Shown here: in pieces, positions 1-64,000 of the stretch | How the letters are laid out: each line of letters begins with the position of its first letter | Numbering within the stretch: the first letter of the stretch is position 1 | Source of the DNA: Ascoidea asiatica JCM 7603 | Taxonomy: Eukaryota; Fungi; Ascomycota | Direction: 5' to 3' | NCBI GenBank assembly: GCA_001600695.1 | Contig: BCKQ01000003.1 | Coordinates: 433,423 to 497,422 of the forward strand | Length of the DNA stretch: 64,000 nucleotides | Notes under the pieces: generated by a model | The model's input: the letters and a program-made list of their open reading frames with translations, nothing else | Told to the model about the DNA's origin: nothing | Database searches by the model: none | Translations under genes and position numbers: made by a program

Positions 1-2
1 AT

Positions 3-1868
3 CTTTCCTCAAATAAAGATATTTGTTTAAATTTACTAAAACCAATAAAAATGAGTTTTTATAATCAATTACCAACATCTTTTAAACCTTCTCCAACTCC
101 AATAACCTATAGAGATTTAGTTATAATTAAAGTTTGTAAAATGTTAATCAATGAACAAGAAATCTCAAGAAACATTTTAATACCAACTTATATTGAATGG
201 TTATATAATTTAATTCCAATTGCAGAATCTTTAAAAAATATTGAAGATTTTAAAAAAAATAATAAAAATAATAAAAATTCAGAATATGAAGATTCTGTTG
301 TAAGTTCTAATAATAAATCTTCTGTAAATTTAGGAGGTGGTTTATCATATAGTGCTTCAGCTTCAATAACTCAAGTTGTAATAAAATTATCTCAACCAAG
401 ATTTTTAATGGATTCTTCAATGAATCCAGATTTATTAGCATTAATAATTAGATCGATATGTAATTCAATTTGTCGATTTCCAAAACAATCAAAAACTTTA
501 ATATTTGTAATTGTTAAAAACTTTAGAATATATAATAATGTTTATTTACATATAAAAAATACAACTTTAAAGGTAGAGCAATCATCCAAAGATGCAAATT
601 CAATAATAAATTCAGAAAATAATCAAGAGAATCAAAATCAAAATCAAAATCAAAATCAAAATCAAAATCAAAATTCAAATTGTAATGAGACTTGTAAAAA
701 TTGTGATAATGAAAATTATAAAGAAAATGAAAATAGAAAACAGAATACTAATAAGAGTCTTAATATCAATAGTAACAACAATAATAATAATAATAATAAC
801 AAAAACAAAAACAAGAACAAAATTGAAAATGAAAGTGATAACGAAAGTGGATATGAAAATGAAAATGTCATGTCTAATACTAATGAAATTGAGAAAATTA
901 AGAAGAATGAACTAGCGACCATAAATGAAATAGGAAAAGATGATGATGATATTGATTTAGCTTTAAGGCCAACACCTCCAGTTGGAATGTCAGCAAAGGC
1001 TAAAGGAAAATTACCAGCAGATGCTCCTTTATATAGAACTTGGTCAGGTTTAGTAGCTTTAAAAATAATATTAAAATATATTGAATTGATTAAAAAAAAT
1101 GTACCGAATTTTGATAATTATAATTCTATTGAAACTAAAGGTCTTTTAAAAGCAATTGAATCTATACCTGATATTGAAAATAAAATAAATAAAATAGCTA
1201 CAGTAGAATATCTTCCTCAAACAGATTTACCTCAATTAAAATTTCTTTGGTCAAATGTTTCTTTAGGTTGGTATGAAAGTATTCTTTGGGGGCAAATTTA
1301 TAAAATTGATTTTAGTTTATCAAATAAATTGCATTCAAAAAACTTTTCTGATACTATAAGTAATACATTCTCAGGTTTTGGGTTATCTGCTTTCACAGGA
1401 AATAATAAGAATAAAGAGCCTGAAACTAGCAAAAGTGATGAAATACCTAGAAATAAGCCTATTTCTAGAAGAGCTTCTAGTTGGTCATTTGCTGGTTGGA
1501 GTAATAATACTAATAATAATCCAGATCAAGATAATATTGAAATTGCCAAGAAATGTTTAACAAATATCAATATTTATTACGGAACCAAAATTGTTTTATT
1601 CAAAACTAAAAAAAGAGCACCAGATGTACCTTCTCTACTTCAGCCTAGAGGTGCTGTTGATGCTGTTGCTGATACTTTTATCAAAAAATTAGGTGACCTT
1701 AGAATAACGAGAAACAATACTCTTCCAGCGCATAATCCTTCATTGAATGAACCTCCGACAGAACTTTCTCATAGAAATTCGCTTCCAAACATCAATGCAA
1801 GAAACTCTATTCAGTTAAATAGTCAAAGACACAGCTCATTGAATCTTTCTCTAGGTGCAATTCAATAA
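3..1868 (+). CDS. ECM30: Ecm30/HID1-family protein, 3' portion (5' end lies upstream of the window)
   Basis: Frame is open from base 3 (LSSNKDICLNLLKPIKM), so the ATG at 51 is probably internal. The C-terminal motifs FLWSNVSLGWYESILWGQIY and YYGTKIVLF resemble the HID1/Ecm30 C-terminus. Central Asn/Gln low-complexity insert. Confidence 0.75.
   Translation, partial: LSSNKDICLNLLKPIKMSFYNQLPTSFKPSPTPITYRDLVIIKVCKMLINEQEISRNILIPTYIEWLYNLIPIAESLKNIEDFKKNNKNNKNSEYEDSVVSSNNKSSVNLGGGLSYSASASITQVVIKLSQPRFLMDSSMNPDLLALIIRSICNSICRFPKQSKTLIFVIVKNFRIYNNVYLHIKNTTLKVEQSSKDANSIINSENNQENQNQNQNQNQNQNQNSNCNETCKNCDNENYKENENRKQNTNKSLNINSNNNNNNNNNKNKNKNKIENESDNESGYENENVMSNTNEIEKIKKNELATINEIGKDDDDIDLALRPTPPVGMSAKAKGKLPADAPLYRTWSGLVALKIILKYIELIKKNVPNFDNYNSIETKGLLKAIESIPDIENKINKIATVEYLPQTDLPQLKFLWSNVSLGWYESILWGQIYKIDFSLSNKLHSKNFSDTISNTFSGFGLSAFTGNNKNKEPETSKSDEIPRNKPISRRASSWSFAGWSNNTNNNPDQDNIEIAKKCLTNINIYYGTKIVLFKTKKRAPDVPSLLQPRGAVDAVADTFIKKLGDLRITRNNTLPAHNPSLNEPPTELSHRNSLPNINARNSIQLNSQRHSSLNLSLGAIQ
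630..671 (+). repeat. (AATCAA)7 coding microsatellite (NQ repeat)
   Basis: Directly visible hexamer array, in frame. Confidence 0.9.
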
Positions 1869-2242
1869 ATATTATGTTTTAATCTTGACTTATTTTATTT
1901 CTTTTAGATGGTTTCAAAGCGAATGTAAAAAAAAAAAAAAAAAAAAAAACGTAAAATAATAACAATAAAACAATTAAACAATAAAACAATTAAACAATAA
2001 AACAATAAAACAATAATAACAATAATAACAATACTGTAGTAGTTAGCGGTGGTACACCGTCTCTTTTTCTTAGCTTTTTACTCTCTTTTTTACCTAACCA
2101 CATTATTTCTATTCCAAAACGACTATAAAAATTAGTCTCGAATCTCACATTAGTTTCATCTTTTTAAATCAATTTTCGATAATAAAAGGAATATAAATAT
2201 ATAACCAATTTTATAATATAAAGGTGAAAGAAAAGATTTTAG

Positions 2243-4762
2243 ATGAGATCCTTGAAGAGAGGAAGTCCTGATGGTTTCGCGTTTATGGAGACTAGAGAGC
2301 TTCATCATTCAAAAACCAGATATCAGACCCAAAATATTAAAATGATTTCGAATGGCAAATTATTCAAAGCGTCAGCAAAAGAATTAATTAAATTTATTAA
2401 TAATGCTAAAAAAAGAAGGTTGATGATTAATTTGGAGCCTATTGATGAAGATATCTTATTGGAAGATAATTTATGGCAAAATTCAGATGATGAAGAAGAA
2501 ATTTATTTGAGGTTGAAACATATTTTGACTCCAAGAAGAAATCAGAAGGATGTTGTTTATGATCAAAAGAAATTATTTGATTCTTCCAATTATAGGGCAC
2601 ACCAAGAACCAAAAGTTATTCTTTCGAAAAATAAAGTAGTAAAAATTCCAATAAGGCTGAAGCCTAATACATCTTCAACGCCCCTATCCAAACATTCAAA
2701 GTCTGTATCATCATCTAGTAAAAAGCTGAAGATTACCTTATCAACAAAAACGGATAATGGTAATAAAAGTTTGAAACCCATTACAAGCCATGAGAAAGAA
2801 TTAAAAGCAAATGATCATGATGATAAGATTGAAGACTATGAAACAACCAGAAAAAGATTAGAGGCAGTTGAAAAATCAAATATGGAAAGACTGAAAAGAG
2901 CCACCAAAAGAAGAAGGTTGTCATCGAATCCAATTCCACCTGATACTGAAGGGATAATAACCGAACTTCTTGATTCAGAAGCTTCTCCTACTAAACCAAT
3001 ATCATCTACAAGAAAAAAAAAAGAAAAAAAAGTAAAATTATTAGCTAATTCCCAAGTCGATCAAATCATCAAACCAACTATAAGGATGTCAAAGAGAATC
3101 AGTTTATCAAAAAAAAAACATGAAATCAACAAAGCTCCAATTATGACTATCAAAGAACGAGAAACGTTTTTAGAAAATATATATCAGAGAGTTTCTAAGC
3201 TAGTGGAAGAGAATGAAATTTTAGAAGATGCTGAAGCAGAAAAAAAAAGGTTAAGTTTACCAACTGGAGGAGGCAGAATTTATTATGGTAAGCCAATATA
3301 TAGAAAAGATATATTTTATGATTTATTGAATGCTATCTTTTCAAATGATCAAAAGGTTTTTACAAATTATTTTGAACCAGACTCTCCTATTAAATTAACG
3401 TTTTTTGATTTATATACTTTATCTCTTACTAATTGTTCAAAATGTCCTTTATATATTAAAGAAATAATTAAAGAAGATAGAAATATAGGTATGATGTTTG
3501 CAATGATTAATTTATTAGTAAATACAGGACTTTTAACTACAACAATAACTTTCAATCCTAAATCTCAGAATCTAAGAAGATTTTACAGGCCAATTCCTGT
3601 TTTTCAAGCTGGTGAAATTACTGAAAATCAATCAAGATGCTTGTTTGAAACTAAAAGGAATAAGAGTTTTTTGATTACAATATATAAAAAAAATGAACCG
3701 AAAAATTTCAGAGAATATTTTGAAATAGTTAAAAAAAAAGTTAATTCTTTTCCAAATGTGAATCCAATTGCAATGCTTTTTCTTTTCAAAGATCAAAGTG
3801 AAGATTGGATCAAATATTGTTTTTCATCATTGATTCTAAAAGGTTCAAAGGAAGAAACTTTAAAATCCACTTCTACAAAACTTAAAAAAAGATCAAGTTT
3901 ATCGAAATCAACTGACGTTCCCTCGGTAAATTCAAATATTGAAAATGATAAATTTTCGTATAATATTTTAAAAGATTCGATTAATGCTCCATTTAGATCT
4001 ATTTTTTTTGCTAGAGAAAAAACGCCTTCAAGTAGAGCTAAAAGATTTTTATGGATTATGTACTCATTTTTAGAAACTAATTTAACACCAACAGAATTAG
4101 AATCAAATCCTTTCAAAGATAGGGGAAGCATTTCATTTCCAAAATATCGTAATATTGTTAGTGGAAAAGAATATGATATAGATACACCTGAAGAAATTGA
4201 ATTTGGTAATACTAGGCAAAAAGTGAGAGAATCCATACAAAAAGTGAGCGAGCAAGAAGAAAAAATAAGAAACAAGTGTTCATTATATAATATGAAAGAT
4301 CAAAGTACTAAAAATAATACTGAAAAAAATGAAAATGAAAAAAAAAAGTTTCTGAAATCATCTGAAGAATCAAAAGTCAAATCTCTGAGAATTGAATTAG
4401 AAGTGGTTAAACTAAAAGACACAAATTCAATGGATAATAAATCAATGGATAATAAATCTGTGATACTGTTTCATAACGTAAAGCATCCTAATAAACGTAA
4501 GCTAAAAAAGATAAAAAATAAAAAATATAAGTTTGAAGTATCAACTAAATTACCATTAAAACCTAGAATCAACTTGTCGAATAGTCTAGAAAAATTAGAT
4601 TACGTTGGTCCATCTAACCTTAGAGTTGTGGGTTATTATAAAGAGAATAAATTATCTGAAAAATTATGGATGGAAGATAAAGAAAAGGAAATAAGCGTTG
4701 CTTCTAATAAGATTTATAAGCCTTTAAAACTTAAAGTTCCCAAATTGAATAAAAAAACTTAG
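2243..4762 (+). CDS. IES1: INO80 complex subunit Ies1-like protein
   Basis: GKPIYRKDIFYDLLNAIFSNDQKVFTN, LTFFDLY, NLLVNTGLLTTTITF, SRAKRFLWIMYSFLETNLTPTELESNPF and YDIDTPEEIEFG match the Ies1 conserved domain. Long Lys-rich extensions at both ends. Confidence 0.8.
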   Translation: MRSLKRGSPDGFAFMETRELHHSKTRYQTQNIKMISNGKLFKASAKELIKFINNAKKRRLMINLEPIDEDILLEDNLWQNSDDEEEIYLRLKHILTPRRNQKDVVYDQKKLFDSSNYRAHQEPKVILSKNKVVKIPIRLKPNTSSTPLSKHSKSVSSSSKKLKITLSTKTDNGNKSLKPITSHEKELKANDHDDKIEDYETTRKRLEAVEKSNMERLKRATKRRRLSSNPIPPDTEGIITELLDSEASPTKPISSTRKKKEKKVKLLANSQVDQIIKPTIRMSKRISLSKKKHEINKAPIMTIKERETFLENIYQRVSKLVEENEILEDAEAEKKRLSLPTGGGRIYYGKPIYRKDIFYDLLNAIFSNDQKVFTNYFEPDSPIKLTFFDLYTLSLTNCSKCPLYIKEIIKEDRNIGMMFAMINLLVNTGLLTTTITFNPKSQNLRRFYRPIPVFQAGEITENQSRCLFETKRNKSFLITIYKKNEPKNFREYFEIVKKKVNSFPNVNPIAMLFLFKDQSEDWIKYCFSSLILKGSKEETLKSTSTKLKKRSSLSKSTDVPSVNSNIENDKFSYNILKDSINAPFRSIFFAREKTPSSRAKRFLWIMYSFLETNLTPTELESNPFKDRGSISFPKYRNIVSGKEYDIDTPEEIEFGNTRQKVRESIQKVSEQEEKIRNKCSLYNMKDQSTKNNTEKNENEKKKFLKSSEESKVKSLRIELEVVKLKDTNSMDNKSMDNKSVILFHNVKHPNKRKLKKIKNKKYKFEVSTKLPLKPRINLSNSLEKLDYVGPSNLRVVGYYKENKLSEKLWMEDKEKEISVASNKIYKPLKLKVPKLNKKT

Positions 4763-5536
4763 ATACTAGGAATATAATCTGCCATCTGAAATAAAAAGAA
4801 AACTTTTACATATATCATTACTTTCTTTCATCTTCTTTTATTTCTATATTTACTTATATCTCTTAATTTTTTTTTCATTTGTATTTTTCAAAGAGAATTG
4901 TTTTTTTTCAAATTTCGATTTCAATTATTTTGATCCTTAGCATTTTATTATTTTGATCTTGTAACTTTATTCTGGATTTTTTAGCGTCTTATAATTCTCT
5001 CTTATTCTTTTATTTTTTTACTTTTCCTTCTACTTTTCTCTTACAATTCTTTCATAATTTTTTATAATTTTTTGTAAATTTTTGTAAATTTTTGTAATTT
5101 CGAATGTATTTTTAATAAAAATTGAATTTTTCGAAATGAATTTGTTGGAGACCAGTTTTGCGGATGTTCTGTTTCTGTGTTTGAAACGCGTAATTTTTTA
5201 TTTTTTAATTTTTCAGTTGTTTTTAGTGTATTTTTTTTTAGTCTTTTACAATTGATTTGGTTTTGTTTGACTACGATTTTAAAAAAGATTTATTTTTGAA
5301 ATATGATTGATTTAATGAAGTATATGACAAATTTAACAAGATAAAAAGGAATAAATAAGAAAGAAAGATAAAAAGAAAAACCGATATACAGTTTATATAT
5401 ATATATATATATGTACCAAATTAGATATAAAATATAAAAAAATTAGAAGATTAGAATATTGAATTATAAAAACTTTTAGGTTGAGATGAAAAAAAAAAAT
5501 GAAAGAAAATTAAAAAAAAGAAGTAAATGAAATAAA

Positions 5537-7138
5537 TTAATAAGTTGGACCAGCTTTAATAACTTCTGGAGTACATTCATCGGAATAAATTTTGAAATTT
5601 TCATCAAATAATTTAGCTAAAGAAGTTAAATTATTTTTATAAGAAGATTGAGAAGTTGTAAATTTGAAAGGATTTAATAATTCTTTTGGTACTGAAGAAC
5701 AATTTTTTGGAACTTGTAAATTAAAAACAGGAAAGTTTTCAAATTCTTCATTTGCTAAAGAACCATTATGAATTGCATCTAAAATAGCTCTTGTATGTTT
5801 TAAAGGACATCTTTTACCACCTTTTGCAATAGAAGCACCAATCCAACCAGTATTTAATAACCAAGCATTAGTTTTATGTTGAGACATTTTTTCAGATAAC
5901 ATTTTAGCATATTTCATTGGATGTAAAGCTAAAAATGGTTGACCAAAACATGAAGAAAAAGTTGCTTGAGGTTCAGTTACACCTTGTTCAGTACCAGCCA
6001 TTTTTGAAGTATAACCAGAAATAAAATGATACATAACTTGTTCAATTGATAATTTTGAAATTGGAGGTAAACAACCTCTTGCATCACAAGTTAAAAGAAT
6101 TATATTTGAAGGATGTTTATCAGCTAAACATGGGATTTTTGCAGTTGGAATATATTCAATTGGATAAGCACATCTTGTATTTTGAGTTACAGTTATATCA
6201 TCATAATCCACCATTCTATTTAAAGGATTATAAACAACATTTTCTAAAATTGAACCAAATTTAATTGCATTAAAAATTTCAGGTTCTTTTTCATCACTTA
6301 AACCAACACATTTTGCATAACAACCACCTTCAATATTAAAAACACCATTATCAGACCAACAATGTTCATCATCACCAATTAATAATCTATTTGGATCAGC
6401 AGATAAAGTTGTTTTACCAGTACCAGATAAACCAAAAAATAAAGTAACATCATTATTTTGAATACCTTGATTTGCAGAAGAATGTAAAGTTAAAATATTA
6501 TAATTTACTGGCATTAAATAAAACATTACAGTGAAAATTCCCTTTTTCATTTCACCAGCATATTCAGTACCTAAAATTACCATTTCCATTGATTTAAAAT
6601 TAATTTCAACAGAAGTTGAAGAAGTCATACCATCAGTAAAAGAATTTGCAGGAAATTGACCAGCATTATAAATTGTAAAATCAGGTTTAAAATCTTTTAA
6701 TTCATCTTCAGTTGGTTTTATTAACATATTTCTCATAAATAAAGCATGATAAGCTCTTGCACAAATAATTCTAATTTTTAATCTATATTTTGGATCCCAA
6801 CCTGCAAAAGCATCAACAACAAATAATTTTTCTCTTGTTTTTAAATAATCTAAAGATCTTGATTTTGAAATATTCCAAGTTCTTTCACTAACTTTTTTAT
6901 TTACTGGACCCCACCAAATATTTTTATTTGAAGAAATTTCATCAACAATTCTTTTATCTTTTGGAGATCTACCAGTTTTATCACCAGAAAAAGCCATTAA
7001 AGCACCAGTTGAAGAAATACAAGTACCTTTTTCTTTTAAACCATCTTCATATAAAATTGGAATTGGAGAATTATGACGAATTATAGTTTCTTTAGATAAA
7101 CCTAAAGTTTGTTTAAAATTTGATTCAAATGTAGACAT
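5537..7138 (-). CDS. PCK1: Phosphoenolpyruvate carboxykinase (ATP)
   Basis: KTGRSPKDK, YAGEMKKG, P-loop FFGLSGTGKTTLS, LIGDDEHCW and FNIEGGCYAK motifs. Confidence 0.99.
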   Translation of the reverse strand: MSTFESNFKQTLGLSKETIIRHNSPIPILYEDGLKEKGTCISSTGALMAFSGDKTGRSPKDKRIVDEISSNKNIWWGPVNKKVSERTWNISKSRSLDYLKTREKLFVVDAFAGWDPKYRLKIRIICARAYHALFMRNMLIKPTEDELKDFKPDFTIYNAGQFPANSFTDGMTSSTSVEINFKSMEMVILGTEYAGEMKKGIFTVMFYLMPVNYNILTLHSSANQGIQNNDVTLFFGLSGTGKTTLSADPNRLLIGDDEHCWSDNGVFNIEGGCYAKCVGLSDEKEPEIFNAIKFGSILENVVYNPLNRMVDYDDITVTQNTRCAYPIEYIPTAKIPCLADKHPSNIILLTCDARGCLPPISKLSIEQVMYHFISGYTSKMAGTEQGVTEPQATFSSCFGQPFLALHPMKYAKMLSEKMSQHKTNAWLLNTGWIGASIAKGGKRCPLKHTRAILDAIHNGSLANEEFENFPVFNLQVPKNCSSVPKELLNPFKFTTSQSSYKNNLTSLAKLFDENFKIYSDECTPEVIKAGPTY

Positions 7139-7200
7139 TTTTAATTATATAATAATTTTAGTTAATAATGATTAGATAAATAATATAAGTAATTTAGTTA

Positions 7201-7245
7201 TAATATAATATAATATAATATAATATAATATAATATAATATATAA
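7201..7245. repeat. (TAATA)n microsatellite in the PCK1 5' region
   Basis: Visible pentamer array. Confidence 0.85.
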
Positions 7246-7799
7246 TAATAATAATAATAGTATTAGAAGATAATAGAAGAATTAAAATTAAAATTAAAAT
7301 TAAATTTGTAAAATCCGGGGAAAATATAAAGATATTTATATCAAATATTCGTTTATGAATAAAAAAATTTAAAACAAATAAAATAATAAAATTCAATTCT
7401 TTTAATTGAATTAATTGAATTAAAAGATTTAATTGGAAATAAGAAAATTATTTGAAATTTTACTTACAAATCGAGATAAAAAAAAAAAAAAAAAAAAAAA
7501 AAGGTTATAATCTATAAAATTTAGTAGAAAAGAAATAGATTTGATACAAAAAGATAAGAATTCATCGAGAATTTATTGTGGATTACGGTTGAATGTGGCT
7601 GAAAATAATGTTGGAAGATAGAAAAGATCTCGAGAATTCGCTTCTTGGACTGGTCAAGGAAACCATACATACTATTTAGTATGAGCAAAAAAAAGAAGCA
7701 GTCCATGGATTTGAGGGCGAGTTCAGATATAGTCAGAAGTAGAAAAGACTCCCACAAAAGCGCAATAAACGCAGGAAGAAAAGCTGGCACATAGTTAAT

Positions 7800-8480
7800 C
7801 AGGCAGAGTGACACTGAGTCATGCAAGTCATGCATGAGGAAGCTATTTAGTATGAAGGCAGGAAGTGGTCAACAGCCCCGGAAGAGGGTCTTCGATCTCT
7901 CATCGCCCGAAAAGGAACTTTTTGTGGGGAGCGCTGGGCAATGGAAGCAGAAATTACGGGACAGACCTGTCAAAAGAAGGTGCAAAAAGCAACGGGGCCA
8001 GGAAATTGTGGGACCCCTCGATAGGACAACTTCGGAAGAGGAGCAGGAACATCGGGTTCGTCGGGTTCGTCGGGCACAAACATCGCGTTTGAAATTGTTT
8101 GAGATTGTTTGAGATTGGTACTTTGAGCGACGAGTTCCGGTCGCCGCAGTTGCTTCTTCGGTGCTCGAGCAGAAAAAGAGAGTACAGCCTGTATAGAATC
8201 AGGTTTCTTGAACTTCCGAGCATAATGTCTCCTTGGTGGAGAGCCAGCCAATAGGGTGCGAGAATTGTATAACTGAAAGCCGGGACATGAACGCGCTCGA
8301 CGCCCGACCTTGCCACCATGACTCAACCCCATTCCGGGATGATTCAATGTAATCCGGAATGACTCAACCCGTTAAGAAAAGTCCGAGGCCAGTTTTTCCA
8401 ATTTCCGTGAGTCTTTGACAAGGAAAGCTCGTAGCTGCTTACGTAACAGCGGAACCGCTACGAGTTTTTACGAATCTTTG
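7800..8480. promoter_or_regulatory. GC-rich upstream region between divergent PCK1 and MRX11 with Gcn4/AP-1-type sites
   Basis: TGAGTCA at 7815-7821, TGACTCA at 8319-8325 and 8360-8366, near-match TGATTCA at 8340-8346, and many CGG/CCG triplets. Much higher GC than the flanking ORFs. Confidence 0.6.
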
Positions 8481-8987
8481 CCAATTAATCAGTTTACGTG
8501 TCTGTGATATTAAATAATTTGAAAAAAGTATCAGAAGACAATTTTCTCCATCGAATCAATTTCTTGTCACTCCTTTTTAGATAATTGGTATAGACATTAT
8601 TTTCACCCCAAATTTCAAACCCATACAATTGGTTTCAAACTTAGTAGTACCCCAACTATGGACTCCATTTTTTTTTTTTTTTTTTGGTTTGCACCGTCGG
8701 GAAACTTTTTCCGGATGCGGAATAAAACAAAACAAAAAGCGAATTGTGGCTGTGTGTGGCTGTGTGTGGCTAGTTGTTAGTCTTAATAAAATCTTTGTGG
8801 AAAACAGCGCTGGAAACGACGAAAATCTCCAAAATTTCCAAAATTTCGTATTTCTTTCTAATTTTATTTGCTAAAATTCATGTTTGCTCAAATTTCAATC
8901 TTCAATATCTTCAATATCTTTATTATATCTTTATTCATCGTATCTGAACGTTAGAAATCTGAAGTCAAGTGAAACATTTTCAATATC

Positions 8988-9018
<31 letters not shown>

Positions 9019-9172
9019 GATAATAACTACAATTGTAATCAAATGAAAATAATAATAAGAATAGTAACTAGTTTATAATTTACTTTATAAATTAATCAAA
9101 ATCTTCAAAATTTTAATCATTTTACAATATTCATTTCAAATATACTATAATAATAATATATAAATAATAATA

Positions 9173-9871
9173 ATGTTTTTAACAAGGATAAATAAATTTT
9201 CAAAAATTAATTATTTAAATAATAATATTAATAAATTATTAATAAATTCTATTATAAATTCAAGAAAAAGAATAAGAATTAAAAGATCTTTATCATCAAA
9301 TAATTTAAATAATTTAAATATAACAAATATAAAGATAAATAAAATTTCAAATAAATTACCAAAATTTTTAAAAAATTATTATAATTTAAAATTTTTAAAT
9401 ACACCAATATCTTATATTACTTCATTTTTAATATTACATGAATTAACAGCTTTAATACCATTATTTTCAATATGGTATTATTTTATAAATTATGATATTT
9501 TACCAATTGATTTTATTCCAAATCAATTAATTAATCTTCTAGGTAATAATAATAATAACTTTATAAGTAACTTTATAAATATTGATAATTTATATGATTC
9601 ATGTAATAATTTTATAAATTCATTATTAAATTCAAATACATTTAAATATTTAAATATTAATAATAATTTAAATTCAAAAATTTTAATTCAAGGTATTAAT
9701 TCATATGCAATTATTAAATTATTATTACCTTTAAGATGTTATATTTCAATAATCTTAACACCATTTTTTGCAAATTATTTATTAATTCCATTTAATAATT
9801 TATTTAAAAATTCTTTTAAAATTTTATTTAAATTTTTATTTAAAAGAAATCATCAAAAAGTTATTATATAA
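9173..9871 (+). CDS. MRX11: MIOREX component Mrx11-like mitochondrial protein
   Basis: Basic presequence-like N-terminus; TPISYITSFLILHELTALIPLFSIWYYF and SYAIIKLLLPLRCYISIILTPFFA match the Mrx11 family. Confidence 0.8.
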   Translation: MFLTRINKFSKINYLNNNINKLLINSIINSRKRIRIKRSLSSNNLNNLNITNIKINKISNKLPKFLKNYYNLKFLNTPISYITSFLILHELTALIPLFSIWYYFINYDILPIDFIPNQLINLLGNNNNNFISNFINIDNLYDSCNNFINSLLNSNTFKYLNINNNLNSKILIQGINSYAIIKLLLPLRCYISIILTPFFANYLLIPFNNLFKNSFKILFKFLFKRNHQKVII

Positions 9872-10669
9872 AAACATTTATTAATACATGTATGTATATA
9901 TATACGTTTAGATTCCTTCTTTCTTCTCTCTCCTCTTTCTTTTCTCTTTTCTGTCTTTTTATTAGTTCAAGGCGGTGCAGTCCAAATGTGAAACCAAGTG
10001 TGGCGTGTTGATACTACTAGCCACATGCTTTATTGATTACATAATAATCCACCCATTATTACCTAACTGCTCTCGTTAAATTATCATAAATCTATAAATA
10101 AGCCCTTCCCTGAATTTAATTCAATAACTTAAATTTATTTCAATTTATTTCAATTTATTTCAATTTATTTCAATTTAGTTTCAAATAAATTCTCAGTATT
10201 CAGAATTACTAATTGATTTTTAATAATTCAATAATAACATTTATGGGTAAATTTCATTTATTCATTAAAAAACAATTGTAAATCTTATAAATATTACAAA
10301 TTTTATCAATTTTTATCAATTTCTTTATTTCTTTTCAGGGTTTCACTTTTAATTCATTGTTTTTATATTGTATTATATTTTATTATTTTGTATTAATTAA
10401 TTTATTCATATCCTTTTAATTAAAATCATACTTCTTTATCGACTAATAAAGATTATTTAATAATTAAAAATGTTTTTAATTAAAAAAAAAATTATTATAT
10501 AAACTGAGTTAAATCCAGTATTATTTTCTCTTTTTTACAAATTTACTTTTCTTTTAAATTATCTTTATTATTATTATAATAAATTAAATTAAATTAAATT
10601 AAATTACTTTTATTCATTCCTTGAAACCCTTTATTTCTTACTTTAAAAAAACAAATTTAAAAATTTAAA

Positions 10670-11884
10670 ATGCAAATTTCTTCAACTTTAATAATCTCTT
10701 TATTAACTTGTGCTAAATATGTTTTATCTCATGGTATTGTTCAAGATTTAAAAATTGGTGATACTTGGTGGACTGGTTCTTTACCATATACTGATCAATA
10801 TGCTTCTCCAATACCTGAAAGAATTGTTTGGTCTTTTTTCACTGCTGGTAATAGTCCAATAGAAGATGTTACTTCAAATGATATAGTTTGTAATGTTGAT
10901 GCAAAATCTGCTGCTTTAACTGCTTCTATAAATGCTGGTTCTGAAATTACAATGTATTGGACAACATGGCCTGATTCTCATAAAGGTCCAATAATGACAT
11001 ATTTAGCAGATTGTGGTGGTGATTGTTCAAATATAACTCCTTCATCATTATCTTGGTTTAAAATTGCTGAAGATGGTTATGATTCTTCAACTGAAACTTG
11101 GGCAACTACAACTTTAATTGCAAATAATAATTCATATACTTTCACAATTCCTTCTGATATTTCTGCAGGTAATTATATATTAAGACATGAATTATTAGCT
11201 CTTCATAGTGCTGGAACTTCTGGTGGTGCTCAATTTTATCCAATGTGTGCTAATTTAGATATTACTGGTACTGGTACTGCAACTCCAAGTGGGGTTTCAT
11301 TTCCTGGTGCTTATTCTGCTTCTGATCCTGGAATTTTAGTTAATATTTATAATGGTTTAACTTCTTATACTATTCCAGGTCCAGATGTTTATGGTTCTTC
11401 ATCTTCTGCAACTACCGCTGCTGCTGCTGCTGCTGCCAAATCTTCCTTCGCTTCTTCTGTTTCTTCTGTTTCTGCAGCTGTTGAATCTGAACCTGCTACT
11501 TCTGCTACTTCTGCTGCTGCAATTACCACTAGTGCTACAAGTGCTGAAAAAGTTTCATCATCTGCAATTGATGAGTCTTATGGTACAAGTGAAGCAGAAG
11601 AAACTTCTATTGGTTCATTTACTACTGCACAAACTTTAAAAACTTTAACAGCAGCTGTAACAACTGCAACAACAACAACTCCAATTGAATCAACATCTGC
11701 TGTTGCTTCTATTGCTACTGCAGGTACTTCAACAATGTCAATTGCTTCATCATGTTATTCAAATTCTGTTGAATTTAATAAATGTCTTGATGATGTTAAT
11801 GTTTGTATTGCATCATCTCAAAAAGCTGGTGGTTATTCTGGTAGTACATGTGAAGCAAAAAGAGCTTCTTGTCAAATGTGTTAA
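10670..11884 (+). CDS. Secreted lytic polysaccharide monooxygenase, family AA9 (GH61), with Ser/Thr/Ala linker and C-terminal 6-Cys module
   Basis: A 20-aa signal peptide is followed by His1 (HGIV, codon 10730-10732). Second His in WPDSHKGPIMTYLA, then GNYILRHELLALHSA, GAQFYPMC with the axial Tyr, and FPGAYSASDPGI / YTIPGP. Confidence 0.96.
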   Translation: MQISSTLIISLLTCAKYVLSHGIVQDLKIGDTWWTGSLPYTDQYASPIPERIVWSFFTAGNSPIEDVTSNDIVCNVDAKSAALTASINAGSEITMYWTTWPDSHKGPIMTYLADCGGDCSNITPSSLSWFKIAEDGYDSSTETWATTTLIANNNSYTFTIPSDISAGNYILRHELLALHSAGTSGGAQFYPMCANLDITGTGTATPSGVSFPGAYSASDPGILVNIYNGLTSYTIPGPDVYGSSSSATTAAAAAAAKSSFASSVSSVSAAVESEPATSATSAAAITTSATSAEKVSSSAIDESYGTSEAEETSIGSFTTAQTLKTLTAAVTTATTTTPIESTSAVASIATAGTSTMSIASSCYSNSVEFNKCLDDVNVCIASSQKAGGYSGSTCEAKRASCQMC

Positions 11885-12247
11885 ACTTACTAAATTTTTT
11901 ATTTATTTTATATTCTTAAATATTTTATATTCATAAATATTTGAACTTATTTTCTTTTTTTTAATAGTTTAATCTAAAATTATTCTTTAAAAACTAACAT
12001 TGAATTGTTGTAAAAGGACCCTGAAAATTTACAATCTAAAAAAAAAAAGAAAATTTAAAATTGAAAATAAAAAAGCATATCCACAAATTCGGTCTCCATT
12101 GTTTTTTTGGTGTTGGATGTTAATATTCAATTGAAATTTGTTTTCTTCAGATTCAAGAAATAAAAACAGTTAAAACAATTGTAATGAAAACAATCAACAA
12201 TTAAAGAAATAATAATAATAATAATTATTGTATTTTACTCTTTTATA

Positions 12248-12868
12248 ATGGTTCTTCATAGTTTTTTAATCAAATTATTTATATTGGTATTCTATTGTCA
12301 ATATGTCAAAGCAAATACAGAATCAATTGTATTTAAAACTGAAGATAATCATATTAGTAATATAGATAGTGATGAATATGAATATGAATATGAATATAAA
12401 TATGAATATGAATTAGATACAAATATTGAAAAATTAATTTATTTAAATTCATCATATTTATCCAATACAGAATATGAAAATAATTCAATTTTAAATCATC
12501 TTAATCAAGAAATGTATATTAAATTAAATTGTGAAAATAATTATTTATATAATTTTAGAATCTCATGGCCTGCAATATATCCTATAAATATAAATTTAAA
12601 ATATTTTAAAAATAATAATAATAAAAATTTTATAAAATTAAATTATTATAGTAAATTTTATTCAAATAATTATAAAAAAATGAATAATGATTTAATTAAT
12701 ATTCCAATTAATTTAAAATTAATTTCAATGAATTATAAAATTTATGGAATTAAAAATTTAAAAATTCCAATACCAATTGATTTAATTAATTTAATTAAAT
12801 ATATTTTTTTAATTTTATTATTATCATTTCCATTAAGTTTAATTATTTATAATAAAGTTCTAAATTAG
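12248..12868 (+). CDS. PGA1: GPI mannosyltransferase II co-activator Pga1-like
   Basis: Signal peptide followed by [17 protein letters not shown] motif, C-terminal IPIDL plus one TM helix. Confidence 0.75.
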
Positions 12869-13064
12869 TTCCATTATGAATTTCATAATCATCTAAAGTT
12901 ATCATATCTTTTAAAATTATTATATTCTTCTTTAATTGAATCTTTTCTGGTGATGTTCCAATTTGAGCTGCTAATAATTTCTTAAAATCTCCAATGGTAT
13001 CATCTTCAAGACACTTCACTCTCACTTTCTTCCCCAATCTGTCATTACAAAGTACCTCAATCAT
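12843..13064 (-). CDS. HUB1: Ubiquitin-like modifier Hub1
   Basis: [18 protein letters not shown]...DTIGDFKKL...LELYYK; 73 aa with the C-terminal di-tyrosine. Confidence 0.99.
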
Positions 13065-13553
13065 CTTCAGTTTCTAACTCTGTTCACTGCCTTCAACATA
13101 AACTCTTCTCTTCTTCTTCTTTACTTCTTCCTTTCTCTTCAGATCAGTAAACAACAAAACAAACACCAAAACAAACACCAAAACAAAACAAAACAAAAAC
13201 AAATTCAAATCAGTTCAAAAATCACAAAATCAGTCACATGCAAAAATGCGTGCAATTTCCAAAAAAAAAATGAATTCGGTTTAGTGTTGCGCTCTTCCGG
13301 TAGATCCGCACCACGGAAGAAAGTCTCGTTCCCGCGGTTTCTTTTTCTGCTGCAAATTTAAATTTGGCTGACTCTCAAAGTTTTATTTGAGAAAAGATTT
13401 GAAAATTGTTATTATTTGAATTCTTTTCGACATACTCGATTTTATTCATATTCATTTAATCCAGTTTTTTTAATGTTTTAAGTCTGATGAATGAAATAAT
13501 TAACTGAAGTGAAATGAACTCAATAATAGAAATACTAAGAAGAAGTATATAAA
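13065..13553. promoter_or_regulatory. Divergent HUB1/ABZ1 promoter
   Basis: Head-to-head genes. GC-rich core about 13275-13350, Cbf1-type GTCACATG at 13233-13240 and Gcn4-like TGACTCT at 13369-13375. Confidence 0.55.
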
Positions 13554-15914
13554 ATGCCAATATTATTAATAGATTCATATGATTCATTTACATTTAATTT
13601 AAAAAATTTAATTGAAATTTCAACAAATCAAAAAGTTTTTGTAATTCATAATGATTCAATTTCTTTTAAAATTTTTTTAAATTTAAATTTAATTAATTAT
13701 TTTGATTGTATAATTATTGGTCCAGGTCCAGGTAATCCAAAATTTTTAAAAGATATTGGAATTATTAATGATATTTTTAATAATTTATCAATTTATTATC
13801 CTTTTACAATTCCAATTTTTGGTATTTGTTTAGGTTTTCAATCTTTATGTTATTCAAATAATTATGATATTCAAATTTTAAATCAAATTCAACATGGTCA
13901 AGTTTATGATATTCAAATTATTCAAGAATCTTTATCTAATTCAATTGATTCAATATTTCAAAATTTTAATAAAAATTCATTTAAATCTGTTAGATATCAT
14001 TCATTACATGTAAATATTAATTCAAATAATAATAATATAATTCCATTGGCTTATACTTTTGAATCAAATGGTGATAAAATTTTAATGGCTGGTAAACATA
14101 TAAATTTACCATATTATGGAGTACAATATCATCCAGAATCTATAAATTCTGAATTTGGTTCATTATTAATTAAAAATTTTTATTTTAATATTGTTAAACC
14201 TTATAATAATAATAATAATAGAATAATCTCAAATAAGTCAAATGATTTAAAAACTTTATCAAATTTAATGAATCCATTTCTAATTAAACCAAAATTATCA
14301 TTATCTATTATTAATAATATCAAAAAAGATAATGATATTGATTTAAATATAAAAATAATTGATGATTTTAAAACTAATAATTTAAAAATTATAAAATTAT
14401 ATGAAATTTTATCAAATTATATTAATAATGATATTTTTTTATTAAATTCAAGTTCAAAACCTGGAATTTGGACAATATTTGGTATTCCAATTGAAAATCA
14501 TTCAAAAATTATAACTAATTATTATAATATTTCAAATAAAAAAAATATAATTAAAACAAGTTTATATAAAGGGAATATTATTGAAGAAAATGATAATAAT
14601 AATAATAATAAAAGTTCAATTTGGGATTATTTAAATGAATTTATGATTAATAAATTAAATTATTTCAAAAACTGTAATGACAAAAATGAATTGATTTATA
14701 AATTACCTTTTATTGGTGGTTTGATTGGAATTTTAACTTATGAAGAATGTGATTTAATTTTAAATAATTCAAATATAAATATTACAAAAGATAATTTAAA
14801 AATTTTAAGTAAATTAATTTATATTGAAAGAGTTATATTATTAAATAATATAGATAATAAATTATATATAATTTCAATTAAAAAAAATGATTTAAATTGG
14901 GTTAATGATATGAATAATTTTCTTTTAAATATATCTTTAGATGATAAACCTAATAATGATATAAATTTCAAAGATGAATTGATAAAAATTGAAAAACCAA
15001 ATAAAGAAGATTATATTAAAAAAATAAGAAAATGTAAAGAATATTTAAATAAAGGAGATTCATATGAATTATGTTTAACAGATCAATGTAAAATATTTCT
15101 TAATAAAGAAAATAATAAATATCACAAAGAAGATAGAAATAGAGATTGGAAATTATATAAAAAATTAAATTTAATGAATCCAAGTCCATATTCAGTTTTT
15201 TTTAAATTTGATAAAGAAATTAAATTAATTTCATCATCACCAGAAAGATTTTTAAATTGGAATTATAAATTGAATAAATGTGAATTAAGACCAATTAAAG
15301 GTACAGTTAGTAAAAAAAAAAAATTAAATTTTAATGAAGTTTATAAAATTTTAAAATCAAGAAAAGAAATTGGTGAAAATTTAATGATTGTTGATTTAAT
15401 TAGAAATGATTTATTTACAATTTTAGATAAAGTTAAAGTTATAAAATTAATGAATATTGAAGAATATGAAACTGTTTATCAATTAGTTTCAGTTATTGAA
15501 GGAGATTTAAGAGTTAAAAGAAATAACAATTTTGAAAATAATCAAGAAGATGAATTAATTAATGGAATTGATGTATTATGTAATTGTTTACCAGCAGGAT
15601 CAATGACTGGAGCACCTAAAAAAAGATCAGTTGAAATTTTAAATAATTTAGAAAATCATAAATCAAGGGGAATTTATTCTGGAGTTTGTGGATATTGGTC
15701 AGTTCATGATAATGGAGATTGGAGCGTAATAATTAGATCATTATTTAGTTATGAAAATGATATTGACAATAAAAATAGTAATGAAGAGATTAAAGAATGT
15801 GAAATTTGGAGAATTGGAGCTGGTGGAGCAATAACTGTATTAAGTAATGAAGAAGATGAATTTGAAGAAATGAGTGTGAAACTTGACAGTGCACTTCAAA
15901 TATTCACAAGCTAG
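13554..15914 (+). CDS. ABZ1: Aminodeoxychorismate (PABA) synthase
   Basis: GATase domain (LLIDSYDSFTFNL, GPGPG, GICLGFQ, RYHSL, GVQYHPES) fused to a chorismate-binding domain (SSPERFL, RPIKGT, ENLMIVDLIRNDL, GSMTGAPK, IGAGGAIT). Confidence 0.98.
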   Translation: MPILLIDSYDSFTFNLKNLIEISTNQKVFVIHNDSISFKIFLNLNLINYFDCIIIGPGPGNPKFLKDIGIINDIFNNLSIYYPFTIPIFGICLGFQSLCYSNNYDIQILNQIQHGQVYDIQIIQESLSNSIDSIFQNFNKNSFKSVRYHSLHVNINSNNNNIIPLAYTFESNGDKILMAGKHINLPYYGVQYHPESINSEFGSLLIKNFYFNIVKPYNNNNNRIISNKSNDLKTLSNLMNPFLIKPKLSLSIINNIKKDNDIDLNIKIIDDFKTNNLKIIKLYEILSNYINNDIFLLNSSSKPGIWTIFGIPIENHSKIITNYYNISNKKNIIKTSLYKGNIIEENDNNNNNKSSIWDYLNEFMINKLNYFKNCNDKNELIYKLPFIGGLIGILTYEECDLILNNSNINITKDNLKILSKLIYIERVILLNNIDNKLYIISIKKNDLNWVNDMNNFLLNISLDDKPNNDINFKDELIKIEKPNKEDYIKKIRKCKEYLNKGDSYELCLTDQCKIFLNKENNKYHKEDRNRDWKLYKKLNLMNPSPYSVFFKFDKEIKLISSSPERFLNWNYKLNKCELRPIKGTVSKKKKLNFNEVYKILKSRKEIGENLMIVDLIRNDLFTILDKVKVIKLMNIEEYETVYQLVSVIEGDLRVKRNNNFENNQEDELINGIDVLCNCLPAGSMTGAPKKRSVEILNNLENHKSRGIYSGVCGYWSVHDNGDWSVIIRSLFSYENDIDNKNSNEEIKECEIWRIGAGGAITVLSNEEDEFEEMSVKLDSALQIFTS

Positions 15915-16094
15915 TATGAATATTGGTCTTCAATTTATGTATAAAGAGTATTTTTATTTATTAATATATTGTATATTTTGTATCCAGATTAAGCACAAGC
16001 CGAGTATATATTTTTAGCTCAGGGTCCAGAACTTGTCAAAATTACGTAATCAACCACAAAACCGGTCTCAAATGCAATCAACTGCTGAAATATT

Positions 16095-16345
16095 CCTAGT
16101 GGTGCTCTCCACACTCCACCGAAGGCCAGCCCACCTCACTGCACATTACTCCCATTGCCCTGGCTCTGTTTCCGCTGACCCGCTGCAGTGGCACCACTCC
16201 CTGCCTAACGGCCCTGCCACGCCACGTACGCCACCTCTCCCACGTCCGCCACGCTGCGGCTGGGCCATTGCTCCGCTCGGGTCTGGTGCCGTCACAGCGA
16301 AAACTCCATCTTCAGCTGCCTCTGCCTCTGTCTCTGCCCTTTGGC
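16095..16345. promoter_or_regulatory. GC island upstream of the PDK gene with clustered (G/C)CCAC motifs
   Basis: Very GC-rich, C-skewed tract; GCCAC at 16216, 16221, 16230, 16248 and CCCAC at 16239. Confidence 0.5.
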
Positions 16346-16937
16346 TTTTGTATGGTGATTACTTTCTGTATCTTTTAACTCGATTATCACCAAATCCACT
16401 CACTTCCATTTATTTCTTTCAAAATATTTATTTTTTTTTTGATTTCACTTCTATTCTTTATTAATTATTTATTCTTTTATTTCTTTTATTCTTTTATTAT
16501 TTATTAATCTTTTATCCTTTACTCTTTATTCGTTATTATTCAATCAATTGAGAGGTGGTGATTAAGAACTTTTAATAGAATTTGGGGGTTATTCACTATT
16601 TTAAAGTGAATCAAAGATCTGACCATTTATTATATTGCTTCATCTCAAGACTTCATATTCTTTAAAAGTAATTAATAAATTCATTTTAAATCTAATTGTT
16701 TAAATATATATATATAATTATATTTGCAATTACATATAGAGTGATTTGTATATAATATAAATATCAATATATATCAATATATATATATATATATATATAC
16801 CGTATATATATATATCTGTTTAGATATAGATATAGACATAGAAAGATAGATAAATATATGACAGATATAAAATCAAAATAAATATTCTCTATAATTCAAT
16901 CACTCTTTTCATTTTCAATTCATATTAATAAATCAAT

Positions 16938-18476
16938 ATGTCTTCAACAGGTTGGAAATTAACAAAAGGTTTACTTGATGATATACGCTATTATGCAAAA
17001 TTTCAACAATCTGGTATATCATTAAGACAAATGGTTCAATTTGGTCATAATCCTTCTCCAGGTTCTTTATTTAGAGCTTCTCAATTTGTTGCAGAAGAAT
17101 TACCAATAAGATTAGCTCATAGAGTTAAAGAATTAGATGAATTACCTGATGGTTTAAATCAAATGCCTTCAATAATTAAAGTTAAAAATTGGTATGCTCA
17201 ATCTTTTAGTGAATTAACAAATTTAAAAAAACCAGTAATTGATGATGATGTTAAAAAAATTTTATATAAATCTCATACAAATAATTTATCAAGATTATCA
17301 AATTCACCTTCAACAAATATAAATGATTTAAATACTTTAAATAATTCTGAAGATAATAAAGATAATCCAAAAAAATTTATGAATAGATTACATGAATTTA
17401 ATGATGATGGAATTTATATTAAAAGATCTCATTTTTTTCATCAACAAACTCATACTCATCCTGATACTCATATAATATCTTCATCTTCACTGCCTGGTAT
17501 TCAATTTGATTCAAATTTAATTTCAAATAATCCAAATCCAAATATTAATTCAAATTCAAATATTTTTAATGTATCTCAATCAAGAAAAAAATATTTTGTT
17601 TCAATGCCAACTAATTATGCATGGCCTTCAGAAATTTATTTATATAATAAAGCTTTAAAAGATACTTTAATAAAAATTAGAAAAAGACATGATCCGACTG
17701 TTGTAACTGTTGCTCAAGGTGTTAAAGAATGGAAAGAAAAAAAAAAATTAATAATGTTAGATTCTTCTATACAATCTTTTCTTGATAGATTTTATATGTC
17801 AAGAATTGGTATAAGAATGTTAATTGGTCAACAAATTGCTTTAAATGAAGAACCTGTAAGAGATGATTATGTTGGGATTATATGTTTAAAAACAAATGTA
17901 CAAGAAATTGCTCAAGATGCTATAGATAATGCAAGATATATTTGTGAACAATATTATGGTTTATTTGAAGCTCCAAAAATTGAATTATATTGTTCTGCAA
18001 ATATAAATTTTATGTATGTACCTGGACATTTAATTCATATGTTATATGAAATTTTAAAAAATTCATTAAGAGCAACAGTTGAATTTCATTCAAAATTACC
18101 TGAAAATAAAAATAAAGATATTTATGATATAAAATTTCCAAGAATAAAAGTTATTGTAACTGAAGGTAATGAAGATATTACAATAAAAATTTCTGATGAA
18201 GGTGGTGGTATAAGAAGAAGTACAATACCTTTAATTTGGACTTATCTTTATACAACAGTTACAGATACTCCAGATATAAATGATGAAAATTTTGTTAATG
18301 GTGGCTCATCTCAATTTGTTGCTCCAATGGCAGGTTTAGGTTATGGTTTAAGTTTATCAAGATTATATGCAAGATATTTTGGTGGGGATATAAAATTAAT
18401 AAGTATGGAAGGTTATGGTACAGATGCTTATCTACATTTAAATAAATTAGGTAGTTCTTCTGAACCTCTTCAATAA
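16938..18476 (+). CDS. Mitochondrial pyruvate dehydrogenase kinase (PDK/BCKDK family)
   Basis: SLRQMVQFG, ELPIRLAHRV, FLDRFYMSRIGIRMLIGQ, EILKNSLRA (N box), KISDEGGG, MAGLGYGLSLSRLYARYFGG and SMEGYGTD. Confidence 0.97.
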   Translation: MSSTGWKLTKGLLDDIRYYAKFQQSGISLRQMVQFGHNPSPGSLFRASQFVAEELPIRLAHRVKELDELPDGLNQMPSIIKVKNWYAQSFSELTNLKKPVIDDDVKKILYKSHTNNLSRLSNSPSTNINDLNTLNNSEDNKDNPKKFMNRLHEFNDDGIYIKRSHFFHQQTHTHPDTHIISSSSLPGIQFDSNLISNNPNPNINSNSNIFNVSQSRKKYFVSMPTNYAWPSEIYLYNKALKDTLIKIRKRHDPTVVTVAQGVKEWKEKKKLIMLDSSIQSFLDRFYMSRIGIRMLIGQQIALNEEPVRDDYVGIICLKTNVQEIAQDAIDNARYICEQYYGLFEAPKIELYCSANINFMYVPGHLIHMLYEILKNSLRATVEFHSKLPENKNKDIYDIKFPRIKVIVTEGNEDITIKISDEGGGIRRSTIPLIWTYLYTTVTDTPDINDENFVNGGSSQFVAPMAGLGYGLSLSRLYARYFGGDIKLISMEGYGTDAYLHLNKLGSSSEPLQ

Positions 18477-18556
18477 AAGTATAAAAATTTGTATTAGTAT
18501 TTGTATAATTTTTTTTTTTTCAAATTTTTTCTTTTTTTTTTTTATTAAATTCTCTA

Positions 18557-19126
18557 TTAAACTAATGTGGTATTATTATTAGCATTGATTTTTTCATTAA
18601 ATCTTTCATTAAATTTTTCATTGAATTGAGACACTTTAATTATTGGAATATCTAAATTTGAATTTGAATTTAAGTTAATAATATTATTATGTTGATATAA
18701 AAATTTTTGAAAGAGATATAAACAATCAATATTAATTGAAATAAAACTTAAGAAAAATTTACCAAAATTTTGTGTAACTAATTGAATTGAAAAAGTATTA
18801 TCATTTTTAATTAAAAAATCTAAGATTAATTGAATTATACAAAATATTGAACCAATGAAATCTAAATAAATCATTAAAAATTTCAAAACCAAAAATTGAT
18901 TTTTTCTTAAAATTTAAGAATAATTGTGGTAAATGTTTGAATAAATTTATGAATAATTTTATATAAGTTAAAATTTCAGTTAATTTAATTAATAAAATTG
19001 AATTTGATATGAAAACTTTATATAAATTTGAAATAATTATAATAAATATTGAAATAATTATAGGTTTAGTTGATTTATTCAATCTTGATAAAATATGGAT
19101 TATGATTTTGAAATTATTATAAATAA

Positions 19127-19200
<74 letters not shown>

Positions 19201-19604
19201 GTAGTATGATTAAATTTTTTAATTCTATAATAAAACACTTGAAAAACAGTTACATATAACATAAATAAACCATGAGATATATATAACATATCAATATAAT
19301 TCAATAATGGTTTTGAATCTAAATTTTTGGAATTGAAATGAGATTGAGAATATTGAAATTGAACAGTTGGATTATAAATTAATAAATAGACAGAAGTAAA
19401 ATAACAATGATATCCTAAGTAATTCAATATTAATGAATCAATTGACATTCCATCAGAAGATTTTAATTTATGATTTAAAATTAATGGTGGATAAAATGCA
19501 ATACTCCAATTTATTAAATATGACCAACCGAAAATTGTAGAAAGTAATTTTAAAGTTGAAATACTCAAGCCATATTGATTTGAATCTATTGATATTTCTT
19601 CCAT
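18557..19604 (-). CDS. ERS1: Cystinosin/Ers1 PQ-loop cystine transporter, interrupted by a 1-nt frameshift near 18876-18880
   Basis: ORF 18807-19604 has GWSYLINWSIAFYPPLILNHKLKSSDGMSID and KHLPQLFLNFKKKSIFGF. The expected continuation LMIYLDFIGSIFCIIQL...NFGKFFLSFISINIDCLYLFQKFLY lies in the adjacent frame (ORF 18557-18892). Confidence 0.85.
19128..19200 (-). repeat. (AAT)n poly-Asn microsatellite inside ERS1
   Basis: Long uninterrupted TAT array on the + strand. Confidence 0.9.
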
Positions 19605-21131
19605 AGTTTTATCATTTTCTAGTCAATTTGTTCAATTAATAATTGCTGAGTGTGATTGAATTCAAAGTAATATTTGAAAGTCTTTTTAAGAGAAAGAATA
19701 TCGAAATAAATATAAGAAAGAATTGAATAAATTGAATGAATTGATTGAAATGATTAAAATGATTAAAATAAACAAATAAAGGTTTAAAAATAAGCCCAAA
19801 AATAAATAAAAAGCTGGCCATCTTCAGCCGCACCGGATTTGATTGTCCGCACGCAGGATATTTAAGGATATGTTAAAAAATATAAAAGTACAACCCTGAC
19901 TAATGGATACACGGATTATTCGTTAGTGGCGGAAGTCTAAAAATCAAGAAAACTTTAATCGAAATCCTAAATTTTACGTTTATTTGAAGAAGGTGGAATT
20001 TTTGAGCATTTTCACTTAAAAAATATATTTATTTGCTATAAAAGAAAAATGCATAAAAAAAAAAGTAATATTCAAAAACTTGTCAGACAGCCATTATTAT
20101 CCATCCAATTAATTACTCCTTCCGAAAAAGTATGTAATAATGGATTGAAATCATTGCTCCTTTCTTAAGATATCAACTCAATAGAATATCTTTACAAACG
20201 AAAGGCAAATTAAAAACAAGATATCCAGACCAACAAAGGACCACAGATAAACTAATTGAAATTCTCATTCAATGGATATAATGGTATTCATCTCATCATC
20301 CAAGTTGGATTTGATGGCTCTTTTGAAGAATCAAAGAGAGACGTGACCTATAGAAATGATCCTACTATTGAATTTGTTAGTGATTGAAATTATCTAGTGT
20401 AATAATAATTATTATTTGAACCATATGGTAAGCTACTTACTGAAGTACGTCGACAAAGAAAAAAAGAGAAATAAATTAAATAAAAATGATGAAAATAGCT
20501 GTGCTTTTATACCAAGAATTCCATCTTTGTTCAAAGAAGATCATTCCATCAGTGACTTACCCAGGCTTTGTTATTTTCCTGTCTTTGAAATACTTCTATT
20601 GACTCCTTTTTTAGGTCTTTGATTTAATTTTTTTTGTCTTCTTTTTCTTTCTAACTTTACTTTAATTTTTATTTATTATCGTTGGAATGAAGATACAAAA
20701 ATTACCAAATAAATGTATATTTGATACGGAAATAAATACCTAGCTGAAAATAAATTGAAAATTAAAATGAATTAAAAATAAAATCAGTTTTGAGCATTCT
20801 TTTTCATAGTATTCTTTTTAACACAAATCATATAATCAATATCATATTATTCAAATGACAGCCATTTATCAAGCCATTATATCTCAATTACAAATTTATA
20901 CCTATTACTCAAGTAATATAAGTATCTGAATATATTTAACAATAAATCACTGAAGAATACCTACTCACCAAATTTTTTAATTTTCAATTTATGATATTCA
21001 ACTTATATCAATGACTTCGTATTATCACAAATTGAAGAAGTTCTACATAAGATTTTTCGAAATTTAGTTTTCATTTTCTAAAAGTATGTGTTTATACTAT
21101 ATTATATTATATGATACTATTTTTTAAACGC

Positions 21132-23637
21132 TCAAAAAAATGGTACAAAATCTGAATCTTTGAATAAGTTTACTCCCTGACTTCCTTTTTCCCAAACATT
21201 TTTCAATTTTTTCAATGAAGATGTTGAACTTCCATTATTCAAAGAGTTTAAGCATTCAAAATAAAATTCAATAATTTTTTGATGTCGTACTTTAACTGAA
21301 TTTAAACCAAACATTATACTTGGCCAATGAAGCATAGTTAATCTATGATCATTTTCAATTTTTTTAAAAACTCTTTCTTTATGATTTATTGGAATCTCAA
21401 AGTTTTCATCATTATCAATTTCATTCTGATCTTCATTTTGATCTTCATTCTGACCTTTATTTTTTTTTCTAATTGGATCTAAAAGATCTAATTCTAAAAA
21501 AAAATATAACTTTAACGAATCTGAAACCATTTCTTGAACTAACTCATTATCTTTTGGTAAATTAAATAGATATTTTAACCTATATGCTTTAATACATAAC
21601 GCATTAACATGTAGTTGGTTTGCTAAATCATACCAAGAATATAAAAATTTCTCATTGATATTTTCTTTTCCCCTTCTGATACCAAATCCATATGCAGAAT
21701 ATGGTAACCGTATTCTTTTCTTATTTTTATTTCTATCCTTGTTATTATGATTATCTTTACGATTATGGATTTCATCATAAAATGGATGATATTTACTTTT
21801 CTCTTTTATTATGCATGATGTAGAAATAATTTTGAAGTTCTTAGAATCTAAAATCAATTTACTAACTCTTAAAACATCTTTACTTTGCTTAAATAATGTT
21901 TTTTTGTTTTTTTCATCTTTGAAATTTTTATTTAAATTTCTTTTTTTACCTTCTTCAATAATTATAATTATTGCTTTAACCAATTTCATAGCTTCATGAG
22001 ATCTACCAAAATAAATATAATAACCATTTAATGTCATTAATCCCATTCTCTTTAGCAATATCAACTCTTCATTATTATCAGAATCTTTCTCCTGATCATC
22101 AATATCATTATCACTTTCGGTGTCAGTATCAGAATCACTTTCACTCTCACTACTTATTTCAATATCACTTTCATTTAATTCGTTTTGAGAGTTAAAACCA
22201 TTATTTTTCGGTCGAAAAGCTTTTGCTTTTCCTTTTTTCGAACTAATTGACAGATTTGATGCAAATAATAGAAGCTGAACATCTGCACTGGAATTCAATG
22301 AACCTCCATGATATTTATCTGATTCATTATTTTCCAAGTTTTTCAAACTAGGATCAAAATCATCAACATCATTAGTTAATGTAGCTAATGTCTCCACACT
22401 CGTAAAAATAATTTTGGCAAATACCATCATCGGAGATAATACTGGGATTCTGGCTAATGACAATGATAAGTTTGTATTAACATTATCAGTAAAATATTCT
22501 TTTTGCTTTTCTTGTAACTGACGTTTTTGTTCTTGTTTCCCATTATAATATTGAATATAATTAATCAATAATACTTTAGCATCATTTAAATGTTTTCTCC
22601 ATGATTTGAAATTTTCTGTACTATTTGTTATTGTCGATTCAATGGTAAGTAAAAGTGCAGTCATTATTAACGTATCTATATTACTCAATAATTGAGGAAT
22701 TAATGAAATTGATGATAATGAAGATGAGTCTGAAAGAGTATTAGAATTACTTTCTTTTTCTTCATGTTTCTCTTTATCTTTAACTTTTAGCATTTGAAAA
22801 TTTGTATTTAAATTTTTAAGACAACTATTTAGATAATTTTTTCTATAAATCTCATCTTGAACATCATGCGTCTTTAAATATTCTAGTCTTGCAGTAATTG
22901 CTAATATTGAAGTTAATAAATATGGACAATTTCTTGCTTGTACTAAAAGCATATCTCTTAAAGGATTTTGTTCTTCCAAAGGGTTAAAAAGATTTGCATT
23001 ACTTAATTCTTCTTCAACAGGAATGAAATCAGGTTTTAATTTATTAAATTCATCTACTCTATCTGTTAAGAATAAAATAGGATTTAAATATGATTTAGAA
23101 ACACCGAAAGGTAATAATTTCAAACTAACTTCATCATAAAATTTTCGTAAATATTTCAAATGAAATTGATTTAAATTAATAGTTTCAAAAATAGATATTG
23201 GAATAGTTTTAATCATTGATTTTAATATTATTGGTTTATTTTTACACATTTCAAAAGAATATAATAGTTTTACATCAATTTTATTATTTGCAACATCGGA
23301 TAATTTACTAGAAGTAAAAAGAGCAGAATTATTGTAAAAATCGAGTAAAGCATTATCACTTTTTGTCATATGATTTGATTGATGATTTAAATTATCTTTT
23401 TTATTAATATTGTTATCGGATTCACTATTCAATTTACGTTTTCTATTGATATTCTTGCTACTAGTCAAATTATTTTCATAACCTTTATTGCTATTTGGAT
23501 TATGGTTGAAAATATTATTTGATGACTTATTTGAAATATTATTGGGTGAATGATTGTTGATAATTTGGTGATTAGAGGGTTTATTAGTATTCTGTCTATA
23601 ATAAAGCTGATCATAATCATAAGTATTACTAGGATTA

Positions 23638-23675
<38 letters not shown>

Positions 23676-25223
23676 AGTATTATAAGATGATGGGAAAGAA
23701 TTTCGATGAGAATTCTGGTCATTATAATTATTGATATGATTATTAGAGTTATTATAAGTAGAACCATTTATCTCATTAGAAATAATCTGTTCACCAATTT
23801 TGTTATTATCAAAAGAAGAAGTAGTGGAAGAGGAAGAAGAATTTAAAGAAGATCTTTCATTTGAGTTTGTAAAATTGAAATTTATGTTATTATCCGAGTT
23901 ATTATTATAATTGATATTTGAATTAATGTTTGAATCATTATTGAAATCATTATTTAAATTATTATTATATAAATTATTATTGAAATCAGTAAAATTAGTA
24001 TTAAAATTATTAAAATGAGATTTTTTCAAATATTCATAATTTAGATTTTTATAATCTGGAAAAACTGAATATTGATCATTATTATTTGAAATGCTATTAA
24101 ATAAATTTTTACTTGAAGCAGGTAATAATAATAATTCATTTATAAACTCATCAGCATTAAAAGAAGAGTCTATTGAGTTTAATAAAGGGTTATTATTATC
24201 AACGATGATATTATTAGAGTTGGAATCTAAATTGGAAATTGGATTGAAATTCGAATTTGAATTTGATTGATAGTTTTTGAAAGTGTAATCATTTGGAGAG
24301 ACAGATTGGAATCTAGATTGAGATTGAACTTGAGATTGAGAATGAGATTGGACTTGACTTATATTTTGAGAATAAGATTGTGATTGTGATTTTGATTGAG
24401 ATTGTGATTTTGATTGAGATTGAGATTGAGATTGAGATTGAGATTGAGATTGAGATTGAGATTGAGATTGAGATTTATTTATATTTTGAGGACTTAATTG
24501 TTGATTTAGTTGAGAGTTTGATTGAGATTGAGATTGATATTGAGGTAAAGATTGAAAATTATCAAGAATCATATAATTTAAATTATTAGTTAAAGCATTT
24601 GCAGAACCTAATAAATTTTCTTCAATTGACATTAAATCATCATTTATATTATATAAATTAGGAGTTGAATTCAATTGAATATTATCTTTCTCAGGTTTCT
24701 CATCTTTCTTCTCACTTTCATTCTCTTCACTCTTTTCATTCTTTTCAATTGATTCATTTTTCAGAAAGGTAATTTCTTTATTCTTCGTAGTTTTTATACT
24801 TTTCGTATTTTTTGCATTTTTTGAATTCTTCTTATTCTTTTTATTATTATCAGTATTTGAATTGTTATTATAGTTTGAATTATTGAATAAATTATTATCA
24901 AGAAATTGAAATTGAAATTTAATTATATTTTGATATATACAATTTTTCTTTAAATGATTACATTGCCAACAACTTGGTTTTTCTTCATCACATTTAATTT
25001 TTCTTCTTCTACATTCATTACAACCTGTTCTACTATATTGTCTTTTTTTTGTCTTTGCTAGTACTACTTTATCTTTTTGTTTATCTTTTTTCGCTATATC
25101 AGTTGATATTTTATTAGATATTTTATTTGATAATTTATTTGAATTTTGAATATTTTCATTTTTTTTTAAAGTACTATTCTCATTATTATTCTTGGATATA
25201 AGAATATTCTCATCATTATTCAT
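21132..25223 (-). CDS. LYS14: Zn(II)2Cys6 transcription factor, Lys14-like
   Basis: RQYSRTGCNECRRRKIKCDEEKPSCWQCNHLKKNCIY closely resembles the Lys14-family zinc cluster. C-terminal fungal TF region (YSWYDL, RLTMLHWP); SQ and Asn repeats. Exact orthology within the family is uncertain. Confidence 0.7.
24363..24472 (-). repeat. (TCTCAA)n Ser-Gln coding microsatellite
   Basis: GATTGA array on the + strand, with degenerate copies at its left edge. Confidence 0.85.
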
Positions 25224-26183
25224 ATTTTTGAAAAGTTCATTGAGTTCTAAAAGAAAAAAAAAAAGTAGTCTAAATAGATATAAATTTGTAAATGGTATGA
25301 TTTTTTATTTAAATTGTTTCTTTCTTTTAGTAGAATAATAATAAAGCTTGAAAATAAATAATAGAAGGTGATAAAGTTACAAATATTATTAAATGAAATG
25401 ATGAGGTGATTACCTGTCTCTTAAATCGAGCAGTCTATTACTAATTTCTATTCAGTTATTTGATTTTTTGATTCTTTGATTCTTCGACTCGATCACTTTC
25501 ACTTATCTTGGTATCTTTATCACATTTATCTATTATTTCATGTTTATCAGATTTCATTTATTCTTTTATTTCCTTTATTTCGTTTATCTGCCTGCTCAGT
25601 GATAATTTAACCTGATTTGAATCCAAGTAGCAGAGGTTTCTCGGTAGAGAACACGGAACTGTTTCCCAAATAGGCTGCGCTGCCACACTCCATTCAAACA
25701 GGAAACTGCTTATCAGGACACCCTCATATCTGGTCTCCAATGCATCAACATCACGTGTTTTCGTTTTCTCGTATCTTCAATCTACTGCTTATTATTATTC
25801 CATAGCCAAAGCCTCCAAAAACCACAACAAAACAAAAAAACATCAAAAAACAATGGAATTAAAGGAATTGCTTCAAAAGTATCCTATTTTATGATCTGAT
25901 TACTTGTTCATCAAGTATATTCTTTGATCCATATCATTTCAATTACAATTATTGTCTTTAATATTATTGCCAAAAAGACATCATCATTTGTTTATTTCAT
26001 TATTTTTTTTATCTTCTTCTGCCATTCTTTAAAGGTCTTTTTTCATTTCATGTATTCTTTTTCAGATCTTATTTGGTTTCAAGTGATTTCAATAGTATCA
26101 ATATATCCATTCAATTAATCAATTGATCAATTGATCAACGAATTATTATTTCATTATTCATAATTCATAATTCCTAACTCAAA

Positions 26184-28367
26184 ATGTGGCAATGTGTGCT
26201 AGTATCATGTTTAACTTCTTCTTTATTATCAATAATTTCTGTAAATTATTATATAAAAATTTTAAATCATTCATGGCTATTATCAACTGCTTTAATTGTT
26301 GCTTTAATAATTCCATTCTCAATGATATTCTTATTACCAATAGATTTAATATCTGCTTCTTTAGATCCAAATGTTATTGATAAAAATTTCTTTTATTTAA
26401 AAAATTCAAAACTTTTCATATTCATATCTTGGAGATTTATTTATTGGTTTGGCTTTTTATTAACTTGGTTAATATTATCTTTAATTCAATATTATTATCA
26501 ATCTTATAATTTTAAAACAAATTTAAAATTTAAAGATTCTATAAAAATGACTTTAAAATTTCAATTATTATATTTAATTTTTGCAATCTTTGGTTTAATT
26601 TATATTTATTTTAATATTGGTTTATCTTTAGATTCAATAAAATCTTTAATAATAATTTTATCTCATTGTTATTCTTTATTAGTTGCAATTTGGTTAATGG
26701 GTTATGGTTTATTTTCTTTACCAAAATCAATTTATGAATCTTCAAGAATTATAAATGATGAATATAATGATAATTTAATTTCAAATTATTATCTAAAATT
26801 TTTGAAAATTAGTGAAAATTATCAAGATATTAAATTATCTTTTAAAGAAATTAATCAACTAATTTTTAATTTAAATAATTTAAGAGATTTACCTCAAAAT
26901 TTATCTTATAGAGATTGGTTATTTCATTTATATGATAAAATTCCATTAAATTATAGAAATGATCTATTAAATAATTTCAATAATAATAATAATAATAACA
27001 ATTTCAATAATAATAATAATAATGTAAGAAGACCATTATATATTTCAAATTCAGATGATACTGATAATGAAGATGATGATAATGATCCTTTACTAACTTT
27101 AACTGATGATACACTTAATGATAAATTTTTATTAAGAACAACAAGAAAATTTAAAATTTCTAAAAATAATATTTCTATAATTGAATATCATTATTATCTT
27201 TTACTTCATAAAATTATTAAAATTCAAGATTTATTATCTTCAAAACCAAAAAAAAAATTGATTTTAAGATATAATAAAAATTTAAATTTTTTTCAAAGAT
27301 TATTCTCAAAAAATCCAAAATTTTTTTTTTATTTAAATTTTTATATTTATCCAATTTTTTTAAAAATTTTTTCAATTTTTTTAGCAATTTTATCAGTTTT
27401 AATTATATCTTCTGAATTTTTTCATAATACAAGATTTTCTCTTGTTAATTTAATTGTTATAAAAACTATAAAATATAGTTTTTTTAATAATTCATTTATT
27501 GTTTTAATTTTAGGTTATATGTGTTTTACAGCTTTAGTTTCATTATCAAATATTAAAATATTCAATTATTATCAATTAATTCGTCATAATTCATCACCAG
27601 AAAATTCATTATTTTATTCATCTTGGGCAATTAGAGTAACAATTCCATTATCATATAATTTTTTAACATTATTAAATGAACAAATTTTAAGAAATGTTGA
27701 TCCAGATCAAGATATTAATTCAAATAATTTTTTAAAAAGTCCATTAATTTTAAATAATGATAAAACTCAATTTGCAATGTTTTTAGGTAATGCAATAAAT
27801 TCAATTAAATTAGGTAAACAAATTAATAATATTTTACCATATTTAATTTTATTACCAATGTTAGTTAAATTTTTTTTAGTTAAGTTTAAGAATAATAAAA
27901 TTTTCAAATTATTTAGAACTGCATATAATAGTTATTTTGATATTGATGATTTTTTATTTAATGATGATGGTGAACTGGATAGAGAATATGATGATTTAGA
28001 ATATAATAGAAATAATTCATCCAATAGTAATAATAATAATAATAATAATAATACTAATAATAGTAATCGAAATAGAGGTTATAGTTTCACAGCAAATAAT
28101 AATGATACAGAACGACGAAGAAAAGATATTATTATTAATGAAGTTAATAAAATCATTGAAAGAGAACTAAAAAATAAAGATTCATTATTAAATACATATG
28201 AAGAAATTAATGGTAGAGGAGATATATTTAATATTTTTAACAAATTACCATTTTTCACAAAAATTACAAACTTTGGTATAAATAATTCAATTTCATTACC
28301 AAATGATAGTGAAGTTGATCTGACAACAAGATTAATAAATAATGATATCAATAATATCAATAATATC

Positions 28368-28428
<61 letters not shown>

Positions 28429-29036
28429 TAGATAAGAATGGGAATAGGAATAAAATATTAAGTAATGATAATATTTTGACAGAAAGACCATTTGCAGATA
28501 CTTTAGTCCAGAATGTTAATAAAATTGATAATTTAAATTCAACAAAAAATATACTAAATCCAGAACTTGGAGAAAATTCTAATAATAATAATAATAATTC
28601 AAATAATAATGATGGTACTATAACATCCAATAGTTCAAAAGAATACCAAGACGATTTATCAAAAAATGTTTTTGGAAATGTTAAGAATAAATTATCTAAT
28701 GGATTTAATAAAATTATAAATAGAAGCCAAATGGATAATATTGGCAATGAAAGTAATGAAAATAATGAAAATAATGAAATTGGTCTTGATTATAATCCAT
28801 TTAGTGATACGATTCATAAATCTAAGAATAAAAATGATAAAGATTCTGAAGAAAGAGTTGGAAGTTATTACAGTGATCATAGTTACAGAACTACAATTAA
28901 TGAACGTGGAAGTACATTAAGAAATGCTGAGGATATAACAGATATTGAAGATTCAACAGAAGATGAAGAAGATCTTAATAATTTAAATAGATTCAATGAT
29001 GATGAAATTGATCCAAATGAAATATCATATTTTTAA
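26184..29036 (+). CDS. LMBR1-domain membrane protein (LMBRD2-like)
   Basis: Multiple TM helices; FLLPIDL, WRFIYWFGFLLTWLIL, LMGYGLFSLPK and RVTIPLSYNFL motifs; Asn-rich cytosolic tail. Confidence 0.88.
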
Positions 29037-29819
29037 AAAAAATGGAGTTATTTAGCATTTCATTATAATATAATTATCTTCGATTTTTTTGTGACAATCA
29101 GTTTTTTTTTTTTTGCGAACAACAAGTTTTCAATTGACTATAGACTTTATTAATATTATTTATGATTAACAGTTATTCGAATAATTATTCGTAATTGGAT
29201 AAATCATTCGTCTAAATTATTCCAATTGTTCCAATATAATCCAATAATCCAACATAATCCAATATCATCGTCAATGAAAATAAAAAATGAAAAAATAAAT
29301 TTCAAATTTCAAACCACCCGTCACCTGACACATTTGGCGCCACTTTACTGGGTTTTAAAGGAGTTTCTCATTTCTGGTCTCATATTTTAATTTTGAATTT
29401 TTCTGTTTTTAAAACAAGAAAAAAACTTCAAAATAAATAGAAATATTCAAGTAAAGTCAATCAATCTGAAGATAAAATTTGCAGTTTTTCTCATTTGTAT
29501 GAGATTATCGAAAGAGAAAAAAAGTAGTTATGAGTAGCAAGTTTAATCACATCACCTACTGCAATGCCCTTATTGAATCAAATTAAGCAATGATAATGGA
29601 AATTACTACTTTAACGTAAATTTCGCATGGTTATCTATTGGAAATTCAATCTAAAACAATTGTGAATCAAGTAAACAAAGAAGATGAAAGATTACAGAGA
29701 AATTGAAACATAACTGGAATCTCAATGGGATATATAAACTGGCCAAATTCTTATTTATGATAAAAAGTTTTTCAAATATCTGTTCAATTCAGTTCAATTC
29801 AATTACCTTTATTTTTCAA

Positions 29820-31457
29820 ATGAATATACTTAAATATCCACTACCTCCTGTCATACTTCGAGAAATATTAAACCAATTAAATTTTAAAATTTTATGGACA
29901 CTAACGTTATCCGATACATTTTCCATTCAATATATTTCAAAAGATTTACTTTTCAAAAATGTTATTATTTTCCATCATTTAAAGAGAGCAGAAACTAGAT
30001 TATCCATTTTAAAAAAATCTGATTCATTATCTTTAATAATTGATGAAAATGATTGGAAAAATACTACTTATTTTAAAATCTTAGATGATTTAAATAATTC
30101 AAATTTAAATTTCTTCAAACAAAATTCAAATTTTATAACTAATTTAAAATTAGATTTTAAATCTTTTTCTACTTTAAAAAAATTATTCTTAATTTCAAAT
30201 TCAAATCATTCTTTAAATACTCAATTTCAAAATCTAAAATATTTAGTTTATCAACATTTAGAATACACTAATCAAGATCAAATATTTGTTCATAAAAGTT
30301 TTATTGAATTTCAATTTCAATTCAATTCACCTCATGAAGCAAGAAAAACTTTATTACTTAAAGATTTTTCAAATCAAGAAATGAGTCAAGATTATGATTA
30401 TAAATTTTCTATAGAATTTTTATTAGCTTGTAAAAATTTAAAAAAATTAGTAAATGCGTATTTGAAACATTCTAGATTTTTAAGTATTTTAAAATTTTGT
30501 TCAAATCTTGAATATTTATATATTAGACTTCCTCCAAAAGTTATTTTACAAAGTTATATTCTTTATCAAGAAGAAATTATTGAAGTAGATTTTTCAAATT
30601 TTGATAATTTATTAAATATAAAATTTATTTCTTTAAAAAATATTCAAACAAATGAAATACCAGAATCTTTTCAAAATTTTAAACATTTAAAAGTTTTATA
30701 TCTTGAACGAAGTGCAGTTTTAAGTTTAAAAAATTTACCAAAAACTTTAGTTTTTTTAAAATTATCATGGAATTTTATCTCAAATATATCTTATGAAATG
30801 TTATTTTTAAAAAATTTAAAATTCTTAGATTTATCCCAAAATGGAATATTCACATTAGAAAATTTATATTCTTTAACTAATCTAAAAAAATTATATTTGA
30901 ATAAGAATAGAATCGAAAAAATTGAAAATTTAGATAATTTAAAAAATCTTGAAATATTAAATTTAAGTTCAAATATAATTAAAAAAATAAATGGATTAAA
31001 TTCATTAGAAAAATTAAAAGTACTTTATCTTAATGAAAATAAAATTGAAAAATTAGAAAATATTAATAATTTAATAAATTTAGAATATATAAGTTTTAAA
31101 TCAAATAATATTTCAACTCATGATGATAATTGTTTTGAAAATTTAAATAATTTAAAAAGAATTAATTTTAATTTTAATAAGATTGAAAATTTAAATTTTT
31201 TAGAAAAATTTTGTAATCCTTTATCAAAATTAAAAGTAATATGTTTACAATATAATCAGATTAAAGTTATACCACCTTTTATGAAAAATTTGATAAGTTT
31301 AAAATATCTTGATCTCAGAGATAATTATTCTTTTGAACGTGTTGAAAATTTTTCAAATGTTATTAAAATAATCAAAGTTCCAAAAAATTTAAAATCTATT
31401 GATACTGATTGGTATAAAAGATGTGTGGAAAAAGGAAATAAAGTAGTTGTAGAATGA
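29820..31457 (+). CDS. F-box-like / leucine-rich repeat (SDS22-type) protein
   Basis: Likely start is the ATG at 29820 (the track start at 29703 is TTG), with a TATATAAA about 90 bp upstream. N-terminal LPPVILREILNQL is F-box-like; about ten LxxLxLxxNxI repeats follow. Confidence 0.85.
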   Translation: MNILKYPLPPVILREILNQLNFKILWTLTLSDTFSIQYISKDLLFKNVIIFHHLKRAETRLSILKKSDSLSLIIDENDWKNTTYFKILDDLNNSNLNFFKQNSNFITNLKLDFKSFSTLKKLFLISNSNHSLNTQFQNLKYLVYQHLEYTNQDQIFVHKSFIEFQFQFNSPHEARKTLLLKDFSNQEMSQDYDYKFSIEFLLACKNLKKLVNAYLKHSRFLSILKFCSNLEYLYIRLPPKVILQSYILYQEEIIEVDFSNFDNLLNIKFISLKNIQTNEIPESFQNFKHLKVLYLERSAVLSLKNLPKTLVFLKLSWNFISNISYEMLFLKNLKFLDLSQNGIFTLENLYSLTNLKKLYLNKNRIEKIENLDNLKNLEILNLSSNIIKKINGLNSLEKLKVLYLNENKIEKLENINNLINLEYISFKSNNISTHDDNCFENLNNLKRINFNFNKIENLNFLEKFCNPLSKLKVICLQYNQIKVIPPFMKNLISLKYLDLRDNYSFERVENFSNVIKIIKVPKNLKSIDTDWYKRCVEKGNKVVVE

Positions 31458-32619
31458 TAAGTAAGTAATATATACTATATTTAAAAATAAACGAATAATT
31501 TTGTATAGTTACAATTTCGGAAGCTACTTTTGAAGAGTTTGAAAATACCTCACCTTCTTCACCATTTATATTCAGATCATACAAATTTTAATTATCAAAA
31601 GAACCGTCAAACATAGTCTCATTGGAAATCGAAAAGAGCAAAGTTTTTTGAATGTTTACTGAATTGATGAGATCTCATAAAATTACGATTACTGTCTTTC
31701 CATCATTTCAAAGAATTGTTGTAATAGTTTTGAAGAGCCAAAATAGACCATTAAAAAATATAAAAGCATTTAATACTTGGCATTCAATTAGTATATGGAT
31801 AAAAATGATTGTTCGAAAGAATTGAAAGAAACTTGCTCTATTGATTAATCTGTGAGCGAAAATAACATCGAACAATAGCTGGTCTATATTCCGAGAAAAG
31901 CAAATCCTTTCATAGAACAGGGAATCATATTTAAATTGAAATTCAATCTCAATTTTTCTTTAAAAGTCGAGTAACCAATAAAATAATCAAATATCGGTTG
32001 TTTTGTTTTGAATTAACATCAAGTTAAAATCAAATAAGATGAAATTTCGGTTATTTTACTCGAAAAAACCGTTAGAATACTTCATTCTAACTTTATTTTT
32101 TTGACGGTTGAAATTGTTTTTGCTTTCAGCTAATAGAACTTTATTATTAATATTCTCATTAGACCGGTTTTTAGTCTGAACCTTAAAGCTTGGTATACTC
32201 TACAACCAACTTAAAATATAAAGAACAAGGAGGTTAGAGAATCAATTATAAGCACGTGAACTCATTAAAACAACTTTAGTTAATTGAAATAATTTTATAT
32301 TCGAATAATGTGTGATCATTCAAATAATTTTGAAAGACCATCACAGTTCCAATAAAGCCAGAGTTTTTCTGTACGTAACCACAAAAGTTTTTTTTTTTTG
32401 CTCTCCCTCGAGATTCGCTCCACAATTGCAGAAATCTTTTCAAAGTGTCAAATATTCATTTTTTTGCGCAGAAATGTATTAAACAAAGTGGAATAGCGGA
32501 TCAATTGATTCACCTTGATTATTGTTGAATGTTTGTAGTCAGCATGTAAAATTGACATTTACAAATTGTATGGGTAACCGAATATATTTTGTTTATTGAT
32601 ATAAATCCTAACGATTCTA

Positions 32620-33010
32620 GACACTAGGCCTGACCTCGGGGAAACCCGAATTACCCACAACATTGTGGCTCAAAAGAAATGAGCCAATGAGAATACCCAT
32701 AGGTAGTTTCACGTGGAGTAGTGTTAGTTCTCAGACGACAGAGTCACGGAAAAAAAAATATTTTCCCGGGCGTTACTACGGCTACCATGAGACCAAAAAT
32801 AAATAAGGTTTGGTTCCAGATCCAGCGCAAAAAACTTTGAGCCAATATGTACGCTGTAAGCCGTCAGCATGCGTCTATGACTGTTTTAGTGCAGCAGAGC
32901 CACGCTTCACGGCACGCAATTTTATCCAACCCAGGAACGTGGCGCATGTCTCGAAGCGTGCGCACACTTCCACAATTTGTCAGTCGTTGGGTTTTACTAC
33001 GTAAGAAAGC
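32620..33010. promoter_or_regulatory. GC-rich regulatory island, probably for the downstream zinc-cluster gene
   Basis: Two GAGCCAAT boxes (~32680, ~32839), CACGTG at 32710-32715, CG-rich tracts and no credible ORF. Confidence 0.4.
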
Positions 33011-34425
33011 CGTTGAGCAATTTAGTAAAAGTAAAAGAATCAAAATAAACACCTTTAAAAATGTGGATGAAAAGTCTGTTTCTGTAATTTGACTCATTTT
33101 CATTCAATAATTTAGATTTAAATTTAGTTTTGGGTATTTTTATGAGCATTTTCGATCTTCCCAATATTCTTTAAAGTGTAGAAATGTTAACAAATGAGAA
33201 GAATCCTTTGTGTTAAAGTTAAAAGAAAATGAAAAGAAATGAAAAGAAACAAGAAGATTTATCTTAATAGAAGATTCTTTTGTTAAAAAACTTTTTGTTA
33301 ATAACTTCAATTACTGTTAAACGGGAACAGGTGCAAATTATAATTCAGAATTATAACACCATATTTTTTATACTTTACTTCAACTTTTTCTGCAATTCAC
33401 GTATTTAAGTATAACTTAGGTACCTAAAGTTCAAACAAATACTCGCTCCATTTTTATTTATATTACTCTAATTAATAAGAAAAAATATTAGATTTATTCG
33501 GATCTTCAATAAAAGAATTTCTTTCAAAATTGCACTTCAAATAATTCATCAATAAAGTAAACTTTTTTAAAGAAAATTCTTTACAATTTATTTGATTTAT
33601 TAATTTATACCTTTATAACCCACTAGATTTATAATTATTAAATAGGTTAATTTTTAAATCATATAAAATTGACTGCTCAAAATTATATTTTAATTATAAA
33701 TATCTTTTAAAAAACTTATTCCTTCAATTCACTTTAGGATTGTATTAGTATACCGTTTTATTTCTTTCATTTTTTAAAAATAATTATCGAGTTTCTTAAA
33801 TATAAAAATCACATCATTCATTGTATTCTAATTATCCATCAATTTTTTCTTCATAAAAATTTCAATAATTCCCTACTTTAATATCAGTTAAATCTCCATA
33901 AAAATATATTCCAAATAGTTTTTTAACAATATAAACTATTATTATAATTACCTATAATATATAATAATTTAGTATCATCACTAATATCCCCTAAAATATA
34001 ATTTAAAGTCCATAACGTTCATAAAAAGACCTTTATAGTTTTTCATTCAAATCAAATATTATAATCCATTAAAAATTTTAGGCAAATATAATATACTGAA
34101 TTGTTTATTATTATAGTTTGATTTATTATTTTATTAAAAGGTGTTATTAATTTATTCTTATTTAAAGAAAATTTCATAATTTATTTTCATACTTATACTT
34201 TACTTCACCCTATAAATTCCATTTGCAAAAGAAATTGTATAAATTTATCATTAATTAACTATAAATCAACCAATCACTATTGAAAAACTTATACATTTAT
34301 TCATTACTATATTTGATAAGCTTATCATCTTTTCATTTTTAAACTTATAATTAATTCATATACCATATATACTGTATATATCAGAGTATATTGAAAGTAA
34401 ATTTACTTTATACAAAATAAATCTA

Positions 34426-34867
34426 ATGTCAAATCAAACAGAAAATAATCAAAATCAATTGGATAACAATCTTACAAATGAAATAGATAAGATGGAATGT
34501 AATTCTGATATTCAAGATAATAATCAAATACAATCAAATAATGAAAGTTCAATAACAATAGACTCCAATATTAAAGATACATCATTAGAAACAAAAGATA
34601 GTGAATTATCGCCACAAATTAAACCCAAAAGACCAAGATCAAGGTATGGTTGCTTAACTTGTAGAAAAAGAAAAAAAAAATGTGATGAAGTTAAACCAGT
34701 TTGTGGATATTGTTCAAAAAAGAATGTACAATGCCTTTGGAAACCTCCTGGAACTGAAAATAAAAATATACGAAGAAAAAAAGAAATCAAATTCATTAAT
34801 TTAAATATTCAATCCAAACCACTACCAATATCTTCTACTCAACATTCAAATAAATCAAATAAAATCA

Positions 34868-34904
<37 letters not shown>

Positions 34905-37089
34905 TAGTAACTCAATATCAAAAAATTTAAATAAAAATTCAATTTTTGCAAATATTAGTTCTCTAAATTTCTCAAATTACAACATTAATAATAATGCAAT
35001 TTCACTTGCAAATAAAAAGAAGCATACCTTAGATGAAGTAGATTTATCAAGTTTTTCATATCCAACTAATAATAATTTAAATAGAATAAAATCACCTAGA
35101 TTGAATATAACAGAATCATCAATCAATGTAATTAACTCTCCACTAATAATTCCTTCTTTTGAATCTTCTTCTCCATCTTCTTTAGATGAACTTGAACCAG
35201 ATGATCAACCAAAAAACAATGGAGCTAATTCAAATAAAAATAGTGGAAACAGCAGTGCACAAAACAGTTTGAAAAACAGTCCAAACAAACTTTTAGCTAA
35301 GGAAACTGATCATAAAGCTAAAAATCCAGATGTTTATAATCAAAAAAATAATAGTAATATATTCAGTGATGATAAAGATATTGAAAATGACGATTTTGAT
35401 CAATGGGCTTTAGATGCAGAACAGAGTGCAACTGTCACAACTTTAGTGCCAGACAAACCAAAAGTGAATTCAGCTTTCTACCCTTCCACATTGTTATATC
35501 AACAACAACTTCCAAATGCAAATGATAGTTTCGATCCACTAATCAAAAAATCTTTCGATGATGTATTTTCATTTTGTATGAATGAAAATAATCTTAACAG
35601 TCGTAGTAACGAATTCAATAGTGATAATTTTTCGAACTTCAGTTCATTTCTTGAAAAGGTAGTTCCAGATATCGAGAGCTCCTCAAGTATGACTAATTGT
35701 TCTCAAAATAATAATCAACAACAAGCTTTAATTAGGCTATTGAATAATTATTTACCTTTATATCAATCACCAAATATAAGCTTACCGATGGTTATAAATA
35801 ATAAGGAAATGTCTTACTTTGAATACTATTGTAATTCAGTTGCATCTACAATTTCAATTGTACCAAAGGAGTCTAATTATTTTTTAAAATTATTTTTACC
35901 TATGGCTCTAAAAGAAAAATCTATTTTATATTGTTTAATAGCCTGGGGATCCATATTTGAACAACTGCATGAAACTAAAAGAGAAGCACAATTAACCCAA
36001 TTGAAACAATTAGGCAACCAACGAGATGATAATAATAGTAATAATAATAATCTTGATTTATTTGATCCTAATTTAGATTTGAATAAACAAGTAAGTTATA
36101 ATACTGAAGGAGATATTTTCATTCAGAAAGCTATTTCCATAATCAATCAAATGCAAACCAATGAATATTCTAATCTACAAAAATTAACTAATAGAACATT
36201 TATAACATGTCTTAGCTGTTATATGATATTGGTTTGTATTAAAATATCAACTGGAGATACACATGCTTGGGCTAAATTTCTCAATGATTGCTTTTTTATG
36301 ATAAATAAGATGGGAGGATTTAGTATATTAAAAACTTTTTCTAATGAAGGTAAAATTTTAGCAGAAAATTTTGCTTATTTTGATATTCTAGCTTCACAAT
36401 CCAACGAAAATGGTACATATTATCCAATTGAGCAATATTATGATTTAGTCAACATGAGAAATGATTTCACTGTGATTGATTCATTACAGGGATGTATTAA
36501 AAATCTTATTTTAATTTTGGGAGCAGTTATCAATTTAAATGTTCAGCTAAAATTATTGCAAAGTTATGAGGATCCAAATTTCAAAAGCTTTGATCAATTG
36601 AATAATATATTAAAAAGAGCAGCTTCTTACGATTTACAAACAGAAAACTGTAAACCTGACCTAAGGGAGTTTAAGTCGTTCACAAAACAAAAGGATATAG
36701 ATAATCACCTAAAGCTATTCGAACTATATCAAATAACCATACGGCTTTATATTAGACAAAGTATAAGAAAGTTGCCTCCAATTGTACCTGAGATTCAGAT
36801 AATGTTATATAAAATGAACAGACTTCTAAACGAACTAATTGATACACCAGTAAGAAGTTCCTTATGCTTTCCAATGTTGATAAGTGGATTAAATTCTGTG
36901 ACTAATAAGGATAGAAAAGAGGTTATTGATAAATTTAATAAACTAGTTAAAAATTACGAATTTGAGAGTATAAAAAAGGCATGGATTATCATTCAAGAAG
37001 TTTGGAAACTTAATAATAACGGGAATATCTGTGTTGATTGGTATAAAATTACAAAGAAATTTGGATGGAGATTAAATCTTGGACGTTAA
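34426..37089 (+). CDS. Zn(II)2Cys6 transcription factor with Fungal_trans_2-type domain (Uga3-like)
   Basis: [35 protein letters not shown] zinc cluster; NYFLKLFLPMA, ISTGDT, ENFAYFDILAS, FPMLISG and CVDWYKITKKFGWRLNLGR. Confidence 0.92.
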
Positions 37090-37802
37090 AATTTTGTGTA
37101 AATCAGCAAATAGCTCTGTAAAATTTCTACCAAACAATTAACCAGATCAATGGCAGCTTGGTCATAAATGCTACCCTAACTTTTAATTTCATTTTTTCCA
37201 TAATGTACTTATTTCTTTAATTTAAACAAATATTTTCATATTTTTTTCTCTTTAAACATTAGGTTCGGTTTTAAAAAAAATTATTTAGTTATTTTTCATT
37301 TTCCATATGCTTTAGTATCTTCTTTTTTTTCTTTCTGTAAGTTCTATTCCATAAATTATTCTTCTTTTTTGATTTCACTGTTATAATATATTTGTAAATC
37401 AATCATTTTATTGCAAATTTTTCACTGAAAAACAATTTATTCAGAAAACTGGATAAGACAAAAATTATAGTACTATCTGAAACCATTTATATCTTTAACA
37501 ATTGAAAATTGAAAAACCAACCTTTACTAAAAAAACATCAAGCGCTAGTATTAATATAGTGCAGTAAGTACATTGAATGAAAGGCTTTGTAATAATCATA
37601 TAGTCTAAAGGCGATATCTATTAGTGTTGTAATATTCTTCTGGGATATTTATAGTTTCTTATCAATAACATTTATCTATTTTTCTTTGTTTTTTAGGACA
37701 ATTGTCCACCTATCTAGACAAATATGAATGTACAATCTCCTACAATTAGAAACCATTATAAAATTAATTTATAATGCTCAATCAATTTCAATCCTTTTAA
37801 CA

Positions 37803-38025
37803 TAGTGTTAAAATTTTCGACTTCCTAAAGGTTGATCTACCTAAACTGAAATTTAACATAAAGCTGAAACTTATAATTCTGTTTTGGTTTATAATATAGC
37901 CGATAGAATTAGATTAGTCTCACACTGTGTCTTTTAAATTTTCCTAACCTAACCTGAAAAAGTTAGGATTTATAGTCCAATTTTCAAAAAGTTAGGTTAG
38001 GATCAAACCTAACTTTTAAACACTA
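37803..38025. mobile_element. Putative hAT-like MITE (223 bp)
   Basis: Termini TAGTGTTAAAA (37803-37813) and TTTTAAACACTA (38014-38025) are inverted; repeated CCTAAC/GTTAGG subterminal motifs in both orientations. The 8-bp TSD is not convincingly preserved. Confidence 0.5.
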
Positions 38026-40008
38026 CTCACACACAACACCTTTGTTGATTATGTAAGCAGTTTGTAAAGTACCATAGATCCCATCGTGAATGGAGTGTTT
38101 TGGGCCCTGCTTACATAATTAATGAAACAGATAATACTACCATATAAAATAATTTATAAAAAAATAAAATATGAAATAGTATTATTTGAGTCTGTTGCAG
38201 ATAGTAGCGAAGATAAGCAAAAAGAATGAAAACAAAAAACAAAAAAAATAAAAGAACACAAGTATTTATATATATAAAAAAATAACGTTTTGGTCATGTG
38301 GAATAAAAGCCTAAACAAAAAACAAAAATTCAAATAAGTTAGAGCTATAATGCAAAAGTTGACATATAAAGTGAAAGCTAAAGGTGAAACAAATAATTGA
38401 AACACATAATAAAAACTGAACAAACAGTAAAAATTGAAACACATAGTAAAAATTGAAATACATACTATTAAGACACATATGAAAAATTAAAACAAAGAGA
38501 AAAAATTAAAACAAATAATTTGAACAGATAATAAAAATTAAAACAAATTTTAAATCACGTGACAAAAAAGCATATTACGTTGGAAAGGCTATGTGTAAAA
38601 CGTTTAAAATAATAGATAATAAAACTGGTGTCAAAAATAGTACTAGTAGTATTTCTGTCAACAGCCCTCAGAATTGGTCCGGCATGAAGACTTTTCGTTA
38701 TGTGACTGCCGTTTTGTAATGAAACGTTTTGTGTCTGACATCTCGACCAACGCCCATGAATTTACTCCAAACTGTTGCAGCAAATAGAACAAACAAATAA
38801 TTCAGATACTTTTCAAATGATTAAAATCTTTTACGCTTTATCTTACAAGCTAAACTTTACATATTTCTCTAATTGAACTCACTTAATCTTATTGTTAGAT
38901 GTTTTCGTGTAAGCGGGGACTTTACATATAATTTAGTAAGATATATAAGCGATTACCAACATTTAAAGAAGCCTCAACATAATATCCAATTTACTAGAAT
39001 TTTCTGAAAGCTGCAGATAATAGAAACGCCTAGCCATACAACTATCTTTGACAATAACAAGTTTCGTTTTAAATGCAATTGGCATAAATCGGAAAAAAGA
39101 ACTTCAAACACAAAATTTATAAATTGCACAAATTAAATTTCTAAAAATCCCTCCCTAGACATTAACCTGGCATCTGCAAATTTAGCCACTATTAATACAA
39201 TTCTTGGAACTGGTACGGCTGAATTTCTACTTTGTTTTATTTTATGTCCGGTTTTGTTAACAGATTTCTAAGTTGCGACTAAGAGTTTATTTTTTCTTTG
39301 AAGCTTCACTAAAAGTTAGATGTAAATGTTTACTATCATTGCAATTTAAATGCAGGCTAATACTCACAGTTTGAATATGAGTTAGATTTTGGCGTAAACT
39401 TTTATTTTGTGTAAGATGATCACTAAAAAGTTGCTTTTGCCTCCCGATGCATGAAGTTTAATATGAAGATTTTGACCCATTTTATGATTCCATTGTGGCG
39501 TGATACTGCTAATTTTTTTAGAGCCGGATTGTAACTAAGGTTTTGAGTTCCACTAATAAAATTGATAAATGTTGACTCATTTATTGAGTTTGGCATTTAT
39601 TCCTTTTCTTTCCTTATGATATTGGTTTCGTTCTTGAGAAATTTATGTTATGTTTTTAATTGTTTGACCTGTTCTATTAGGGATTCTAACTCAACAAGTA
39701 AATTGAGTTTATTTGAGTTGAGTTTCTGTTTATTACCATTTTTATTTTATTTCAATTATTGTGATGCATACACCTTTTGAAATCTTTGTCTGCCCATTGT
39801 TTTGAAAATGGAAACCTTACTAGCATCTAGTAATTTTGAATCCCTTTTTGCAACCTGTGAAATGGTAAACTCTACCATAGATACCAAGAATTATTTTTAG
39901 CTTCCATTGTGGACGCATAAAAGCTAACCTAATTCATTAACTTTTCGACTTCTTCGATTGGGACAACAGCACGAAGATTAAGCTCTTTAAAATGTTTTTT
40001 TTAGCTGG

Positions 40009-42596
40009 TCAGAACTGTTCTCTTAGTGGGGATTTCAAATATAAGAAACTGTAGTTATTGGAATCGCCAGCACATTCATTTAGTCGTTTTTGGATAAGAG
40101 TTTTTATTTGATTTAATGTCGTATCTATAAACTCGTAGTAAGAGTAAAGTAAGTTACTATTATTTGTATATTTTCTTCTAGATAAAATATCAACTATAGT
40201 GTCCTGGTCTATAAATTCAAAGATATACTTATCGCTGCTTATCTCAATGCTGTTTTCCAAATTTGGGTTCAATTTACCATTTCCTATTAATCTCAGCACG
40301 TAGTGTAATAGGCAGGGATTTGCCTTACTGACAGTATTTACTTTGAGATGTTTTTTTATTAGACCAAGAGTAACTGTCAAATTGTTTATCGGATTTTCTT
40401 TTCTTATTGTCTCACTATCGAGTGGCAAATACCCACACTTTTTAAAAGACTTGACAATGGATTCTGATTTGATTTTTGATCTTGTAACATTGAGCAAATT
40501 TAGAAATTGTATTTTTTTGTCAGAATCTGCTAATGAGTTATAATTTTGTGCTACCTTACCCCTGCATGCCTTTAGAACATGGAAGTAATTAACGTCCAGT
40601 GGTTGCAAGAAACCGGAGCTATGAGGTGGTAATAATAGTAAGATTATATTTTCGGAGAGGGCAAGATCAATAATGGAAATTGTAATATGGCTTCTATGTG
40701 CATCAGATAAAAGGAGATTGTGATTAGACTCTTCCACAAGAGTTCTCTTTTTAGCTGCATTAATAAATCAACAAACCATTGAACATATATATTGGTTGTG
40801 ATAAAGCCTGATTTTGTTTTATGTATTTTCCACCCCGAAGACGATAAAAACAGCTTTACATTATTTTGAATTCTCATATTAGTCGAGTTATTTTTAAATA
40901 TAAAGTGGGGTGCAACCTGAAAGCCATCAGCGGCAATCGCGTCTATAACAGTTGTAATGGATTCTTGAGGTATAACGGTAGATAACGATATATTGGGTCA
41001 GAATCATTTATGGCTACTATCCATTTTAATTACCCTCTCGTCAACATTATATGTTGGAAATAATAGACATCTATATATGCTAGGGCATATATTGGTACTA
41101 ACACCATAGGTGGTGAAGGTCTAAAAGACACGTATCTATAGTAAACGTAAAAGAATTATGTATTATATAATGTGTTTACCCTATGTATAATTATGCATAC
41201 AGATTCATAATTAGGCATAAATATACATATTGTTGCATAAAGTTGCATTAAGTTGCATCAAGAATACATCAATTTACATGACCTTGCATGAGTCTGTGTA
41301 CAGGTACACAGATAGTCGGATATTATGTGATATTCCAGTCACATGTCATAGGTCCTGTGTGCTTACGTTAGGTATAGGGTACAAAGTAGAAAAGACCTTG
41401 AGATTGGTACCAGCCATAGTCGTACAACCTTTAACAGCATATTAACGCTAAGCCACTCGGTACGAGGAGAATTAAAGAGGAGTTAGGATTTAGCATCTAT
41501 CCGGATAGAAGTTAAATCCGTAAGACCAATCGGATCCAGGCAGGGACGCCTTCTGGATGGCTGGATGGCTGGATTGGCTAAGCCTAGTTTCATGTGAGAT
41601 AAGGTATAATTCTCACTGCGTATACCAAATTGTCTCGGAGTAAACAGGAGACTAGAGGAGATAGTCCGGTAAGGGATCTATTCCGAGTACGGATTCGGGA
41701 TCAAAGACTATTCCTGGCAATTAGTGCGATTATCTACCCCACTGGAAACTGGGCTGATTGGTTTTACTATGGTAAAATTGAAATGTGAATTTCAGTTGAT
41801 TTCTAATCAAGTTTTCAACCTTTTTTACAAGGTAAACTTGATTCCCACCCTGATTCTACGAAGGAATCCTGGGACTTTTGGGAATTCCCAAGAATTCTCA
41901 ATAGTTCTGCGGGACCCCGTAGGAATCCTGAATTAATATAAAAGGAATCGATTTCCTCTTATTTTTTTATATAATTTATTTGGTTTTCTTTTTAGATCAT
42001 CTATTAGCACGAGTTAATTGATTAATACATAGTTTGTAAGTACGTAAAATTTATATATTCGATTTTGTAAAATGAATGAAAATTCACAACATTATAGAGG
42101 TTTTCAGCCATTCTATTAAATTCACCAAAAAAGCCATTAATGTCAGAATAAAATGATGCAATTTGTTGTTCATTGATTTATCTAAATCGTTTTCTATAGC
42201 GAATGACTGTGCTACCCTTTTGAACTGCTTATTATTTTTATAGACAATACCAATAACCTTTTTTTCTTTTATTTCCGATGTCCAGCCTTTCGCCTCCCAA
42301 AGACATTTAACTAACGCCATTGTATCGGATAGTGTTAAAAACTTGTTGAAATTTTCAAAACAGTTTATAACATCCTTCAAATACTTTGCTTGATGGTCTT
42401 TTATTTTCTTTTAACTATTGGGTTTATCTCTAATTGTCGGGGCGTCTAGAAATTTTAATTTTTTGAAAAATGTGCAGCTACTTAACCCATATTTATTGAT
42501 AACCTCTACTGGTTTTTGTTTGTTACCATTCGGTACTGGTTGACGGTACTCTGCTATAGCTTTTTTGTAATTACTTTCTCGTTCCTCTAAGTTCAT
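40009..42596 (-). pseudogene. DDE_1 (DD35D) transposase pseudogene
   Basis: N-terminal HTH-like MNLEERESNYKKAIAEY...KYGLS; catalytic YNVDE (~41036-41050), LLLSDAHRSH and LPPHSSGFLQPLDV with 35 residues between the last two Asp. Broken by stops, frameshifts and an LTR insertion. Confidence 0.9.
41052..42091 (+). mobile_element. Solo LTR (1040 bp) inserted in the transposase
   Basis: TGTTG...CAACA termini, perfect 5-bp TSD TTATA (41047-41051 / 42092-42096), TATA-like TATAAAAGG near 41937, homologous to 60697-61719. Confidence 0.95.
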
Positions 42597-43074
42597 GATT
42601 AATTTTTGAAATCTGGTTTTATTGTAATTGAAGTAGTTGTTTATTATGAAACAAGTTTGTTTTCTAAACAATAAATGATTTATCTTTTTCTAAATACTGA
42701 CGAATTAGGTGAATCTCGGATAGAATTTAAATTGTAGTTGGGAGGGTTTTTGAAAATTTATTAGTTACTTTTTGAATAGTTATGTATATTTCAAAGCTCT
42801 CACCATTCAAGTACCTGACGCGTCTACGAGTACTTGTCGAATAAAATAATATTACGTGTTTAGCCCTTCAGTTTTTGATTTTATTCAAAGTTTCTGCTGC
42901 GACGCGTGACTGATTATTCCTCCATTCACAACGAATTCTGAGGGCCCAAAACACTCCTTTCACCAGGGACCTATGGTAGATAATGATTTTGGTATTAAGA
43001 TAATTGTTTATGAGCATAAGTTCATTGGTGAAAATTACGAAAAACCTGGTTCTGTGTGTGTAAAACCTAGATTA

Positions 43075-43896
43075 GGTTGTGATTGTAGTTCGAACGAAAT
43101 ATCAAATTATTACTAAGAAGATATCTAATTCGAATTATAAACTATTGTTAATTAACATATCAAAATATATAGAAATTATATAAAAAATATTGGAGCTAGC
43201 TGCCCTATTTATATTAGTGGAAAATAGGAGCGGGTAACCCATCTTAAGAATAATAGTGTAAAATTAGTATTTGAAAGCTCACTTCCCATACTTACGGAAA
43301 GATATAGAGTAAAGTTCTGTTCTAGATGACACTACGCCATTCTGAGAACAAATAAGTAGATTCCAGTACATTCGAGAAAAACACGGAACTTCGAAGAAAC
43401 AATAAATATTGCAGTCCCAGAACGTTCCAGTGCATTTAAGATGCACAAGGAAGTTCTAAAAACGCAATAGAAGGTAGTGATGGAACAATCTATGTAATCT
43501 TGGAAACTCTAAGAATAGCCTAGAATATTAGTCGACAATTCTTATAAAAGAATAAAATGATTAACAATCCCTACTACAACTCTAATTGATTTGTCCGCAT
43601 TACCAATTCGCGGACCAAAATTTAAAGTTTCCCGGCTTCACGAGTAATGGAACAAAACATTTAGTATCGTGAGAAAGTTCTGGGTGCCAAATGACAATTT
43701 CTGGGTACTTTGTAATAATTACAAAGTTATTAAGAAATACCTAAACGGTATTCTGCCGTTCTGTACAAAAGTAAATGTTGTTATCAAATAAGTAGCTATG
43801 ATAAAAACTTTGTACGAATTACTCTGAGCGCACTACAGCACGATCGTTTGTCTGATGATGCTTCTCTATGGAGAATTTAGCAGAGGATATAAAGTT
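43075..43896 (-). mobile_element. Degenerate/truncated LTR-like segment of a related family
   Basis: Starts GGTTGTGA (cf. TGTTGTGA at 60697), has similarly placed AAATTATATAA and TTTATATTA motifs, and 43849-43896 is directly homologous to LTR sequence 46826-46871. Boundaries approximate. Confidence 0.4.
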
Positions 43897-44244
43897 AACA
43901 AATGATTTTGTTCCTAATGGGATTATATTTCTTCCACTAATTGTCTTCTTTGTTACAAAATGATAAGGTATATCATTAATGATTTGTTTATACCTATTAG
44001 TAGCCCTCATTATAGTTCACTCTAAACAGAATAAAAACCAATGCGCTGGTAATGAAGCATGTGTTGGAAATACTAGAGATCTATATATGGTAGGGCATAT
44101 TTTAGTACTAACAGCATAGCTGGTGAAGGTCTAAACGACACGTACCTGTAATAGAGGTGACAGAGTCATATATTATATATAAACTTTATATCCTATGTTC
44201 GATTCTCCATAGAGAAGCATGATCAGACATACATATATATTGTC
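43894..44244 (+). repeat. Inverted repeat, left arm (partner 46811-47160)
   Basis: 43914-44177 is the exact reverse complement of 46877-47140 (264 bp, compared by eye); imperfect extensions on both sides. Confidence 0.95.
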
Positions 44245-44249
44245 CAATA

Positions 44250-44600
44250 CTTAAAAGGGTGGCAAACAAAAACTTCCAAGAAGATTGACAGATATGACTG
44301 CTACTCCAATAAGCTTCTTTAGAATCTCATGAGAAATTGCTAGGAACCTTTGCATTATAAACATAATCTAAATCATTTGAGAATTTCCCGAGACAATCAG
44401 TAATCTTTTTAGTAATAACATTGACATCAGAATTGGAATTTGAATGTTGAAAAGCAGAAGTATCAGTTGGAATTAATCTAGTTTGAATTAAACTAATAAG
44501 ATTCAACGGAGCTTGATTATAATCTATTACAGTTGGAGTAACAGGAGATGAAGAAGCATTTTGCACTTGAAAGTTAGTCATAAGAAGATTCAATTCCTTA
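44250..44600 (-). pseudogene. Possible retrotransposon gag-like relic
   Basis: Protein-like reading frame (ORF 44327-44593, continuing past a stop) among LTR relics; no diagnostic motif. Confidence 0.25.
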
Positions 44601-46232
44601 ATGTGGGTTAGGCATGATAAATAACTAATTGAAGATTAAATATTAATATGTGAAGATGGTTAATAAAAATTTTATCATTAAGTATATGAAAGATAATTCG
44701 TTGAGAATTGGAAGGATTAATTCAATTACAACTTTGAAGATTTTATGTGACACAATAAAATTAGATAGATGCAGTAACAGGGAATTGTGAATGAATTATT
44801 AATGAACGAGTCAGTTAGAATGATTGTAGTTGGATTTGAAAAATATTTTAATATTTTTAATAGTGGGAAATGCTGTTTCATAACAGTAAATATTTTCATA
44901 AAATAACGTCCTGAAATTATTGGTTATGAACACAGTTCTTACGACTTTTGTTTTATTTTCTGTAAATGTCACCAAAAATGATTAACAAAACTACTATATG
45001 CTTTAGTTGTTTTAGTTTAAATTTAAACTATGAGAAAATAGTTAATTTTAATCAGGAAAAACAAAGAATTGATCAATTAGTAGATAAATAATAAATTCAA
45101 GGCACTGGTATATGTCAGGGAATGTGATTAGGGATTACAAATAGAAAATTTCAGTTGACCAGTAAAATAGATGGGAGTCTAACCGTACGACTTTTATGTA
45201 CTCTTCAAACTCGGTAACCCATACTCAGAGACATACCTTTCTTTAAATATTCATATCACAATCTTATATACACCGTCATAGAACACTAATTCAATTATTA
45301 AAACCATATAGTAAAAATTTGCCACCGAGAGGCTTTGCAGAACTGGCTGGTGAATAGACCGTGAGTATTGTAGACATCAGCACCAAGGTTCTCATGCATT
45401 AGAGAATTATTACTGTCATGTGAGTCTAATAAAATTTGAAATTTTACAACTTTTAAAAGTAAATAATAAAGGAACTGATAAACTAATAAAAGTAAAATTA
45501 CTTTGTAACTTGATTTATTTTATTAAACCAATAGCAAAGCAATTAAAGAAGAAATCAATAAGCAATTGTTGACTTCTTTGTTTTGAAAAGGATATTTTTT
45601 TTTTTTATGTATTTGTTGGTTGATTTAACTCAGTTATCTTCACAATTTGTGGAGGATTAATCTTTAATTTAAGAATTTGAAATTGGTTTTGAGTTCAATA
45701 CCAATATGATTAAAATTTATTGAAGTCTAATTTTTAATTCAATAATTGCAATTGATTTTGACTTGACTACCAATATGATTACTATTTCCAATTTATTGAG
45801 TTTTAATTTCATGAATATGCATTGAATTAAAATAAGTTTATTAGTTTATAAAATATTAATTGGATTGAATTTCAATTTTATGAGTATTATTGATGGATTA
45901 TCCTTTTGACTGTGTAATAAATAAAAGGTAATTTCAAATGAAGTTGAAGAATTTTAAAGCACAAATTTTTCAAATAGATAAACTTTTTGAACCATTTTAA
46001 AATTCAAATAAAATCTACTAGAATATTAGTAACGATAAACAAAAGAAACATGTAAATTTTAGCTAAAATCACCATCGATTTCCCAATTATTACTTAAAGT
46101 TTAATTAGAAATTTTGAGAAATATTTACAGCGATGAAGCAAGTAATGATGCTAATTTCTAATATCATTTAAATTAAGGATAATCAGCTTGACCTGTTTCT
46201 GAACCCGCAACAAGATCATAACCTTACATGGT

Positions 46233-46992
46233 TGTTGAAAAAGATCATAGATTCAACTCTATATAAAATTTAAAAGAGAAGAACAATTGAAGTTGTTGTA
46301 TGTTGCACTGACAGAATGAAAAGTTTGTCAGTGGAAAAAAGGGGTTGGCTCGGAACCTGTGTGAGTGTCTTCGGAAACCAGTGAACTTAATCATGGAGTC
46401 ACATCGTGTGGACAGCATGAGTCTGAATACGGATTCAGAAACCTTCAAGTATGGCATTCTTTTACACAAAAGAAGGCTTATGCAAAGCAACCAAACAGAA
46501 AGGGTCCCTGCGCCGATCCTACTGTCCTTGGGATTTAACATCTATCCGGTTAGGTGCTAAATCCTAACAGCTCTTTTTTTGCCGTATGGGCGAACTTAGC
46601 TTCAATGTGGGCTTGATGGTTTTGCGAGTATCGCTGATACTAAGCTCCGGATCTTTTCTCTTGTACACATCACCTTATGTAAGTCCACCTGTCCTATTCC
46701 ATGTTACTAGAATATCATATGATATGCGAATATGTGTGAAGCTCTTCCCGGATTGAAGCAAGGTCATGTGAATTAATGTATTCGCAAAGAAACTTAATAC
46801 AACTCTAATAGACAATAGATATGTATGTCTGATCATGCTGCTCTATAGAATCGAACATAGGATATAAAGTTTATTGTATAATATATGACTCTGTCACCTC
46901 TATTACAGGTACGTGTCGTTTAGACCTTCACCAGCTATGCTGTTAGTACTAAAATATGCCCTACCATATATAGATCTCTAGTATTTCCAACA
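46233..46992 (-). mobile_element. Solo LTR (760 bp), related subfamily
   Basis: TGTTG...CCAACA termini; its 5' ~500 bp aligns with the other two LTRs; imperfect TSD CATGG(T)/CATGC. Confidence 0.85.
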
Positions 46993-47160
46993 CATGCTTC
47001 ATTACCAGCGCATTGGTTTTTATTCTGTTTAGAGTGAACTATAATGAGGGCTACTAATAGGTATAAACAAATCATTAATGATATACCTTATCATTTTGTA
47101 ACAAAGAAGACAATTAGTGGAAGAAATATAATCCCATTAGCAGCAAAAGCATTTGTTAAC
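46811..47160 (-). repeat. Inverted repeat, right arm (partner 43894-44244)
   Basis: See left arm; spans the LTR end / integrase junction at 46992. Confidence 0.95.
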
Positions 47161-50100
47161 ATATTACTTGATTTGTCTAACGTTAATGGAAAAACTGTCG
47201 AACGAGTTTATTTAATGACATCCGACAAGGTATACGGGCATATTATTTATATTCCCTCTTTAAACAAGTATGTTGATACCAGACATATTTATGCAAGTAA
47301 TGAAAACTTTGATAGTGGTTGAAACTATGATAGGGTAATAATTTATGATATCATTTCCCAAAGGTTGTTAGCTCTGAATATGAAGAGAAACCACAAAAAG
47401 TAAATTATAATATATTTACTGGAGTAGAAGAAAATACGCCAACTGATGTAGAACATCATAAGACTTTACAACAAGGTCCATCAACTGTTATTCGTAAATT
47501 TCTTCAACAAGTAATGCAAAATTGAAGGTTGTTCCTGCCGAAATTGCAGCAAGTAATGTCGAAGAAGTTCAAAAACCTGTACATGAGATTATTATTAGAA
47601 GATGAGGAGGGAGCAGAACAAGAAAAACCTCAGGAAACAGATACTAACATGCAAGTAAAGGGTAGCATGAATCTCAAAAGCTTGTTAAATGATGTGGGAG
47701 TTGTAGTTATTTATTACGTTAAGGACCCAGGAGAATACTTATTGGAAACAAGTCCAATAATTATGAACTGTTTGGTGGTAAATGGTGTGAAGTCTAGCTT
47801 AGACAAAATACCAGAGAATATTGGAGAAACTATGACTTTAGGATTTGAGGAAGCTATTCAAAAAGTGTTGGCTATTATTAAAACAAATGGATCATTTGTT
47901 ATATTAAACAGTAACGATGTTCCTACCAGCATTAAGAAAAAAGCTATACCACTGTTATGGGGTTTTAATTTTAAAAAATCGGCTGTTGGTTGTACAACTA
48001 AAAAGGTTAAATTAGTTATTTCTGGTGATAAAGAAACAGATAAAAAATAGAAAACCTAGACCTACAAATCAAAAAATTGTGGTTTTAAATACAAAAGAAT
48101 CTGGTTAAGATGCAGCGAACCAAGATATTTAGATACAAATATGAAACATAATCAAATAAAATTATTATATAAGAAAAAATACAGAAATAGTATTAATTTA
48201 AATACTATTATTAATAAATTTACCTGCTCTTTGACAACTAAGGGTTCCACTTTAATTTCAAAGGCCGATCATAAAAATAATTTGCTAATTATTAATAATC
48301 ATAATTCAAAAGAAATATATGAAGAGTCAATATAGCACGATTCCATATGTCAAGATTCAATATGTATTCAAAATTATAGAATTGATAAAACAACTAAAGA
48401 TTCACTACAATTTGTTTCAAAAGTTGACAAAACTTAAATTTTAATTTCAAAAACTTCCTTAATAACTATTAATATAAAACATTTCAGCCATTCAAAACAA
48501 GAAATTTATAATATTAATTTAAATAATCAAATTTGTCAAGAGAAACGTGGTAAAATAATTGAACTATGATTAGATTATTTTCTTACTACGATAGTGGTAA
48601 ATAAAGTATCATTGAAAATTCCAACGTATTTATTCAAACATTAGTTAATGGTACAAAAAAGGTCTTAGATTATATATATTTTAATTTTGAATGTCTATTA
48701 GACAGTTAACAAATGTTCCTATAATTATGAATTCCGAAGGGATTTGGATGGTATGCTGTTACTCTTAACTTATTATCAAGATGATTTAGAAAAAAAAAAA
48801 GGATAATGAAAAGAATAAATAGAAAATGGGTTGAAATATATTATATATAACAACTGTAATTCAAATCTGATAAATATCAATTTCAAATTCAATAACAAAA
48901 GAATGTGAAATAATGAAAAATGATTTATAAAATAGAATATATATCAAACTAAAAATTAAACATTAAATGCATAAAATTCTGAATTACTGGTAACTAGTCT
49001 TGCAGAAAACACATTAATCTGCTAATTTTATAAAAATCAATTATTAAAATCCTACTACGCTCTAATCAAAACCTGCCCTTCACTCCAAAAAAATCCATTA
49101 AACCATTATTTAAATCATAGTGAGTTGCTTCTATAATTGAAAAAAATTGTTAAGTATATTTCTTTGATTAAGTTTATTTAAACTTTGTTTTGGACACAAT
49201 ATGCATTCATAAAAGGTGAGGTATGACATCCGGTAATAATGGTGAGTCCATCTGAGTATCATTCAAAAATCCATGAAACTTCAAGCAAAAAGCATACTTC
49301 GTTCAACAGCTAGCCCTTAATGCTCCGAACCTTACGATCCAGTTTCACCATGTGCGCCATTTTAGTACGTGTAAGCGATAATTTCCGTTATCGCTTATTG
49401 CAAACGACTGTTGGTGCTCCCACGATAACATATCCATTTGGTTACAGCATCAGCAACTTTACATACTTTGTCAAGGCATTAACAAGAAACGAATGCGATA
49501 TATAGGTGGGGAAAGAAGAGACCTCGAAAAATGACAAAGTCGCATTTTTTTGAACTTCCAAGCTGGATCCACAGAAGCTAGACTTGAAAGTTGTGCTAGT
49601 AAGGGTTGAAAATTGTAAGAAGATTAACCGTTATCTCGAGGTAAATGTCTACCAGATAACTTTAAAACAGTATTATAGGAGGTTAGATTTAGTAAAGTTA
49701 TAAAAACACAATCATACTATCATACTCAAATTTCTTCATTAAATTTGGAATACTTGATTTTAACTGTCGACTATGAGCGTAGTTCAAAAAATGTGCAAAC
49801 AATAAATTAGATGACAACAGTTTTCAAGAGGTTGGTTAGACTCGATACACATTATTACATTCGCGATCTTCATAATGTTCGGCAATACTGCCCATGCTTC
49901 GCTCAAAAAAACAGATAGGCCTGCATTCCTAAGTCGCTAAAAATATGTTGAAATTGATAGAAATTCAAAACATTAGTAGTTTAAAATAGCTACAAAAAAA
50001 TATGTCTGGAAGGAAGATAATGAGCCTCAAAAAGGCGCATTTACCACTAGTAAATGTGGTAGGATAAACCTATCTGCCACTTACTTCTTTATGTCGGCCT

Positions 50101-53100
50101 CAACATGCATAATCAGCACCCCATTTTGTTTTAAAGCACAGAAAAAAACGTTTGAATATTGCACCATTGTTTTGATCTATTAATTACTCTGTGATTTTAT
50201 TCATGTCCAGGGTTCTTTTTTCTGACATTAATTCTTACGTGAAATTTAATTAAATTTGTAAGTAATTGTTCCATCAAGTCTGATCTTAGAATAACGGCGA
50301 CAACATTAGTTTTGAGCTAGGTGTGCGCATTTACTGCAGCCTGGGTGGATAATGTTTAAAGAACGGATTTACTGGAAATTCTATAAGCCACTAACCAATA
50401 TTTGATAGAGTTCTTAACTGAGTACTAACATAATTTTACGTCCCGTTTGCTAATAGAACTGGCTACTGATATAGATTCCATAACCAATTCGAGTTGATTT
50501 TCCGTTATGTTAGCATACATTAAGTTAATAAGGAGTTGAACTAGAAATCTCACCGAAAAGCTTCAAGTTTTGTGTTCCAAAACGCTTGCAGGTGCCCGAC
50601 ACAAAGGTAAAGCTTTATGTGGAGTCAAAATGAGCTTCTCGGGTTTGTTTCCCTATACCGGCATCAGTAATGACATATATCTAACAAGAGATTAGACTAC
50701 TATCCCTTTCTTACTGGCATAAACAGGTTTGCATCTCAATAGCATTTTCACATGCTAAAAAAAATCAGCATCTGGTGTGAAAATATTACGCTTATCTTGA
50801 AATGAAATTGTTAATAAAATATAATTGAACCAATTAGTGCAAGTTGGTGACGTTCATTATAACCGACACAGCGCCAACAAAAATCAAGCAAAAAAACGAC
50901 AAAAAAAAAACCGGGTAATTCTGACACGTGACAATTGTTTTCCGAATTCTGTAAAACCAGCAGGCTGAATCCGTATGATAGGAACAGGTTTCGCGAACGA
51001 ATGGGCTGCATTGCTTTTTTATTAAAAATCTAAATATTGGTGGTGGATACACCAGGAAAGAACCTCGTCTACTGCTGGGGCAGATATTAATGTCCTAATT
51101 AATAAGGTAACGTTATTTTAATTTCTGGTTGTTAGTATCCTTTTGACACTTCAACTATTAGGATTTCCTCAAGCAATTTGTAGCAATTTTTCCTAAGATT
51201 GGCTTCCAAATCCTGTCTGTGTAACGGATTCCCGAAACTTTAACTCAAGATCTCATCTCTTCAATCGAGATACCTGCACGACAATCGGGACCAAATTTCA
51301 CAGAAGTATTCCTTTTATGGCCAGCTGGGGTTTCCGGTAATCCAGAGCAATCATAATATTTGATAATTATTGGTCAACTCTTTTTTATTAACACGATCAC
51401 TCGTAGCTGTATGCTATGTACATGCAAAGGCAGTTACGTTTTCTTCGCTGGAATCCCAATAAAATAGGAAAGCGCCTCCAAGCTGTATACCCTTTGCCTT
51501 GATGGAAGCCCCACTACGTGCGATCGAATTCCCGAATGGAATCAATGTGTTATTTGACTGGACTATATATTGTTGCAGTAGTTTTTTACCACAATTAAAA
51601 AGCAAAAATTTAAAGTAAAATAATTTTAAGTAATATGGTTATGACCGTCAACCTAAAGTTCCCACTCTGTTTGCAACGGAACCGGGTCTTAACACTTTTG
51701 CTCCCCAATAATATATACACCAAAGCGCATTTCTTTCTTTAATGAATTTATTTTTTTTTGAGCATATGTCGTTATGTGGAACATTTCACCCGTTGTATGT
51801 TATTCATTCTTGAAAAAAGTACTTACCATTTTACTGATTCGCTGGTTCGACAATTGATTTAAGTTAAAGAAAGGTGGCATTTGATTATTTTTATTGAAAA
51901 GTTATTCGGTTGTGTATTTTTAGTTTTGAATACTGGACACCATTTTGAGTGTATGAGTGCGGAAAGCTATTAAATTTTGAGGTTCAGTTTGGAAAGGAAC
52001 CCCTAATTGTCAACACATGGTTTGCTTTTGTATACTATAGGAGTATAAATTCCTACAGCTGGCTTGCCAACTCTAAACGATTGTTGAAGTGTGTCGCTTT
52101 CTGCCCTTAATGGGAAACGGTTATTATTAACTTGAGGGAAACCCAAGAGTTGAACAGGTTTCGGTACGTAACGCGAAGATCTTGTAACCGGAAACTAGAA
52201 CGGCTGCGGGAAACTTTTTCTCCCTTTATGCCCATAAGCTAGAACCCAGCAAAAATTAGCTAATCGAACTGAGTTCCACGTGGGGTAAATATATTATTAC
52301 AGTGAGATAATAATTGGTCAGGTTTCCACCGTTTTCGGGAACTCCTTAGTTTTTTGGCAGTATATTTTCTGTGAACAATTTTCCCCATAATTATGCCCGC
52401 ATAGTAAGCCGCTAACACATTTCAGAAATTGCGCATATCAATATTAGAAAATCCGTATAGCAATTTTCGAAATCTTCCATACCAAATCCGCAAAGTTCGT
52501 CCTCAAATATAACAAAATTTTGGAATAAAAACTCTGGAATTTCAGATACAACTATTTTGGAAGGTTCAGTCGATATTTACCAAACTTGCAGTAAAACTTT
52601 TGAGGTTTGGAATAAAAGTGATTGGTGAATTTTGAAATTTTTCCTGACGTTGCTGGATGAACCTCAGAACGAAACCAGGTAGAAGAGCAACAAAAGGTAA
52701 ACAAAAAACCACAACAGGAGGCACAGAAGCTACGGAAATGGGTACATATGTGACCTATGCATTAATACGGGAGGCTAACATTTTACACAGGTGGCGATGT
52801 GTACCATTCCTTTCAACCTTCCAGCTCCCGTAATAAATCAGTCAGCGTTTTCTATCTGGAAACCGCTTTTCTCTACTTGTGCAATTGTTTAGCCGGCATA
52901 TTTTTCTCTGTAATTATATAATATATTTGAAATCTTGGCACGTTGCATGTCGCTTGTGTATGCAGATTTCAAATCGCCTGATCAATCATGTGGAGTGATA
53001 CCGTCTATCAGCCAACGCCCCTAAATGTGTGAGAATGCTATCTAAAGTTATTATTACAGCTTCTTAAATAGGCTTACCAATTGTGGACAGCAAACCTGGC

Positions 53101-55599
53101 TTCTGGCTTCTGGCTTTTTGCAAAAAATGTAGGAAATAAAACTGTTGAAGAAATTTACGAAAAAAAATTATAATTCTACAAATTATTTTTTATTTTTATT
53201 TGCTATATGTTAACATTTATAAATATAAATTAATTAAATATACTGCTCTACAGCATACGTTGTTAAACTTAGCTTTAACGGGAGAAAAATAAAACATTTA
53301 TATATATTTTTTAATCTACCAGCAACAATAACCACAACTATCCAAGATACCCTTTGATTATCACAAAGCACTCTGAAAAAAGCATATAACAACAACAAAA
53401 ATAGCCTAACCATTAAGGCCAGTTGTGTCACAGAAACTGTTTGAAATTAACGTTTATTCTCGACATATTTCATTTATTAAAATATATTTATATATAAATA
53501 AAAAGTGAGTTTAAATAAACCTGGAGAAATGACGTTTATCTACGTAGACATTCTGGATTTGTCTTTCGAAAAAATTTTCCGCTTACATAAGCCACGGGTA
53601 ACATAATTTTAGTTTTCTATGAGAAACTGTTAGAGTCACCCTTGAAATTAATTCCCAAATCAATTCCAATAGAAAAATTATTTTGAGGCAGAATGTTGTT
53701 CTATTAAATTTGATAGTTCTTTCAGATCTTTTTCAAAATCAAAGCCTAACTGGTATTCTTTATAAATAGTGCACAATATATTTGTGATGTTATTTTCCAA
53801 CTCACTCATAAGCACCAATCTTTCACCAGCGTTTTGAACAAGCAGCAACTCATTTCTTGCAACAAACGTGATTAGGTTCTATACACAACATGCTGGTAAA
53901 TAATTATATTATATTTTAATTATTAATAAAAGAAACTTACGGAGTATGTTGGTGCAACCTAATTCATTGGCTTTAAAAGACCAAAAATTTTATAAAGTAT
54001 TTGAAATAAAAAAAACAAACCACATTTGCAATTTATGGAAAACCAGCAAATTGACCTGCGATTTTCTGTATGACAAAAACAAAACTTTGTTTGATTGTCG
54101 CGGATAGTTATATCGATTTACAGTCCTTTGGAAAGGTTTAACAAAGAAATATTTATTTGTTGATCAAAGTAAACGCCCATTTTGGCTTCAAGTAAACATG
54201 CAGAACAACGTTTGCTAAAGGTGCTCGCTAACTTCTTTCGACAAGAGGAAAAAGAAACTTTTTGGTTTCTAAGCCAGAGGAAATGGTAAAAAAACCATAT
54301 CCAAAGTTTTTTTTTTTTGGATTGTCCTATGCATAAGCTACTGCTAGAAAAGTAATTTGTTATCCAAAGTATTGTTGGGTTTATTACATAGAATAAGTTC
54401 AATATCATGAAGCCTGTCAAAAGTTGTAGTCCACGAGTTTTTTTGCTTACATGGCTGCAGAGGAATCTTTCTCATCAGCCTGCGATACTCATGCTTAAAG
54501 TAATAGGTAATCAATTGGAGAAAAGCTGAGAAACAAAACTGGTTTTTAAGACCTGCGAGTCACAATCAAAAATCTTTAAATCAATTCAAATTAAAACAAT
54601 GTCTCCAAAGCCAATTGTGCTGATGCAGCATTGGCTGAAAATCCGGATAATGATATTGTGTTTTTTTTTAAGTATTATAGAACCTTTTTACGATCTAGTA
54701 AATTTTGAATCAAATAACACTGAAAGCTTTGATGCTGATCAAACACTTTCTCCATTTAAATTATCGATTAATAGCACTCGTGAAGTAAAAGAATCACACA
54801 TTTACAACAGTTCATTGGAATTAAATACGGTTACTTCAAATTGACATGCAGCAACTCTACCTCAATTTTATATGCCTTACTCTGCGTCAAATAACTGTTC
54901 ATTTTTAATTATATCAAATGTCTTAGTAAATATGGGTAATGCAGATATATACGGTGGTTATGAACAAGACGCTATTGACGGGTTATCAATAGAAGAAATA
55001 ATCCCTTTTACTGGAAACTTGTAAAAAGGCGATTTAGTAAATGTTGAAGCATATTTTGTCAAACATGTCATCTATATATATCCAACACAAATCCAATAGC
55101 TCCGTTTTTCTATAAAGTTTGCTCATGGTATATCAAACATATGTGATTCAACAACTCTAATAGAAATGGCTTTGATATTCTCGATCTCGAGCTTTTTAAA
55201 ACACAAAAAAAATTAAATTATACAGTTATTCCTTCTTGAAATAAAAAAATATGTTAGCCCGATCTACTCAAACGAACGTTTAAAAAGTGTTAAACATTAA
55301 GAATTTGTGTTTGTTAAATGATGATGGAGTAATAGATGATGATAATATACTAAGACATTATGATAATCGAGTAATAGATGACGATAACGCAACAAAAGAT
55401 AACTATAATTGTCATTTGATAAGTACCTTTTGGGAAAATGTACCCCATAATAGCGGTGGCCAAGTGTATGTTCAACCTGGGTATGAAATTTCGGTATCCC
55501 CAACTGACTCAGACGGTTCAATGAATGCTGATTCATATAGTATAGTTATCCAGGTTCGCGGTTCGGACTTATGGATATTCTTCGGAAGGAGATCCAGAT

Positions 55600-57240
55600 A
55601 TTTTAGATTTTGAGTCCGATATGGAAACCATTGCTGATATACATGACATATTTGATGATGCTGATCATCCAAGAAAATCAATTTTAGAGCTATTGAAGTT
55701 ACCAAAATTCAAATGCAGTTACTCTTTTATTTTGTAAAGAATGGCCATTCATTGAAGAGTTATGAGCTCGCTGCAACTTTCATTCCTGAAAAGATGCTTG
55801 TGAGTAACACGATTACTGAGATGGTCAATTCGGCTTTAAGATTAAAAGACGTTAAAGAATTAATTGTTAATTCGTATTATTCGTTTCCGGACACTCAAGC
55901 TCAATATTATGACTTAAAAGTAAACTCTATAAAAACTCTTCTACAATATTTTCATCGAAAAAATTATGTACAGCTATTATTCCAATGTGAGGTTTCCAAA
56001 AGGTGATTGATAGACGAGAACCTAACTTTAGACATAAAAATTAATCAATTGAGCAAAGAAAGATTATTCTATCGCCTGAATGTCAATATACTTCACAGCG
56101 CATTTTTAAATTGTTCAAGACATTCTACGATTTAAGATGTTCCCTGGATATTTTGTAAAACAAAAAAAACTGGTCTCTTTCTTTATTTTTATATTTAGAT
56201 TTATTGTGTCAATGTGAGAATTATGGTGCATTTATCGTTAAATACCATAATGATAACTCCTTACTTCAAGGATAATGTTAAAATTATTGGGTATTTCTGT
56301 TTTTCCGGATGCCTCTTTGGAAATTCAGAATTCCATGAGCTAACGGATATGTTATTGGACTTAGTCAGCAAGGCTGTTAGAGGTTTTGAAGCAGTTTCCT
56401 CTAATAATCACACTTCCAAGATTATTCAAATACCCACCTATATAGTAGGAGATATACCTTCACAGGGCAGGCTGCTTAGTGGGCCTACAGCACGTACCTT
56501 TTATCCATGAGGTTTCAGTAAAGTAAAGCGAATATGGTTACATGGCGATAAATTAACATACACATTTCCACGCAAAGAAATAAAAAATACAAAGGAAAAT
56601 TTTGGATATTGTTCTATAAAACAAAAATTAATTCAAATTTCCTTTATATCTCCTCTTATAATATAGCATGTGCAGTTCAGTCTGAAAACTTTTTTCCTGA
56701 TTATTTAAAGTTACTTTTCAACAAAGGAAGAAAGTAAGATATCCTAGAAATGCAGATTTGAATCGGTGTTGCAACAATCTCTCAGCTAATTATCAGAAAA
56801 TGTTTAAAATAATACAAGTTACAGATTAATTAATGAAGCTATCAATTAGAACTATCAGCCAGCCGTGGAAAAAAAAATGCGGCTTTTTCGTTTTGTTTTG
56901 CTTTATTATCGCCAAGAAAACAGACATTATAGAGTTGCCCGATCCTGAGCTTCAAGGGCTATCTTTTCAATACAGTTGCTAACTATTATTTTGGCAATTT
57001 TCAGTAATTTATTGGTTCCAGCGTCTCTAATGGATCTTGTTAAACTTATCAAAAACTACTATACAGAACTAATTAAATTCGGGAATTTCAAATCATAGAA
57101 TACTTCTGCAAACCCTGATACCCTTGTTTTCCCTATCCAACAAGATATCGAGTATAATCGTGTTTCTGTGAGGAACTACAGATGCCAAGTGGAGATATTT
57201 AAGGGGTTGCATAAACCGATTCTGGGTACCGAGTAAATAA
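55600..57240 (+). pseudogene. CACTA/EnSpm (CMC)-like transposase relic
   Basis: LLDLVSKAVRGFEAVSS...IQIPTYIVGDIPSQGRLLSGPTARTFYP*GFSKVKRIWLHGDKLTYTFP resembles the Transposase_21 core; TGA and AGT are each one change from Cys (PCxFC). Downstream QQDIEYNRVSVRNYRCQVEIFKG resembles the 'DI..GP....w.f..Er..G' motif. Confidence 0.65.
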
Positions 57241-57899
57241 CCATCCAAAATAGGGAGTATGCTGTATTTATTGTTTATATCTTATATCAAAACTTATACC
57301 TTTTAAGCCACTTCTGTCTATTTGTTTTGGGAAACTTTCTTATTCTAGTATACACGATGCTTTAAGGAAAATTTGGAAGAAAAACGTTTATGCGGTAGCC
57401 GACTGCATATTCACGAAAATTATATTTTTCAGAGATGCATATCGCAACTCTGTTGGCAAGAAAATATAGATTTCGTTAAACAAAAATACTTATGTAGTCC
57501 CTGTTTATATATGAAAAACAAGGCGATATGGATTTATTTACCGTTTCTCAGAAGTTGATCTGATTCAATACGCTGTTCCACCGGACGTGAGAATTAGAAA
57601 AAGTATTTTTAAGAGCAGTTTCAATTTAGTACCAATATTTAAGAAAAGGTTAAGTCCCAGAAATGAAGTAATTAATTAGATGATGTTGCTCAACTTTTTT
57701 CTACTTGAACTTATGATTTTAATAGATAATCAAGCTCATTTACTCCAAATGTAAAACATTTATCAATCATATTAATAGGATAATCAACAAGATACTAAAA
57801 TGTAATAATAACTTTAATTTAGGATAATATATTTGCAAACTAAAGTTATGAAGACACAATAAATGGATGTACTTTCCTTTTGTTCTAATACAGATTACA

Positions 57900-60315
57900 A
57901 GAAAACCAAAACCAGTTAAATAATTTGACTTTATAGTCACAATTGCTCTAACATGGATTACAAACGAAATTTATTCATCGAAACCAACTGACATTAGGTA
58001 GAACACAACTATCAACTTGCTGTAAATTACTCAGGTATGAAGATTTATCTATAGAAGAGACAGCATATCGCTTATTTGACGCCATTCATGCAAAGGAATC
58101 TGATAATCCAAGTATTACCTTCATTACAACAGGCACGGACCTTGTTTCTACTATGTTAGGCAGGAGATATAAGGAAAATAAAGATAATAAAGCAAATAAA
58201 AAAAATACATAAAATAAAATAGACAACAAGCCAATACAGAGGAAGAAAATAAAGATCATAAAACAGATGATGAAATTTAAGAAATTAAAGAAATTAAAAC
58301 ATACAAATATTATAAAGCTGAGAAAACAGATGGAGAATTTGCTAATGGCGATAATCTATATTGTGAATTTTTTGATAACCGAAAAGATACACATAACACC
58401 CATGATACTGAAGATAGTGATGAAGAAGGTGAAGAGGACGAAGAAGGTACAGATGAGGAAGGTGAAGACAACAGAGGTAATACTGCTCTAGCCTATAATC
58501 CGAAATGTGAGTCAAGTAGAGGAGACTTTCTAGCAGAAAATGATGAATGGTTTAGCAAAAACTATAAAGGAAACCGTAATTCAATCGAAGCAAAATAGCA
58601 TGGATATAAATGTTATACGAAGGCTGAATTTTTTCAAATCTGGAACTATTACTTCAAAATATTCAAATTTCCAGATAATTGAAGGTTTTATTTTGGAAGT
58701 TGGTGGGACAGGAAAGGAAATTTTTTTTACCCATTGGCAAATCTCCCTAATTATTACAAATTTTTCTGAAATTATCTAACTCTCTACTCGAAAGACATGT
58801 TAGATAAACCGTAAAATTTGAAGGAAATGACCTAGACAGGACAAAAACATCGGTAAATAAATTTTAAACAAACAACAAAAATCTGAAAGCATAGGTGATG
58901 AAAATCAAGCTGAATGGAAGCGTCTTTCAAGGGATTAAGAAATTAGAAACAAAATGTGACCAAATGTGGAGAAGAAAAAAGGAAATCATGGGAATAAAAA
59001 TCAAAGAATAATTAAAAACAAAGTCTCATATATTTAAAATCAGAAGAAACATTAAAGTTAATTAACGATATTAAGGATTAAATATGATTTGTTAATAAAG
59101 ATGAATCTAAAAATATTAAAAAAACCGTATTCAGTCCTAATTAATGGGATTCGGATCGTAACATAATGTATTGCAAAAATTTTAATAACTTTGGTTATAA
59201 AAACCAGAGGGATTATTACATAGGTAAACCGTTCGACCAACACAACCACAATGATCTAGAAATAACATTAAATACCTCTCAAAAAGAAGAACCGCTGTAA
59301 TCTGAGTATGAATATAAAGCGGATATTACTGCCAATAGTCAATATTATATCAAGCAAAATCAAGAATATAATTATGACAATAAAGATGAAAGATGTTCCA
59401 ATGGTGAGAATCAAAATCCGGATTATAGAAATGAAAAATCAAAAAAAAAAGGTAATTGTAATCAAATTACCACCCAGACTGATTTTAACGAATCCAAGGA
59501 TCCTTCAAAATAAAAAGAACCCGAATTTCTTACAAATTCTGAATCCAAAAATAACCAAAATTTAAATCACGATAAAAATATTACAAATACCCAAGAGCTA
59601 TCAAATTCTTCTGCAGAATCCCTTAAAAAAAAGATGTTTTTTTACTAAAAAACTTGTGCTAATAAATTGGAGGCACTGAAAGCCAATCCAGTTGTTGAAG
59701 AACTAGTAGAATTATCAGAATCCTTAAAACTCATGATTTTGGAGAAACTAATAGCGCTTTCTTTTTGTGTCAGGTCCTGACTTGGATATCCGGAAAAACA
59801 TGGATTCAAAATCAAATTTGGAAAACTATATACAATCTAGTAACAAAAACAAAGAGGATAATTATTTCATCAATCCTAATAGATTTCACGAGTATATTTA
59901 GAATCAGTATTTTAGTTTATTGTATTGAATTTTTAAAGGATTCAAAGAAAATTTTCTTATAGATTGGAATAACGCTGGTAGATCATTGGGAGACATAATT
60001 CTTTTGTTCTTCTCGATCGGTGGAACACCTGATTATACTAAATGGCTTAGTTTATCTACCCTAGATGTATTAATTTTTGTGGCATAAAAAATGGGTAAAC
60101 TATTAATATACAATGGAAATGAGTTATTACTTAATACGATTTCTTTTAAGTTAAGTCTTACAAGTTAGGAATGGAAGTCTTAGATGTTGGAAATGAGAAT
60201 CTACTTGACTATCGTTTTTCAAAAAGTTCTCCTTGGGAAAAATATACAAACCTTGCTAAAATATTGATAACAATGGCGGTTCAAATGGTAGGGCATTGGA
60301 AAAAGTCAATGCTTT
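57900..60315 (+). pseudogene. Degenerate second ORF with acidic linker and C-terminal OTU-like protease relic
   Basis: Asp/Glu-rich tract at 58300-58490; DFGETNSAF (59735-59761), KWLSLSTLDVLIFVA (60040 on) and ILITMAVQMVGHWKKS (His at 60294-60296) in OTU order and spacing, across frameshifts. Confidence 0.35.
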
Positions 60316-60696
60316 AGTTAACGATATTCACAACAAAAATACAGAATAAGTGGATGCAAATTGAATGTTGAATAACATTGAATTTATTCCAAATGAATTC
60401 ATTAATAACATGGATTATAACCCAATTAAACAAAACTGCCCAATAAGCAACAACGAGTATATTATTTTTATCACAGAAAATAAAAGGAAAATAAACTCAA
60501 AATTTAATCAAAGATGAAAATGGGTCGATAAATTATTACAAATACGGTAAAAATAAATACCACTCCCACCATCAGACGGTATTTATAAGTTCGTAAAAGA
60601 AATTCATATGCAACTGGAAGATGAAGTTTCATTCCCAACTATAAAAATTTTTTTGCTTTAAAATATTATAAAATAACTGCTAGCTTGCTCAATAAC

Positions 60697-61719
60697 TGTT
60701 GTGAATTTTCATTGATCTTACGAAATCGAATATATAAATTGTACGTACTTACAAACTATGTATTAATGAATTAACTGCTAATCGATGATGTAAAAAAAAA
60801 CTAAATAAATTATATAAGCAAAAAGAGGAAATCTATTCCTTTTATATTAATTCAGGATTCCAACGGGGTCCCGCAGAACTATTGAGAACTCTCGGGAATT
60901 CCCAAAAGTCCCAGGATTCCTTCGTAGAATCAGGGTGGGAATCAAGTTTACCCTGTAAAAAGGGTTGAAAACTTGATTAGAAATCAACTGAAATTCACAT
61001 TTCAAATTTACTATAGTAAAACCGATCAGCCCAGTTTCCAGTGGGGTAGATAATCGCACTAATTGCCAGGAATAGTCTTTAAAGCCGAAGCCCCGAGTCG
61101 GAATATATTCTTATGGGACGTGCTCCACTTGTCTCCTGTGTAATCCTACCCGATTCGCCAACCGCACTGACAATTATACCTTATCTTGCATTAAACTAGG
61201 CTTAGGAAACCACCCAGAAGGCGTCCCTGCCTTGATCCGATGGGTGTTCCGGATTTAACATATATCGGGATAGACACTAAATCCAAACTCCATTTTTATT
61301 CTCCTCCTACCTAGTTGCTTAGCTTTAATATGCTCTTAAAGGTTGTACGACTATGGCTGATACCAATCTGAAGGTCTTTTCTACTATGTACGCTATACCT
61401 AACGAAAGCGCACGTGACCTATGCCATGTGACTAGAATAAGATTGTATCTGACTTTCTGTGTAGCCGTACACAGAGTCTTGCAAGGTCATGTGAATTGAT
61501 GTATTCTTCAGGCAACGTAATGCAACTTTAAGCAAAAATATGAATATTGATGGCTAATTATGCATATCTATGCAAAATTGTTCATGATGTATACCAATTA
61601 TTGATTAATACATGACCTTGTTATGTCTACTATAGACACGTGTCTTTTAGATCTTCACCACCTCTGGTGTCAGCACCAATATATGCCCTAGCATATATAA
61701 ATCTCTATTATTTCCAACA
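60697..61719 (-). mobile_element. Solo LTR (1023 bp), same family as 41052-42091
   Basis: TGTTG...CAACA termini, perfect TSD ATAAC (60692-60696 / 61720-61724), full-length homology in inverted orientation. Confidence 0.95.
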
Positions 61720-61724
61720 ATAAC

Positions 61725-63250
61725 ACGATAACAATTCTAAATAAACCAGATACAAAGGATAAGATTTTTAAACAGTAAGAAGAATCAATTGGAAAAAAAC
61801 ATTTCTTTAACAGAGAAATTGCAGGACTTAAAGTGAAATTTGAATATGTCAAATATATCCAAGGAAGAATATCCTTAATTTAGATTATATAATGTGTTTT
61901 AAAGAAAAGCGAAACAGTTCTTTTCGGATGATGTTACCAGTTTCTATTGATGTCAAAACTACAATGTGAAGGAAGGAAATGTGATAGTAGAAGATAATAA
62001 CAACACAATAAATAATTAAAAGCATATGACTTACAGGACCAAGGTTATAAATAACTAACTTTGGATTCCCATGTCCAACATTTTAAAAAATGGTTTCAGT
62101 AAGCTATCAAAATCAGCCTCTGTAGCTGCACATATGATTTATGAACCCAATTTGAAAGAAAAGAACAAAATATTAGCTCCACTAATTCTTACAGAATTCT
62201 ATCACCGTAACGTCTAATTGAACATAATACCTACAACTTGAGAAACGAACAACAGAACTAAAGGTTGAAACAATTACTAGAAAATATGGAAACCAATTAA
62301 ATTGAAAACGAAGAACTGATTGATCTAGACAAGTATGTGGTTGATTCATAGAGATTATAGTCTCAAAGCACATTAAGAGTGGCAAAAGAAGACCAAATGA
62401 TATGTTATACAAAGCTAAAAAAAAATTAGACCAAACAAGACAAATGTTAATGTTGAACCCCATAATACAAATACTCCACTCATGAGCAAAAGAGGAACAA
62501 CCGAAGGTTCCGCAAAGTATGCGCCCATTCGAAAATATCCAGAAGTTTCAACTAGCAAAATTGAAGAACAAGATTAGTCACAAAAACCGTCCACGAACCA
62601 GAAGAAAAAGACACGAATCATGATTATTATGAAAATTTAGGATACCAAAACATTAAATACCAAGCGAACAGAACTATCAGGAAATCCCAATAATCCAAAT
62701 TCAAATCCAAAAAAACTGCCACTCTAAAATCTTCTTATAATAATAATGCCAAATCACAAAATGAAAAAACAAACAAAGTATTAATGATAGATCTGTTGTT
62801 GGTAATCAGGGAGACAGCTCTTCTGCAGAAGATCTCACCTAATCTAGGGATACGGATGATGATTTATCGAATGAAAGCGTTGTACACCTTATCGACTCAA
62901 ACTAGAAACGAAATTCCACAGCTAATCGTAATTTAAAAACTACTCCCACAATTACCAAACATATGCTTAACGTTAGTTGTAGAACAACTACTATAGCTAA
63001 TAATAAAGCTACTCCAAAACTAACTGACTAACAAATCTAATACCAAAACAAATTATAAAGTACCTACTAAAACAGTTATTAAAGGAACTATTAAATTAAA
63101 CTACGTAAGCAAATACTAAAACAACGTAATTAGGTTAAACAAGCCTTTGTTTTTCAAATGAAGTTTTCGCAGGCACGTTATCCCTATACTACCCGACATT
63201 ATTTAGAAAACTCACATGATCTTTCAAAAACATACTCGGTTTACGTTTTC
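61725..63250 (+). pseudogene. Unassigned degenerate coding relic (possibly retrotransposon gag/protease)
   Basis: A-rich coding-like strand bias with short protein-like frames; no diagnostic motif recognised. Confidence 0.2.
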
Positions 63251-64000
63251 GGAAACTAGTTAAGTGGACAATCTTCACAGAAGAAACTTAGTCACCTTCT
63301 TACTGCTTTATTGAATTAGTAAGACAAAATATACTTATTTTCCCTTTTAATTATTGAGTAAATTCACTTCAACAAAGTATTTCTCATCCATTTTTTTTCG
63401 TATTTTAAGTTCAAATTATTCCAATTAGTATCATTCTACCTTTCGTAAAATAATCAATTTGTATCCATTTACCTATTGTATTCAATTTTAGATTGACTGA
63501 AGGTCAATTTTATTTTGTTTATGTATATAAATATTATACGATTTCTAATATTTTAAACAACAATTCGTTTTTGTTATCTTATTTTTTATTTTCATGCTTT
63601 TATTGAAATTTACTTTCCAATATTAACATTTCCAAGACTATTAATTCTTATTTAGTCATTTTATCGTTATACATATTTTAGATTTTCTAATTTTTTAAAT
63701 AAATATTAATATTGATTTCATTGGGTAGAACCCAAGATTTAAAAGAAATTTTATACTATATGTTATTCTTATCTGTCACTCTATTTGATGTTTACTTTAA
63801 GTCTCAAATCACAATGTAAAAATTAGTTTAATGATTACCGATTCTTATTTATTAAGTTTATCAATATAACTATGTTATCCTTTGTAATTACTTCTAATAA
63901 ATATTTCACCTCCACTGGTATTCAAATATATACTCAATTGAGGAAGAATCAATCACATTACCTTAACTTTCAATTCTTTAAAAAAAAAAAAAAAGAAAAC

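Follow-up and report, generated by a model that had tools for sequence, protein, structure and literature searches.

Inverted repeat (IR)-type yeast centromeres, those of the Komagataella phaffii and Candida tropicalis type, have inverted arms of about 2–3.5 kb around a nonrepetitive, centromere-specific core, with one comparable unit per chromosome. Within the Ascoideales, putative centromeres are marked by Copia/Ty5 clusters (10.1101/2025.04.25.647736; PMC13148404), and the centromere cores of S. schoenii have been defined as AT peaks (PMC13148404). Inverted repeats also flank the flip/flop MAT region of Ascoidea rubescens (PMC6692504). In S. cerevisiae, fold-back hairpins form with loops of up to thousands of nucleotides (PMC7467729), and inverted templated insertions arise in which one end is synthesized and the other end-joined (PMC11724301). 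Long palindromes are unstable, and secondary rearrangements stabilize them (PMC7467729).

Here, we describe an inverted repeat in a 64-kb stretch of Ascoidea asiatica DNA (the window). The repeat consists of 355 bases from a dead retrotransposon, present again in inverted orientation 2.6 kb away; we think it probable that this copy was made during repair of a break, and that the arms were later partly recopied.

Geometry of the repeat and its recovery in short reads

Pairwise alignment confirmed the arms (43894–44249 and 46806–47160) over 357 columns, with a spacer of 2566 bp between them (44245–46810). A repeat finder paired 43894–44177 with 46877–47160 (284 nt, 99%) and recovered the continuation of the arm as a match of 44206–44249 with 46806–46849 (44 nt, 89%). 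Eleven of the 357 columns differ, corresponding to 10 events; eight of these columns fall within the inner 72, three within the outer 20, and none within the central 264 bp, where the left arm is the reverse complement of the right:

43914–44177, minus strand: perfect core of the left arm (alignment; single unitig at about 2x depth)
46877–47140, plus strand: perfect core of the right arm (alignment; unitigs)

A perfect inverted match of 264 bp cannot have arisen by chance. With 10 events placed uniformly, a run of at least 264 has P = 1.5e-5, and the clustering of differences at the arm edges is nonrandom. The arms, identical center and mismatched edges recorded in the initial annotation were thus reproduced by both the repeat finder and the alignment.

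Long-read assemblies can contain inverted chimeras and over-polished repeats, and either a chimeric fold-back read or the polishing of two copies to identity could yield such a structure. We therefore give the unitigs from three short-read runs: X1 and X2, both of which may come from the source sample, and X3, which comes from a different sample and study. In every run the 264-bp core is one unbranched unitig, with a depth of 104 (X1), 162 (X2) or 94 (X3) against about 47–53 for the flanks. Single-depth unitigs from all three runs span the left outer (43224–43943), left inner (44148–45324) and right inner (45295–46906) junctions. The right outer junction is spanned in run X2 (47111–48500); no bridging record is listed there for X1 or X3, from which nothing can be concluded. 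Read depth, which the initial annotation had proposed as the check for collapse, reveals none, since the core has about twice the flanking depth in two studies and the junctions are bridged. As far as unitigs can show, assembly collapse or chimerism is excluded, and an artefact of assembly or polishing, already largely refuted, deserves next to no weight. The unitig graph is identical for either orientation of the spacer, the word length being shorter than the 264-bp core. In run X3, SNPs at 46808 and 46840 make the right arm match the left; conversion would explain them, but so would ordinary mutation in the lineage of the reference.

Composition of the arms, the spacer and the surrounding island

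What are the arms made of? In each, the final ~190 nt of an LTR of ~1040 bp (family L) run straight into 165 nt of integrase sequence of the Ty1/copia type. The features of the locus are, in order:

43846–43896, plus strand: L-e, 51 nt that repeat, in inverted orientation, part of the LTR segment of the left arm itself, pairing with 44172–44232 (repeat finder: 61 nt, 84%)
43894–44055, minus strand: outer left arm, a 165-nt Ty1/copia integrase segment at pol residues about 338–393 (tblastn)
44056–44249, minus strand: inner left arm, final ~190 nt of the family L LTR, natural terminus ...TTTCCAACA (comparison of L copies)
44245–46456, minus strand: most of the spacer, nt 1–2190 of a 6286-bp Ty1/copia-type element, family X (copy comparison)
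46457–46995, plus strand: L-c, 3′ half of an L-family LTR, about nt 480–1040 (L homology)
46806–47160, plus strand: right arm, LTR nt about 838–1040 plus 165 nt of integrase (repeat finder, alignment)
46996–48042, plus strand: E1, an old Ty1/copia fragment extending from the C-terminal part of integrase as far as the beginning of reverse transcriptase (tblastn)

Twelve L copies share the terminus ...TTTCCAACA and have unrelated flanks, and LTR copies elsewhere align to 46819–46995 only. Integrase homology, detected by tblastn with the 1082-aa pol of L054, starts at about 46993–46996; on the domain map of this pol, the left-arm integrase segment is flanked by the rve core on one side and the SH3-like domain on the other. 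A genome search found the LTR-end/integrase junction just twice in 20.3 Mb, both times at the inverted repeat. Since the arm crosses this junction, it is a DNA-level duplication rather than two independent LTR insertions, a distinction already drawn in the initial annotation and borne out by the L copies, which stop at the terminus where the integrase follows.

The right arm is the original copy and the left arm its derivative, because on the right the LTR extends to 46457 and E1 to 48042. E1 covers pol residues about 338–689, with a weak SH3_retrovirus match; on its left the L LTR breaks into it, and on its right it ends abruptly at 48042. L-e is closest to the left-arm LTR, with 45/51 positions shared as against 42/51 for the right-arm LTR, and is weakly similar to other L copies, suggesting a snap-back addition to the outer end of the left arm. 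Its junction shares 3 nt (GTT/AAC, 43894–43900) with the integrase end. A foldback transposon or MITE, represented by the 387-bp unit 43846–44232 with its 61-nt inverted ends, was considered and rejected, as the genome search finds the arm at the two repeat positions only.

Family X enters the spacer with its 5′ LTR (46224–46456), followed by the leader and gag side; a full copy carries RVT_2 and rve, and the spacer part is 76–80% identical to the copies on C7, C4, C3 and C18. Position 46456 is a natural terminus, the flanks there differing in four copies, and because L homology resumes immediately after it, X integrated into the L-c LTR. The other boundary, 44245, was rejected as a natural end since other X copies run past the matching point. 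The element is truncated there, at about nt 2190, and the left arm sits exactly where it stops. No other family X sequence was found in the window; missing from it are the remaining ~4.1 kb of the element, the LTR's 5′ half and the E1 sequence upstream. We rejected the possibility that the missing part of X was moved rather than lost, as the window holds no further X sequence or copia pol.

The rest of the spacer is ~350 nt of L LTR. Open reading frames in the spacer are short and without family match, and Rfam and tRNA searches of it were empty. The GC-richer stretch at 46300–46700 is LTR sequence; a structured RNA gene there was rejected when neither Rfam (at gathering scores and at E up to 5) nor ARAGORN gave a hit. 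As the spacer holds dead transposon sequence only, no function is implied.

The decayed surroundings noted at first reading are likewise apparent, the repeat lying in transposon debris. Beyond 37.1 kb, the only ORFs of at least 150 aa are two transposon fragments, and this gene-free cluster contains copia pol fragments, L LTRs and the X element. Genes to the left of the island, which include zinc-cluster factors, an LMBR1-like protein, an LRR protein, PEPCK and PABA synthase, gave no usable signal of centromere-linked synteny. L copies occur in direct, tandem and inverted arrangements; the ratio among neighboring copies, about 7 inverted to 4 direct, looks like what nested insertions would give by chance. 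Elsewhere in the genome, inverted pairs of L LTRs (C1, C41, C11 and C12) stop exactly at the LTR termini. The C1 and C41 pairs raised the possibility of an element bounded by long terminal inverted repeats, either DIRS-like or a DNA transposon; this was rejected, since L copies end in canonical ...CA with unrelated flanks and are arranged in all three ways.

Probable origin by fold-back repair and the alternatives

If the right arm is the source, how was the left arm made? The nesting of one sequence within another gives the order of events. An L-family LTR first inserted into the integrase gene of E1, an old Ty1/copia element, and the 6.3-kb copia-type element X then integrated into this LTR at about nt 480. 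A subsequent break inside X may have been repaired by fold-back or template-switch synthesis, in which the resected 3′ tail at X nt ~2190 folded back 2.6 kb onto its own strand and primed the synthesis of 355 nt (LTR nt 838–1040 plus 165 nt of integrase), the left arm. A second snap-back on the new strand would have copied the 51 nt at 43846–43896, and this end would then have been ligated to the opposite side of the break at 43845, at the cost of 4 kb or more of X, the LTR's 5′ half and upstream E1. A divergence of about 10–15% at the arm edges and in the 51-nt piece shows the event to be old. Much later, a gene-conversion (or crossover-associated) tract may have rendered the central 264 bp identical. 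That the arm centers have been homogenized was also the initial suggestion, and the edge-clustered mismatches fit conversion, which is read here from the pattern of differences. The inner junction at 44244/5 has a 4-nt microhomology, TATT, when the run X3 allele of 46808 is used, and given the 10–15% edge divergence, junction microhomologies of 3–4 nt cannot be distinguished from chance. No pre-rearrangement allele was found.

Several features resemble the fold-back and templated insertions of S. cerevisiae: an inverted copy of nearby sequence at a deletion junction (PMC7467729; PMC11724301), a further inverted piece of local origin, putative short microhomologies and, on this model, one synthesized and one joined end. 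Templated fold-back insertions in experiments are mostly 5–34 bp, however, whereas 355 nt with a 2.6-kb loop lies at the large end. Also unlike the S. cerevisiae cases, this would be an old natural event, with 10–15% divergence at the edges, in another yeast order, and its mechanism is deduced from sequence. The identical center and diverged edges resemble gene conversion between dispersed or inverted LTRs (concerted evolution), although the tract here crosses the LTR end into integrase, and the repeat unit is a duplicated junction rather than an LTR.

Two other origins share parts of this scheme. The same ingredients would serve if fold-back had produced a long palindrome, with arms of at least 3 kb centered in X, that was nearly perfect and was later trimmed, by deletions in its unstable center and outer part, to 355-bp arms and an asymmetric 2.57-kb spacer; the instability of long palindromes and their stabilization through secondary rearrangements (PMC7467729) speak for this origin. 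Yet at least two extra deletions are needed, with breakpoints that spare the 51-nt snap-back piece right at the arm end, and an interstitial long palindrome also requires a secondary event that restores the chromosome; we consider this origin unlikely. It is also conceivable that a transcript begun in the L-c LTR (R-U5) read through into the E1 integrase, was reverse-transcribed, and was captured as filler at the break in X. The arm does continue across the LTR end into flanking DNA, it begins ~200 nt before that end, where the U3/R boundary could be, and reverse transcriptase typically leaves a snap-back end, compare the 51-nt piece. Ty cDNA has reportedly been captured at yeast breaks (Moore and Haber 1996; Teng et al. 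1996). But free cDNA could insert anywhere in 20 Mb, so that a copy 2.6 kb from its source favors a local template. Moreover, other 3′-terminal L fragments begin at varied LTR positions, and no RNA run contains the stretch; we regard capture of cDNA as quite improbable. As for a role of the locus as a source of hairpin RNA for RNAi, this was rejected, as no Piwi/Argonaute match was found in the genome and the stretch is in no RNA run.

Centromere or switch?

The initial annotation proposed that transposon debris had been co-opted here as an IR-core-IR centromere of the K. phaffii/C. tropicalis type or as a programmed invertible segment. Several observations invite this reading: the repeat lies in a transposon field of at least 27 kb without host genes, its arm centers are homogenized, Copia/Ty5 clusters occur at putative centromeres in the same order (10.1101/2025.04.25.647736; PMC13148404), and A. 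rubescens has an IR-flanked flip/flop MAT region (PMC6692504). The likeness to K. phaffii and C. tropicalis is one of geometry only, that is, inverted arms, a center of a few kilobases and a gene-poor region. The arms, at 0.36 kb (357 columns) rather than kilobase scale, have about a tenth of the length; in place of a unique core, the spacer holds a repeated retroelement in truncated form and half of an LTR; and the arm is unique to one locus in the genome, a search with its sequence finding no equivalent unit on other contigs. The gene-free field of nested, decayed Ty1/copia elements and solo LTRs does resemble the Ty5/copia-cluster centromeres of Debaryomyces hansenii, Scheffersomyces stipitis, Ogataea polymorpha and Saccharomycopsis fibuligera (10.1101/2025.04.25.647736), but this likeness belongs to the surrounding island, not to the inverted repeat. 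Centromeric Ty5/copia clusters would be expected singly on a chromosome; the contig, which may not be a whole chromosome, has at least one other transposon-rich zone, with further L and X copies at about 15–99 kb. The island is also GC-richer than the neighboring genes, in contrast to the AT-peak cores of S. schoenii (PMC13148404). For a switch, the comparison is with the MAT regions of O. polymorpha or A. rubescens; the spacer here contains no gene or RNA family, and hence no gene whose orientation could matter. Functional co-option, whether as a centromere or as a switch, finds no support here, and we regard it as very improbable. More improbable still is the specific proposal that the repeat, its center recently homogenized, recombines actively, so that the 2.57-kb segment flips in the population and marks a Cse4-bound core of this chromosome's centromere, an IR-type centromere born from retrotransposon debris in the Ascoideales.

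Finally, we note what the locus offers if fold-back repair was its origin. Unless occupancy data say otherwise, this repeat adds nothing to centromere biology. It is a cleanly readable natural example in which four nested events (a copia element, an LTR insertion, a second copia insertion, and what was probably fold-back repair with deletion) can be ordered from sequence alone, followed by a putative conversion tract. An inverted repeat with a homogenized center in a yeast transposon island need not mean a centromere or a switch, a lesson relevant to scans for IR-type centromeres in unstudied yeast orders.

The inverted repeat and its surroundings

The repeat finder recovered the arms as two segments, 43894-44177 with 46877-47160 (284 nt, 99% identity) and, as their continuation, 44206-44249 with 46806-46849 (44 nt, 89%), which align as a single inverted repeat of 357 columns, 11 of them differing, around a spacer of 2566 bp. 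The differences are confined to the edges, eight within the inner 72 columns and three within the outer 20, so that the central 264 bp match perfectly; if 10 events were randomly placed, a clean run of at least 264 would have P = 1.5e-5. The initial annotation thus located and described the repeat correctly, although the arms extend five bases further inward than it proposed.

Logan unitigs from three sequencing runs were compared with 43000-48500. Runs X1 and X2 share a sample, from which the assembly may have been made, and X3 comes from a different sample and study and has its own SNPs. In all three, the 264-bp core is one unbranched unitig, with a depth of 104, 162 and 94 (X1, X2 and X3) versus ~47-53 in the flanks, indicating that each genome has two identical copies of the core. 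In each run, unitigs of single depth span the left outer (43224-43943), left inner (44148-45324) and right inner (45295-46906) junctions; the right outer junction is bridged (47111-48500) in X2, and the missing record for X1 and X3 is no proof either way. As far as unitigs can show, the repeat is therefore not an artefact of assembly collapse, for which a read-depth check had been suggested. Unitigs are blind to the orientation of the spacer, since the graph is the same either way.

Within the assembly searched (20.3 Mb, 71 contigs; window at C3:433423-497422, C3 being contig BCKQ01000003.1), positions 1-37.1 kb of the window hold long ORFs of the usual host-gene families, and from 37.1 kb to the window end the only ORFs of at least 150 aa are two transposon fragments. 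GC content is 0.28-0.36 in this island (37100-64000) versus 0.17-0.28 in the genic 1-37100. The genic part includes a fungal U3 snoRNA gene at 20078-20381 (-) (Rfam RF01846, 126.8 bits), whose central region has an insertion relative to the model, and an ORF at 10670-11884 (+) with a strong match to AA9 (GH61, lytic polysaccharide monooxygenase; Pfam E 3e-73), a family uncommon among budding yeasts.

Retrotransposon origin of arms and spacer

Features of the repeat and its neighborhood
41051-42091, minus strand: full copy of L, a ~1040-bp LTR family
43846-43896: part of the LTR segment of the left arm itself, copied in inverted orientation (repeat finder)
43894-44249: left arm
44245-46456, minus strand: nt 1-2190 of X, a Ty1/copia-type element, with its 5′ LTR at 46224-46456
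46806-47160: right arm
46996-48042, plus strand: E1, an old Ty1/copia fragment
60697-61722, plus strand: full copy of L

Searched as a whole (query 46800-47330), the arm matches the genome only at the two positions of the inverted repeat; the part at 46819-46995 matches at least 40 copies dispersed through the genome (76-83% identity), which spacer searches and comparison with individual loci assign to family L. Twelve L copies share the end ...TTTCCAACA but have unrelated sequence beyond it, which marks it as a true terminus of the LTR. Directly past it, the right arm is Ty1/copia integrase: a full element on contig C1 matches it at 67% in DNA from 46994 on, and protein homology begins at ~46993-46996. 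The 1082-aa pol of the full element contains Pol_BBD, gag_pre-integrs, rve, SH3-like and RVT_2 domains, in that order; residues ~338-393, which the arm covers, fall after the rve core and before the SH3-like domain. As initially proposed, the arm crosses an LTR-end/integrase junction, from which it follows that the arms are not two independent LTR insertions. At the right arm, the LTR extends leftward to 46457 (L nt ~480-1040) and the integrase runs on rightward as far as 48042, into the beginning of reverse transcriptase; at the left arm, the LTR is limited to nt ~838-1040 and the integrase to 165 nt. As the right arm alone continues into more of both, the left arm is a partial inverted copy.

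At the outer end of the left arm, the piece at 43846-43896 matches the left arm at 45/51 positions, the right arm at 42/51 and other L copies faintly, so it derives from the lineage of the repeat and not from another insertion. GTT/AAC is common to both sides of its switch point. A unique stretch of 276 nt separates it, on its left, from a ~490-bp repeat (43080-43569) that is probably a family of solo LTRs or MITEs, with >100 candidate genome copies at 85-88% identity and a unitig word depth of 1000-6000x.

The spacer from 44245 to 46456 matches copies of X (6286 bp, 233-bp LTRs, rve and RVT_2 domains) on contigs C7, C4, C3 and C18 at 76-80%. Position 46456 is a natural terminus, as four copies diverge there into different flanks, and 44245 is a truncation, as other copies run on past that point. 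L homology begins directly after 46456; X had therefore integrated into an L LTR. A search of the 64-kb window found no further X or copia pol sequence, so X lacks ~4.1 kb, the LTR its 5′ half and E1 its upstream part, none of it moved nearby. The presumed core is therefore non-unique sequence, and no gene or RNA family match was found in it.

Elsewhere, inverted pairs of the 1-kb L LTR lie on four other contigs, C1, C41, C11 and C12 (loci L061-L064; for example, L061, G000:C1:1937500-1946000, 652-1690 and 6756-7784), and their arms stop at the LTR termini. They are 84-98% identical with 1.7-6 kb between them; the similarity of some pairs, above that usual among L copies, points to conversion. 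Neighboring L copies form ~7 inverted and 4 direct pairs, as expected of nested insertions oriented at random. Locus L065 (G000:C26:4000-11000) has a direct repeat (1-1968 and 4468-6435; 1968 bp, 99.6%, period 4467 bp) that takes in a full L LTR and the sequence to either side of it. The arrangement resembles tandem copies of an L-LTR element whose 3.4-kb interior is non-coding.

Age, homogenization and formation

The arm edges are ~10-15% divergent and the 51-nt piece is 12% divergent from its template, whereas the two strains differ by ~0.4% in the region (7 SNPs in 1612 bp), so the duplication far predates the strain split. The perfect 264-bp center is the same in the two strains and forms one unbranched unitig at twice the depth, so it must be a much younger tract. 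This contrast with the edges supports the earlier proposal that the arm centers are homogenized, most simply by gene conversion between the arms or heteroduplex repair during crossover. X3 SNPs 46808 A>T and 46840 G>T give the right arm the base of the left, and SNP 44240 adds a difference, a pattern that fits patchy conversion or ordinary mutation alike.

How did the repeat form? An inverted copy of neighboring sequence, its template 2.6 kb away on the same strand, sits exactly at the X truncation; the left arm carries a further inverted piece from that template; junction overlaps are short, and material was lost between the two ends. A resected 3′ tail that primed by fold-back, followed by end joining, would yield this layout. 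In S. cerevisiae, the loops of fold-back hairpins can reach thousands of nucleotides (PMC7467729); in templated inverted insertions one end is synthesized and the other captured by end joining, and complex events often contain paired inverted pieces that come from a single locus (PMC11724301). With the X3 allele at 46808 taken as ancestral, four nucleotides (TATT) may overlap at the inner junction. Because at 10-15% divergence such overlaps are not distinguishable from chance, fold-back priming is an inferred step.

Possible roles

The initial annotation envisioned an invertible segment or a centromere core of the inverted-repeat type. The latter is improbable: the arms fall short by a factor of ten, a repeated transposon fragment makes up the core, and no counterpart of the arm exists at any other locus. 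The island is another matter. In the same order, putative centromeres are Ty5/copia clusters in S. fibuligera (10.1101/2025.04.25.647736) and 26-34-kb AT-rich regions with decayed copia remnants in S. schoenii (PMC13148404). The island could be such a copia-type region, as a property of the island and not of the repeat, although an AT peak is the core criterion in Saccharomycopsis schoenii and the GC-richer island is the reverse; C3 also carries L and X copies at ~15-99 kb. A hairpin-RNA role is unlikely, since a six-frame search of the whole genome found no Piwi/Argonaute domain, and A. asiatica JCM 7603 probably does without canonical RNAi.

A programmed switch is not supported either. The known Ascoidea flip/flop region is the MAT locus, with 2-kb inverted repeats (PMC6692504), whereas here nothing within or next to the spacer could respond to orientation; occasional flipping, if it occurs, would have little consequence. 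The inverted repeat is real, well supported and ordinary in origin, and we regard it as an old repair scar within a retrotransposon nest, its center homogenized later.
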